Source: Lama guanicoe (lineage: Eukaryota). Taken from it: DNA of 64,000 nt. Below the pieces are notes generated by a model, which saw only the letters and a list, made by a program, of their open reading frames with translations, was not told the DNA's origin and did not search any database. Made by a program: the position numbers and the translations under genes. Below are positions 1-64,000 of this stretch, piece by piece; within the stretch, counting starts at the first letter, position 1; every line of letters starts with the position of its first letter. The stretch covers positions 186,001 through 250,000 of the forward strand of contig MU053810.1 of the NCBI GenBank assembly GCA_013239625.1, in the 5' to 3' direction.

Positions 1-394
1 AGACTCAGAATCTAAAGACAAGTTAATAGGGCCCTAATTTATGACAAGTCTAAAAAATGCATTTTAATTCCTTTGTCCAACTTTAATTGATTATACGTAT
101 TTATATTCATTCTAGTGTTTCTCAGCCAATCTCTACTGAAAATCTTATAGTAGCTCTGTGGGACAGCACATGCATTTAGGAAACATGAGAAAGATCTAAC
201 AATGCTTTCAAAAAACCACAACCCAAATAAAAATTGTCTACCTATTGTTCAGACTTGATTAGATCTGCAGAGTTCAAGTTTACTTTCTATCAATGACATT
301 GACAAATGTGCAAGGTCACAGCTGCCCACTGCAGGGTTTCCAGGCTCTAGGTCACCTTGCTACCTGTTGAAACATCACATATTTTTATCTTTCT

Positions 395-722
395 AATTCC
401 TATTCACCATTCAGATCCTAGTCTGAATAGCACTATTTCAAAAAAGCTTTTCTTGACCTGTTGACCCCTAGACCAGATTAGGTCCTTCCTTCCTCCGTTA
501 CACTTTCTCTTAGCATCTGTATCTCTGCACAGCACTCACCAGGCAGAACTAACTATTGGCACATTTGTCTGGGCGATGCTTGTCCTCCTACTCCACCCCC
601 GCCTATTCCAGATTGTGAACTACACCAAGGCAGCCAGCCACTTTTCTGACAGTTTCACCCAGAGCCTAGCAAGGTATCTGACATAGACAAAAAACTAACT
701 AAATCCATGTTGAATAAACAAA
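395..722 (+). mobile_element. L2 3' end
   Basis: Degenerate L2 terminal motifs (agattgtgaact...gagcctagcaagg...tgttgaataaa). Confidence 0.65.
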
Positions 723-829
723 GATGTTGCACATGCGAGCAAATACACATACACACACTAGAAAACAGTGAGTGTGATCTGGTGTAGCTGGGCATGGCAC
801 ACTCAAGCAGTCAAGCACATCCTCAAAAC

Positions 830-1910
830 ACGTACCGTATAGAAACTTGTACATAAATGTTCACAGAAAAATTATTCACAATAGCCAAATGTCCATCAGC
901 TGATGGTTAGATGAACAATGGTACAGCCATATAATTCATACAAGGACAGTTATTCAGCCACTAAAAAGAGTGCAGTACCCCCAGTGTTCACAGCAGCACT
1001 ATTTACAATAACCAAGACATGGAAACAGCCTAAATGTCCATCAACAGATGACTGGAGAAAGAAGATGTGGTATATTTATACAATGGAATACTATTCAGCC
1101 ATAAAAATGACAACATAACGCCATTTGCAGCAACATGGATGCTCCTGGAGAATGTCATTCTAAGTGAAGTAAGCCAGAAAGAGAAAGAAAAATACCATAT
1201 GAGAGCACTCATATGCGGAATCTAAAAAAAAAAAAACAAAACCAGATCATAAATACAAAACAGAAACAGACTCATAGACATAGAATTCAAACTTGTGGTT
1301 GCCAGAGGGGAAGCGGGTGGGAAGGGACAGATTGGGAGTTTGAAATTTGTTACCAACAGGCATATGTAAAATAGATAAACAAGATTATACTGTATAGCAC
1401 AGGGAAATGAATACAAGATCTGTGGTAGCTCACAGCGAAAAAGAATGTGACACAATGAATATATGTATGTTCATGTATAACCGAAAAATTGTGCTCTATA
1501 CCAGAAATTGACACAACACTGTAAACTGACTATAACTCAAAAAAAAAAAAAACAGGAGTGCAGTACTGTTATACATGGCATAACCCTGCAAACACATACA
1601 AAACATTATGCTACGGGAAAGAAACTGGACACAAATGTCCGCATTTTGCATGATTCCACGTATATGAAATGCCCCAGAGAGGCAAATCTATAGAGATGTA
1701 GACTCGTGGTTGCCAAAAGCTGAGAGGAAGATGAAACAGGAAATGACCACTAATGGGTACAGAGTTTATTTGGGGGGTGATGAAACATTTGGGGGAGTTA
1801 CAGAGTGGTGATAATTGTACCGTCTTGTGGATGTACGAGAAACCATTGAACTGTATTCCTTAAAAGGGTGTATTTATGGTATGTGATTTATATCTCATTT
1901 ATTTTTAAAA
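830..1910 (+). mobile_element. Old L1M (L1MB-like) 3' end, interrupted by a younger L1
   Basis: aaatgttcacag...caatagccaaatgtccatca on the left; continues after 1556 to tatgtgatttatatctca. Confidence 0.75.
979..1555 (+). mobile_element. Young camelid-type L1 3' fragment with TSD
   Basis: ORF2 C-terminus (FTAALFTITKTWKQPKCPSTDDWRKKMWYIYTMEYYSAIK), 3' UTR and poly-A. TSD gagtgcagtac at 968-978 and 1556-1566. Confidence 0.92.
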
Positions 1911-2494
1911 AATGCCCTCTTTCCTTTTTCTAGACCCATTATTTTATCGCCCAACGTGCACAAGGCATTTATACCAACCTGAGAAGTAGGCTAGTGTTTT
2001 GCCTTGGCCATTTAACCAACAGAATTTCCTCCTTTGTCTTGGTTTATCCTTTGTATCTTCCCCATACCTGCTCTGTCTTTCCTTCCTGATGACGTACAAA
2101 GGTGGTCTCTCATTGGCGCTAACACTTCCTCTCTTGCAGCCTGCTGTCTTACACGCACCTACACCTGCTCTAACAGCCCTCATTTCAAACATCGGTTCTT
2201 CTCTTAAGGAACAAAGTAGAAGAACTATAAAGCACAGAGAACTCTGTCAGATGTGTTATTCTTAGCTGACCTTTGGGACTCAACCACTTAACAAAGGAAG
2301 TTGGAGTCTGTCTCTCTGGAAGCAGCCTCTAGTTAGTTACTTCTCCCAAGGACTCACGTCATGTGACCTCAAGTAACTGTCAAATGCGAGTCTTTTTTAT
2401 TCTTATCAATATATCCCTCAGTTAAGAACTTCACTGCGTTAATACTTCACTAAAGTGATTTGCTTTGAAATAGACCAGGAGTCATTTTTAAAAG

Positions 2495-2650
2495 GGGATA
2501 TGCTAATCAGGGTAATAAAAATGCTCTCACAGTGGATTAGAGTGATGGTTGTATAACTTGGTAAATTTACTAAAAATCACTGATTTGTACAGTTAAAATG
2601 AGTGCATTTTATGGTATATGATTATACATCAATAAAGTCTAAAAACAATA
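2495..2650 (+). mobile_element. L1M 3' terminal fragment
   Basis: gtgatggttgtataact...atggtatatgattatacatcaataaag. Confidence 0.7.
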
Positions 2651-2739
2651 AATTGTGGGGAGTGGAAGGGGGAGATGTGGGTGGAAGTAGAGGCAGAGCA
2701 AGATGGGTGGAGGGTGACAGAAAAGGAGGCGGTGATGGG

Positions 2740-2964
2740 CGCGTGCAGTGGGTACCGCTGGGGCTGTCGGGCGCTCGCCTGGGGCCAGGGTTCTCCGAAC
2801 CGGCTAAGGACTTCGCTGAAACTGCCTTGCAGCTCACCTCCTCCTTGCCCTGTCTGGCTTCCTTCACTCCAGGCAGATACGGATCCCAACAGCTCTTCCC
2901 AGAAAATAACCTGCTCCCAAAGCCCTCCTTCAGGACCTGTGTCCAGGGAACCAGACCTAAGACA
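2740..2964 (+). mobile_element. LTR16-like ERVL LTR, 3' part
   Basis: Ends ...gtgtccagggaaccagacctaagaca, the typical LTR16 terminus. Confidence 0.7.
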
Positions 2965-4439
2965 GGCACTTCATATATTCTTCCTACATTTATAAGTGTT
3001 TAAAGTTTTTCATAGCAAGAAGTAAAAAAAAACTAAACCAAAAGAAAACCTAGAAGTTCCCCAAACTCAAGTACCACAAATTCTGGGAAAATGATCCAGG
3101 ATGTTTCACAGACGCTGCTGCCAACGCTAAACCTGCCGTCTGATGAGCTCTAAGTTGGAAACCTGCCACCGCAGCGTCAGTGCCTCCCTTGCTCTTTCTC
3201 CCTCCCGGTCTGAAGGACCGTGAGACGCACTTATCCACCTGTTCACATGCATTTGTTGAACTCAGAGGGTCTCCTCTTCCCCTGCCTGTGACAATTTTAA
3301 GAGTGTGTGTTCTCTGCCAAACACAGAGAAAGGAAGACAAGGACATCGAGAGTAGTGAGACCCTCAGAAAGACAATGAGATGCAGGAACGTCTTGAATTT
3401 TGAGTCCTTTTCCCTACATTTACTATAATTGCGCTCTCTGCTAGGAAGCCTATAGGCGGGAGGATAAGATTTCAGTGGTTAAATTATTTGAATACTGTCA
3501 CATTTTAGACGGCATTCCACATATTCCATCTATAATAGCAAAGGATGATCTGGAAAATCCCCTTTCCTTAAAGAGTCTGGGAGCTACCGATAATCCAAAA
3601 CTGCTTTGCTTAAAAAAATCCCAAACACTATAAGGAATCTCTAATTTTCTTACCATGATTAACTCCCCTTGGCCCATTACATGAACGCTGGTCCTCTACT
3701 AAATGTCCTCAAAGAGATGTATATTATTGACTGTTATGTATGGTAGGTCCAAATAATGCCCAGCACTATGGACTGTGCTGTCCTATGCAAAAAACAAAAA
3801 AAAACAAAAAAACTCTCCTAAGGAGGCACTGCCTTCCAAATTCTTGCAATTCGTTCCAGAACTGCTACCTACTTGTGCCTTGTTCAGTGTTTTAGCTTCT
3901 CTAGTTGGCAGCCCACCTGTCTTCATTGGTCTGTCCTGTCTCCCTCCCTGGTTCCATCTTCTGCTTCTGATCTTGTCTCTCCCCCTTGATGTGGTCCCTC
4001 CATCAGTGGATCATTCACGTTCAACACACAGCACTCTCCTACTTGCGGAATTTCCCCTACAGGCTGGCCTCTGTGCACGCCTTCCCACAACCCCAAACCA
4101 GGGGTGCCAGGGAGCGCTGCCCGAGAAGAGAGGAGGGGACCAAGGGAGGGGCTGGATACAGAGAGAGAAACACACAGTGAGAAATCAGGAAAATCAAGCC
4201 CCAAATGACGCCACGAACTAGCAAACGGCACTGCTCTGTCACCATGCTACTGAATCACACTTTTACAAGTTAGGAAAACCAGTTGGCATAATAACGTATT
4301 TCAACTCTTAACCGTTGTCAGTCTTTACTTCTCAAAAACATCTGTGTAATGGCAACACGAGTTTTCTACTTCCTTACCCCCCAAAACCCTCAATCACCCA
4401 GGCTGAGAGTGCTTTTGTGGAAGTCCAGAGCTCCAGAGG

Positions 4440-5490
4440 AGATGTCCTAGCATGTCACCGGAGCAAAATAAAATCTGAGACTGGATCCACTGAGAAGGGC
4501 CAGAGGACTGGTTTCAATTTGCCCGTGCCAGCCTCCCCCAGTCAGCACAGCTCAGAGCTGAGGGAGAACTTCTCAGCCTGTGCTTTCCCCCAGGAAGGGA
4601 GAGTGAGGGCGTGCGAGTGAGCGCCCGGCTTCCCCAGTCGTGCAGGACACTGTCAAAGAGACCCACGTCTCCCCCAGCCTGTCCACAAAGCGGTGGCGTG
4701 CTGTGTGACTGCAGGGCGGGGAGAGGCTAGAGGAATGACAGCCTGGGCTCCTGGAGGGCAAAGGGACACGGATTCCACCAACAGCTTTGCTCACTCCATC
4801 AGGAAGCCCACCCATCAGCCACAGGGAAGACGACCTGTAAATCCATCAGCTCACCCCTGGGTACCACCAGCGCTCCATGCACCTGACACTCAGAGGAGGA
4901 CAAAGAGTGAAGAAAGCCTATGTGAACGATGGACACCATTAAGAGAAATAATTCACACGTTATTGGAACCTACAAGGGGCAGAAAGCTTATTCAAAGAAA
5001 TAATGGCAAAGAACTTCCCAAACCTGGGGGGGAAATCTGAACATCCAAATTCATTAAGCTTGTAAGTTCTCCCCAAATTTCAACCCAAAATGGTACTCTT
5101 GAAGACACGTTATAATAAAACTGCCTAGAACCAAAGACAACGAGAATTTTAAAAGTAGCAAGAGGGGGAAAAAGTTCCTCTCCTGTAAGGGAACTTCCAT
5201 AAAGCTATCAGGCGGCTCCTCAGCAGACACCCTGAGGGCCAGGAGACGGTGGGATGACACAGTCGCACGAAGTGCTGAAATGAGCTGCCAACCAAGAATG
5301 CCTTACAACAGCAAAGCTGTCCTTCAGAGATGAAGGCGAGAGAAAGACTTTTCCATCAACCGCTAGACCTGCCTCACAAGAAGTGCTGAAAGGAGTGTTT
5401 CAAGCCGAACTGAAGGAGTGCTAATTAGTAACATGGAAACATAGGAACACACATAACACTCCAAAGGCAAGGAGGTAGTAAAAGGCTGTG
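4440..5490 (+). mobile_element. Old L1M 5' region and degenerate ORF1
   Basis: From about 4895: aaagaaataatggcaaagaacttcccaaac, agcaaagctgtccttcaga, gaagtgctgaaaggagt (ORF1 motifs). The upstream part resembles an L1M 5' UTR (less certain). Confidence 0.7.
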
Positions 5491-5904
5491 CCAGAGAGGA
5501 GAAAGGGAGGGACAGGCGGAGGAGAGGGGAGTGACAGCACAGTCCTCCCCATCGGGGAGGGGGCTCATGGGTTACTGGGAGCACCGGGGGCTGGCAGAAG
5601 CCCTGGCATTTGGCACCACGGTCACGGGGATCTCAGGGTGAAAAGAGGGCACATTTCAGGGCTGCAGGTCTGGCTGTCCTCCACGGCAGAGGCTTCCAGC
5701 CAGTGCCAAATCTGAACAAAGGGAATCCACAGCATTCACTGGCTCAGCGCTTCTTTAAAATTCCTCAACGTGCCTACAGTGGAATTTCAATCAAAGTCAG
5801 CTTAGCCTTCTTTTCCCTGCAACCTAAGCGTGCTGCCAGCCAGCTCTCAACCCTCCAGCAATGGGGTACGGGGCGGGGTGGGTATGAGGACTTCAGGGTT
5901 TATT

Positions 5905-6420
5905 GTTTTTTTTTTTTTTTAAATAGACTTTCTTTTAGAGTAGGTTTAGGTTCACAGCAAAACTGAGGGGATGGTATAGAGATTTCCCGTTTCCCCCGAC
6001 CCTCACACATGCATGGCCTCCCTCGTTATCCACAGCCCCTGCCAGATGGTGCACTTGCTGCAACTGATGATGTTGATGCGCTGAAGATGCACTGACACGT
6101 CATCGTCGCCCAGAGTCCACAGCTGACGTTAGGGGTCATTCTTGGTGGTGTACATTCTATGGGCTTGGACAAATAGTGGCATGTCTCTACTATGACAGTG
6201 GCACAGAGTATTTTCACTGCCCTAAAAATCATCTGTGCTTTGCCTATTCACCCCATCCCCTTAACCCCAGGCCAGCGCCGATCCTCTGCCATCTCCATAG
6301 TTCCACCTTTTCCAGAATGCCACTGTAGTCAGACACGTGCAGCCTTCTCAGATGCTTTCCTTCATTTAATAATATGTACTGTGTCCTCCATGCCTTTTGA
6401 GGGCAAGTACCTTTCATTTC
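5905..6420 (-). mobile_element. L1MC-type 3' end
   Basis: Poly-T followed by aatagacttt...ggttcacagcaaaa...cttggtggtgtacattctatggg...cactgccctaaaaatc. Confidence 0.85.
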
Positions 6421-6659
6421 ATCTCTTTCTCTCTCTCTCCACCTCTCTCTCTCCCTCCCTCTCTCTTTCTCTTTCTTTTAAGGAAAGACACTGACTGACT
6501 GTGCCGCTCCATAACTCTGTGGGGATTAGAACCTGCCAGGCTGCCAGCTGCTCCCTGCTCCAAGGTCAGAGCAGAATATTCTAAGTAGGGTTTGGTGACC
6601 TGGGCCAAAGGCCGCAGACAGAGGGCTGGCCCCATGTTGAGTGAGAGTGTCCAACTCCT

Positions 6660-8205
6660 TCCAGGGAGACACGCCTCTGCCCGTGTCACTGTGCGGATGG
6701 CAGGGGTGAACATCCCGGGAGCTGGAGGTTGAATCCTTGTTCCCCGACTTCCAGCTCCCTGGAATCCTGAGTCTCTGAAGGCCTGAGTCTCTCAAGTCCT
6801 TCACCAGAGCGCCCCTCAGATCCATAATCTTCACATCAGGCATCCTCCTCTCTGATCGCCACCTTGCAGCTTCCCAGCCCACTTCCTCTAGTGCCCGACT
6901 CCAGGGATCCTTCAGGCCCCTCGGGCCTCCCAATCCATCTTCTCCATCTGTCATCTTTTCATTGTCCCTGCTCACCTCCACGCTCTCTCTCGCTCCTTTA
7001 ACCAGCTTCAGTTCCACAGCCAGTCATTACAACTGCCCCTTCCACACACCCTTGCTCCTCCCCTGTCTCCTCTACTCATCAAAGCTACGACCCTGGTTGA
7101 TCCAACTCTGCCTACTCTGCGCCTGACCCCGCACAGCTGAACACGGCAGGAGATGACACACGAGCACCCGAGGGCCCCACTTCAAACTCCTGACCATGCT
7201 GACCTGCGACACTGCCTGGCATCGTATTCTCTTTCCTGACACGTTCTGACTCCATCAGGCAGACATCCATTTCCCACCTTCTCCTCTCCTCCAACCACTG
7301 TTTCACTAGACTTTCAGCCAATGACCTGGTTGGTTTCCTCCTTCTCTTGAGAAAACTGAAACAATCAGAAGAGAATGTCCACAGACTCTCACCCTCTAAA
7401 GCATCCACACCAAGTCACTCTGTCCTTTCGTAGTTACCTACGCCTGATCCTTCCAAAGCAAATCCTTCAGCCTGGGCACCGATCTCATTCCCTGGTTCAA
7501 GGGCCCGGTCTGAACACCTTTGCTTACCTCCCTCCACAGTGTCGGCCTGTCCTCTCTGAGGATCACCCTCACTGAAATACAAGTACACTGAACCTTTCCT
7601 CATTAAAACAAAACAAAACTCTTATCTTGATCTTGCTTCCCCTGCCAGCTACTGTCCTATTTCTCTTGTCTCCTTGGTAGCAAAGCAAAAATACACCCTC
7701 TACACTCAAATTTAAATCCTCTCTGCAGAATTCTCTCTGAACCCCTCACCTTCAATCAGGCCTGTGCCCTACCTAGCACATCACTGACAATCACCAACGT
7801 AGCGATTCTCCACTACTCAACGCAGCCATCAAGTCTCTGTCTTCAATTTCCTGGACCCACCAGTGGCAGGGGACACCGATGGCCTTGGCTTCCTCCCTGA
7901 AACACTTTCTTGACTCACTTTCCAATCTATTGCTCTGGGTTTTCTGCCCCACTCACCAGTCACTCCCCTTCAGTCTCCTTTTGTGACTCTTCCTCTGTCT
8001 CCAGCCCCTAAATGCTGGGAAGCACAGGCCTCAGTCTTCAGTCTCCTCTCTGTCTATCCTCACTACCTTGGGGACCTCATCCTGGGTCACAGATAAAACT
8101 GTCAATGACTCTCTACAGCTCACACCTCTAGCCAAAATGTACTGAATTGCCTATTCGAACTCTCCAGTTGGGTATGTCTCAGACACTTCCAACTCAGCGT
8201 TCCAA
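6660..8205 (+). mobile_element. L2 internal (ORF2) segment
   Basis: Long pyrimidine-rich tract with L2 motifs (ccccacttcaaactcctgacc, ctcctccctgaaacactttct, cttgggacctcatcc). Confidence 0.75.
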
Positions 8206-8207
8206 GA

Positions 8208-8527
8208 AGAAACAGACCCAGTAACACAGAAAACAAAAGTAAGGCTACCAAAGGAGAAAGGGAGGGGAGGGATAAATTAGGAATTAGGGATTAACAGATA
8301 TACACTACTATATATAAAGTAGACAAACAAGAACCTACTGTACAGCACAGGGAACTAAACTCAGTATCTTATAACTTATAATGGAAAAGAATCTGAAAAA
8401 GAATAGATAGATACATGTATAACTGAATCACTTTGCTAAGTACCTGAAAATAACACAACATTATAAGTCAACTATACTTCAGTAAAATTAATCAATAAAT
8501 AATTTTTAAAAAGAGAGAAAAAAAAAG
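8208..8527 (+). mobile_element. Cetartiodactyl-type L1 3' end
   Basis: gggataaattagga...tacagcacagggaacta...aactgaatcactttgct...caactatacttca plus A-rich tail. Confidence 0.88.
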
Positions 8528-10629
8528 ATTTGTTGAATGAAAGACATACACAGAACTGCCCTGTCTCTTGTTCCGAAACTCCACTGTTCTGGAAACAATA
8601 TTACGCCCAACCAGAATGACACGCGGGCACAAAGGATGGCAGCCGTCAGAGTACTGATGCCCTGAGTGAGGCTGGAAGGCTAACTTCAATGATTTTTCAG
8701 ATTGCCCATGTGTTGGATTACCTTTAACTTTTTTTCTCCTTGTTATAGACTCTGTAGTTGTTATGGCTGCACATTCTAAGCAGTGAGACTGCGTGTCATC
8801 ATCTCCAGCACTGTAATCTCTTCTAGGCTTTTCTTAGGTAAGCGACTGACCAAAGAGTAAGTGAGGTCAGAAACTCACGGGTACACACACGCACACACAC
8901 ATCGAAAGCCAAACAACAGCAGCCACCTCAGTGGAATCGCTGACTTTGGCAGTGCAGCTCTGCAGCATGAAAACGCCAAGGGGCCGGGGGAGGTCGAGTG
9001 AGTGGAGCTTAAGGGGCAGATAGAGAAATCGGTCTGCCTCATCCCGGGCAGCCGTCAACAGCACAAAGACAGCATCTCCTCATGATGGTTTTAGAAGCAA
9101 GGTCGCTGGCTTGGTCTTATTACCACACGGATAATGCAGTGGAGCACCGCTCCTTCCCAAGGGCTAATTCCTAGCCTCCCGTTCCTACACATGGACCATG
9201 TCAAGCCACTGAGCTCTGCCCTGGTGCCAATTCCCCATCACAGGCTGTCTCAGCCCTGCAGTGGCGAGTCCCCTCAGAAAGGGGCTCTGCTAACGGGCTA
9301 AAATTATCACACAATTCCTGTACAGGCATACCCAGTCCTGCCCAAGGATCTGTACAAGCAGCCCCCTGGGTTCACACAGCAGACAGGGCTGTCGCTGCAA
9401 GATGTCAGCACAAGATGGATTGCTGGAAAGACATGCACTGTTTCCTCAGACCCTGAATTTCAAAAGCTGCAAATCTGCCACACTTAGCAAGACAGGCGGT
9501 GCCGTGACGGTACCAGCCCCCTCACGCACGATGCAAGTCCAGAATCGCAGCTCAGCGCTAGGGAGGCATCTCTGCTGTGCTCTCAGGGAGACATTTCAGT
9601 GTCTCTTCCAGTTTAAATGGCTCTGAGCTACTTGGAAACATGCCACATTTTAAACATTCTGTGGCTCTTAGATGCATCGTACGATCTACAGTGTATACCC
9701 CAGAATCTGACCTTGTGCAAAACCAAATAAAACATTTAATAAGCCTCATGGCCTTGGTGCTAAGAGCTGTGTTCGCCGTTGTGATGGACTTTGAGGGCCG
9801 CCACATGGTGTGGAAGAGTGTGCCCCAAAGACACCCTCATCCCAGGATGTGCCACTTCTGCCTGTGAGCGTTGCATTTATCATCCCCGTGATCATGCTTG
9901 TTCTGCGAAATATAATGGCTCAGTACACACTGTACAGAATCTCAGCACAGACGTCAAAACACAGACTGCTTCGAATTCACATGCTGTCAGTACAAAAGCT
10001 ACTTGAAGCAAGATTTCAAGAACTATTGAATATCAGAACAGACTTGTGATAGCTGCTTTGTCCTCAGCAATTACTCAGCCTCAGACGACAAACAAAATCC
10101 TGGCTGGATGTTTTTGAGTCTTAATCTTTCTAACGTTTCTGGACTTGAAGGGGATTATCTTTAAAAGTCTGCAGAAGGCTTTAAGTTGCAGTCTATGGTA
10201 ATCAAAACGAGCCTTATTTCTGCTCCCCTTCTTTGGGAAGCCCCAGCTGTTGGCTTTTTTGGCCTCACCCCTTCACCCATTTCTCCTTTGCACGCTACAG
10301 AGCCCCTGGGTAGAACAGTCAGAGGACTGTGTAGACGGAGGGTCTGGATGTGATCGCAGGCACGGCTGTCAGGGGCATGGTTTGAACACAACTGTCCTCA
10401 GCCCGGCCTGGGAAGTCAGAAACCCAGCCCAGAGCTACCCTGGTTCCCGTGAACTTTTACCCGGATGCACAAGCAACTACAGAAGAATTTTAAAGAAATT
10501 TTAAAGAATTCTTAAAAAGCTTTTCTGATGGAAACTTAGGTGGGAACTGGGAACTCAAAACCCTCCCCACTTTTTGAAAACCAGTCATCCTAGGTAAAGC
10601 TTCGGACCCAGGAGACATGAGAGCAAACC

Positions 10630-10790
10630 CAAGCTCTATCACTCAGGCAAATCACTTTTCTCCCCAAGTCTTGGCCCACTCACCCATCCCAGAGTGGGTG
10701 TGAGGGTTTAATGAATAATATAAAGAGTTTAGCACAGCTTTGCTCTGTACCAGGAGTTCTATAAGTAACTACTAGTGATAATAACATATT
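10630..10790 (+). mobile_element. MIR fragment
   Basis: ggcaaatcact...gtgagggtttaatgaataatataaag...ttagcacag. Confidence 0.55.
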
Positions 10791-12058
10791 CTGATTGTGG
10801 CTTCCGCAGAATTGTTTTTAGGTAACTGTCTCTCTGAATTCTGCCTAACCAGATCTAATTAATGCCGACAGTCTGGAAGTCTGTTTCCTATTAGCCTTCA
10901 GTATTCCTTTTATAACCTTAAATGTCATCAATTCCACTTTATAGGCTAAGCAATAATCCTGATGAACTATTTATTAGCTAGAAAAAGCATATGGTTTGTG
11001 CATATGGATGAAATACTGAAAACTTTCCCCCTGGGAATTCCTTTTCAATGTGTTTGCAATGTGTGGGGAGAGTAGAAAAATGACCGTTTACTTTGTTTTG
11101 AAGATTTTAAGTGTTGCCTGTAAGTATGTTATGTAAACCATGGAATTTTAGAAAAAATAAATGATAAAAAAGATATTGGGGGGCATCCATTTTAAACATA
11201 TGCAATATCCAACTCCAAAATTTCATTCTGCTGTGGTCATCAACTGTGGAACAAAATTGGAAATCCTCCATAGCAAACGTTATTTTGATTATGTCTCCGA
11301 TGCTAAAAGTACTCAGAAGTACATTAAAAGGGTTCTGACCTTGAACATGTGTGAATCGGGAATATTCACTAAAGAGAGAAACACTCTATACAAACACCAT
11401 ACAATTCGGCAGCGTCTAATCTGCTAGGAAAACATGGTCCATTTCGGAAACGTTTATATCCCTTCCCTCCCAGGAACAGGTGCAGACATGCCTTACGATA
11501 GTATTCTTACGTGCTGGATCCCCCGACAAGGAAAGATGAATCCTGAGAAGATAAAGTATTAATTGACATTGCTGGTGGGTACTTACAGCTTTTTAAGGGA
11601 GCTGTTAAAAGTTGTCTGATTATTCACTATTCTGGATGAGTATTCTTTGAAAAAAATTTTAATACATCTGAGTAGAGTTTACATTTTACTCTTTCTTTTT
11701 TTTTGGCAGGTTTTTTTGGGTCTTTTTGTTGTCTTTTATAAAGGAAATTTTTTTCTAAATTCAAAAGATACTTCCAGGGGAGAAATAATAAAGTGCTATA
11801 CTCAATGTCGGTGTCACAGTACAATTTATGAGGTTAACAGACTGTTCAAGAAATTTAACTATCCTGAACAAGACCCTCTAGGCTCATGCATTTTAAGTAC
11901 TTTTTCCTCCAATTTCTCAGTAATGCACCATATTTTTTTCCTTATACCTTTTGAACCCCTTCACGCATTTCTCCTACCCCTCACCCTCCCACCCCTGGCA
12001 ACCCCCAGCCTGGGAGCTAGATTCTACCTATGCCTGATTTACATTTAGTCTCTCTTTA

Positions 12059-12144
12059 TTTTTTTAATTTTTATTTTTATTGAAGTATAGTTAGTTTACA
12101 ATGTGTTAGCTTCTAGTGTACAGCATAGTGATTCAGATAGATAG

Positions 12145-12175
<31 letters not shown>

Positions 12176-12309
12176 GATAGACAGATATTCCTTTTTATAT
12201 TCTTATTCATTGTAGGCTATTACAAGGAATTGAATACAGTTCCCTGAGCTCTACAGTAGGACCTTGTTGCTTATCTGGTTTATATGTAGTGGTGCGTATC
12301 TGCTAATCC
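12059..12309 (-). mobile_element. Cetartiodactyl-type L1 3' end with TSD
   Basis: tttattgaagtatagtt...cagcatagtgattca...cagttccctgagctctacagtagg. TSD ctctcttta at 12050-12058 and 12310-12318. Confidence 0.88.
12135..12187. repeat. (GATA)n microsatellite inside the L1 3' UTR
   Basis: Direct tandem AGAT run with minor interruptions. Confidence 0.95.
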
Positions 12310-13119
12310 CTCTCTTTAAAATGACTACTTTGTCCTTTTGTTTAGGGAGAAGACACCGTGTCTTTGCACTTGGATGTAAAGAAGCTTTGAGATGCCATCA
12401 CACGGGAGCATCCTAGTGCCTTACATCGGTGAGGATTTCCATAGTCGTGACCACAAAGTGCTTTCACGTGCATTTTCTAATTCAGCCCGTGGCAGTCTGG
12501 TGAGAAGCCAGGACAGGGATCTGCGGCCGATCTCACAGACAGAGGACTGTGGAGCAGACAGGCTCCCCAACTCCTCCCCAAACCACGTGGCTGAGGAGAA
12601 GCATGGCATGAAACTGCTGGACAAATGTGCTTACTTATTCTTTGAGAAGTTTAAATCTTTCAGAAACTTGGATGGAAGGAAATATGGCTTTAATACTTCC
12701 ACGATCACATCAAGCATCTCAGCGGTAGAAGCCGGGACACAGACAGAGCACATTAGGTCACCTCTTAGACCCGAGGGAGGGTCCTGAGGAAGGTGGTTGG
12801 GTGGGCCTTTATCCCTTTCAAGGCAAAAGGAGCATCTCTTTACATTTAAATCCCAGGCATCAGGTGCTTCTAAGTAGTAACACCTCCCCAAACAGCCTTT
12901 AAGTGCAAGAACTTTTCAGCATCTGTAACAACGTATTCAACTGCCTTCTTTAAAGCGGATTTACCAAGTTTTGCTTTTGTCCAGCAACCACATTCTGTTG
13001 TTATATCCAAGGGTGCCAAGGTACAGCTGTAATACACCTAAAGCTTGCCCTCCGGTTACAGAATCTCCTGCACTTAGAAACCAGCAAGGGTGTAAGTAAC
13101 TCCTACGAATTTTTAAATA

Positions 13120-13272
13120 TATACAAGATCTTGTGGTAGCTCACAGCGAAAAAAATGTGACAATGATTATATGTATACATTTTTCATGTATAACTGAAAA
13201 ATTGTGCTCTACACTGGAATTTGACACAACATTGTAAAATGACTACAACTCAGTAAAAAATGTTAAAAAAAA
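13120..13272 (+). mobile_element. Short camelid-type L1 3' end
   Basis: Closely similar to 1410-1552. Degenerate TSD aactcctacgaa / aattcctacaaa. Confidence 0.88.
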
Positions 13273-13409
13273 ATTCCTACAAAAACTTCTGTTTCGCAAT
13301 GTTAGGTCTGCATGGGGAATTCTGACAGGTAGAGTCCAGCACTGTGTCCATAATGAGTGCTTGTCCATAGGAGGGAGGCCCTGGGCTCCCCCAAACCTAC
13401 CGTCTCCCA

Positions 13410-13640
13410 CTTCTCCCATCAGATCTTCTCAACATTCATTACTGTCTGAAAGGACTGGATCATTCCTGTGCCAACTTGATTTCTGGGTTTCCCTCTACTA
13501 GATATGAGCTCTGTGAGCAGGGTCCTAGTCGGCTCCGTTCGCTGCTGTAGTCCTGGTGCCGAGAAAGGGTGTGTCACTTAGTAGATGCTCAGCAAATATT
13601 TTTTGGATGCATGAATGAGCAAATATATGAATGAATGGTG
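13410..13640 (+). mobile_element. L2 3' end
   Basis: tagatatgagctctgtgagcaggg...tagtagatgctcagcaaatattt...gaatgaatg. Confidence 0.8.
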
Positions 13641-15174
13641 GCCAGAGAAAGCAAGACTGAACTATGAAGCTCTGAGCCAGCAAATACCATGGCGCCCAGA
13701 TTTTGACCAACTACCAACAGTGCAGAATGAAGTCATAAATGATCTTCCTAACACTCCTGATGAAATTCCATTCTTCCTAATATAGAGTTCTAGAAGGTGT
13801 TTTTATAACCTGGCTATGGAAGAAGCCAGAAGCAGAGAATTTGCTCACTCTCATCAAGGATGAGAAAATGTATTTTGAGAAAAAGTATTGTGATCGGTCT
13901 CAAATTACTTATTGGGTGACTGCAAAGTGTCAGAAACTGAGGGAGGCAAGGAGACTCCCATGAGTTGTCAATGGTTTCTATCCCCATGTCCAAATGTGCA
14001 TGTGTCCACGCCTTCCAGACCCTGGTCCCTTGACTTTGATGATCCCGGCTGTGCCTGGCAAATTCACCCTCCTCCCAGGCTGACTCACCTGCACCTCTCC
14101 TGGCAAGTCCAGGCTCTCCATCACTGATGCTTCCCAAGCCTCCAGGGGATGGCTGAACACCTGCTACGCACACCAACCTGAAACCGTTTGGGTAAACATC
14201 TACACCTCATCCAACCATGATTCAAGGCCTACGGCATATGATCTCACAGAGCCTTGCCAAAGGTCTCTGTTGAATGAATTAATAAATTCCAGACGATAGA
14301 TGTGTAGCTCTTGGCTTCTGAGAACTACTCACAAGAATGGTTTGAAGTATGTCTTTGGGCTGCAATAAATTCTAAGGCTGAAAATACTAAAGGAAGATTA
14401 CACATTGCAACAGGCTCCTTGGCACAACCTGCCGAGAACCGCCAGCTTCCCAGGGACTTGAGAAGCCTTATACAGGAATCCTTATTGAATTTTGGGGGCC
14501 ATTCAAGAGAAACAAGTTTTTTATTTCCCCCTCCACTGTAGCATTTCATTCTCAAAAAAAAAAAAGGCTTGAATGTCTTCCATTTCCATGTCAAACCTCT
14601 GTTAAGACAATCAGGGCTTTGTGCCAGCCACTGGCTTGGGACAATGGATCAGTGTTTACTTCAGTTGAGATTGGAGAATCTGTCAGCAGTCACCTTATCT
14701 AAGACGTCAACGTTGGGTCTCACTGCTGTTCAACAATGGTTGGGTTAAAAGATTAGTAAGAATGCCTTGAAGGGACTTGTTAGAGGCCACGTTTCACATC
14801 ACTCATCATGTCTCTCCATGTCCAACAACAGGCATCCATTCTTCTGTGACATTAATGGGACAATGTCTTGAGATTGTCTCAATCTTCTTCTGGATATCAG
14901 TGAAGATGTGAAACCAGTAGGGGCAATCCCTAGGTGGTGGTCTGAAGCCCTTCTTGTCTCTCATTGAAACTCCAAGAGTTATTCCTCACTAGAAATTCTG
15001 GAGATGGACCAGGCTGGGTTTCTTACACCCTAATTGAAATTGTAAGCCTCAGGTCACCTAAAATCACATGTGGTTCCAACTGCAAATGGTTTGCTGTGGC
15101 ATCACTGTTATTGACCTGAGAAAGCATTTCTCCTTAGAGGTGACAACTGAATTTCAGAAGTATGTTCTTAAAGG

Positions 15175-15358
15175 TCTTGCTACTCACAGGGGAATCCTTG
15201 GAACAGCAGCATCAGCATCACCTGGGAGCTCAAGGAAATGCAAATTCATGCCTCTTCTCCCACCCAGATTTACTGAATGAAGGTGGGGCCCAGGAGTCTT
15301 TCCTTCAAGAAGATCTCCAGGTGATTCTGAATGTGTACTAAAACTTGAGGTCTGCTTT
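15175..15358. mobile_element. MER5A (hAT-Charlie MITE)
   Basis: cagcagcatcagcatcacctgggagct...aaatgcaaattc...ccaggtgattctga. Confidence 0.85.
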
Positions 15359-15859
15359 AAAGCACTCCCATGTAAATTTCTCAGCCATACTTCCCAGAGG
15401 ACTGGAATCAAAAGCCAGAAACAGGCAATTATTTTCAGGTTCCTACAACTGCTAACAGAGTGTTGTATACAGGTTTTGCCCTAGGATAACTGCAAAAGAG
15501 ACTCGCTAAGTAAAACCTGTTCACTGGGAGAGGAGTAAGATTCACAGGGGAGGCAGAAGTTCAGGGCTAGTGGTTGGTTCTTTCCAAGTCCCTAGTGTTT
15601 TCTAGTGAATGGTTCTGGGTAAGATCAATACAAAGTAGTTCTAACCCTAAAAAGAGAAGAGGATTATGGTTGAATCCTCTTGCTCATTTCAGCCTGCTTA
15701 CTCCTCCCTGTCTCACACTAGGTGATCACAGAAACATCAGGTGAATTCCTCACAGATTCTTTCAGATCCTTTCATCATTCTGATAATCCACACCATGAGC
15801 CCTTCAGTGGTGCATCTCTGAAACGAGCAAAACTCTCATCAGTTCTTAGGTTGAATCTT

Positions 15860-18172
15860 CAATGAGAAACTTTGGAGGAGACATTACAACTGATGCCACA
15901 GAAATAAAAATGATCATAAGAGACCAATATGAACAATTATACACTAACAAACTGAATACCATGGAAGAAATGGATAAACTCCTGGAAACATACAACCTAC
16001 TAAGACTGAATCTTGATGAAGTAGAAAATCTGAACAAATAACAAAGAGATGAAATCAGCAATCAAAAACCTCCCAACAAGGAAAAGCTCAGGACCAGACG
16101 GTTTCCCTAGTGAATTCTACCGAACATTTAAAGAGGAATTAATTCCAATCCTTCTCAAACTCTTCCAAAACATTGAAGAGAAGGAAACACTCCCAAACTC
16201 ATTTTATGAGGTTAGGATAGCACTGATACCAAAGCCAGAAAAGGACACCACAAGAAAAGAAAACTACAGGCAAATATCCCTGATGAACACAGATGCAAAA
16301 AGAAAAAAAAAGAAAAAGAAGAAAAAAAGACAACTCATCAAAATATTAGCAAACTGAATTCAACAGCACATTAAAGATCATATACCATGACCAAGTACAA
16401 CTGATCCCTGTGATGTGAAGGTGGTTCAGGATATGTACTGACTACTGTGATATACCACCTTAATAGAATGAAGGATGAAAATCAGATGACCATCTCAGTG
16501 CATGCAGGAAAATTATCTGACAAAATTCAACACCCTCAGCAAAGTAGGCACAGAAGGAATTTACCTCAATATAATAAAGATCACATATGATAAGCTCACA
16601 GCTCATATCATATTCAACGATTTAAAAAATGAGAGCTTTTATTCTAAATCAGGAAGAAGATAAGAGTGCCTACTCTTGCCACTGCTATTCAACATAGTAG
16701 TAGAAGTCCTAGCCAGAGCAATTACACAAGAAAAAATAAAATGCATTCAAATAGGAAGGGAAGAAGTAAAATTATATCTGCAGACGACATAATCTTATTT
16801 GTAAAAAACTCTAAAGCCTCCACCAAAAAACTGTTAGACCTAATAAATAAATTTAGTAAAGATGCAGGATGCAAAATCAACATACAAAATTCAGTTGCGT
16901 TTCTATACACTAAATAATGGATTATCCAAAAAGGAAATTAAGAAAACAATCCCATTTACAAATGCAAGAATAAAATACTTAGGAATAAATTTAACCAAGA
17001 GGGTAAAAGACTTGTACACTAAGAACTACAGAACAGTGATGAAAGAAGTTAAACACAAGTAAACAGAAACACATCCTTCCAATCTTCATAGATTGAAAGA
17101 CTTAATATATATTGTTAAAATGTCCACACCACCCAAAGCCATCTATGGATTCAATGCAACTCCCATCAAAATCTCAATGGCACTTTTTTTTATAGGAAGA
17201 GAGAAAGCAATCCTAAAATTCATATAAAACCTCTATAGACCCTAAATAACAAAAGCAATCTTGAGGAAAAACATAGCTAGCGACATCACATCTCCTGGTT
17301 TCAAAATATATTACAAAGCTACAGTAATTAAAACAGTATGGCACCGGCCTAAAGCTAGGCATATAGATCAGTGAAACAGAATCAACAGCCCCCAAATAAA
17401 CCAACATATATATGGCAACTGATCTTATACAAGGGTGCTGAGAATACACAATGGGGAAAGGATAGTTTCTCCAAAAAATGGAGTTTGGAAAGCTAGATAT
17501 CCACATGCAAAAGAATGAAATTAGACCCTTATTTTACATCTTACATACAAACCAACTCAAAATCAATTAAAGACTTAAACTTAAGACTTGAAACTATAAA
17601 AACTCCTAGAAGAAAACATAGGGGAAATTGCTCTGACACTGGTCTTGGCAATGATTTCTTGGATATAACACCAAAAGCACAGGCTACAAAAACAAAAATT
17701 GACAAGTGGGACTACAACAAACTCAAAAACATCTACAAGCAAAGGAAACAATCAACAGAATGAAAAGGCAGCATATAGAATACGAGAAAATATTTGCAAA
17801 CTGTTTACTTGATAAGGGGTTTTATATTCAAAATACATAAGGAATTCCTACAACTCAATAGCAAAAACATCAATAACCAGATTTTAAAAACAGCAAAGGA
17901 ATTGTATAGACATTTCTTCAAAGATATATGGATATCCAACAGGCACATGAAAAGGTGCTCAACATCACTCATCTTCAGGGAAGTGCAAATCAAAACCACA
18001 AGGAGGTATCACCTCACACCTGTTAGAATGGCTGTTATCAAACAGCTAGAACTTATTCAGCTGAAGATCTGCTGTACAACATTGTGCCTATAGTTAATGA
18101 TACTCTACTGTGCACTTAAAAATTTGTTGAGAGTGAATCTCATGTCAAGTGTTCTTAACACAATGAAAAAAC
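15860..18172 (+). mobile_element. L1MA-type element: degenerate ORF2 joined to 3' terminus across an internal deletion
   Basis: ORF2 peptides ([73 protein letters not shown]) broken by stops and frameshifts. At about 18045 the sequence jumps to the last ~130 bp of the 3' UTR. Confidence 0.92.
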
Positions 18173-20180
18173 AATCCCATAATCTGTTTCCTCTGTCTCT
18201 CTTTGATTAAAGAATCTATCCCATCAGGTTTTGGAGTTCTAGGTGGCTGGAAAAGAGTCCAATTTGAGGACTACGGGAAGAAAGCAGGCAAAATTAGCAG
18301 AGATACTGATGTCATACGAGCAATACAACCTCCACATTCTGCTTTGAGGGTTAACTCCCAACACATTTGGAACGGTTAGCGCCAGCCAGGAGACTCCAAA
18401 GGCATCATACATTCAGTAGGGAAAACTTAAAAGGAAGAAAAAGAAATGAGATGTGAGGCTTTTCAACTTTGAATGAAAAAATAATCAAAAAGAAAAACCA
18501 GTGAAGATGATAAGTCATGATGCACGTGGTAAAACCATCTTGAGGCTCTTGTATAACAACCCCTGACAGTTCAAGACCTATCACTTCAGCTTGAAACTAT
18601 GAACACCTGCTCATATTGTGACTTGAGGGCATTATTCAAGATTTACTCGAGTCATTTTTTTCAGGGCAAGTCAATTTACTTACCCAAGTGGAGATTTAAA
18701 AACCTGAGGGAGCCATCTGGTGGCTTGTGTGCCTTCTAATTAAAACCCTTCTCCTCGGCACAAGACTGCTGCCCTGTGGGTACCATCGTTGGAGCAAACG
18801 GCACAATACAAACAAGAGTTGACAAAAAGCATTCCGATGCTGTACAAAAGCCAAACAGCATACTTTAGATGTGACCAAACCAAGATTAAGAGTGGGTATG
18901 CTTAAGACTCATTCTGATACTATTTCCTCTACCTGCTCTGAAAAAGAAACCACATAATGGCTATGAATAATAAAAAGTTCTGTTTGAGCTCAATTTCAAG
19001 ATTGCATTTTTCACAAATAATTTCACAATTAATTCAGTAATTAAAAAACTAGAAATCAGTCCCCAAACCATACATCAATGCTGAAATGATGCACAGGTTT
19101 AATTAGCTTTACATCTTTCTCTGACTCTGTAAGAGGAGCAGTAGAGCAGGATGGGGAGACACAGTTCCTCTGCTCAAAAAAAGAAAAAACTCAAATCCTG
19201 AGCACAGTCCATAAAAATACTTTAGTATTTACTACTCTCTTTCATGTTTTATAAATTGTTCATGGTTTCAGGGCAGAGTCTATTTCTTCAAGCTCTGGAA
19301 AAATTTTTCTCTGTAATGCATTTTATTTTCCTGTCAAAAAAGAGTATGTATTATTCTCATTAGGAAGGAGGAAAGATGACTTCAAAATTTCAGATAACTG
19401 CCTTGAGTAAGAGACGGTTCTTCCGTAACAATGCACTTTATAAACTTTTCTTCTAAAGCTTCTATTACTTTGATTTGCCTGGCACCAAATAAGTTACTGG
19501 AAATGATTTGTTTTTTTCACATGAGGAAATCCCAGTTCCTTACACAATAGACTAATTACACAGGCAACCACGAAGAACAAGCAGTTAAGAGCTTCTTGTT
19601 ATTACCTTTGTAGTTCATTATTAAAGTATAGATTGGCTGTCAAAATGTACCAGAAAGTTGGCGTAAATGTTGAAAATCAAAATGTAATTTTTAGACTTAA
19701 AACCAATACAAAGACTGCTTTAAAAAAAGATGTCTCCTAATCTATAATTTAAACCAAATATAATATGAAACATAGACTATGAAATGTACATCGTCACTGG
19801 GCTATTTCTAAATTAACGGCATTCTTTTTTTGCTGTTGCTTAACATTTTTGCTTATTATTATGGTTGTCCCGGATAAACCGAACACTTTCTGAGGTTCAT
19901 AACTAGAAGTATGTATATTACTTATTTGTTAATTTAAAATACTTTAATTACATTAAGTGTATGTTCCACCTTTTATTGAATTGTTTTCTTTAAATTAGTT
20001 TAAACTCCAATTGTAATAGCCATACATGTTTATTTTCTGTGGATATTAAAGTGCAACCTGTTTCCATTTTTATTTTTAATTTATATTAATCTTTCTGTTG
20101 TATTCAAAAGAGAGTTCAGTCTTTAAAACTCAAATGATTCCTTGACATTTCAATCAGAAATTCATTATTTTAAATTTAAT

Positions 20181-20965
20181 GAGTCATTTTTGCTATATAT
20201 AACACTTGCTTTGAAAATATGAACTTGTTCCAACATGACTGATAGATCACATAATTTCCTATTTGCATATATGCAATCTTGTCTGTGAGGAACACTAGGT
20301 CGGTTCTAAATCAGGGCAATTTTGCCCCCGAGAAGACATCTGGCAATGTCCCGAGACACTTCTGCCATGACTAGGGTTGCTACTGGCATCTCGCAGGCAG
20401 AGGCTAAGGATGCTGACGATCCTACAATGAGCACAACAGCTCCCCCCAGCTCCTGCCACAACACAAAACTATCCAGTAGCAAATGTCAGTCAATATTCTG
20501 AAAAAGGTAAGCAACACGGCATTCAGCAAAAGAAGAACTGAGCTGAGTAGGAACATACAAAATGCACACATGCACATCCTACAAGCTACCTCAGATTTGC
20601 CCATGTGATAAGCCCCACCACCCACATCGCTCTTACAACTCTCCCCCTGACTACAGATCCTCCTCCTCCTCCTGCCTCCTCCCAGTGACTCACAAGCTCC
20701 AACTCTTCCTGCACCCACTTCCGCAAGCAAATTTCAGGTAGTTTTTAAGGTAACTGTTTATTTATTTCTTAGTTCTTTACCATGCATACAATTGTGCTAT
20801 TTTTATTAGGTTCCCATCTTTATAACATGTCACTGATGAACTTCTGGAGTGTTGTGTGTCTAACACTGTTTCTCCCATAAGCTCTGTGGTTTTTAACATG
20901 TGATTTGGCATCTCACAGTGAGTCTTAGAAACACATACGATGATATCATAGCACAACTGAATGCA
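20181..20965 (+). mobile_element. Tigger13a-like Tc1/mariner element, near full length
   Basis: Degenerate TIRs (gagtcatttttgctata...; atagcacaactgaatg) and internal motifs cccacttccgcaagcaaatttcagg and cccataagctctgtggttttta. Confidence 0.75.
20298..20505. mobile_element. MER20 nested in Tigger13a
   Basis: gggcaattttgccccc...tggcaatgtc...tgctactggcatct...aggatgctg...cctacaatg...aaatgtca. Confidence 0.85.
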
Positions 20966-21949
20966 TGTTTTTATTTCTGGGTTAAATATACTTACTCTCC
21001 TCTCCTCTTGGATTAAATTCCTTGCTTTTAAAATGTTCTCTGGTCTAAAGGGATTTGAAAATGACTTCAAAAATATGATTTGTAAGCATACATGAGGGTG
21101 AGAGACAGAGGTGTTCCCCTAGTTCTGCCACTACCTAAACTTGAAAATAGGTGCCCAGCACAGTGCCTGACATACAGTTGGCATTCATTATTTACTAAAT
21201 TTACCAGAATAAGTAAAATACCTTCTGTCCTGCCCCTCCAAGATCCAAGTATAATCTGATAGAGGGTATGAACATCCCTAACATTCCTACACTTAACTTT
21301 TAAAAATACACGACTTTCTCATGTAACATATGGTGACATGGCCTTTTGGATACACAAGTTAGATGTTCAGACAAATCATGTGAACGTGGCATTACAGCAA
21401 TGACTACTTGCCAGAAGTCAAGTTTGAGTTCAATCACTATGTTTGTCTACAGAAGGGTGTTTGCTCAATTGTTTGACTACTTTTGGCCTTTTTCTATTAT
21501 TATTTACAAAAATAAATGTTAAATGATAAAATGCAAATGAAGCAACTAGGGATAAAAATGAAGATCTAGTGGTCTTAATGGAGGGGAAATGACACAAAGA
21601 CGGGCCTCATTAAAGGCAGCAAAAGTGGCCAACTGTCTGCTTAGTGAACTCCAGCTGTCCACTGTTTGGATTTAGTTATGAAAGGAAAGAACAAAAAAAC
21701 CAAAGAAGTATATGCAATGCCAGAAATATCACATCGGAAACTGTGACTAAAGGCTTAGGGTGCTGAGGGATCTTACATATTTTTATATAACTATTTATAT
21801 AAATACTAACGTATTTTTAAACCTCCCTGGAATAGAAATATGTCAGTGTATTGGTCAAGTTTTGCACCTAAGGGCGTGTTTCGGGGAACACAAGTCTGTA
21901 AAGAAAGTGGAGAGCTATCTGTATCAATATTCTAAAGAAGAAACACACC

Positions 21950-22437
21950 TCTGAGGGTGAGTTGGGAGTCAGGCAGCAACAGAAATGCAGGGAAGAGGGT
22001 CAGACAGGCCATCCGGGACCACAACGTCCTGGCCCACTGGCCAGGACCACGGACCATGGCCGGTCTGCGCCTGCAGCTGAGGCCAAGAGTTCAGATCCTC
22101 TACCACAGCCTGATGGCGGCAGCCATTCGAACAAATCCCACTCCTGCCTCTTGCCCTGATTCTTTCCACCCAAGCAATCCTCTCGTGACAGTTTGCCTTT
22201 TGGGGTCTTTTTGCCTAACAGGAAAGAACAAGCTGCTGAGCAAACATGAGCTTCCTGGATAATTGTATATTTCATTATAAACGAATAAAGTGGTTTTCTC
22301 CCTCTGTTGATGAATGGGATTCTATTCAGTCCAGAAGATCTACTCTTGGTGTGCTGAGAAATAGCTATGGTCTAGATCTTGGGATTGTGGGGCATTAATT
22401 CATCCAGGTAAATGCCATTCCTTGGGGGCACTGACAT
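21950..22437 (+). mobile_element. LTR81-like ancient LTR
   Basis: aataaagtggttttctc...gaatgggattctattcagtccagaagatct...gggggcactgaca terminus. Confidence 0.55.
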
Positions 22438-24281
22438 GTGTGCGGCTGACCTCCCCTAGGTCTTCCCCAATCCTGATGAGCACATGCAGCTGAATGAATT
22501 TCAAGCGTGGGGATGGGGATGGTCCAGCCATCCTCTCTTCCATTCTCTCTACTCTGATTCCTTTGATCAATGGCCTATGGAAAGACTAATGTCTGATCTT
22601 CTTCATCATCAGTATTCTCTTAAGTCTAGACTAGCATTGATGTTTCTGCAGGAACAGGTGGGTGGGTGCACATGGGCCAGACATTTAGTTCTCCTGGAAA
22701 GCACAGACACCGAGCAGTGTGAGGACTGTGGTCAAGCAGAATGTCCCTCCCTGCCTCATATATTAACACAGTTTGCAGTGACATTCACTTTGTTTTATCA
22801 AAGCAAAGAATGCCTTGCACAGCACTGTTTTTTCATTAAAAGATCAGCCAGCAGTAGCATTAAGCAGCAAGTGCTCTGGGGGACAATTTGAGGGTCTCCA
22901 CACTCTGAAAAAGAAAAAAAAAAAGAAAATAACAAACTTTTGGAGTTTTGAGAACTCCAAAAGGCAGGAATGGAGGGAGTTTATCAGAACTCTTGCAAGG
23001 ATGCGATCTCATGCATATTTATCCACAAGCGATCCTGCTGGGCTCTTTGCTATGTATCTTGGAGGGACCACCTCTCCTTTCACTTTTTCTGTCTTCCTTG
23101 TAGAGCGAGGTTTGGATTTTGTGACCGTGTGTTTTCCTCCCTCAGCCCTGCAGGTGGCACTTGGGCTCCAGGGCACTCTGGCTGCCTGGCTATAAATAGA
23201 TCGTGTTTCCTCAGAAACAAGTACTTGCCACATCACCTTACATAACTAAAAGGGACAGTTTTCTATTTTGCTTTTAGCCAGAAACCAACTGTTCCTGGAA
23301 TCACAGGGCCATTAGGCTTTATTAAGCTGAAATTAATACAGAGAGGCAGAAAATTTAAAAAAGGAACAGGTTTCATGGTTGGGAGGGAGTTCTACCTGAC
23401 AGGTTTATGTGGGAGATGGGTTTTGATTTCAGGATGAATCAGGCAAGCAATACACACAAAACTGTGGTCTACCAAACAAAAATCCACATTATGGTCTCAG
23501 CAAGTTGATGGAAATTCCAACTGTGATGGATCAAATGCTAGTCAAACACAACAGGGATGTGTGTAACTGTCTGTGTGCTGGGTGTGCTTCCAGCCCTGGT
23601 GTACACGGCGGGGGGGGGGGGACGTCCCTGATAGGACACTGTTCACCTCGGGTTTCTCTGTTGTGCTAGGGATACGCTGTGGGACTGTTGTTTGCTTTAG
23701 TGCAACACAGCATCGCTCTTCACGGGATCTCCCTCTGCCTGGGTCCTGACTCCCAAAGCGTTGCGTTTTCTCTGGCAGAGGTTGGATGGTGTTCCAGGCA
23801 GCAGTAGGGGGGCTAGCCCGAGCATGCTGGCTCCATGAGTCCAGGCTCCAGCCCACAGCTCACAGGACCCAAAGCCTAAAGAAGCCCACATGCCGGGTCT
23901 TCCCAGTCATCATCCAGAGCGCTAGCAACTTTCACGCAAAAACCAAGAGCTGTCACACTGCATCAGAAGTCCTACTTTACTTCTCTGTCTCCACTAATCT
24001 GCAATTTTCACCTGGTATCCTCCACAGATAGGATGGCTCCTAGTCCATTACAGGTGCTCAATAAACACGTATGGAATGAATAGGGGTAGAGCCCAACTAC
24101 AGAAAGTTGTCAACAGATTGCCAAAAATACTCTGGTGAAGATGGCAGAAGACTCTTACTTATAAACCAACCACATCCTGTCTGGACCCACGTATTGTACC
24201 AATTTGCAGAGATATACCTTGGGTTCTAAATGGGGAAACTAAAGAAGAATTTGAGTGTCTTTGGGCCAGTTAGTTACAAGT

Positions 24282-24530
24282 GATAATAGATAATACTTCT
24301 TTGAAAAATTATGTGATAGGTACTGCTTTAAGCACTTACATAGCATCTTATGTAATCCTCACAATAATCTGTGAGATAAGTATTGTTATTACATTTAAAA
24401 GAGAGGAAACTGAGGCACAGAGACATTAAGTGATTTTCTCAAAGTCACACAGGAAGTTGCAGAGTCAGGGTACAAAAGCATTTAGTCTGACTTGATATCT
24501 GGTTCTCTGAATCATTACACTGTGCTGCCT
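24282..24530 (-). mobile_element. MIR, near full length
   Basis: taatcctcacaataat...gaggaaactgaggcacagaga...aagtcacacag core. Confidence 0.9.
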
Positions 24531-24759
24531 CCCTGTACCGAGGGAGTGTCTCTGATTCTCTTAATGGAAAGCCGTTAAGCAGCACCCACACTAATACTAG
24601 TAACTTCTTGCTGGGAGGTGGGGGATGGGCGAGGTAAGTCTTAGCAAATCTGGCCTTACTCTACTTTACCAGTAGCTGATCATCCACATTATTCATACAC
24701 TAGTTTAGAATTTCTGTTGTTCTTGGTATTTTCAAGTGCTTCCTGCCTATCCCATTCTC

Positions 24760-25204
24760 TAATTGGGATGAATTAGCTTATCTAATGAAATTATGATGGC
24801 CAGCTCTATTGGGACAGACAAAGCCCCCAGATGTACAACGGCTCCAAGGTGGGAGACATTCATTTCCTGTGCACAGTTTATGTGTTCACGATCACTGCTC
24901 TCTTCCCAGGGGTGACTCCTGGGCCCAGGAGCCTTCCTTCCAGTCATTTCATCTTCTCCAAGAGGAGGGGTGCGTATCTCCATCAATCCAGCAGCAGGAG
25001 AAACAGCACAAAGAATTTTGCACGGGAGGTTCTGACGGGCCGGTGCAGAAGGGGCACAGATCATTTCCACTCACTTTCCATTGGTCAGAACACACGCATG
25101 GGGCTGGATCTAACAGCGGGATTAACTGGAATATTCAACCTAGCACCACGCCCAAGAAGAAAAGGAAATGGGTTTGATGAATAGCTGGCCAGCTTCTGCC
25201 ATAC
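24760..25204 (-). mobile_element. MLT1J/K-like MaLR LTR
   Basis: atttccactcactttccattggtcagaac...gaaatgggtttgatgaatagct...ctgccataca. Confidence 0.6.
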
Positions 25205-28200
25205 AGGCTGATCTTAGAATTAACAGAAGATGCAATTGATAAAAGAATTTCAAAACCCCTACATTATTTCAGTATAGTATTTTTTTCCCTTCCTTTTTTT
25301 TTCCCCCAAAGGAGAGAACCATGACATTGGAACTTTCTGGCTCTTCATTTCATGCACGTAGATCACCCTCCCTCTCCAAACAGGATACGTGCAACCTATG
25401 AGGGGCTTATACAAAATAAAACAAAGCAAGAACTTGGAGCTTCTTGATTTTTAGTATTTTTTTTTCCACAAAAGGAGACCATGGCTGATCTCCATCCATT
25501 GCTTACAGGTTACGGCTGTGTCAGCAGGAGGATGCTGCTCCCAGCAGCTACTGACTTCTGCTCCTACGTTATCATTAGAAGGAACATAACCCTTATTTCA
25601 TATCATCCTCTGATGAGAACGTTAACAGTGTGACAGATGACACAGAGGCAAAAGTGCTGGCGGTGTCAGAAATCACAACAAGATGGACGTATTCTGTCGC
25701 AGTAGGGATGCTGGACTGGGCTCCTCCCATTTTTCCTCTCTTAAGCCCAGGCTTCCAGCATGTCTTAAGACTCTGGGGGACAAATTTGAAAACTACTGTT
25801 CAGAAGCCATACCAGCTGCTATAAAGAGCTATGGACAAACTGATTTAAAAAAAAAACTATGCTGTTATCCCCAGAGTATTTCCACTTCTACCTCTCTAAC
25901 TGTGTTCTTCCAATTAATAGCAATGACATGGCATTGAGGGGCCACCCTTTTTAAGGATAAATACTTGTTGAATGAAAAATGATGGATGGCTCTGTCTGTT
26001 CCTGTCAGCACATCACCTTTCTATGAAATGCTGGAGTCTTCTCAGGGCTTAGGCTCAGAGAAGCTCACAAGCCTGGGGACCAACCACCAGATGCCAATTC
26101 CTACATCTCTGCAAAAACTGGGTCTCTCACAACCTCTGCCAGGAATCCTGACTGACTGACTGACTAAATCAACTAATGAAATAAGTAAGATCCCAAACTA
26201 GCCCATACCTAAAACTGGAGATGAAGTGACTGGTAATATAAGGCAGCAAAGAAATCTTGACTGAGGCATTTCAATGATTTGTAAGCCTTTAAGATGAGTT
26301 AGCTACCTTAAAGGATTTATCTCTTAGAAGATACACACATTCTAATTCCAGAAGACAGAATGTCAGTGCACTAATCCGTTTCTTTTTTTTCCCCTTTCGG
26401 ATTATAAGAAGGAAAATAGTGCACTTATGATTTTTTTTTAATCTCCAGCCCTTTTCGTGGTGGCTGGTGGAGGTATTTGACAAACAGTTGTGGAAGGAAG
26501 AAGGACCAAGGAATGAATGAGCCTTGGTAAGGAGAGAGGGGAGAGAGGAGGCTGTTTTGTGGGATGATCTGAAATGCTCTTAAAGCCATGTCAGATTTTC
26601 ACAAGAAGATACAAAAGCAGGTGAGGAGATACCCCTTCACCCCGACCCATCGATAAAATGTAAGTGAACGCAAGTCCTGCAGACGATGGCTCCCTAGCCC
26701 TGGTTTGCCAGCGGAAGTCCTTGATTAAGAACCCAGAGATGGGGACTGAAATTTGTCTTCTTTGCTAAGTAGCTAAAGAGTTGTAGGCCTTGATAGTTCA
26801 CAGCTCTTCTGGGCCTCCTTTTCAACATTTTACAATGAGAATATTACCTCCTGGTCTTTCTCGCAGAGAGCGGTGGAGAGTCAGGGCCGGGGAGAGGCTG
26901 TGAACAGGTTACGGGATACAAGAAGCGTAGACAAACTGGGGAAATAAAAGGACCCTACAGATGCCAGGTATTGCTGGTGTAAACTAAACATTTAGAAGAC
27001 ATTGCCTAATACGTTTTCATTTTCAGTTTTCAAAATGCACTATTATCTTGGGTGTCCTGAGTTTTACTAAACTGAGCAATTCAGGGTGTCTGCTTTTGCA
27101 TTTGGAATAATACCTCAAAAAGCCAACCTAAACCGCTGGCGTCCCTGGAACAGGGGCTGATGGTTTCCCGGACGGGGAAACAAAGGCACACGTCCCTGAG
27201 ACCGTGCGGCCAGCCTCACAAAGGGTCAAGTGGACAGAGCCAGAAACGAATGCCAGTCCCAGCCACCGAGTGGGCAGTGCCCATCGATCAGATGGCATCT
27301 TCCCCCACTGGGTCAGAGAAATCGGTGTATCCAAATGGTTAATTAAAGAACAGACTCAAAAAAGACCATGGTGTCAACCAGCTCCTACCACACGTGTGCG
27401 TCAGTCAGAGGTCCTTCCCTTAATTCTTCTCCACAGACCATCAGTGCTTTCATTTTATCTCTTGGAGGGTCCCTGAGGAGTCTCTACCTAAGTATGACAA
27501 ACTTAAAAGCAAAAACAAACTTTAAAAAAAATGTAGATATGGGCAACAGTACTTACAGCCAGAAATTCTGGGCATCTAGTCTACTTTCTTGTATCCCTTT
27601 TCTACTGACTCCCTATCAGAAATGAGCTTTCCTTCAAACTGTCCCAACTGCTGAATAAGCCTAAAGTCTACCAGCTACTAAAACAATTAGAAATTAGATT
27701 AAATTAAACAAAGTGGCAAGACTCCACAGAAATATTTTCAAACTGATTGAAATCGTAAATTCTTCTAATGTCCTCCCAAGGTGTTGGGTACGCAGATATT
27801 TGCATGGATGCTTCTACAGGGAGGCAACAGGATTCTTCAATCCTGCAGCTACTGAAAAAATTGCTTGCTGTTTCTGAGTCAGCAAACTCTTAGCTGTAGG
27901 TTCCAAGCCTCTAGTCTAGATATTTTAAGATTTAAGAATGCAGTCAAGTCTTTATATTCCTCATATTGTCACTTTCCCTCCACCAACTCCGAATTGCATT
28001 GCAAAGTTTTCTTTTCAATTTGTCTGTTTGTTTCCACAATGCCCAAGGGGTAGGGACAGCTGGTCCTTCCCAGTCCATAGCTCCCTATTTTAAGAAAAAA
28101 CAAACAAACAAGCAAAACCCCTCCAACAATGGCCTTAAAACTCGCCCCACATTTTCTCAGCCAAGAATTTTCTCAGCTACAATGTATTCCTTCTTTACAA

Positions 28201-28799
28201 ACTCTGAGTGTCTTTTTTTTTTTTTTTCTTACTTTCCATTTGTATCACTGTGGAGGCTTTCCCTGAGCCTCCGCAATCAGATTCTCACCGGCCCCCAGAC
28301 AGGGTGACTCACCCAGGAGGGAGGTCTGACAATGTGGGAGGCTGGGCTGGGCTGTCACCTTGTCCAGAGAGCCATCCCACCCCCTCCTCCACCACAATTC
28401 AAACCCCAGAGAGTCAGGGCTCCTCTCCTGGCCACACGGCCAACTGGGATGTGCTAAGAGGCGGTACCTCCTCCCCACTCCTCTCCCACAGCCCAGTTTC
28501 ACACCTAAGGTCAGACGCCGTCTCAGCATTGTCTTGTGAACCCTCTGGGCTTCAGACCTCTAAGGTTCCCTCTGGCTTTCAAACCTCTTACGGACACACA
28601 GACCTGGATTTGGACCCCGGTTCAGTTCAAATCTGCAGGCACCCACGAGTGCAGCATCACCCCGCGGAACACTGCCATTAGACACTGCTGTCAGTCAGTC
28701 TCACCTCAGTCCCCAGAGCACCTCGGTCTCTGCTGCCTCCACCTCTTCCTGATCTTACCTGTTCTGTTCTGCCCTGTACACAGGAGACCGCCAGCGTTT

Positions 28800-28976
28800 G
28801 CTAAGTCGAGGGTCCAGGTACTCAGCTCTACACTGCACAGCCCGTGCGCTTCCGTTACTCCTTCCTTTTTACTCTCAAAACACGTGCGCGAGGCCAGGCA
28901 GGCGCTCGTCGATTTTACAGAGTGGAGACCTCCGCCCACAGGCCCTGTAACTTGCTGAAGGGGCCACAGCTGGTAG
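28800..28976 (-). mobile_element. MIR fragment, GC/CpG-enriched
   Basis: gattttacagagtggagac...taacttgctgaaggggccacagctggtag. Confidence 0.65.
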
Positions 28977-29507
28977 ATTTTTTTTTTAACCCCTAAAATT
29001 TGCTATTATTTTCACACTGTCTAGGGTTGCTGATGATCGTGTCAGAATTGCAAATAAGTGTCAAAATTAATCATCCTTGGGTTTCCAAATCCTCTCACCA
29101 CGCTCATAAATGGCAATAAGGGAAAAGCCATAGGTTAGCCGGGGAAGTCACGGAAAGGCCGTGGGTGGTGTAGCCCCTGGGTGGCTCGGGTGGGGCCGTG
29201 GGGAGGCGCCTGACCAGCTCCGATCTTCAAAGACATTTTTGACTGTAATATTCTGAACTAATTCCAGAACACAAATCGTCACTCCCCTTCTGCCTATGGG
29301 TATTTGGTCGGCTTACTGAATTAAGAGGGGGATGGAGAGGAATTCACTCTAAGAGCCACACAGAATCCTGGAGCCACGAACCAATGACTTCTCCCCAGGC
29401 AGGTAAACAGCCTTCCCCATAATCAGCACCTCGCCTGGACATCAGGACCCAACTCAGCTGAATTTTACACTTTTGAAGGAATGCGCATCCATACATAGTT
29501 GGATGTG

Positions 29508-29666
29508 TTTTTTTTTTCTCTGTGATTTATCATAACATTTTGTGTATATTTCCCTGTGCTATACAGTGTAATCGTGTTTATCTATTCTACAATTTCGAAA
29601 TCCCAGTCTATCCCTTCCCACCCTCTACCCGGCCCCCCCCCCCGGTAACCACAAGTCTGTATTCTC
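29508..29666 (-). mobile_element. Camelid-type L1 3' UTR fragment truncated at both ends, with TSD
   Basis: Homologous to about 34000-34147. TSD tggatgtg at 29500-29507 and 29667-29674. Confidence 0.88.
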
Positions 29667-31224
29667 TGGATGTGGAGTGGAGCTGACTATGTCATATGTT
29701 CCCCAAAATCAAATACTTGGAGGGGAGGGAGAGCAGTGAACGCCATGTAACAAATTCCCACAGGAATGAGAGAGGAAAGCTAATTTCGAAGCATGGAGTG
29801 TGGATTCCAGCTCAGCTTCTTACTGGGTGACCTGAGGACTTTGGGACATGTAACTGGGGTCATTTAAAATAAGCACCAGTACATCACACAAGATGTCCGT
29901 ATTCGATACCCAATAATATCCTAGATTAGTCGAATCAGATGTAGACTCACATGGAACCGAAATAAGAAGGCGTGAACAACCCATCTGCCTGCAGGGCTGT
30001 TCTGATTACACTGTGTTGGGAGTTGGTATCTGAAAAATGGCTGAGGAAATGGGTGCTACTAAGGAATACAGGGACACACGAGTTCTTTTCAATGATGGGC
30101 AGAGGAAAAGACTGCCAAGTCTTTTGCTGAAGTCACCTAAAGATTTTAGAGAAACCAGTAAGAGAAGTGTATCACAAGTTTAACACAAACTGCATTTATG
30201 CTACGGTGATGACGGTTTTCTTAAGTTGGCATGTAACTGGGTTCAGGAATCAAGCAGAAGAGAAGGGAAGTAAACATACAGAGTTTGTCCACCTTCCTAT
30301 GCTTTTCTGATGTCCAGATGGAGTTAACTTGCTTCCTCCTGTGTCTTCCTTCCCTTTCTACCACCACCACCTACCAAAATCCGTATCTTTCAACAATGGA
30401 GCAGGTAAACGCATCCACGCATCCCCGGGACTTTACGAACCAGCAGGCTCACCTGGGGGCGCAGGGTCAGCGTGCATGACAGGTGGCCGCGTGCACGTGA
30501 CCCCACAGGGGACTTCGGGTGGGTCGTGAAGACCGCAGCTGGAAGGACTGTGCTCTCGGTGTGCCGCCCCGAAACTGACGCGGTTGTACAAACCTGTTCT
30601 GACTACAGTGTGGGCCCCTGTGTTGCAGTGACTGTCACCTTATATTCCTAGTTAAAGATGAACATAGGATTATACTTGGGGTGAGAGGTGTGGGAAGATG
30701 AAAGCTGTTTACGGGGCACTTCCTATGCCCTAGACTATCTGCTAAGCAGACATAAATCCTTTGGAATCCTCACAAGAAACAGCGTGGAGGGTGTCTCTTT
30801 GGGGTTGATTTTCCAGCAGAGGAAGCGGGCTCAGAGAGGCTCCAGACATGGATTTGGGGGGCAGGTCTGTGAGAAGCCCTGTGCTTTCTGCTCCGCCACA
30901 CTTCTCAGGACACTTACCTGTGCCCGTCAGAGTCCATGAGCGGTTAGAGGCTGCAAAGTGCAATGCCGAATAAACAGTATCGACCTTTGTCCTCTATGTT
31001 CTGGAATTCCTGAATCTGGTCCAGCCACCTCTTCCCCATCTCTCTATTTTCTGGCCGCGCTACATCCCAAGTCCACTGTGTACGTAACACGCCAGCAGAC
31101 ACTTCTGTCTCCTCCAAGGGCTTTGCCACCTTCCTTGTGACTGATCTTCATTTGAACTTCTATCTTTCTTCCCCTTTTTAACAGATGCTTTAATTCTTAC
31201 TGGGAAGAGGATACAAGATACCAA

Positions 31225-32411
31225 ATTGTGCACACCAGAGGAAATCATCAACAAAACAAAAAGACAACCTCTGGACTGGGAGACAGTACTTGTAAATGTT
31301 GCTCCTGACAAGGGGTTAATATCCAAAATATATAGACAGCTCATACAACTTGATTTCAAAAAAACAAACAACCCTATCAAAAAATGAGCAGAAGACCTAA
31401 AAAGACATTTCTCCAAAGATGACATACAGATGGCCAACAGCCACATGAAAAGATGCTCAACACCGTTAATTATTAGAGAAATGCAAATCAAAACCACAAT
31501 GAAGTATCACCTCATACCCATCAGAATGACCATCATCAAAAAGGTCACTAATAATAAATGCTAGAGAGGGTGTGGGGAAAAGGGAACCCTCCTACACTGT
31601 TGGTGGGAATGTAAATTGGTGCAGCCACTATGGAAAACAGTATGGAGGTTCCTTAAAAAACTAAAAATAGAGCTACCATATGATCCAGCAATCCCACTCC
31701 TAGGTATATAGCCTGAAGAGATGTAAACTCAAATTTGAAAAGATACATGCATCCCAATGTTCACAGCAGCATAACTTGCAATAGCCAAGACATGGAAAGA
31801 ACCAAAGTGCCCATCAATAGACAATTTGTTTAAGAAGATGTGGTGTATGCATACAATGGAATATTACTCAGCCATAAAAAGAGTGAAATATTGCCATTTG
31901 CAGCAACATGGATGGACCTAGAGATGATCATACTAAGAGAAGTAAGTCAGACAGAGAGACAAGCATTATATGATATCACTTATATGTATAATCTAAAAAA
32001 ATAGTATTAATGAATCTATATACAAAACAGAAACAGACTTACAGACAGAAAACAAACTTACGGTCACAAAAGGGGAAAGGAAGCGAGAATAAATTAGGAG
32101 TATGGGATGAACAAATACAAACGACTATATGTAAAATAGATAAGGACTTACTGTATAGTCAGGGAACTATATTCAGTATCTTTTAATGGAAAATAATCTG
32201 AAAAAATATATAATTAGAATCACTTTGCTGGGGAGGAGATAGCTCAGTGGTAGAGTATGTGCCTAGCAGGCACGAGGTCCTGGGTTCAATCCCCAGTTCC
32301 TCCATTAAAATAAATAAATAAACAAAAATGTAATTACCTCCCCCCACAAAGAATCACTTTGCTATATACTAACACAATATTATAAATCAATTATATTTCA
32401 ATTAAAAAAAG
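31225..32411 (+). mobile_element. Cetartiodactyl-type L1, 3' ~1.1 kb
   Basis: ORF2 end (cacatgaaaagatgctcaaca, tgttggtgggaatgtaaattgg, atggaatattactcagccat), 3' UTR and poly-A. Confidence 0.92.
32230..32349 (+). mobile_element. tRNA-Ala-derived SINE (camelid Vic-1 type) nested in the L1
   Basis: A box tagctcagtggtagag, AGC anticodon arm gtgcctagcaggcac, B box ggttcaatccc, AT-rich tail. Perfect 14-bp TSD agaatcactttgct at 32216-32229 and 32350-32363. Confidence 0.92.
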
Positions 32412-32799
32412 AAGAAGCCAAACTGGATTTGTAAGGGAGAATTCATAATCAGAATTACACAGGTCTAATCCCACCCAAGCCAAAACAACTAAGCAAACAA
32501 ATAAAAAAAACCCCACCAAAATACTCTCTTAAGATAATTAAAACAAAACACATTATTATAACCCTGCTTTTTGATACACTAAAGTTTCGGTGAAACCTTA
32601 ATTAGCCAGACCTCCCCTAACTGGTACTCTGAATAACTAGAATTTGTTTTCTTCTGAATTCAATTTTTAAGAGAAAGAAGCAATTGATTCTCCAAGCACT
32701 TCAGGTGCTTACTAAACAAAACAAATACCAGGCTGAGCTCTGGAGTCAGAGTACGCCCCCGCCTCCTATGGAGAAGTCTTATTTGCCTGTCAAGTTTTA

Positions 32800-33068
32800 T
32801 TTTGAAGATTTTGTGATGGGTGATGTCTTCCCAAACTGCACAGTTGGTCCTTCCTCCTTTAACACCCCAGATAACTTTACACACCTTCCTCTGTATTCTA
32901 GCCCTTACCATCCTGGAATTGCTGTTGTGTGTGTATCTATACATCTGTTTTTGTCTCTGGACCAAGGGCCAAGCCATCGCCTGCCTTCGGGTTCCCAGAG
33001 TACAGCACATAGTAGATGCTCAAAAAAAAAAGTTTGTATTAAAAATAAATAGGGAAATGCATGAAAAC
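32800..33068 (+). mobile_element. L2 3' end
   Basis: ccagagtacagcacatagtagatgctcaa terminal motif. Confidence 0.65.
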
Positions 33069-33883
33069 TAGATCTTGCCCGCCTTCTATATCCGTGTCTA
33101 CGTTCCTACACCATGGTTCTTCATTTCAGAACGATGATGAGGTACCTTCCTAAATTGATAAAGATTAAATGACTTCAGTGCAACGAAGTGCTAGATAAGG
33201 ATGCTGAAGCATTTCAATGCATCTCATAAAGATGTTCAACTACTGATGGAATCATGAAATCAGGAGTTGCTAGTTAACACTACTTTAAGTTACTCTGACT
33301 TTAATTAATAAAAGCATTTCCATCCTGGAGGCATTCCAGCTAGGGAATGTCAGATATTGCTTTTCCTAGAGCAGCACAAACCATACATCATGTTTGGATG
33401 ACACTGACAGAAGTATATCTCAGCTCCTGGCAAGAGAAATGAACAACTAAGTCCTTGTGACACTCAATGACCTTCCTTCCTGGTTTCATTTCTCTTGAAT
33501 AGAGGTAGCTGCCCCAGTGGACATGGCCAGCCACAGTCACAACCAAAGACCAGACTGGTCTCCCTAAACCAGCATATGTTATAAGCACACATGCTCATGG
33601 AAGTGAAACAAAAGTTGCATAAAACAATATTTTCTTATTCCTTCCTGTGTGTGGTAACTATCATTTCCTATTCTGTTCCATTTTCTTTTTTTAAAGCCAG
33701 TTGCAATCCACAAAATTGATTTCAAGATTGCATGGTGGGTCAAGACCTGAGTATGAAGAAAATCTAATCTGTATTCAAAAAAACCAACTAAACAGGACAT
33801 AGGTCGGCTGCCCTAACTTATCCCTGATCCCTGCGGATCAGGAATGATGGTATAGAGACCTCAAACCAGTGCCTCTAAATTTT

Positions 33884-34207
33884 TTTTTCTTTTTAACATT
33901 TTTTATTGATTTATAATCATTTTACAATGTTGTGTCAAATTCCAGTGTTCAGCACAATTTTTCAGTCATTCATGGATATATACACACTCATTGTCACATT
34001 TTTTTGTCTGTGAGTTATCATAACATTTTGTGTATATTTCCCTGTGCTATACAGTGTAATCTTGTTTATCTATTCTACAATTTTGAAATCCCAGTCTATC
34101 ACTTCCCACCCTCCTCCCCCCTGGTAACCCCAAGTCTGTATTCTCTGTGAGTCTGTTTCTGTCCTGTATTTACGCTTTGTTTTCGTTTGTTTGTTTGTTT
34201 TTGTTTT
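33884..34207 (-). mobile_element. Young camelid-type L1 3' end with TSD
   Basis: Reverse complement of the family at 979-1555 and 13120. TSD agtgcctcta(a/t)atttt at 33868-33883 and 34208-34223. Confidence 0.92.
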
Positions 34208-35053
34208 AGTGCCTCTATATTTTGATTCTAACAACTTTTACTGGGTCTTAGCTCATGCTTCTAGAACCAATGTTACTACCAACATCACCACTGCAAGGGA
34301 ATAATTTACTAGAACAAGAGAAATAAATGATACCTAACTCATAAATACACACTTAAAAGTAGGTTTTCCCTGGGAGATGTGTAAAATGAATGCCATCAAA
34401 CATTTAAAGGAATTACTCAAATAATGCTTAACCCTCTGATGATCACCACATCCTATCCCATTCCCCTCCCCACAAGGTTTTACAGAATCCTTTGTATTCC
34501 CAATTGTCATCTGATAAATTGTCAGTCATCTAGAGTACGTACTTCACTTGAGTTTCCACTTGAGTTACCACTCTTGACGACTCATTCATGGGGAAATATC
34601 TCTTCTTTCTGAGTGTTAACATCTTAGATACAGAATAAAAGAGACTCTTGGAAGCGTGCCATCTTCTGGGATGACTGGCTAGGCAGACAGAGGTCTCAAC
34701 TCAAAACCTGAAGGGCAGGTTACCTCCAAGCACCTACAGTTTTGTTTGTTCCTAGCCATTTCACTCAGAATTTCCTACAAAACTAAGATAATACTATAAT
34801 CGGTAGAATTAGCTCATTTATATTCTGGCAATGGTGGGGGACGGATGACTGTGATCAGCTACTTGGCTGTGGGTGGGATACTGGTAACAGCAAGGAGCAG
34901 GACATAAATCATGTTCCATTTTGAAACTTTGCTCTAATGAGGCTGCTTCTTAAAATTATGTTAAAAGGTTGAAAAAGAGGATGAATATAACACTGCTGTG
35001 GACACATCTGCAGTAAGAGTTCAACCACTAACCGGAGGGGGAGTTGAATCCCT

Positions 35054-35057
<4 letters not shown>

Positions 35058-35109
<52 letters not shown>

Positions 35110-35111
35110 AC
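35058..35111. repeat. Compound (TC)n(AC)n microsatellite
   Basis: Directly visible. Confidence 0.97.
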
Positions 35112-36760
35112 TTCAAAAAAGCTAGGAAATAATTTAGGGAACAATATTGGTCGATTTTTGGCTCAGCAGGAAGGGTGAATCGAGTATCAAACCTTGGGTG
35201 ATTCATCTGTGGAATTTATACCTTTGAATAAATATGAGAGTTTTCTTGTTGACAGTATTTCACTTTTTTATTGAACTCAAAGTCATCTTAAAAAATATCT
35301 GAGCAATGTAGGAAAGACTGCCCTTTCACAAAGCAGCTAAACGTGTGCCACTGCCACGTGGGTGCTATGTCCTTATGGTGACTTGGGTCACCGGGAGACA
35401 AGACCACCACGGGACTTGATGCCCACCACCCGTGGGCCTGGTGGCTTCCACACAGGCTGTCCTGAGCCCCGCCAGCCGGACCCTCTGAGCCTTCTGCCAC
35501 CTGCAGCATGGGCAACAGTGACTCCAGCAAAGACAGAATCTTTGCCTACTTGGGAGTCTGAAGGACAGTCGCTGGGGAACCCCTGGCCACCAACCAGCCT
35601 CTCAACTGGATATCACAGGAATGAGAAAGAAGCTTCCATCATGTTAAGACCTGGGATTTATCTGCTTCAGCAGGAAAGATTTCTGGATTTCCTTCGTAGG
35701 AGCAGGTGAATATGACACCATGCATTTGGAGAAAAAGAAAGCAGGCTGAATTTATACCAGGCTCCTCCAGTGAATACTAGCAAACAACATGCAGGTCATG
35801 GAAAGATGGATAATTAAGAAACATTTTGAAGAGAAAAGTGCAGGGTGATTTATCCCAGAGATACCACTTTAAGAAACCACACTACCTTCAACAGAAGAGC
35901 AATCTAGCCCCCTGTCTCCTCATCAGTCCTTGCCCAGTGTTACTGGAAGAAGTCTGAATTCTGTGGAGGGCTGTACTTAAAAATACAGAAATGATGATGA
36001 TTAATTGCAATTAATTTATTGGTTAAAATCTTGTCATTTTTGCAGGTGTTTTGTTCTGTTTTGTTTGGCTTTTGCAAATCATTTTGATTATAATTCCAGG
36101 GAATAAACCACGGGAAATGAAAATTAATTGGACCCTAAAGAATAAGCTATAGGCAATTAAAAAGGAGAACTGTCACCTTTTAAACAGAACTGTATTTTTG
36201 ATTATACCCAATTGGGTGGGAGCAGGAATGAAACTGAACTCAATATAATTCACAGTGAAAAACAGCTACCTTAGGTACAATGTAAAGTACAGTCCAAAGC
36301 AGCTGTTGGAATAATACGAGGATTCACCCAGAATTTAGAGGAAATGATAGAATCAGATTTGGGTTAAATAGTCCTAAAATCTCTCAGAAAGATGCTCCCT
36401 TTGATATGTCCAGAACTGGAACTGGAACTAGAATGGAATTCTCTAGGAACCAGAAAATTATTCCTGTGACCTCCTGGCTGGCTCCTTCATTGGCAGATGT
36501 AAAACCACAGAGATTAAGAAGAGGAATGTGGGTTCGAGTTCAGCAGCATTGCTAAATTTTTTGAAACTGCAATGATGTGTCTTAAAATCAAGGACAAATG
36601 AGAGACCCTCGACACAGGAGTACCTCCTGAATCTCCACGGATATTACTGAGCCTCTGGCTTTGGTCACTAGATTTTGGCTACTCTTTAGGGGGAAAGAAT
36701 TTTTGTGCTTTACACGTTCGTAGAGAAAGGTATTTAGTAAAGCAAATTAAAATACAAGAA

Positions 36761-37310
36761 CAGTCAGCCTTCATTATTCATGGAGTTCCAAATCGTGAAT
36801 TTGCCTACTTGCTAATGTGTCTTTGGAACCCCAAATCAATGCTTGGCAGCACTTGTGTGGTCCTTTGGGGACGTGTACAGAAGGGAGAAAATTTAAGTCC
36901 CAACTTGTACGTTCTCAGCTGAGGTAGAACAGGGCGAGGATGCTCTCTGCCTTCTTGATTCAGCTTTCAGACTGTAAAAAGTATCCTTTTTGCTGCCATG
37001 GTTTTCACATTTGTGTGTTTTTTTGTTGCTGATTTTGCTGTTTAAAACCAAGCAGAGTGTTTCTGAGCTGGAGAAGGCTGGCATGTGTCTGATGAAGAAA
37101 ATACACGTTAGGTACACTTTGTCCAGGCATGAATTACAGTGCTGTTGGCTGTGAGTTCAATGTTAATGAACCAACTAGACATTTTAAACAAGGTGATGTA
37201 CTAAATAGGCTGATGAAAATGTGATCAGACGCTGGCAGGCATCTCAGCCTGTTTTCCCCTAGGACAACAGCTCAAATTTGCTGATTCAGTGGCTGTAGAA
37301 ACTTTGACTC
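36761..37310 (+). mobile_element. MER82 (TcMar-Tigger)
   Basis: gaatttgcctacttgctaa...ccccaaatcaat...cagctgaggtagaacagggcga...tgctgttggctgtgagttcaatgttaatgaa. Confidence 0.85.
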
Positions 37311-37507
37311 TCGGAATTCCAATGGATACATTTCAGGAGCATGCTAAACTTCTTCACAAACATGTTTTGGCAATTGAGGCAGACTTGAAAACTGTATCAA
37401 CCCTGACAATGGAGTACTAAATACAAAGTTACCACCAGGAGAAAATGAATGTCACCACTTCAGTAAAGAGCAGCCATCCCAAGGCCATACACGCTTTCCT
37501 GTCAAAC

Positions 37508-37992
37508 TGAGACAGCCTGGGACCTGGGACCTGGGGCCTGGGACCTGGGACCTGGGACCCTGGGCTGCAATGCTTGCACCAGGACAAAGGTCTCCTCCAG
37601 CAACAAAATACAAAGAAACTATAAGGGACTAAAATTAACTGCGTGTGTGGACAGTTAGATACAAAAAGATCAAAACCCTAACTGCTACTTCTGAGGTGTC
37701 AGGAGCAAAAACACCATACCGTGCATGACCCCTGCACACAGTACCGCCAAGGGGGTGGGCAGAGCACCTAAGCCACCCCTCCAGCCTGACCCCTGGACCC
37801 ACGTCTACCCTCACCCCATTTAAGTGACTAGCTCACCCCCTCCCACCTCAGGGAGCGAGCAAGGGAACCTGTTACTTGTTTCTGCTCCCGGTGCTGCTGC
37901 ATGATTTCCAGTAAAGCCTTGCCTGAATATCTCATCTGACCTCTTTATCAATTTCTATTGACTAAAGAGTCCAAGAGCCCTGGTTGGTAACA
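37508..37992 (+). mobile_element. Solo ERV1-type LTR
   Basis: TG...CA termini, 4-bp TSD aaac (37504-37507 and 37993-37996), TATA-like catttaag and variant polyA signal agtaaa. Confidence 0.85.
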
Positions 37993-39539
37993 AAACCAAC
38001 AACACTTGCCAAATAAACTGAATGGACTTTGTCAGATTTAGTGGTTTTGAAACGACCAGAGCCTTTTCCGGAGCACTGTCTGCAAAGCTACTGACCTTTC
38101 ACACCACCTGGTTGCTGAAATGAACACAGCCCGCTGCCGCTGCCCCAGACCCTGAGAGATGCCTGGCCGAAACCCAGATCAGAGCCACAGGCTCAGTACC
38201 GTTGGTGTAAATGCAGGAAGTATGCCTGCATGGAGGATCTTTCCCTTGCTCTTGATTTTTAAAACCATCCTGGCAGTCTCAAAAACCTTAACAATACTGC
38301 TGAAATTAAACCCTGATTCCTATTCTTAATCTTTGTTGCTTTTTATGTAGCAAAGACTAGCACACCAGGAGGTTAAAAGTAGAGAATCATTTCCTGGTCC
38401 CTAGACAATCCTGAACTGTTCTGGTTTTAGGACGTACAAAAGGTAAAAACATTTTGAGAAATTTTAGGACTATTTAACCCAAGTCTAATTCTGTCATTTC
38501 CTCTAAACTCTGGGTGAATCCCTGTATTATTCCTACCCCTTGCCTTGGGACTGCACCATTTACCCTAAGGTAGCCTGTTTTTCACTATAAACAGTATTGA
38601 ATTTAGCATTATTTTTTCCCTAAATTCAGTGAAAAGTAACCTTAGTGTAACAACAAACAAACTGCTTATCTGGGAACTGATCCACTCTGAAAAATCCACA
38701 CAGATAAATATCCTGGAATATTAACCAACACTGCCAAGATGGAGCCATTTCTAACCCCAAACTGTGTGTATTTACATAAAACTGACAGAACTTTATGAGC
38801 TGTTTCCTTCGAAGTCCCATTTTCCCAGGAAAGCAAGAATTTGAAATTTATTACTAGAACTACTTGTTCTACTGAGTCGAAAGTTCTTATGTTTCCAAAT
38901 ATAATGAAGAACATCAAGAATTACAAGTAGAATTTAGTCAGTAAGTGACAGCTTGTAGAGAATGACATTTTCATCTATTAAGACAATTACTGTTGAACAT
39001 GAATATGAATATATAACTTCAGTAGATGGGTATTTCTTCAGGCATTCAGACTCCTGAGATCATTGTAAAGCAGCAATTTTCATGCTTTTCACCCCAGGAC
39101 ACTTATTGAAAAGAAAATCTGGGAAATATTCAAGCTCCATGTTTCTTTCATTGGCCAAAAATACGGCAGGATTTCCAAAGAGATGAAACATTCCTTTATT
39201 TTTTAATTGACTACATTGTTGCATGGATTGTATCAGAGAACAGTACATTTAGAGGTGGGCAGGACTCCAGCACCTCAATCAGGGGTAATCAAAATGTGGT
39301 CATAACTGCCAAGAAAAGCATCCGTCAGGGGGTCTGTACGCCCTTGTGCGTGTTTAGACAACTACAAGGCACTCCACAGTAACCAAAGCATGTGCCCTGT
39401 TATCTGATGTGAAATATCACCTTTTGCTTAAAAGAATTAAACTAGCAATGCTGTTGTCATAATGCAGTGGCCACAGGACCATGGAGGGGAAGGGGGGAGC
39501 AGGGATGAAGCTAAAGGTAAGGCCCTGAGGATGGGGGTT

Positions 39540-40005
39540 GGGGTGGTCAGAACAGTGGCTCCCCAAACTTGTCCATGTCCTCACTCCCACAACCTGAGAG
39601 TCTGTCAGGAGATGTGCCAAAAGGGACTTTGCAGATGTGGTTAAATCAAGGATCTGGAGGTGGGGCGTTGAGCCTGGAATATGCAGATGGGCTCAACTTA
39701 ATCACAAGGGTCCTGAAAAGAGCCAGAGAAGGAATTAACATGGAAGAGAGGGGAGGATGTTACACTGGTGGAGGAAGGGGCTGGGAACCAAGAGGGGTTG
39801 GTGGTCTCCAGAAGCTGGAAAAGGCAACAAATCAGATTCTCCGCTGGCCCCTCCAGGAGGAACGCAGCCCTGCTGATGCTTTGGTTTTAGCCTAGTGACC
39901 CTCATTTAGGACATCTCATCTCTAGAACTGTAAGATAATACATGTGTCGTTTTCAGTCACCAGTTTTGTGGTGATTTGTTTTAGCAGCAACAAGGAACGA
40001 ATACA
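39540..40005 (+). mobile_element. MLT1D-like MaLR LTR
   Basis: aaaagggactttgcagatgtg...agaagctggaaaaggcaa...agaactgtaagataata...gcagcaacaaggaacgaataca. Confidence 0.88.
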
Positions 40006-40199
40006 GAAGCCAACATCTAAATGTCAGTGTCTAAGAGAGTGAGATGGGGCAGGATCCAGGAAGTCAGTACTCAGGGGGCCGGGTCTGGGTGGGTAGGTCA
40101 GGGAACCCACCCAACTGGAAATCGAATCTTAGCTCGTGACTGGGGCAGGGTTTGGGCCGAGTCTCTCGGATGGGAGCTTTGGCAAAGGCCAGGCAAGTT

Positions 40200-40582
40200 C
40201 AGGCCAGGACCCTAGTCCCAACCCTGCAGTGATGGAAACCACAGCCGTTGCTCTGTCCCAGCGCCTGGCATTCAAGAGGGTGACTAAGGGACAAGCAGGC
40301 AATGAGCTCCTGCCCTGCCTTCTGCTGGAACTTTGGGGAAAAGGAGAGTTCTTCCACCGCGTAAAGAGATGAGTCTAGCACTGTCAGCTGGAAGAACTGC
40401 CTAAGAAAATAAAGAACCCAAGAGGACACAGAACCAAAGGATGGAAACAGATTTGGACTGAAATCCAATTGTGTCAAAAGCGAGTTTTACCCCTGTTGAC
40501 TTTTAATTTTGAAGCAATACTTTGTGCTTAATCCAGTGTGAATTGGGTAGCTAATACTTGTAACTGAATGAGTCCTGTAATA
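40200..40582 (+). mobile_element. Old MLT1J-L LTR fragment
   Basis: gcttaatccagtgtgaattggg...acttgtaactgaatgagtcctg terminus. Confidence 0.55.
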
Positions 40583-40842
40583 TCCAGTCATTACAAACCT
40601 TATTTTTTCAAATAGAAAACATTAACTCCTTGGCATTTTAATGAGGGCAACTAAATTTAGGGGGACTAGGGGGTACAGAGAGGAGAATAAATCTGGAATA
40701 CACTAGCAGGTCTTTCGTTCAGCCAGCTCAACACTTGAAAAACTCTCTTAAAATTTTAAAGCATTAAATAACACATAGTAATTGTATAAAACTATAGATA
40801 AATATACATACATATAAATATAAAAAAAAATCACCCATTATT

Positions 40843-41192
40843 ACAGGGGTCGTGGAGGGAATGGGCGAGGCAGAGCAAGCAGGTTTAGGATTGGCTAGTC
40901 TGAATAATTTCAGTGATGAATCATTTTAGTTTGCTAATTTCTAGGCTGTATGGACTGTCTAAAATTATCTGCCCTGGGGGATCAGGGGTGAGAGGAGTAA
41001 TGTTCCTGAGAGTAAGATCCCCATGGGGGAGGAGGCAGTTAGGGGGTGGGCTCTGGATGGGCTGGTCTGAATACAGATGGCGTGACTACGGGTGATCCTG
41101 TATGATCTCTAGGAACTGGCAAATGCTGGGAGGGGCCATCTCTCCAGCAAGGGCCCAAGATGTCAAAACTTCAGAAATACACAGTTGATACA
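40843..41192 (-). mobile_element. MER74 ERVL LTR, 5' part
   Basis: aggtttaggattggctagtctgaataatttcag...ctctaggaactggc...ggcccaagatgtcaaa. Confidence 0.8.
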
Positions 41193-41384
41193 CTGTCATG
41201 TCACCCCATACCACTTAACCAATGTGCTATTTTCTCGCTAATGCATTTATGTTGTGTTTATTGTGTTACCCCACGAGAATGTAAGCTCCACGGGGCAGGA
41301 TGACAGCCATGCTCACTGCTAATTCCCAGCCCCTAACACGGCAGGTGATGCTCAGTCCCTGTGCACTGAGACAATGAATGCATT

Positions 41385-41990
41385 TCTCTTCTGGAAATTG
41401 CTAGTTCTGTCTCTTGCCCATTTTTCTATTTAAATGGCTTGCACCTTTCTTGTTGATTTGCACCTTAATTAATACAAAAATTAACACTTGGTCAGTTATG
41501 TGTTTTGCAAATATTTTTTTCCTGTTGCCCTCTACTTTTTAAATTGCTTTCAGCCATAAGAAGCTTTTATGTCTTATTTTCATGTAGTCAAAGTTATCAA
41601 TATTATTCTCCACGGCTTCTGAGTTTTAGATCAAGCTTAGAAAGGGTTTCACAACTCAGTGTGATAAAAAGTAGTATGATATTTAGTATTTTATTATTTC
41701 ATTATTTTACAATTGTACCTTTGGGACAACTAGAATTTATTTTTTGTGAAGAAGCAAGGTAGAGATCTGTTTATTTCCTAAATCACTAGCACTATTTATT
41801 AAACAATCTACCATCCACATTGGTCTGAAATATTTTCTTTAACACATACCAAATTGTGTGTGTGTGTGTATTCTGATACACACGTGAGTTTGTAACTGGG
41901 AAGGGGGTCTATTTGCTGAGCTCTCCCTTCTGTCCCCTTACTCGTCTTGCATCAGTATCACACATCACACAAATCACCATGTACTAATAG
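41385..41990 (-). mobile_element. Old L1ME fragment
   Basis: ttgcccattttttctatt...ttgcaaatatttttt...tagaatttattttttgtg...cactatttattaaacaat. Confidence 0.65.
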
Positions 41991-42225
41991 CCTCTATTCC
42001 AGTCAGCAAGAAACAGGCCACACTCGACTACCAGGTGATTGAATGGGCTAGTTTTGCAGCTGAACTGAACAGCTGTATCAAAATACAGAAATAGCTATGA
42101 AGGGGAAATAAAATTACCAATGCATGAAATCAAACAGGTACCTTGTTAACATGGCTCTTTATCACAAAGGAACAGAGCTCAACCATTTGATTTAAATAAC
42201 TTTACTTTTAAAAAAAAATGAGCAA

Positions 42226-42269
42226 CACAACACTGTAAATCAACTATACTTCAATCAAAATAACTTTTT
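42226..42269 (+). mobile_element. Ultra-short (~44 bp) L1 3' tip with TSD
   Basis: cacaacactgtaaatcaactatacttcaat. TSD aaaaa(t/c)gagcaa at 42214-42225 and 42270-42281. Confidence 0.75.
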
Positions 42270-45200
42270 AAAAACGAGCAAAACAGGAGCAGCCAGGCCT
42301 GTCTCATCTCTCTTTGGAGTCAAACGTGACACTACTGAACTATGTCAGTGACAGGCACCCAAGTGAGCTAGACCGAAAGGCCAGGGTGGTCCCACAGCGA
42401 CGGAGGAGTCAGCATCAATTTCCATTGACACTCACAGGATGCAAACATTGATTTGGTTATGGAAGGTGTCCCTCTCCTCCTCTTCATTTTATTCACAGAA
42501 CTTAATGTCGCACATTAAACTGCAGAGAAACGGGGCCCTATGCCAGATCTCTAACCCCTTCTGTCCATAGGCTTTCCATCACCTTTCACAAATGTCCATT
42601 CATACTGTCACTGGACTGCCTCCCCATCTGTTCAATGTCTCTGCTTCTAACATCTATTTCATGCCTCAGCCCAATTTCGGGATGGCCCTATCCACCTTGG
42701 ACCTTTTGTCTGTTTCAAGCATCACTCTGAAGACAGTCTTCAAGAATCTGGGGGGAAAGGAAGAAGAAGTTTCCTGACACCCTCTTTCTTGTTTCCAGAA
42801 TGAGTGGTTCAGCCACACAGGTGTGATCGTTTGCATCACGAAGCAATGATGTTGACCTCTTATCACGGGGAGATGGGACTTGAGTTGCCTTCAGGAACAG
42901 GCACTGAGATATTAAAAGAGACAGTGTACAAACAGTGCGTGGAACAGTGACTGGCACAGAAGTGCTTGATACACGGGGGCTCTCGTAGATTTCTGCCAGT
43001 TCCCCATGACTCTCATCAGGTCTATGGTCACGTAACCCCTGTGATCGTGGCGACACCTGAGTGAAGCTAACAGGTCCAAACGGACATCAGAAAGAACCGA
43101 CCAGTCCTCAGTGCACAGAGTACAGGGCGGAGCTACTGTCAAGACCAAATTGTAAAACTATCTAAATATCTCTCAGCATCCATGATCTCTGCACATCGGA
43201 GAGTTCTCTGTGCATTAATGTCTTGTTTACTTTTAATCTTCAATGAAATTGTGAACCCCTGAATCAGAATGCGCCATAAAAATGACAAAACGTAAGCTTC
43301 ATTTGGTTTCTACTTAATGTTAAACTAAACGTAAAGACTTTTAGAGTTATATATAGTAGGCTCAGTTCAAGCCCCTTCCTAGTATCTATGCTTTTGTGAG
43401 GAAACCACTTTATATCTGGTTTTTAACTGAGTTTTCTGTTCAACTGTATTTTAAATTTTAGATCAGGGGTGGGAGAGGAGTCAAACCTCTTTATGAAGTA
43501 GGCTGTCAAACTGCCACGAGGAGAAGTAGGTTATTAAAGAGTATACTTTGGTCAATGAGTATGTGTAACCAATAGACATGAAGCTGTTTGAAAGGGGCAG
43601 GGGTGGGTAGGAGAGGAGATGTGAGTGAATTATGGAAGTTGGTTGCTAGGGAACCCTCCTCAGGGGAAAAATAGAGTCATCCCATACAGTGGTCATAATC
43701 TCTCTTCTTTTCAGTTTAACCCAAGTTGTCGGAAGCAGGAAGGCAAGCTGGGGGAGGGCATTAGCCCGCTCTTCTAAAGGGTTATATAAGATGGTTAAGA
43801 AGGGAACTTAGTGCTTCCTCTCCTCAGAAGCATAAACAGTCTCCTAAAAAATCTGAAAGGATATCACTCATGATAGAGACATCTGAGGACAAGCAAAAGC
43901 TGTAAGCGTTTTGGAAATTAAAGGAATTCTAGCACCACCTCCCTGACCTGTGTACCTACGGGATTCTGGATGAGTTTTCTTCCCAAACACGGCAGGGACA
44001 ACTACCAATACTGAAGCTGTAATATGAAGGCACCGAATTCTGTTGAGTTGCTTGTAATTTTTAAGATCTTTTTCTTCATGATTCATCTTTGAGAAGCCAA
44101 ACAGGTTAGCAATTAGTGATTGGTTTGTGTTTATTCTTAAATCAATCAACTGTTGATTTTTTGTTTGTTTGTTTTTAAAGGATGAAAGCAGATATGTGTG
44201 GCCAGATGCCATTACACTGAGTCAGTCTTTCCTGCCAAAGGGAGCTCTGCCAACTGAGCCACAGGCCACCCATACACCTAGTGGCCAGGAGCGATGTCAG
44301 GTCGGGAAGGAACTAAACAGCCCCTGAAGGGCTACTCTGGAAAAGAAGAGGATATGCATCACCATGGTGTTTTCTGACCTGACAAAACAGAATGAGAACA
44401 TGAAGATCCTTTCTGAGCAGAGCCTGGATTGAAATGATACTGCATTTACCTTAATCCCCAACTGATTTTCATCATGTCCATTTCTGGTGAGCAGGAATTA
44501 GTTTTCAACCAATTTTAACCCATCAGAGGCATGTGTGTGTGTGATTAATCAAATGTACCTACGGCCAGGCTCAAAGTCACAAAAGTCTCAAAATCACAAG
44601 AACTGAAACACACTGTTCTTGGGCTAAGGAGCCGAGATGTTCCTGAGACGTTGTCAGGAGGAACATGAGGGTAATTGTCAGAAGAGCACAGTTTGCTACA
44701 GCATCCAGTTCTTCAATGGGAAAGCCAAGCTTTGTGCCTCTGGCAGCCCCCAGCAGCTGCTACCTTCAGTGTTCCCCTCTTTATTCATCTCCAGAATCAA
44801 GAGAACAGGCCTGTATTTCATCATCTGCTCACTCCCTTGCTTGCACTGGGGCAAATGTGGTCTCCTATTCTAGCCCAATGCCTAAGATCTTTGGTTTGGA
44901 CACTCCTATGCTGTATACACACAGAGGCCTTCGGTTTAGTCTAGTGATTTGATCATGAGAAAATATAATTCTGTTAAGACTGAGGCACCAGTCCCAGCCA
45001 GACATCAACCATCTCACATGACAACAAAATTGGATGCTCATAAATTCACAAAGGTTCCATAATCATATATTAAAGTCCTAATGGAGATTAAACAGCATCT
45101 TTAATCTACTGCAAATGTAAAACTCAGGAGAGAGAGAACAGATGCAAACATTTCTGGCACACAGTTTTAAGGGCACAACACAGGCGGTGTCGTGCTGAAA

Positions 45201-45689
45201 GGCTCTTTGTCAAAATAGATGGTGCAACATTTTTTCCTGAGCATCGACTCAATAAATCAAAAAGAAAAGCTGATCCTGAACCAATACAAATGGTTCAGTG
45301 AGATAATTAAAGACCCAAATCATTAAGGGCTCAGAACGAAGGCTGATATTAAAAATGAATCTGTTCTGAAAATGCACTGCACCAGATCTTTTCTCATTTA
45401 GGGTCTGATATTATGCATCAATGTAACTGCCTCTAGCTCAATCACATCTTCACGGAGGAAGATTTCGGCTCTGATTATGTCAGAAAGATAGAATTTGCTG
45501 TCATATTGACAATCGATTCTCAATGCTGTAAAAATTATTGGTGGAAGCAAAATAATTACTATTCTAGTTTGGCAGGGAAAGATCCAGTCTGCTAAAGGAC
45601 CCAAAGGCTCTTAAAGATCTGTAGGAGGTTTATAAGGAAGTCTTAAAACCCTGGGAATAAGTACAAATGGGGTCCTTTAATTTAAAAAC

Positions 45690-46010
45690 AAAAATGGTTA
45701 AAAAAAGAAATTCAAATAGTATATGAGGGTATTTATTAAAAAATAAGTTTTCTTCCTAAATACCCATGCTCTCCTCCAAGAATCAACTCCTAGCAGTTTT
45801 CAGAATATTCCTCCAGGGACTTCCTGTACATATAAGCATATATGTGTCTACCTAACCTGTGTGATCTTGTTTAAAACCATAAAGAAGAGCACATGCTACG
45901 TAATGTTATGCACAAAGCTTATTCATTAACACTGTGCCTTCACAACCACCCCACATCAGCACATAGGAACTAACCTCATCCAGCCCATAATACTTCCATA
46001 TATGTAACTG
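45690..46010 (-). mobile_element. L1ME4-like 3' end
   Basis: aattcaaatagtata...cagttttcagaatattcctccag...cacatcagcacatag. Confidence 0.55.
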
Positions 46011-48387
46011 GCAAAAATGATATAAATTTCGATGTGTGAACAATGTTAACTTCTAAATAGGCAGATCGGACCTTAGAAACAAGCCGTCCCTGTGTAACTG
46101 CCACTGCAGGGGTCTGGCTGTTACTCGCTGTTACTCATTGTTACTCTAACCCAAAAAGCTGATTCTCCCTCTGCAGGGGGAATGCACCAGCTCTCTGGAT
46201 CATATGCAGAGTGGGTGGGGGTGAGGGGGCTGTAGCTGGGAGGTGATGGAACAAAAGAAGATACATTTGAAGGGCAAAAGCAGCCTAGCCCTCATCATCT
46301 CCTGCAAAACTTCCCTGAAGTGTCTGAAATTCTTATTTCCGCCCACTCAGCTGTTCTCAAGGTACAGGTCCATCCACCTCTGGGCACCCACCAGCCCTTC
46401 ATCTTCCATAACTTTGTTTCCATTACTCGAAAACACCATCTCCTCCCTGTAAATCAAGCCTGGGATGACTGAGAACTGAAGACAGTGAGTCACTGCAGAG
46501 AGGGGCCGGGGATGACTCTTCCGAATATAAATTTGCATAATTCAGTGGCTGGAGAACTATTCCTGGAAACAAACGATGAGCAACTCAGGCTCTTCATAAG
46601 GGGCCTGGGTCAATTTACTCAGTTCAGTAAACACACTTCTTGGGAAGGTGGATATTTGAGCAAAGTTAATAGTGTGGTTATTGATTTCTGGTGGCTCTTC
46701 CAAATGGGAGGGGACAATCCTTAGCACCGAGTCCTTGAAAAAGATGCTAAAACTGAGGCATGTCTTATGTTTCTAAATAGTTCTAACACGTGTCTACACT
46801 AAAGGTCACAGTTCTGGTACAGTGAAGTTAGCAATGACTGTTTTTAGATAACCTTCAAAGACAAGGTTCAACGCTTCAGGCACCTTTAAAAACTTGGTTC
46901 ACTTATAGTCCTTTTTGGAATCTCAGGAGACAGCGACACCATCCCCACTTCTACCTGGAGTATTACATATTAATTACCCTAGATAAATATTTATTTTACA
47001 AAGTAAAAGGTAACCTATTTCAGATTGCCTGTATTTCCAGAATTTAGAGACCTAGACACCAAAAACAAAACAAAACAAACCCCCCCCACAACCCCAAACC
47101 CCAAATAAATAAAAAGCACCATGATTTGAAAATTTTTTCCACCAATCCCCAATATCTTCTGAATATATTCTCTTAGATTTTTCTTTTCATTATAAGGATG
47201 ATAAATGAGAAAGTGACATATATTTACACAAGAAGCTGACAGATTGTATCATCTTTACATGCTAACTTGTTCAAGCCACATAGTGATGTAATTTTTAAAA
47301 TGAGCACTCATTTAAATGTCACTTTAGAACAATCCCATTATTTGCATGTTTTTAAGTATTTAGACACATGAATTAATAATCTCTAATCTCAGGAATGTCT
47401 AAAAGATTTGGCCACCCTCTTTAAGGACCAAGGGTTTATAACCTAAAATAGCTGGAGTCCCTTCTTCCAAAGAACTTGGCTTAAGTCAGCAGGAAGTGTT
47501 CTGTTTGGCACTTCTGAGATGCTGACTTCCTAATGCACTGACTCCATGTCTGACACGACACAATTTCTCTCCCCACACTGCCTCCGCCCCATCCCTTCTG
47601 ATCCCACAGAGATGGACAGACGTCACTGGTACATCGAAAGCTTCTGCTGACTAAGGGAACTCCACTCTTCCAGGGAGAATGAGGGTTTCTTAAAACATCA
47701 CTGTATTAAAAAACCCTTTCTGCTACAGCCCGGTCCCTGGACAGAAGCCTCTCCAACTGCTTGTAAGACTTACAGACCAGCCAGTGACCTCTGTGGTTTG
47801 TGTATCAGTGACACCTGCATACATCACATTCATGCAGACAAGAAATTCCCCTTCTTTAATGATGCATCTTCCTTATGCATCATTGGTTTGTTTTAAAGGT
47901 AGATGTCAAATCTGTATGCAGTGCAACCTCACCCCTTTTAGAGTTCACTCCTGCATCCATTATGAGTGAAAATCTCATGTGTAGCTGCCCTGAAATGCTT
48001 TCAGTCTCATGTGCTTAGTCACCAGGGGTCCAAATAAATGGTTATTGGAGGGGTGATGAAAAACAAGGTATGATGTTGAATACAAATGTTTACAGATAGG
48101 TTAGCTTATTAGGGTGTTCTACAAAAACCACCTTAGATTCCTAAATTCATTTGCTTAATAATCATTATTATGGACCAGGCATTGGGATAAACCTTGAGAT
48201 AAACCTTGAGAATGCACAAATAATAGAGACGATGTTCTGAGGGAACTTACAGTTAGAGGAACAAGATGTGTGAGCAAGTAAGAGCAGAAGGAGTATGATA
48301 AAATCATTTATAAATGGGACAGTGAAAAAAGACATGAAGGACTGGTTTTATTCCTAGAGAGAAGGCAGGTTAAGAAAGAGTAACACA

Positions 48388-48877
48388 AAAGAAGATGTGT
48401 ATAGGTATACAATGGAATACTAGTCAGCCATAAAGAAGAATGAAATTTTGCCATTTCCAGCAACATGGATGCCTAGAGATTATCATCGATCAGATTATCA
48501 AGTCAGACAAAGGCAAAATCATATGATATCACTTATATGTGGAATGTAAGAAAAATAATACAAATGAACTTATTTACAAGACAGAAATAGACAACAAACT
48601 TATGATTGCCAAAGGGGAAAAGGGCGGGTAAATTAGGGATTTGGGATTAACAGATACACACTCCTATATATAAAGTAGATGAACCACAAGATCCTACTGT
48701 AGAGCACTGGGAACTATATTCAATATCTTGTAATAACCTATATTGGAAACATTCTGAAAAATTATACATATATATATATATGTATATTTATATATATAAA
48801 ACCAAACCACTCTGCTGTACACCAGAAACTAACACAACATTTTAAATGAGCCATACTTCAATACAAAAAAAAAAAAG
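48388..48877 (+). mobile_element. Cetartiodactyl-type L1 3' end
   Basis: aagaagatgtg...aatggaatacta...taaattaggga...aacacaacatt...atacttcaat plus poly-A. Confidence 0.9.
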
Positions 48878-48889
48878 GAGTATCATGGC

Positions 48890-50040
48890 AAAAACTGTTG
48901 CATAAGTTAGTATCCAACCAGGCCATTCAGAGAGTGAAAGAAGCCACCGAAGTTAATAGAACCAAATAATGCCTGACATTTTTATTTATGGAATGACAAC
49001 TGGTTTATCACATTGTTTGGCCTATAAAAAGAATTTTGCTTAATAACTATTTTTTAAAATGAACTTATTTCCAAAAAAATTAAAATAACTATTATCCATG
49101 TATGTTAAAAGATTTTTTAACCTTTTTTCTGTTGATTGCCTGAATATCAGAAAATACTGCAAGCAGAATAATTATTCTTAGCACATATTCACGTATTGTA
49201 ATCAATTTTAAATCCATATCCGTCTCCAAATCATGTGGATTTTTCTATGTGGATTTTTCATTTTCAGTTTTTATAACGTTGCTTATAATCTTCAAAGTTA
49301 CAATTTACAATCACTAAGTTTGAAACTGTGGACACCTTCAATAGAATCTTCGCTGTTAACCATGATGTTTTTAACTTGGAAAATGCTCTCTCTATAAGTG
49401 CTTCAACACCTAGTACATTCAGGGAAAATCCTGCTAAACAGAAATATTCTACATTGTCAACTTTAAATCAAAATACGTAAGTATTTCAGCCCAAGTATTA
49501 TTTTAATAGTTACTGTCATTTTGCTCTCTTTCTTGGATAAATACTACCTTTCTTTGATGAGTACTTAGAAAAGACAAACCTTGTCAAATAAATTGTCTCT
49601 ACTGATGACATTTTAAATGTTTCTCAACATTTGAATACTGCATAATGGACATAAAATTATCCAATTAAAAATAGGAGCTCCACCAAGACACTGCCCACAG
49701 GTTGAGTTATTCCAAAGCATAATCACAGACTGTCAAAACTCTTCTACGTTATCTGAGCCCTCATCATGTAATTTGTTCAGTTTCTTTTGTAGGGATGTGG
49801 GGGTTTTTTTTGGGTTTTTTGGTAGGGATGTGTTTTAAGTTTTGTTTTCAATAAGTGCAATTTGCTGAAAACATCAAAAGCTGCTTTATTTTTTTTTCAC
49901 TTAACTTGTTGAATATTTTGATTAAAGATTTCCAACTGTTTTTTAACCAAGATGACCAAAATATGGGGCATTTGTTTTCAAAGAAGTTTGATACCATTTT
50001 AGTGTCTTTATATCAATTTACAAAGTACCATCCTTAAAGG
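48890..50040 (-). mobile_element. BLACKJACK (hAT) transposase 3' remnant
   Basis: Minus strand reads ...ERAFSKLK..W...LKVSTVSNLVIVNCNFE, a degenerate hAT dimerisation region, followed by aatatgtgctaagaataattattct. Confidence 0.7.
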
Positions 50041-50059
50041 CTCATACAGTTCTAATATC

Positions 50060-50720
50060 CAGTGGATGGAGCATTAGGTAGCTTAGAAGAACAATGTCTG
50101 GAGAAAGTGGAAAACAAAAGAATGGAAGAAGAATCTCACCAAAACCACATGAAAGGAGAGCTGAGCAGTGCTGGGACTTGGGTGAGACTGGGGAACATTA
50201 AATTTCTAGCAGCTCCAAGCCACCCAAATGTGTGCTATCCTCCAGCGGTGTCCAGCAGCCCTGACGTAGAGGCAGAGGATGCAGGCACTTGCACTGATGC
50301 CAAGTTTTGCGTCTGCAAGGTGGATGTAGCAGACAAAGAAGGGTGCTCGCAGGGAAGTGACCATGGGGGATACTGGAAGGGTTTAGACTGGATAAGGAAG
50401 CCCGAGGAAGGAGTCATTGGGGGGTTCTCAATCATACCAAAGAAGACGTAAATTAAAAAACTGAGGTACTGTTGTCGGCTAGGCTGAAAACAGACATGGA
50501 CTGGTGAAGATTAAGATTACAGAGCCGAAACAGTTCTGGGGAACACCATTCTGGAAAGTGTCCATGGGATTGTGTGATAGGAGAGGAGATGGTTGAAAAC
50601 CACTAAAGGTTATCGCGTGGGTTGTCCACAGGGACACTGAGAGTACCATACTCGCCATCCCAATCACTGGAGGAGGGGGTAGAAGTCGCCGTGTCAGACA
50701 CCAGAGTCTTTAGTGTATAA
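50060..50720 (-). mobile_element. L2 internal segment
   Basis: Purine-rich; cattaaatttctagcagc...ctccagcggtgtccagcagccctg motifs. Confidence 0.6.
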
Positions 50721-50724
50721 AAGA

Positions 50725-51072
50725 AGATGGAGTCAAAAAGTACAAACTTCCAGTTACAAGATAAATAAGTACTAGGGATGTAATGTACATTATAAATATA
50801 ATTAACACTGCTGTGTGTTACATATGAAAGTTGTTAAGGGAGTAAAGCCTAAAAGTTCTCATCGCAAGAGAAAGAATGTTTCTGTTTCTTTAATTTTGTA
50901 CTGATATGAAATGACGGATGTTTAACTAAACTTATTGCAATCATCACTTCATGATGTACATCAATCAAATCATTATGCTGTCCACCTTAAACACGGACAG
51001 TGCTGCCTGTCAATTCTATCTCAATAAAACTGGAAGAATAAAAATAAACAAATAAAACTGGAAGAAAAAAAA
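50725..51072 (+). mobile_element. L1MA9/L1MB1-like 3' end with duplicated terminus
   Basis: acaaacttccagttacaagataaataag...tatctcaataaaactggaagaa; the last motif occurs twice. Confidence 0.85.
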
Positions 51073-52229
51073 ATGGGGAGCCGGTAGAGACAAGAAAGTC
51101 TGGCCAAGAACAGAGCTTGAGTCTGAGCCACAAAGGAGCAAGAGTTTTCATTTCAAGATGTAAAATTAATCATCTAGATGTGGCAATGGGGAAATCTAGC
51201 AGAATTCTAAACGCCTGCTTCAAAACCGGAACCAGAGGACCTCTCTACGGCCCCAGCCTTTCCCGTTCGCCCCGCCATGTGTGAAATCGAATTTCCTACA
51301 CTCATCAGGGCTGCCAAGCCAGCTTTGTCACCAACATGCCTTATTTATAAAGCCCCAAGGATTCAAAGAGATAAGACACAGTTTTAGAAATATCATCTTG
51401 GGAAACAGAGAGACTGGGCTAGTGAATGCAGAAAACTCAACTAGTGGATTTCTAACGTGAGCACTTGTTTCTTGGAGTTTTGCACTGAGGAAATAGGGAC
51501 AGCAGATGAAGTGCGAGGCCACGGAGACCTGAAACCTTAGGCTTGTCTAGGACAAGTGCCCAAACAACAAGAACCCCCTGCTTTACCGACAGACCCAGCG
51601 AGGCCAGGATGATCTATCTCATAGGAGGCAGGAGGGAGCCTGGCATCCGTGGCCCCCAGCCCCGGACCCTTGCTCTTCCCAGCTGCAGCATTCCAAAAGG
51701 AGGTTCTCAAATACGCCCTGTGAGATCGCCCCCCAGTCTCCTTCTGCATCCCTGACAAAACCTCCCAAACAGGAAAAGTGACTGAGTGTACACATTTACT
51801 CCTAGTAGCCTCAACTTCTCCCATGACATAGCCTGAAAAACCATTTGGATTTCCATGGTTTCAAGGAAGGGGCGGTGATTCCCTGAAAAGGACAGAAGCT
51901 AGGGTGGGATTAGATTATTTCCAAGGTTACCAGGGGCTACATCCCATGACTCAATGGTCTCTGCCCTGCAGGGGCTTAGATTTAAATTGGCAGGCCAGGA
52001 TGTAAACACTGAAAAGTAAATGCACCTTGACCGAGTGTTCTAGAGTTCTCCCCTCAGACCTCTTCCCTGCTACCTGCTTCCTCCTCCTGAACCCAGGCCC
52101 CCACTTGGCATGGCCCCCCACTCTCCTGCGAGCCCTTCTGCTGCACCTGCTCACCTGCCCTCATCCAGCCTCCCCGGCCAGGCCCCCTGGTCTGCCACTA
52201 CCACAGGCCGCACCTGCTCACTCCCATCC

Positions 52230-52745
52230 CACACCGGCCGTTCTGCTGCCGGGACACTTTCTCTGGCAGCCGCGCGCAGGGCTGGCCGTCACATGCAGGG
52301 CTGGCCGCATAATCTGCTGGACCCAGAGCAAAATAAAGAGGAGCAATTGGCGCCGGACGCAGCACGTCTTCCCGCGTCGCCAGCGCTGCTGCCGCGGGGT
52401 CCCTGAACCGCGGGCGCCTGGGCTTCCTCCGCTCGGCCATGCCCCCCACCCCCCCACCCCCGCCGCGGCGCAGGCCCCCGAGGTCGCCGCCGCCGCGGCG
52501 GCTGCTGCTCCTGCTGCTGAGCCTCCTTGTCGAGCTGCTGGGCACCCAGGCCCGCGCTGACCCCGCCGCCGGGAGCGCCGTGCCCGCGCAGAGCCGCCGG
52601 CGCGTGGCTGCCACGCTCTCGGGTTCGTGCGGCGCGCCCGGCAGGACCTGCGGGGGACGGCCTACAGCCCGCACGCCCAGACGGAGACCCTCCTGCTGCA
52701 GGCCGAGCGCCGGGCCCTGCGTGCCTGCTGGCCGGCTGGGCGCTG
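52230..52745. promoter_or_regulatory. CpG island overlapping the NICOL1 retrocopy
   Basis: About 500 bp that is very GC-rich and CpG-dense in an otherwise CpG-depleted window. Confidence 0.8.
52297..52340. mobile_element. MER45-family (hAT) terminal fragment
   Basis: caggggctggccgcataatctgctggacccagagcaaaataaa resembles a MER45 terminus; it stops at the retrocopy. Confidence 0.55.
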
Positions 52746-52813
52746 AGGGCCTGGAGCCAGCACTTTCCTTCATCAATAAACACCTGGCCCAGCAAAAAAA
52801 AAAAAAAAAAAAA
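52350..52813 (+). pseudogene. NICOL1: Processed retrocopy of NICOL1/C4orf48 with a 1-nt frameshift
   Basis: ATG 52439 gives ...PPPRRLLLLLLSLLVELLGTQARADPAAGSAVPAQSRRRV. After a 1-nt deletion at about 52607-52608 the shifted frame reads CHALGFVRRARQDLRGTAYSPHAQTETLLLQAERRALRACWPAGR* (TGA 52744-52746). This matches recalled C4orf48 (...AVPAQSRPCVDCHAFEFMQRALQDLRKTA.SLDARTETLLLQAERRALCACWPAG.). No introns, AATAAA at 52775-52780, A20 tail at 52794-52813. The 5' boundary is approximate. Confidence 0.93.
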
Positions 52814-53714
52814 TTTCCTCAAGGTTCGTGCAGGATGCTCTGGGGCCAGAGGGAAGGTTCTGGGGGAGGAGACGTCTTTGTGTGGAGGGTGATTAGGGCC
52901 ACCCAGCTGGACGTGCCGAGCACAGGGCGGGGTGGGGAGCTGTGCTCCAGGCTGAAGGGCTGGTACAGAGAGAGGCTTTAGGGAGCCTGGGCGGGATAAG
53001 GAGGGCTTTAGCCTGATGCTCTAAATGAAAAGTGTCTAGGTGCCTGAGAAGGGTAGGAAATTGGGAAGACATGAGAGAAAACCTGAGGCCAGAACACCCA
53101 CATCCTATCTGGAGGGCATGAGGAAATTGGCTTGGTTGGAGTAGAACATCTTTATCTCTTAATAAGTCATCAAATAGAACTGCAATTCAGGGGGGCATCT
53201 CAAACTAGAATGTCTAATCTGATATATTCAGAAATTTATTACTCCACAGGCACCCTTTTTACAAGCCCCAAATGTTTATCTACTAGGGAATTAGAAGCAA
53301 TGAAGTCCATGGTGATAGCTCTGTTTTTTATTTTACAAGCCCCAATTGCTGACTCTACAGCTTTACATGTATCCTTAAATCACATAAATATGTGTACAAC
53401 GTGTAAGTTAATAAATGAGTAGTTTCGAATGCTTTATAGTCTATGCATGACTACTCTTTATGTGCGTTTATGGGTCCTCAAATTTGAGTATTAGTGACCA
53501 GACGTTACTTATCAAAATTTTTACAATTGTTCTATAATGCATGGGACTTAAATCGTGCATACTTTGAAGAGCTCGTTAGAAATTTCAGAAGGATGTTCAA
53601 TTTTGTTCAAATTAGATAAAATGGGTAAGATGATGTTTAGAAAAGTACTGTAAAAATCTTTCTGTCAAACAGGATTGCTTTAAAAACATGGTTATATAAA
53701 GTCAAAACTTACAA

Positions 53715-54350
53715 GAGACAACGAAAGACATTATACACTGGCAAAAGGGTCCTATTCATCAAGAAAAATGGTACCTGTACCAAACATGTACCGAACATCA
53801 GAGCTCCAACATATACGACGCAAACGTGGGCAGGATTGAACGGAGAAACAGAGCGCTCTATAAAAATAGGAGACTTCAATACGTTACTCTCCATAATAGA
53901 TGGAACCGCCAAGCAGAACATCAGTGTGGAAACAGAGGGCCTGCGTATCACGACAGACCAATCAGCCCTAACAGACATACAGAACACACAACCCAACAAC
54001 AGCAGAATGCACATTTTGTCACATTCACATGGAATGTTCTCCAGGATATGTCAGGCCCCAAAACACAAAAAAGGAAATACATTTTAAAATACTGAAATCA
54101 TACAAAGTATCTTCTCCAAACACAATGGAAGGAAACTAGAAATCAAGGGCAGAAGGAAAATTGGAAAGCTGACAAATATGTAGAAATTAACACATTCTTA
54201 AACAGCCAGGGTCAAAGAAGAAATCACGAAAGGAGAAAACCTCTTGAGACAAATGAAAATGGAAACACAGCATACCAAAACTTACGGGATTCAGCAAAAG
54301 CAGTGCTAAGAGGAAAATTTATGGTTGTAAACGCTTTACATTAAAAAAAG
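53715..54350 (+). mobile_element. L1M ORF2 endonuclease-region fragment
   Basis: IKIGDFNTLLSIID...LTDI...SHSHGMFSRI; atacaaagtatcttctc; cagcaaaagcagtgctaagaggaaaattt. Confidence 0.88.
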
Positions 54351-54371
54351 ATCTCAAAAACATGACTGTAT

Positions 54372-55247
54372 GTTGTCACACAGTTGAACCTAGTAAAATC
54401 GATTCATGATTATATTGGATGTTGGCTTTTATCTTTTCCTTCTTAACTATCTAAGGTCTTTAAATCTCAGTAGGTTTTCCAGCGGCAGGAAAAACAAACA
54501 AACAAAATATTAAGTAATTAACCTGGAGGATAACAAAGAAGCAGCAGCTGCAGCCAGAAGTACTGAGTTTGCCTCTGCCAAGGTCTCTAGTCGTACCTCC
54601 CACCAAGATGTCCCAGCCAGACTGAAACCCCACAGGACATAACTGCATACAGAGTGACCCCCAAAGACAGATCCCAATAGTCTGAGCACCTTATAGATGG
54701 CATCCCTCACAGACTGAACCCTCCACAGACTAAATCTCTCACAAACTGGACACCCATGGACTGAATCTGCCCCCAGACCACACCCCTCAAAGAATGGGCC
54801 CTCCATAGACTGGACCCCGACATTCTAAATCCTCACAGGCTGGACCTCTTCACAGACTACACCTCTCACAAACTGGACCTCCGCAGACCGAGCCCCTCAC
54901 ATCCCACTGAGGCTCCTCAGTGTCTGTGTACCAGCTCTTCAGCGTGGAGTGCCCCACCTCACCCCCCGGTGACGCAGAGCTCCCTGCACAAAGCTCGAGG
55001 GCTGCAGTGGTGTGCATTATGAAGACTCTTCCACATAGAGAGGCACGGAGACCATCGGCCAGGCCTCGTGTGTGTCCCCAACCCCCTTCTCAGCCACCCA
55101 ATGCCGAACAGAAGCCAAAGGCCCTCTAAGCTCTCAGTTAGTGCCTGTTGTGAACAGAGATAACGTTTCGGTAATTTGTATGCGAATATATTAAGGTGTC
55201 GTAGTCAAAAACACTTTTGTCTTCATTATTATGCTTGGCTACTTACA
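54372..55247 (+). mobile_element. LTR78-like ancient LTR with internal degenerate tandem array
   Basis: taattaacctggagga...gcagcagctgca...ctgccaaggtc, repeated cagactg(a/g)accc(t)cca units, terminus ggctacttaca. Confidence 0.5.
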
Positions 55248-55789
55248 AAAGATTTTCTGTTGGGAGTAATAATTTATGTTCTAATTAAAACTGTTTCTGG
55301 GAACACACTGCATGAATTATGAATACAATATCCACGTGAAGCTAACACCGGCAACCCACAAACGGGGAGCTGTTCAAACGGCTTTGTGCACCAGAAGCTG
55401 CATATCTTTTTGTGTCTTGGGCTGCTCAGGAATCAAATTAACTTTCTTCGAAGAAAGTGTGCTTCATCATTAGTTTTCAGGCTCGGCAGGTAACTAGTCA
55501 TACATATCTTAGTGCTACCATGGGATAAAAGGAATACAGAAATGTTAGAAATATTTGTATCTCACGTGGAGTACGTACAACACAACAGAGCACAGTATTG
55601 GTAAAACATGCTCATCCCTTCCTTCATTAGTTGAAAAAAATTACTTAAAGAAACATGACCACTTCTGTGAATGGCTTGAGATTGCTTTAGTGATTTCCTG
55701 TGATATTATTTAGTAAATTTTTTTTTCTCCCTCACAAACCACTATAAAAAACACAGCACATTTTCTAGTTAGCTGTGCTTTTACTGGGA

Positions 55790-56660
55790 GATATAAATAA
55801 GTGGAGAGAACGGTCATGTATGGATTGAAAAGCTCGATTTTTTTCAGTTGTCAATTGTTCCCAAAGTGATCTACGGATTCAGTGCAATCCCAGACAAAAT
55901 TCCCACTGCATTTTTGGGGGGTAAAGGGTAAGCTAATTGTAAAATTTACAGGAAAATGCAAATAATCTAGAATATCCAAAGTAATTTTAAGAGAATAATA
56001 AAATTAAAGAACTATACTATCAGATTTCAAGACTTACGAGAAAACTACAGTAAATAAGGCAGGGTGGTATTAACAAAAGGACAGACATATAGAGTAATGG
56101 AATATTATGAGTCTAGAAATCAATCCAGCCAGTCAACAGATTTTTGACAAAGGTGCCAAAGTAATTAACTGAGAAAAGAAAAGTCTTCTCAAGAAATGGT
56201 GTTGAAACGTGGACATCCCTGTGGGGGGAAAAATGACTATCATCCTTACCTCACACCACACATAAAAATTAACTTGAAGTTGATCTTGAAAGAGACTTAA
56301 GTGGAAAAGCTAAAACTCTAAAACTTCTAGAAAAATAAATTTGCAGACTTGGGGTAGGCAAAGACTTCTCATACAGGGCACAAAAAGCACAAACCATAAG
56401 AGAAAATAAATTGGTAAGTTGAACTTTACCATCATTAAAACTTTTCCTATTCAAAAAGGAACCGTTAAGAGTTAGGTGATAGTTTCTTAGGTATGACACC
56501 AAAACCATTAAGTAAGAAAAGGAAAAATAAACTGAACTACATCAATATTGAAAACTTTGGACTGCAAATGATACCAACAAGTACATAAAAGGGCAACTCA
56601 GAGGACAGAAGAATATTTGCAAATCATATGTCTAATCAAGGACTCATAAATAAACCTTAT
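55790..56660 (+). mobile_element. Old L1M ORF2 3' fragments
   Basis: ttcagtgcaatccca, gatttcaagactta, tttttgacaaaggtgccaa, atttgcaaatcatatgtct. Confidence 0.85.
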
Positions 56661-57339
56661 TACTACCTCCCCCAACAAAATTTTTAAAAATTAAATTAAA
56701 TTAAATTAAAATTTAAAAAAAAGTAAAGTAATGAGAACCAATGAAAAAAGAATTTAACAGCTTGCAATTAGCATATCCGACATTTGTATGTGTGAGTGCC
56801 TCTCAACTGCTTAATGGTGCACAGAAAGCTTTTTTTCCTTCAGTACCTCATTCACATCCCCTCTAGATCTGGATTTTGTGATTAATTTGCCTGACAAACC
56901 TTATGGAGAGCCCCCTGAGAGTTTATTCTAGCCCACCTCCTCTCTGCATTAATACAAATTCTGAATGAGCGTGGTCCGTGTTAAGGAGGTCTTGGGGACA
57001 ACGGCACAAGAGAGAAGAACTCCAGGATAGAAAAGCTCAGTGAAGGGGTGGGGACAGCTGTGCCAATACAACCCACAAACTTTGTTCCAAAGTTCGTCCC
57101 GTTCCAGACACTTTCACACTCTCCTGCCACCTCCTCTTTACACAAGCTGCTGCTGCTGCGTATACAACCAAGTTGCTTAGATAGGTAGAATTTAAAGGTA
57201 CTTGACCTTTACCTCATAAAATTATCTGCAGAGACAAACTGATGAAATGATATCATGTCCATAAAGAAAGCAGTCTGCACGGAGGACCTATTATTTAGAG
57301 CAGGCTATTTATTTCTCACACATTTTTCCCATTCAGTAC

Positions 57340-57490
57340 TCACTCTAGTCCTCTAATGTAAATCCTATTATTACGAATTTCTTTTCTGTTAAAGAAACTG
57401 GTACTCAGAGGAGCCCAGTTATTTGCCCAAATTCACCCAGCTAGTAAGAGGCAGAGTTGAGATGTACATATTTGGGGTGCCTTCCACTGA
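57340..57490 (-). mobile_element. MIR fragment
   Basis: aagaaactggtactcagagg...ttgcccaaattcacccagctagtaag. Confidence 0.7.
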
Positions 57491-58453
57491 TTTATTTAGT
57501 GACAGTTTCATAAACAGAGAACTTAGAGCAAGTGAATACATATAGCTTCGGACTCAAGTGTTAGTACTTTTTTTTTGGCATCACCAATAAAAAAAGCATA
57601 CATTTAAATATTCTGCTGACACTTGTGAGGCTTTTGCTTGTCACCAAAATGTCATATTTTTCCTATTGAGCAGTCAATATTTGGTAGGAAGGTGATTCAC
57701 CTACTTCTTTAAGGGTAAACTCTGTATAAAACAAAATCACATGAGCTTCTAGGGAGTGTATCAAACTTGGGGACTCCTGTGCTCTCCAGGAAGAACCAGA
57801 AATGTGACCAGTCATAAAATAAACAAAATAGCAAGGAACTAGGAAAGCCTGCACTTAAGTAACTGAACGTTAACACGGAACCAGCAGCCACTGGCTGAAT
57901 CACAGCTGACAACACCATCACCAATCCGTTAAATTGCTGGTCACCACCTCGGACTATCATGTCAGAGAAAAGTCACCCATAAGCTTCCAACTTGGACACT
58001 TAAAAAAATGTTTATACAAAAATGTCATAGTCTACCAAAAGTATTTTAAAGGTAACGAAAGATTAAATAAAGGCACTGATAAACACACACTAGCATCCTA
58101 ACACGATTCCAAGTGAATGTATTGTTTAAACATGCGTAAGGAAAAGGAGAACTCATGAAAAATAAATTGTTAGCCTGACCCTCAACTCTTCTAAATACCT
58201 TGGGGAATCCAAAGTCTGAAAAGCATGAATAAAAACTGAAATTTAAGTGTATATTTTAACCTTCAACAAAAAATCTTCTTTGGCCCCTCAGCTCAACAGC
58301 ATGGTGTTCCAAAATTTATTTACTCAGGTAGCAGTGAAAATGCAGCACTCTTACACAGTTTCCATCACTTAATTATAATAAATTTAGTCCTGGGATACGC
58401 CTATGAATTACATCACTTAGAATAAAGTAGGGAGGCTAATTTCATCTCACATT

Positions 58454-58456
<3 letters not shown>

Positions 58457-58493
<37 letters not shown>
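58457..58493. repeat. (AC)n microsatellite
   Basis: Perfect run of about 18 units. Confidence 0.97.
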
Positions 58494-58494
<1 letters not shown>

Positions 58495-58899
58495 TCAAGT
58501 AACGTTTCTACCTAGATATTTAGCTTTATTATTTCTTCCAACTTCTGGTAATCTCCAGAGTTACTGGAATGCAGAAATAGTCTAATGGGGGTGATAATGT
58601 CATAGCCTGACTCCAATTATATGCCTCTCATGCCTGGCATGAATCCCATGTGTATTTATCCGCCAGCAGGAGAGTAGAAGGGAAGGGACAGAACACAAGC
58701 TACCATCTGCTGTCAGCCCCCAGCCTCCCTAGAGATGAAGACAAGGGTGGGAGTTTCTCCTGGAGACAAGAGCAGAATGTACTTCACAAGTGGGCCCACT
58801 GAAGTGTTTTCAGGAAGCAACATTTGGACCTTGCACAATAATAAGCTAAAGAGACATCCTATAAATACATTAACCCTGCAGTAATAGCATCGGATTCCA

Positions 58900-59092
58900 T
58901 TGTGAGGACTCGAGATTTTCAGTCTGGTCCAGCAGCTGCAGGCAAGATCAAGTGTTCGACCCGCTGCGTTTAGACGGACGGGTTCTCCCCGGTGACTCAC
59001 AGTGCTGACCACTCCCTGTGGTCTTAGCCGGCCCACTCCCTTAGTGTCTTTCACCAGCTGGCCCTTTAGGTATTTGAGTTTGCAACCCCCGG
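58900..59092. mobile_element. MER102-like hAT fragment
   Basis: Terminus taggtatttgagtttgcaacccc. Confidence 0.6.
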
Positions 59093-59122
59093 TCTGCACT
59101 CATCAATTAAACAAGGTACTTA

Positions 59123-59254
<132 letters not shown>

Positions 59255-59427
59255 TTAAAAGACAGATGTCATTACTGCAAAAAGTTCTGAGACAGAATCT
59301 AAACTCCTTCATGTAAGTAAGACTCCTCTCAATCTGGTCCCCAAACTTCCCCCCAGACCCATCTCTCCTGCTCTCTGTTCCTCTCCATTCCAGAGGCTCT
59401 GTATCCGACAACATAGCACTACTGGAT

Positions 59428-59467
59428 GCGCTGTCACTGCTTCACGCGCTGTCACTGCTTCACGCGC
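59428..59467. repeat. 18-bp tandem duplication (gcgctgtcactgcttcac x2 + gcgc)
   Basis: Directly visible, inside an L2-like tract. Confidence 0.92.
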
Positions 59468-59770
59468 ATCACAGCCTCCTTGCATTTATTCACGGAGGAA
59501 TGGGCCAAATCCCCGTTATCTTGCACGGCCCAGCTCAGATGGCTGAGCCCCCGAGGAGAATTTAACTGCTCCCTCTTCTGTCCTCTCACAATGGCCTAAC
59601 AGGCCATTGTTTGTAAACCTATCCCCATAACAGCCTGGATGTTCCAGGGAAGAGTTTCATTGTCATGTTCATGACCCCAGTGTAAGCGACGGAAAACCAG
59701 ACTGACCTCCTCACTGGGCAGTCATCACCACCAGCAACAAAGGGCAGTTCGGTACCCCGAGTGAACTAGA

Positions 59771-60129
59771 CTGGTGCTACCCCAAGAGCGGCTCCCAAAC
59801 AGGCAGCACCAGCATATTCTGGGAGATTGTTAGAAATGCACGTTCTCAGGCTGCGCCCCGTCATACAGACTCAGGATCCCTGGGGCTGGAGCCAGGACTC
59901 TTTTAACATGCTCCTCAGATGATCAGTCTGCACAAAGTGAAGCTGGAGAAATTCTGTATTAAACCAGTGCTTCTCAAACCTCCGTGAGCACATGGACCAC
60001 CTGGGGTTCTGGTCCCACTGCACATTTTGATTCACTGAGTCCAGGGCAGGGCCTGGGAGCCTGCATTTCTAAAAAGACCCCAGGAGTTGTCGGTGCTGCT
60101 GGTTGCAGACCACATTCTGAGCAGCAGAG
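59771..60129. mobile_element. Two MER5A copies in inverted orientation, 8-bp spacer
   Basis: Copy 1 at about 59771-59956 (gttagaaatgca), spacer tattaaac, copy 2 at about 59965-60129 (tgcatttctaa). Confidence 0.85.
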
Positions 60130-61071
60130 ACCTAAGAACAGAACAGAAGGAGAAGGAAATGGTCTAATTCTAGCCCCTTGAACTACCAATTAGGAATAGC
60201 TTCTGCTCAGAATGTAAAGCTTGGTGTTCCTTTAAAGCATTTGAGAGAAGAATCATTTCATTACTGTATGAGCTAATTAGCTCTTACCACAAGCTTTTTC
60301 TCTGAAATGACTGCTGTGCCATTTAAAAGCAAGCATTTAATGTGCAGATTCCCATGAACCCTTGAAAGCAGGGACACCATGTTACTCCCATTGTTTCCTA
60401 GCATAGAGCTGCTTGATACATGTTTGCTGAATGAATACATGATATTTAAACGTTGTTGCTACCACACAGCAAGAATCATTGTTTAGTTCAGGAAAACAGA
60501 TGTGATTTTCCTAAGTGTGAGATGTCTTCCCCTCAAAAGAAGTTTCTAAGGTGGAACAAATATTATCTTCCCTTCGAGCAGATGAAAGAAGAGAACAAAA
60601 CTAATTAACTAAGAGAGGCGACGCATTGCTTTGATTGCCTCAGCTCTTAGCAGTCAATGCAGTTATTTGCAGCAAATGAGAAGACAGATTATACCAAATT
60701 CACCTTTCACCAGATTCCAGTGCCGAGAACCTAATTATTTATTCGTTACCAGTGGTTTCTGCGGCCCCTGAGCAAGATAATATTAGCAACATATCATATG
60801 AACCAAATAGACTATGCCACCAAGGAAACCATGAGAGGCTAACTGGGGACTGCCGAGATCTTAGAGATTTATGGAATTATCACTATCGGACACCCCTGAA
60901 AGAATATGACCAAAACCAGTATATAGCACATGGAGTTTCCCCTTTATTCAAATTAAAAAATGTCACTGGAATCAGTCACCTAGGCACAAATATTTTCTTT
61001 CAGTGGAGTTAATTTGGAAGTTAATTCAGAGCTTAGAGCTATGGGAACATGAAAGGAATGGGGTTTATGTG

Positions 61072-61198
61072 CAGCATTACCAAATAAAATGCAGGGCACC
61101 CAGTTCCATTCAATTCTAGATAAACAGTGAATACTTTTAAAATATAAGTACGTCCCAAATAGCGCATCGTTGTTTATCTGAAATGCAAACGTACCTGG
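61072..61198. mobile_element. MER53 palindromic MITE, partial
   Basis: aaataaaatgcagggcacccagtt...agataaaca...ataagtacgtcccaaata...ttgtttatctgaaat. Confidence 0.75.
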
Positions 61199-62509
61199 GA
61201 GCTAGATGTGGCCACTCTGGGTACACGAATTACAGCGAGCCTCCGAACTGGGCTCAGGGGTTTGTACCTGCAGCCCCAGCTCCCCTCAGAGGTTTAGCCA
61301 AGAAGACAGTCTGAGCCCTGGAAGTGATTCAGCTATATACAAAGAATCAACTACGCACAAAGCACTTGCCAGCCAAAGCAGGAGACTAATAAATTAAGAC
61401 TAGAAATCCCTTCTTTGGATGCAGGAGATGGAGAAATTAAAGTCTATTTAACCTGCCAAGAGTTCTCACAGTGGTTGAAATGATATTGCTACTGACTGTC
61501 CCTCTTAGCTGATGAATCAATCGAGCAAACAATTGCCATTTCCTGACTTTCTTCTGCTCTGTGTCTGGGAGAACACAAGGAAAATAGAAAATAAGGTTTG
61601 GCCCTCAAAACTCTTATCACCTTGATGGAGAGACTCATGAAACAATTAGGGAAGAATGAAATGCCATCCTCTGCAAAAATGCTGTTAAATTCAGAGAAAG
61701 CCAGGCCCATATGGTTCAGAATTATGGAGAAGGCCTCAAAAAATGATGGAGGCTGAGCTGATTGGGTAATGTGTGAATAAGCACATCAGAAATTTCAAAG
61801 AAATCCTAAAATGGCCTCTTAAATGTCTCTTACGAAAAGCGGTGTAATTAACACGTAGACGTCAGAATGCGATGGAATAAAATACTCTGGCCTCCCGCCA
61901 CCCTTCTCAGGGACTGCATTCCACCCTCAGATTCCTTAACATCTACAAAAACTGAACTTCAAATGGTAATACTACTTTAGTGATCTAGGTTATCTTCACA
62001 AAATGCCGGGTGACTATCCAGCCACACATCTCCAGGAGCCCACCATGTCCCAGGCCCAGTACCAGGAATATCAAGAGCCACATCTCGGCCCTCATGGAGG
62101 TGACACGGTGGGCATCGGCTGCAGCAATGACACTTCACAGGTGGTCCTTCTTATATTTGTCAGAAATTAGCCTCGTTATAATTAGTATCGACTCCCGGGA
62201 GCCACACAGAACCAGCTTACACCCTGTTCTCACATATCCTGCAACTATTCAAGGGATATAATCTCCCTACTTAACTTACTCTTCTTATCTCCCCAGCATG
62301 GTTTATGGTCCGCTCATCATGCCGCTGTCACTCTTGTTTGTTCAGACTACAGGACTCTGAACTGAAAGTAATGATCCCAACATAAAATACAGAACTAAGA
62401 ACAGGGTACTAAAAACAGAGTAGAGCTATTAACCATCATGAGCTGAATACTATACTTTTGCAAATGAAGTCTAACAATAGGTTCATTGTTTTAGGCAGGT
62501 GCACAACCG

Positions 62510-62655
62510 TTGGCATATAGAGAATATAAGCTCCATGGAGGTAGCGGGTTTTGACTATTTGGTTCACTGCTGTCTCCTCAGTGCTAAGAAAAGTGCACAG
62601 CAGGTAGAACTTTCAATACATATTTCCTGAAAGAATGAGTGGATGGATGAGTGGA
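62510..62655 (+). mobile_element. L2 3' end
   Basis: agaatataagctccatggagg...gttcactgctgtctcc...caatacatattt. Confidence 0.75.
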
Positions 62656-62699
62656 AGAAGACAAAGTTCAGGGTCCATTAAATAATCAGATCATTTTTA

Positions 62700-63330
62700 C
62701 CTGAACTTCTACCGGACAAGACTTACTCTGGCTTGAGTTTCATGTCTTCACCTTAGCTTCATAAAATTCAGTCTTTTTGGGTTCCATGCAATGCTTCAGA
62801 TGATCAGAAATATTCTGAAGTTTGATTCTCCCATCTATTTTATTTACTGCTCCTCTCAAATTTGGGCCATCTGCATATTTTGTTGGTACACATCCATCCC
62901 ATACGTTTCCATCCAAATTCCTAGTTCGAGTCTTAAGTGGGAAAGTTATCCGCCAGAGCTCCATGGTACTCCACCAGAGAATCCCATCAAGCAAACCAAG
63001 ACACTAATCAGCTGACTTCAATGGCTGTTGAGTTGCAAACCCAGCAGAACTATAGTCTAGCCCATGGTGCATACTAAACATAAGCAGACAATGTGATTCT
63101 TTGCTGCAATGACATTCCTCAGTTTTGCACACCACATAATACTATCTGCAAGGGAAATGGGATGTTTGGGAAGATCTGTTCTTAGTAAACCCATGGGGAC
63201 TCCTAGCAACCACTACAGTCTTTACTAAATAATTATAAGCCATCTTCTTATAATCATTCCAGAACTTTGCTGGGCACTGGAGTCAAACTTTCCTATCTAC
63301 ACATCTCATATTCTACCTTTTCTGTGTTTG
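62700..63330 (-). mobile_element. CR1/L3 reverse transcriptase remnant
   Basis: TKYADGPNLRGAVNKIDGRIKLQNISDHLKHC resembles the CR1 RT motif SKFADDTKLGG.V....DR..IQ.DLD.L..W. Confidence 0.85.
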
Positions 63331-63479
63331 GAAAATTTACCAACATCTCTTATACTGTTTTCTCAAACATTTCAGCTGTGACCCTTTTGCGATAAGTGCA
63401 GTTTCCTTGGTCTGTTGGCATGTAACACATCTAAATCGAGTGAACTAATTTTGTAACTTTCTTCAGGCCCCACTTACAT

Positions 63480-63720
63480 AGCTGTTTTATATATACCATT
63501 TATTGGGTGTCAACTGTGTGTCAAGACCATACTAAGTATTTTTAAGAATTTCATTTAATACAGCAACTCTACAAAGTGGCTATCGTTCTACCCATTTTTA
63601 AAAGACAAAAACCAAGATCCCAAGAGGCTAAGTAAGTGTTCCAAGGTCATACAACGGATAACTGAAATTGCTAAGATTCTCTCAAGTGCACGTTCAAGCA
63701 ATCATGGTATAACTCCATTA
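63480..63720 (-). mobile_element. MIR
   Basis: tcatttaat...cccattttaaaagacaaaaaccaag...ccaaggtcataca. Confidence 0.75.
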
Positions 63721-64000
63721 TTAGCTGTTATAATGAGAATATTAAAGAACTCGTAGGAGTTCAGAGTTATTTGTATAAAACTATAACACTGAAAGTCAAA
63801 GTATTAAATTTCATAACTAACAATAGAATATCCACTTTTGGAGGGTGGGTAGAGATTCGTTGGCCTACCCTGCAATGTACTGGAAGCGCTCAGGGCATGT
63901 GGCTGTAAATATCCTGAAGGATGAAATCCCCCAGGTCAAAGCGAACCAGAGGCAGAGGTACTCAGAAGCAGGGGGAACAGTTAGGAGTCCAGAAACTATA

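What the first reader, a model, noticed from the sequence alone, without database searches (positions are those of the whole stretch)
52350..52813. NICOL1 (C4orf48) retrocopy inside CAMK1D intron 3, antisense to the host
Seen: an intronless copy with 5' UTR, the full coding region, AATAAA and a pure A20 tail, about 6.3 kb from the CAMK1D exon. Known: NICOL is a small secreted, testis-expressed partner of NELL2 in lumicrine signalling, and germline expression favours retroposition. Inference: this is a lineage-restricted (camelid?) insertion. I am not aware of a description of it but could not search.
Basis: partly seen in the sequence, partly recalled or inferred. Interest (0 to 1): 0.7.

Follow-up and report, generated by a model that had tools for sequence, protein, structure and literature searches.

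The report
Dead NICOL1 retrocopy driven GC-rich
A broken, intron-less copy of the sperm-maturation gene NICOL1 sits in an intron of CAMK1D in a camelid, has kept its CpG island and has changed mostly from A/T to G/C, which likely marks a spot where meiotic recombination favours G/C bases; the insertion itself is ordinary.

Summary
The retrocopy is real. Window 52350-52793 joins all four exons of the intact NICOL1 parent found elsewhere in this genome. It ends in AATAAA and A20 and lies antisense in CAMK1D, 6.3 kb from a kinase exon. It is dead: a 1-base deletion shifts the frame, and 4 of 4 DNA runs carry it. A Camelus-type RNA contig crosses the 5' junction by 30 bases, so it likely predates the camel/llama split. 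No empty site was tested. It is the strongest CpG island in 284 kb, keeps 46 of 53 CpGs, and has 15 polarised A/T-to-G/C changes against at most 7 the other way. In exon 3, 9 of 25 A/T sites changed, all amino-acid altering. Best reading: GC-biased gene conversion at a germline-unmethylated island brought in by the insertion (0.6; methylation and recombination unmeasured). Among 29 control retrocopies, those keeping CpGs lean the same way (rho 0.65). This scan noted the same pattern before on other camelid DNA (ARHGDIA, CAVIN3 and more). New member of a known kind.

The parts
52350..52793 (+). Processed (intron-less) NICOL1/C4orf48 pseudogene, near full-length mRNA copy
   Evidence: four parent exons joined; 423 aligned sites, 34 substitutions, insertions of 12, 3 and 6 nt, one 1-nt deletion
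52350..52412 (+). Part derived from parent exon 1 (5' UTR)
   Evidence: 60 of 63 identical
52413..52592 (+). Part derived from parent exon 2 (end of 5' UTR, ATG at 52439, signal-peptide codons)
   Evidence: at 52523-52528 the assembly differs from 4 of 4 DNA runs, which have 3 nt fewer
52442..52461 (+). Expanded C-rich tract behind the ATG, variable in length
   Evidence: TRF; 5 and 6 nt shorter in 2 of 4 runs, same length in 1, not bridged in 1
52593..52680 (+). Part derived from parent exon 3; centre of the A/T-to-G/C burst; 1-nt deletion after 52607 shifts the frame
   Evidence: 9 of 25 A/T sites changed to G/C, 1 change the other way; parent residue kept in 17 of 17 outgroups at each; deletion seen against a Camelus-type parent contig
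52681..52793 (+). Part derived from parent exon 4 (last codons, stop at 52744-52746, 3' UTR)
   Evidence: 4 differences in 113 nt
52775..52780 (+). Polyadenylation signal AATAAA
   Evidence: same in parent
52794..52813 (+). Poly(A) tail, A20 in this assembly; no target-site duplication found
   Evidence: region masked
52151..52900 (.). CpG island made of the copy plus about 150-200 nt of upstream flank (GC 0.70, CpG observed/expected 0.77, 70 CpG)
   Evidence: longest and richest of 3 island-like segments in 284 kb; 8 CpG per 100 nt at 52201-52300 against 0-4 further out
52439..52981 (+). Accidental 180-codon frame from the copy's ATG through the frameshift and the tail; no sign of use
   Evidence: not in the protein collection, only NICOL1 N-terminal matches
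59124..59198 (-). CAMK1D coding exon (residues about 76-100); the copy lies in the following intron, antisense

Best explanation
This is a dead, reverse-transcribed copy of NICOL1 mRNA inside a CAMK1D intron whose CpG-rich sequence likely stayed unmethylated in the germline and likely attracted meiotic recombination, so that GC-biased gene conversion would have fixed A/T-to-G/C changes in it. Step 1 (shown): a spliced, polyadenylated NICOL1 mRNA was copied into the intron, antisense to the host; LINE-1 as the agent is inferred from the tail. Step 2 (likely): this happened in a camelid ancestor before camels and llamas split. Step 3 (shown): the frame broke and conserved residues were lost, so there is no selection for NICOL protein. 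Step 4 (inferred from CpG retention): the 73% GC, CpG-rich mRNA formed a new island that escaped methylation. Step 5 (inferred from the substitution pattern): the island served as a default, PRDM9-independent recombination site, and biased repair pushed it further towards G/C, centred on exon 3.
For: Structure. Real in 4 of 4 DNA runs, including the deletion and the exon-3 changes (one run differs at one further site, 52659). Of 34 substitutions 22 are A/T>G/C, 7 G/C>A/T, 5 neutral. Polarising with 17 non-camelid orthologues, a Camelus-type parent contig and an older second retrocopy leaves 15 A/T>G/C changes on the copy's branch (13 by script, one by eye, one) among 111 A/T sites. Against these stand at most 7 G/C>A/T among 312 sites, only 1 outside a CpG. 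Equilibrium GC is 0.86 for all sites (binomial p 5e-5 against equal rates) and 0.97 without parent CpGs (p 2e-6). With sites that become CpG also masked it is 6 against 1 (p 7e-4). Both strands contribute: A>G 6, T>C 5, A>C 2, T>G 2. 46 of 53 CpGs are kept. Controls in the same assembly: 24 copies keeping under 65% of CpGs have non-CpG equilibrium GC 0.46; 5 keeping more have 0.76; Spearman rho 0.65, p 1e-4, n 29; partial rho 0.65 after an age proxy. The older NICOL1 copy (L009) went the usual way, 11 G/C>A/T against 3. Known mechanism: PMC11161765 (passages and Discussion part 1 read).
Against: Methylation and recombination were not measured. The counts are small, and PMC11161765 itself says this approach is not suited to a single locus. 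The non-CpG ratio rests on one G/C>A/T change. In the controls the correlation comes mainly from fewer G/C>A/T changes (rho -0.74); the A/T>G/C rate alone does not track CpG retention (rho 0.11, p 0.58). Biased conversion itself protects CpGs, so cause and effect cannot be separated. The controls were polarised by sister copies and this copy by outgroup proteins, so the comparison is not strictly like for like, and some controls may be live retrogenes. Of the 22 raw changes 4 are better placed on the parent's branch, 1 is ambiguous and 2 are unpolarised. The flanks show only a weak, non-significant lean (27 against 17, p 0.17). The genome has PRDM9-like KRAB, SSXRD, SET and zinc-finger exons, so a PRDM9-directed hotspot is possible. 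The dating contig reaches 30 bases into the copy, one short of the tool's 31-base bridging rule.
Confidence: 0.6

Rival explanations
1. Same biased gene conversion, but from a short-lived PRDM9-directed hotspot that happened to fall on the copy; CpG retention is the result of the conversion, not its cause.
For: PRDM9-like exons with an open zinc-finger exon are present. Changes cluster in about 90 nt of exon 3. Biased conversion would by itself slow CpG loss.
Against: Only 5 CpG transitions at 53 CpGs in a copy likely older than the camel/llama split, against 7 of 25 to 13 of 27 CpGs kept in RPL36 copies of 86-92% identity that decayed. Several unrelated CpG-keeping copies show the same lean, more than chance placement suggests. 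PRDM9 hotspots are short-lived (PMC11161765).
Confidence: 0.17
2. The island is kept by selection as a regulatory element, for example an alternative or imprinted CAMK1D promoter like the PPP1R26P1 retrocopy in human RB1 intron 2, and G/C gains strengthen it.
For: Intronic, antisense and CpG-rich like the RB1 case (PMC3839921, PMC4122923; passages read). The island extends into the flank. A donor-like site lies on the CAMK1D strand near 52150.
Against: CpG-creating changes are not enriched (9 of 15 against 46% expected, p 0.20). The one contig that crosses the donor-like site is unspliced, and no joints were seen in 4 of 4 RNA runs. Selection for a promoter would not predict so uniform a G/C direction. 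It can coexist with the best explanation.
Confidence: 0.12
3. Ordinary neutral decay of an unmethylated copy plus chance and changes on the parent's branch; no conversion bias.
For: Four raw differences are parent-branch changes. Lack of methylation explains the low CpG loss. Small numbers.
Against: 15 of 111 A/T sites changed against 1 of 206 non-CpG G/C sites; 9 of 25 in exon 3, each at a residue invariant in 17 of 17 outgroups. The per-site ratio of 26 exceeds all 29 controls (highest 8.7).
Confidence: 0.07
4. The G/C changes came in at insertion, from an ADAR-edited mRNA or reverse-transcriptase errors, or are sequencing errors.
For: Five A>G changes cluster in 34 nt (52622-52655). The assembly does differ from all four runs at 52523-52528.
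Against: T>C, T>G and A>C make up 9 of the 15 changes, which A-to-I editing of the sense strand cannot give. The changes are present in 4 of 4 independent DNA runs.
Confidence: 0.04

Closest known systems
LINE-1-made processed pseudogenes (retrocopies)
   Same: Precise intron loss, poly(A) signal and tail, near full-length mRNA, frameshift, site unrelated to the parent.
   Different: No target-site duplication found; it gained G/C and kept CpGs, where 24 of 29 control copies lost more than a third of their CpGs.
PRDM9-independent ('default') recombination hotspots at hypomethylated CpG islands with GC-biased gene conversion (Joseph et al. 2024, PMC11161765)
   Same: High equilibrium GC outside CpGs at a CpG island, in a mammal that appears to have PRDM9.
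   Different: That study averages over conserved promoter-like loci; this is one island created by an insertion. 'Camel', 'alpaca' and 'Vicugna' do not occur in its main text, nor 'Camelus', 'Vicugna' or 'Lama' in 4 supplement files held as text; figure labels could not be seen.
PPP1R26P1 retrocopy in human RB1 intron 2 (CpG85, imprinted alternative promoter; PMC3839921, PMC4122923)
   Same: A retrocopy in an intron of an unrelated gene supplies a lineage-specific CpG island.
   Different: No promoter use, imprinting or alternative exon is shown here; 'gene conversion' occurs in neither paper's main text.
NICOL / NICOL1 / C4orf48 (PMC10125973)
   Same: Sequence origin; the parent is an intact 95-aa orthologue.
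   Different: The copy is frameshifted after codon 49 and has lost two of the four cysteines of the mature peptide.

Membership tests
Processed pseudogene | Introns of a parent gene removed precisely | tested here: met
   3 of 3 introns
Processed pseudogene | Poly(A) tail at the parent's cleavage site | tested here: met
   A20 begins 14 nt after AATAAA; the older copy L009 has its tail at about the same place
Processed pseudogene | Intact parent at another locus | tested here: met
   C9121, 95 aa, open
Processed pseudogene | Target-site duplication | tested here: inconclusive
   None in the assembly; reads masked at 52783-52824, and contig ends hint at more letters there
Processed pseudogene | Disabled frame | tested here: met
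   1-nt deletion shared by 4 of 4 DNA runs
Processed pseudogene | Empty site in an outgroup | not testable with these tools
   No relatives of G000 held; no empty-site joint in 4 of 4 DNA runs
Functional NICOL1 retrogene | Intact frame with conserved mature peptide | tested here: not met
   Frameshift and 12 amino-acid-altering substitutions in exon 3
Functional NICOL1 retrogene | Own transcript | tested here: inconclusive
   Listed contigs inside the copy are parent-type in the 3 of 4 RNA runs that cover it; 106 pieces not shown
PRDM9-independent hotspot with gBGC | Excess of A/T>G/C substitutions outside CpGs, both strands | tested here: met
   15 of 111 against 1 of 206; 6 against 1 under strict masking
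PRDM9-independent hotspot with gBGC | CpG island | tested here: met
   750 nt, GC 0.70, observed/expected 0.77
PRDM9-independent hotspot with gBGC | Germline hypomethylation | not testable with these tools
   Only inferred from 46 of 53 CpGs kept
PRDM9-independent hotspot with gBGC | Raised recombination or double-strand breaks, independent of PRDM9 binding | not testable with these tools
   No map available; PRDM9-like exons present
Retrocopy-derived intronic promoter or imprint (RB1 type) | Alternative host transcript from the island | tested here: inconclusive
   No joints in 4 of 4 RNA contig sets; contigs cannot show starts
Retrocopy-derived intronic promoter or imprint (RB1 type) | Parent-of-origin methylation | not testable with these tools
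   No methylome available

The most novel reading that the evidence does not exclude
In camelids, a retroposed CpG-rich mRNA is enough to found a new, long-lived PRDM9-independent recombination hotspot at a site that had none, although PRDM9 is present. Such copies are natural transplant experiments showing that the unmethylated island causes the hotspot, and the bias is strong enough to rewrite a third of the A/T sites of a coding exon.
Probability: 0.35. Interest if true: 0.65.

Novelty: new member of a known kind. Interest (0 to 1): 0.38.

Why it matters
As a retrocopy it matters little: a dead copy of a germline-expressed gene. Its value is as a dated insertion. Joseph et al. (PMC11161765, Discussion) state that the link between hypomethylation and PRDM9-independent recombination need not be causal. 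An island that arrived by retroposition and then acquired a strong G/C bias is the kind of case that tests the direction of cause. The controls here suggest that a camelid genome holds many such copies beside decayed sister copies of the same mRNA, so the test can be done genome-wide. It also warns that all-nonsynonymous change in a retrocopy can mimic positive selection.

Tried and rejected
Expression of the copy: RNA runs were listed with 9-19% of the stretch's words, which first looked like transcription of the copy. Laying 4 of the 6 showed parent-type contigs inside the copy and low-depth flank contigs. One contig over the upstream island has depth 16 against 2-9 in the flanks, but contig depth cannot rank expression and DNA may be in the library, so this is not counted. 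Lack of cover of the copy's body proves nothing. Target-site duplication: two searches found only chance 6-mers. The 180-codon shifted frame: absent from the protein collection and without full-length relatives of 99-315 aa; its start also shifts in an animal with a 5-nt shorter C tract. ADAR editing and sequencing error: rejected above. Selection for new CpGs: not supported (p 0.20). Flank bias: 27 against 17, not significant. Controls dropped: 29 RPLP1/RPLP2-family loci (no spliced parent among them), 1 RPL18A locus, parent loci, 3 duplicate rows, and 2 copies over 97% identical. L007, L008 and L010 are low-complexity matches, not NICOL1 copies. The bacterial promoter scan is irrelevant to a mammal. 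Literature: 'C4orf48 + pseudogene + camel' 0 papers; 'retrocopy + CpG island + GC-biased gene conversion' 0; 'processed pseudogene + CpG island + biased gene conversion' 4, none on this by listing; five-term gBGC search 0; 'retrocopies + gBGC + CpG islands' 1, on tandem arrays by listing; 'retrocopies + alpaca' 6, including RetrogeneDB, whose entries I could not check; 'PRDM9 + camel + alpaca + recombination' 1, unrelated. The library lacks most subscription papers, and genome annotations may already list this pseudogene.

Full report
The observation. A search of the own genome with this DNA gave 12 matches: the copy itself, four segments on contig C9121, a short duplicate contig and six weak hits. 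The four segments are the exons of a gene with GT-AG introns of 248, 204 and 973 nt; spliced, they give a 95-aa protein, and the window copy follows the spliced form across 3 of 3 junctions. The parent's first coding exon finds NICOL1/C4orf48 of dromedary as the best of 46 hits, and the whole protein differs from Vicugna pacos NICOL1 at 1 of 95 residues, so the genome is a camelid of the llama tribe (inference). The host exon at 59124-59198 (minus strand) matches CAMK1D at 25 of 25 residues and CAMK1G or CAMK1 less well. The flanking CAMK1D exons lie 78 kb upstream and 69 kb downstream of it. The copy is thus antisense in the intron after this exon, 6.3 kb from it. Exon 1 was not located; 'intron 3' follows from residue numbering and recalled human structure.

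The copy is dead. One base is missing after 52607, which shifts the frame after codon 49 of the parent. Exon 3 carries 12 substitutions, all amino-acid altering, at residues that 17 of 17 non-camelid orthologues share with the parent. Contigs of four DNA runs from four coded organisms cover the copy and show neither an insertion at the deletion site nor reversion of the exon-3 changes, so these are not assembly errors. The same call shows that the assembly differs from 4 of 4 runs at 52523-52528, that the C tract behind the ATG varies in length, and no joint that skips the copy. The tool masked 52783-52824. The downstream contigs carry 56-63 letters before 52825, more than a pure A run plus 11 letters would allow if contigs break at the tail, so the true tail may be longer or interrupted and may hide the missing target-site duplication (inference, unresolved).

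Age. Four RNA runs (two recorded as RNA, two guessed) had flank contigs 3-4% different from the window. In coded organism E the parent allele matches Camelus proteins (P0050, P0051). One contig of that organism runs from 51897 to 52379: through the upstream flank and 30 bases into the copy, ending 30 bases past the junction, where a graph of 31-letter words would merge with the abundant parent mRNA. This is one base short of the tool's bridging rule, but 30 matching bases at that place are hard to explain otherwise. The insertion therefore likely predates the camel/llama split (about 16-17 million years, recalled). In agreement, the copy has the outgroup residue at codons 9 and 17, where all camelid parents differ. 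Exons 1 and 4 are 95-97% identical to the parent, which argues against an origin much deeper than camelids, but no empty site could be examined.

Retrocopies normally lose CpGs and drift to A/T. This one is the strongest CpG island in 284 kb (70 CpG in 750 nt; 59 in 500 nt against at most 38 on a fixed grid, median 8) and keeps 46 of the parent's 53 CpGs. Of 34 substitutions, 22 are A/T>G/C although only 111 of 423 sites are A/T. Polarising removes some. Four sit better on the parent's branch (52476, 52502, 52553, 52783), one is ambiguous (52467) and two UTR sites have no outgroup (52392, 52401). Fifteen remain: 13 coding changes by script, 52375 by eye from UTR-derived N-terminal extensions of outgroup proteins (three of four support it) and 52749 from an older NICOL1 retrocopy. 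At most 7 changes go the other way, 6 of them at CpGs; one (52791) is shared with the older copy and may not be the copy's. Equilibrium GC is 0.86 overall and 0.97 outside parent CpGs (p 5e-5 and 2e-6 against equal rates); masking new CpGs as well leaves 6 against 1 (p 7e-4). The burst centres on exon 3 (9 of 25 A/T sites). The changes are nonsynonymous because only 5 of 95 third codon positions were A/T to begin with.

Controls. I rebuilt four ribosomal-protein parents (RPS28, RPL36, RPS15, RPL13) from the same genome and compared 31 retrocopies, keeping the 29 under 97% identity. The 24 that kept under 65% of CpGs have non-CpG equilibrium GC 0.46; the 5 that kept more have 0.76. Across all 29 rho is 0.65, and it stays 0.65 after an age proxy. 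The NICOL1 copy's per-site ratio (26, before the fifteenth change was added) exceeds all 29 (highest 8.7), but it rests on a single non-CpG G/C>A/T change and on a different polarising method. Against my reading: the control correlation is carried by reduced G/C loss, not by raised A/T>G/C rate (rho 0.11), and conversion itself preserves CpGs. A same-gene control exists: a second, 5'-truncated, tailed NICOL1 copy on C4216 is 74% identical and shows 11 G/C>A/T against 3.

Mechanism. A two-strand excess of all four kinds of A/T>G/C change, blind to coding, in a tract of 100-300 nt, is the known footprint of GC-biased gene conversion. Joseph et al. 2024 (PMC11161765; passages, Discussion part 1 and a supplement term search seen) report that most placental mammals with PRDM9 also recombine at hypomethylated default hotspots, detected by this measure. 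They caution that it does not suit single loci and that the link to hypomethylation need not be causal. This genome has PRDM9-like KRAB, SSXRD, SET and zinc-finger exons (motifs recalled, not all exons checked). I read the copy as an island brought in by retroposition that stayed unmethylated and became such a hotspot (0.6). A PRDM9-directed hotspot (0.17), selection for a regulatory island of the RB1/PPP1R26P1 type (0.12; PMC3839921 and PMC4122923, passages seen), neutral decay (0.07) and editing or error (0.04) are the rivals. No transcript of the copy and no splice from the island were seen in the listed rows.

Novelty. I found no paper on this copy or on biased conversion in retrocopy islands in the searches listed under Tried and rejected; the library is partial. 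After forming my reading I looked at the scan's earlier notes: five describe the same pattern in other retrocopies, two of them in this genome and at least two named as camelid. They are unchecked AI notes, and I did not test them; none covers this locus or a look-alike. The finding is an ordinary processed pseudogene that is also a clear new case of a known process. Its use lies in a set of such copies as a test of whether a new CpG island causes a hotspot.

Noticed in passing
L009, G000:C4216:7553348-7553462 (minus): A second, older, 5'-truncated NICOL1 retrocopy with its own A-rich tail, 74% identical, decayed towards A/T; used as same-gene control and 3' outgroup.
   Followed up: partly
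L046 (C1724:5474143-5474385), L047 (C55224:12983395-12983643), L091 (C7424:5846521-5846778): RPL36 and RPS15 retrocopies that keep most CpGs in A/T-rich flanks and show the same bias (15:2, 11:2 and 33:10 for A/T>G/C against non-CpG G/C>A/T).
   Followed up: partly
G000:C9322:4264779-4277609 (minus): PRDM9-like gene with KRAB, SSXRD, SET and a zinc-finger exon with five tandem fingers; not all exons checked.
   Followed up: partly
G000:C51251:1-917: A short contig 100% identical to window 51524-52440 that ends at the copy's C tract: an assembly duplicate.
   Followed up: yes
window 52523-52528: The assembly differs from 4 of 4 DNA runs (one substitution, 3 extra bases): probable assembly error or rare allele.
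   Followed up: yes
window 52783-52824: Contig lengths in 4 of 4 DNA runs hint at about 15-30 more letters around the tail than the assembly has; masked by the tool.
   Followed up: partly
L011, parent codon 32 (site of window 52553): This assembly's parent has Ser where Vicugna, dromedary and 14 of 17 outgroups have Arg: private allele or error.
   Followed up: no
window 52150-52157 (minus): A consensus-like splice donor at the edge of the island on the CAMK1D strand; the one contig crossing it is unspliced.
   Followed up: partly
window 53641-54095: Frames resembling a degraded LINE-1 endonuclease region (recalled likeness), 0.8 kb downstream of the copy.
   Followed up: no
window 52032: Camelus-type contigs of two runs have 13 extra bases here relative to the window.
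   Followed up: no
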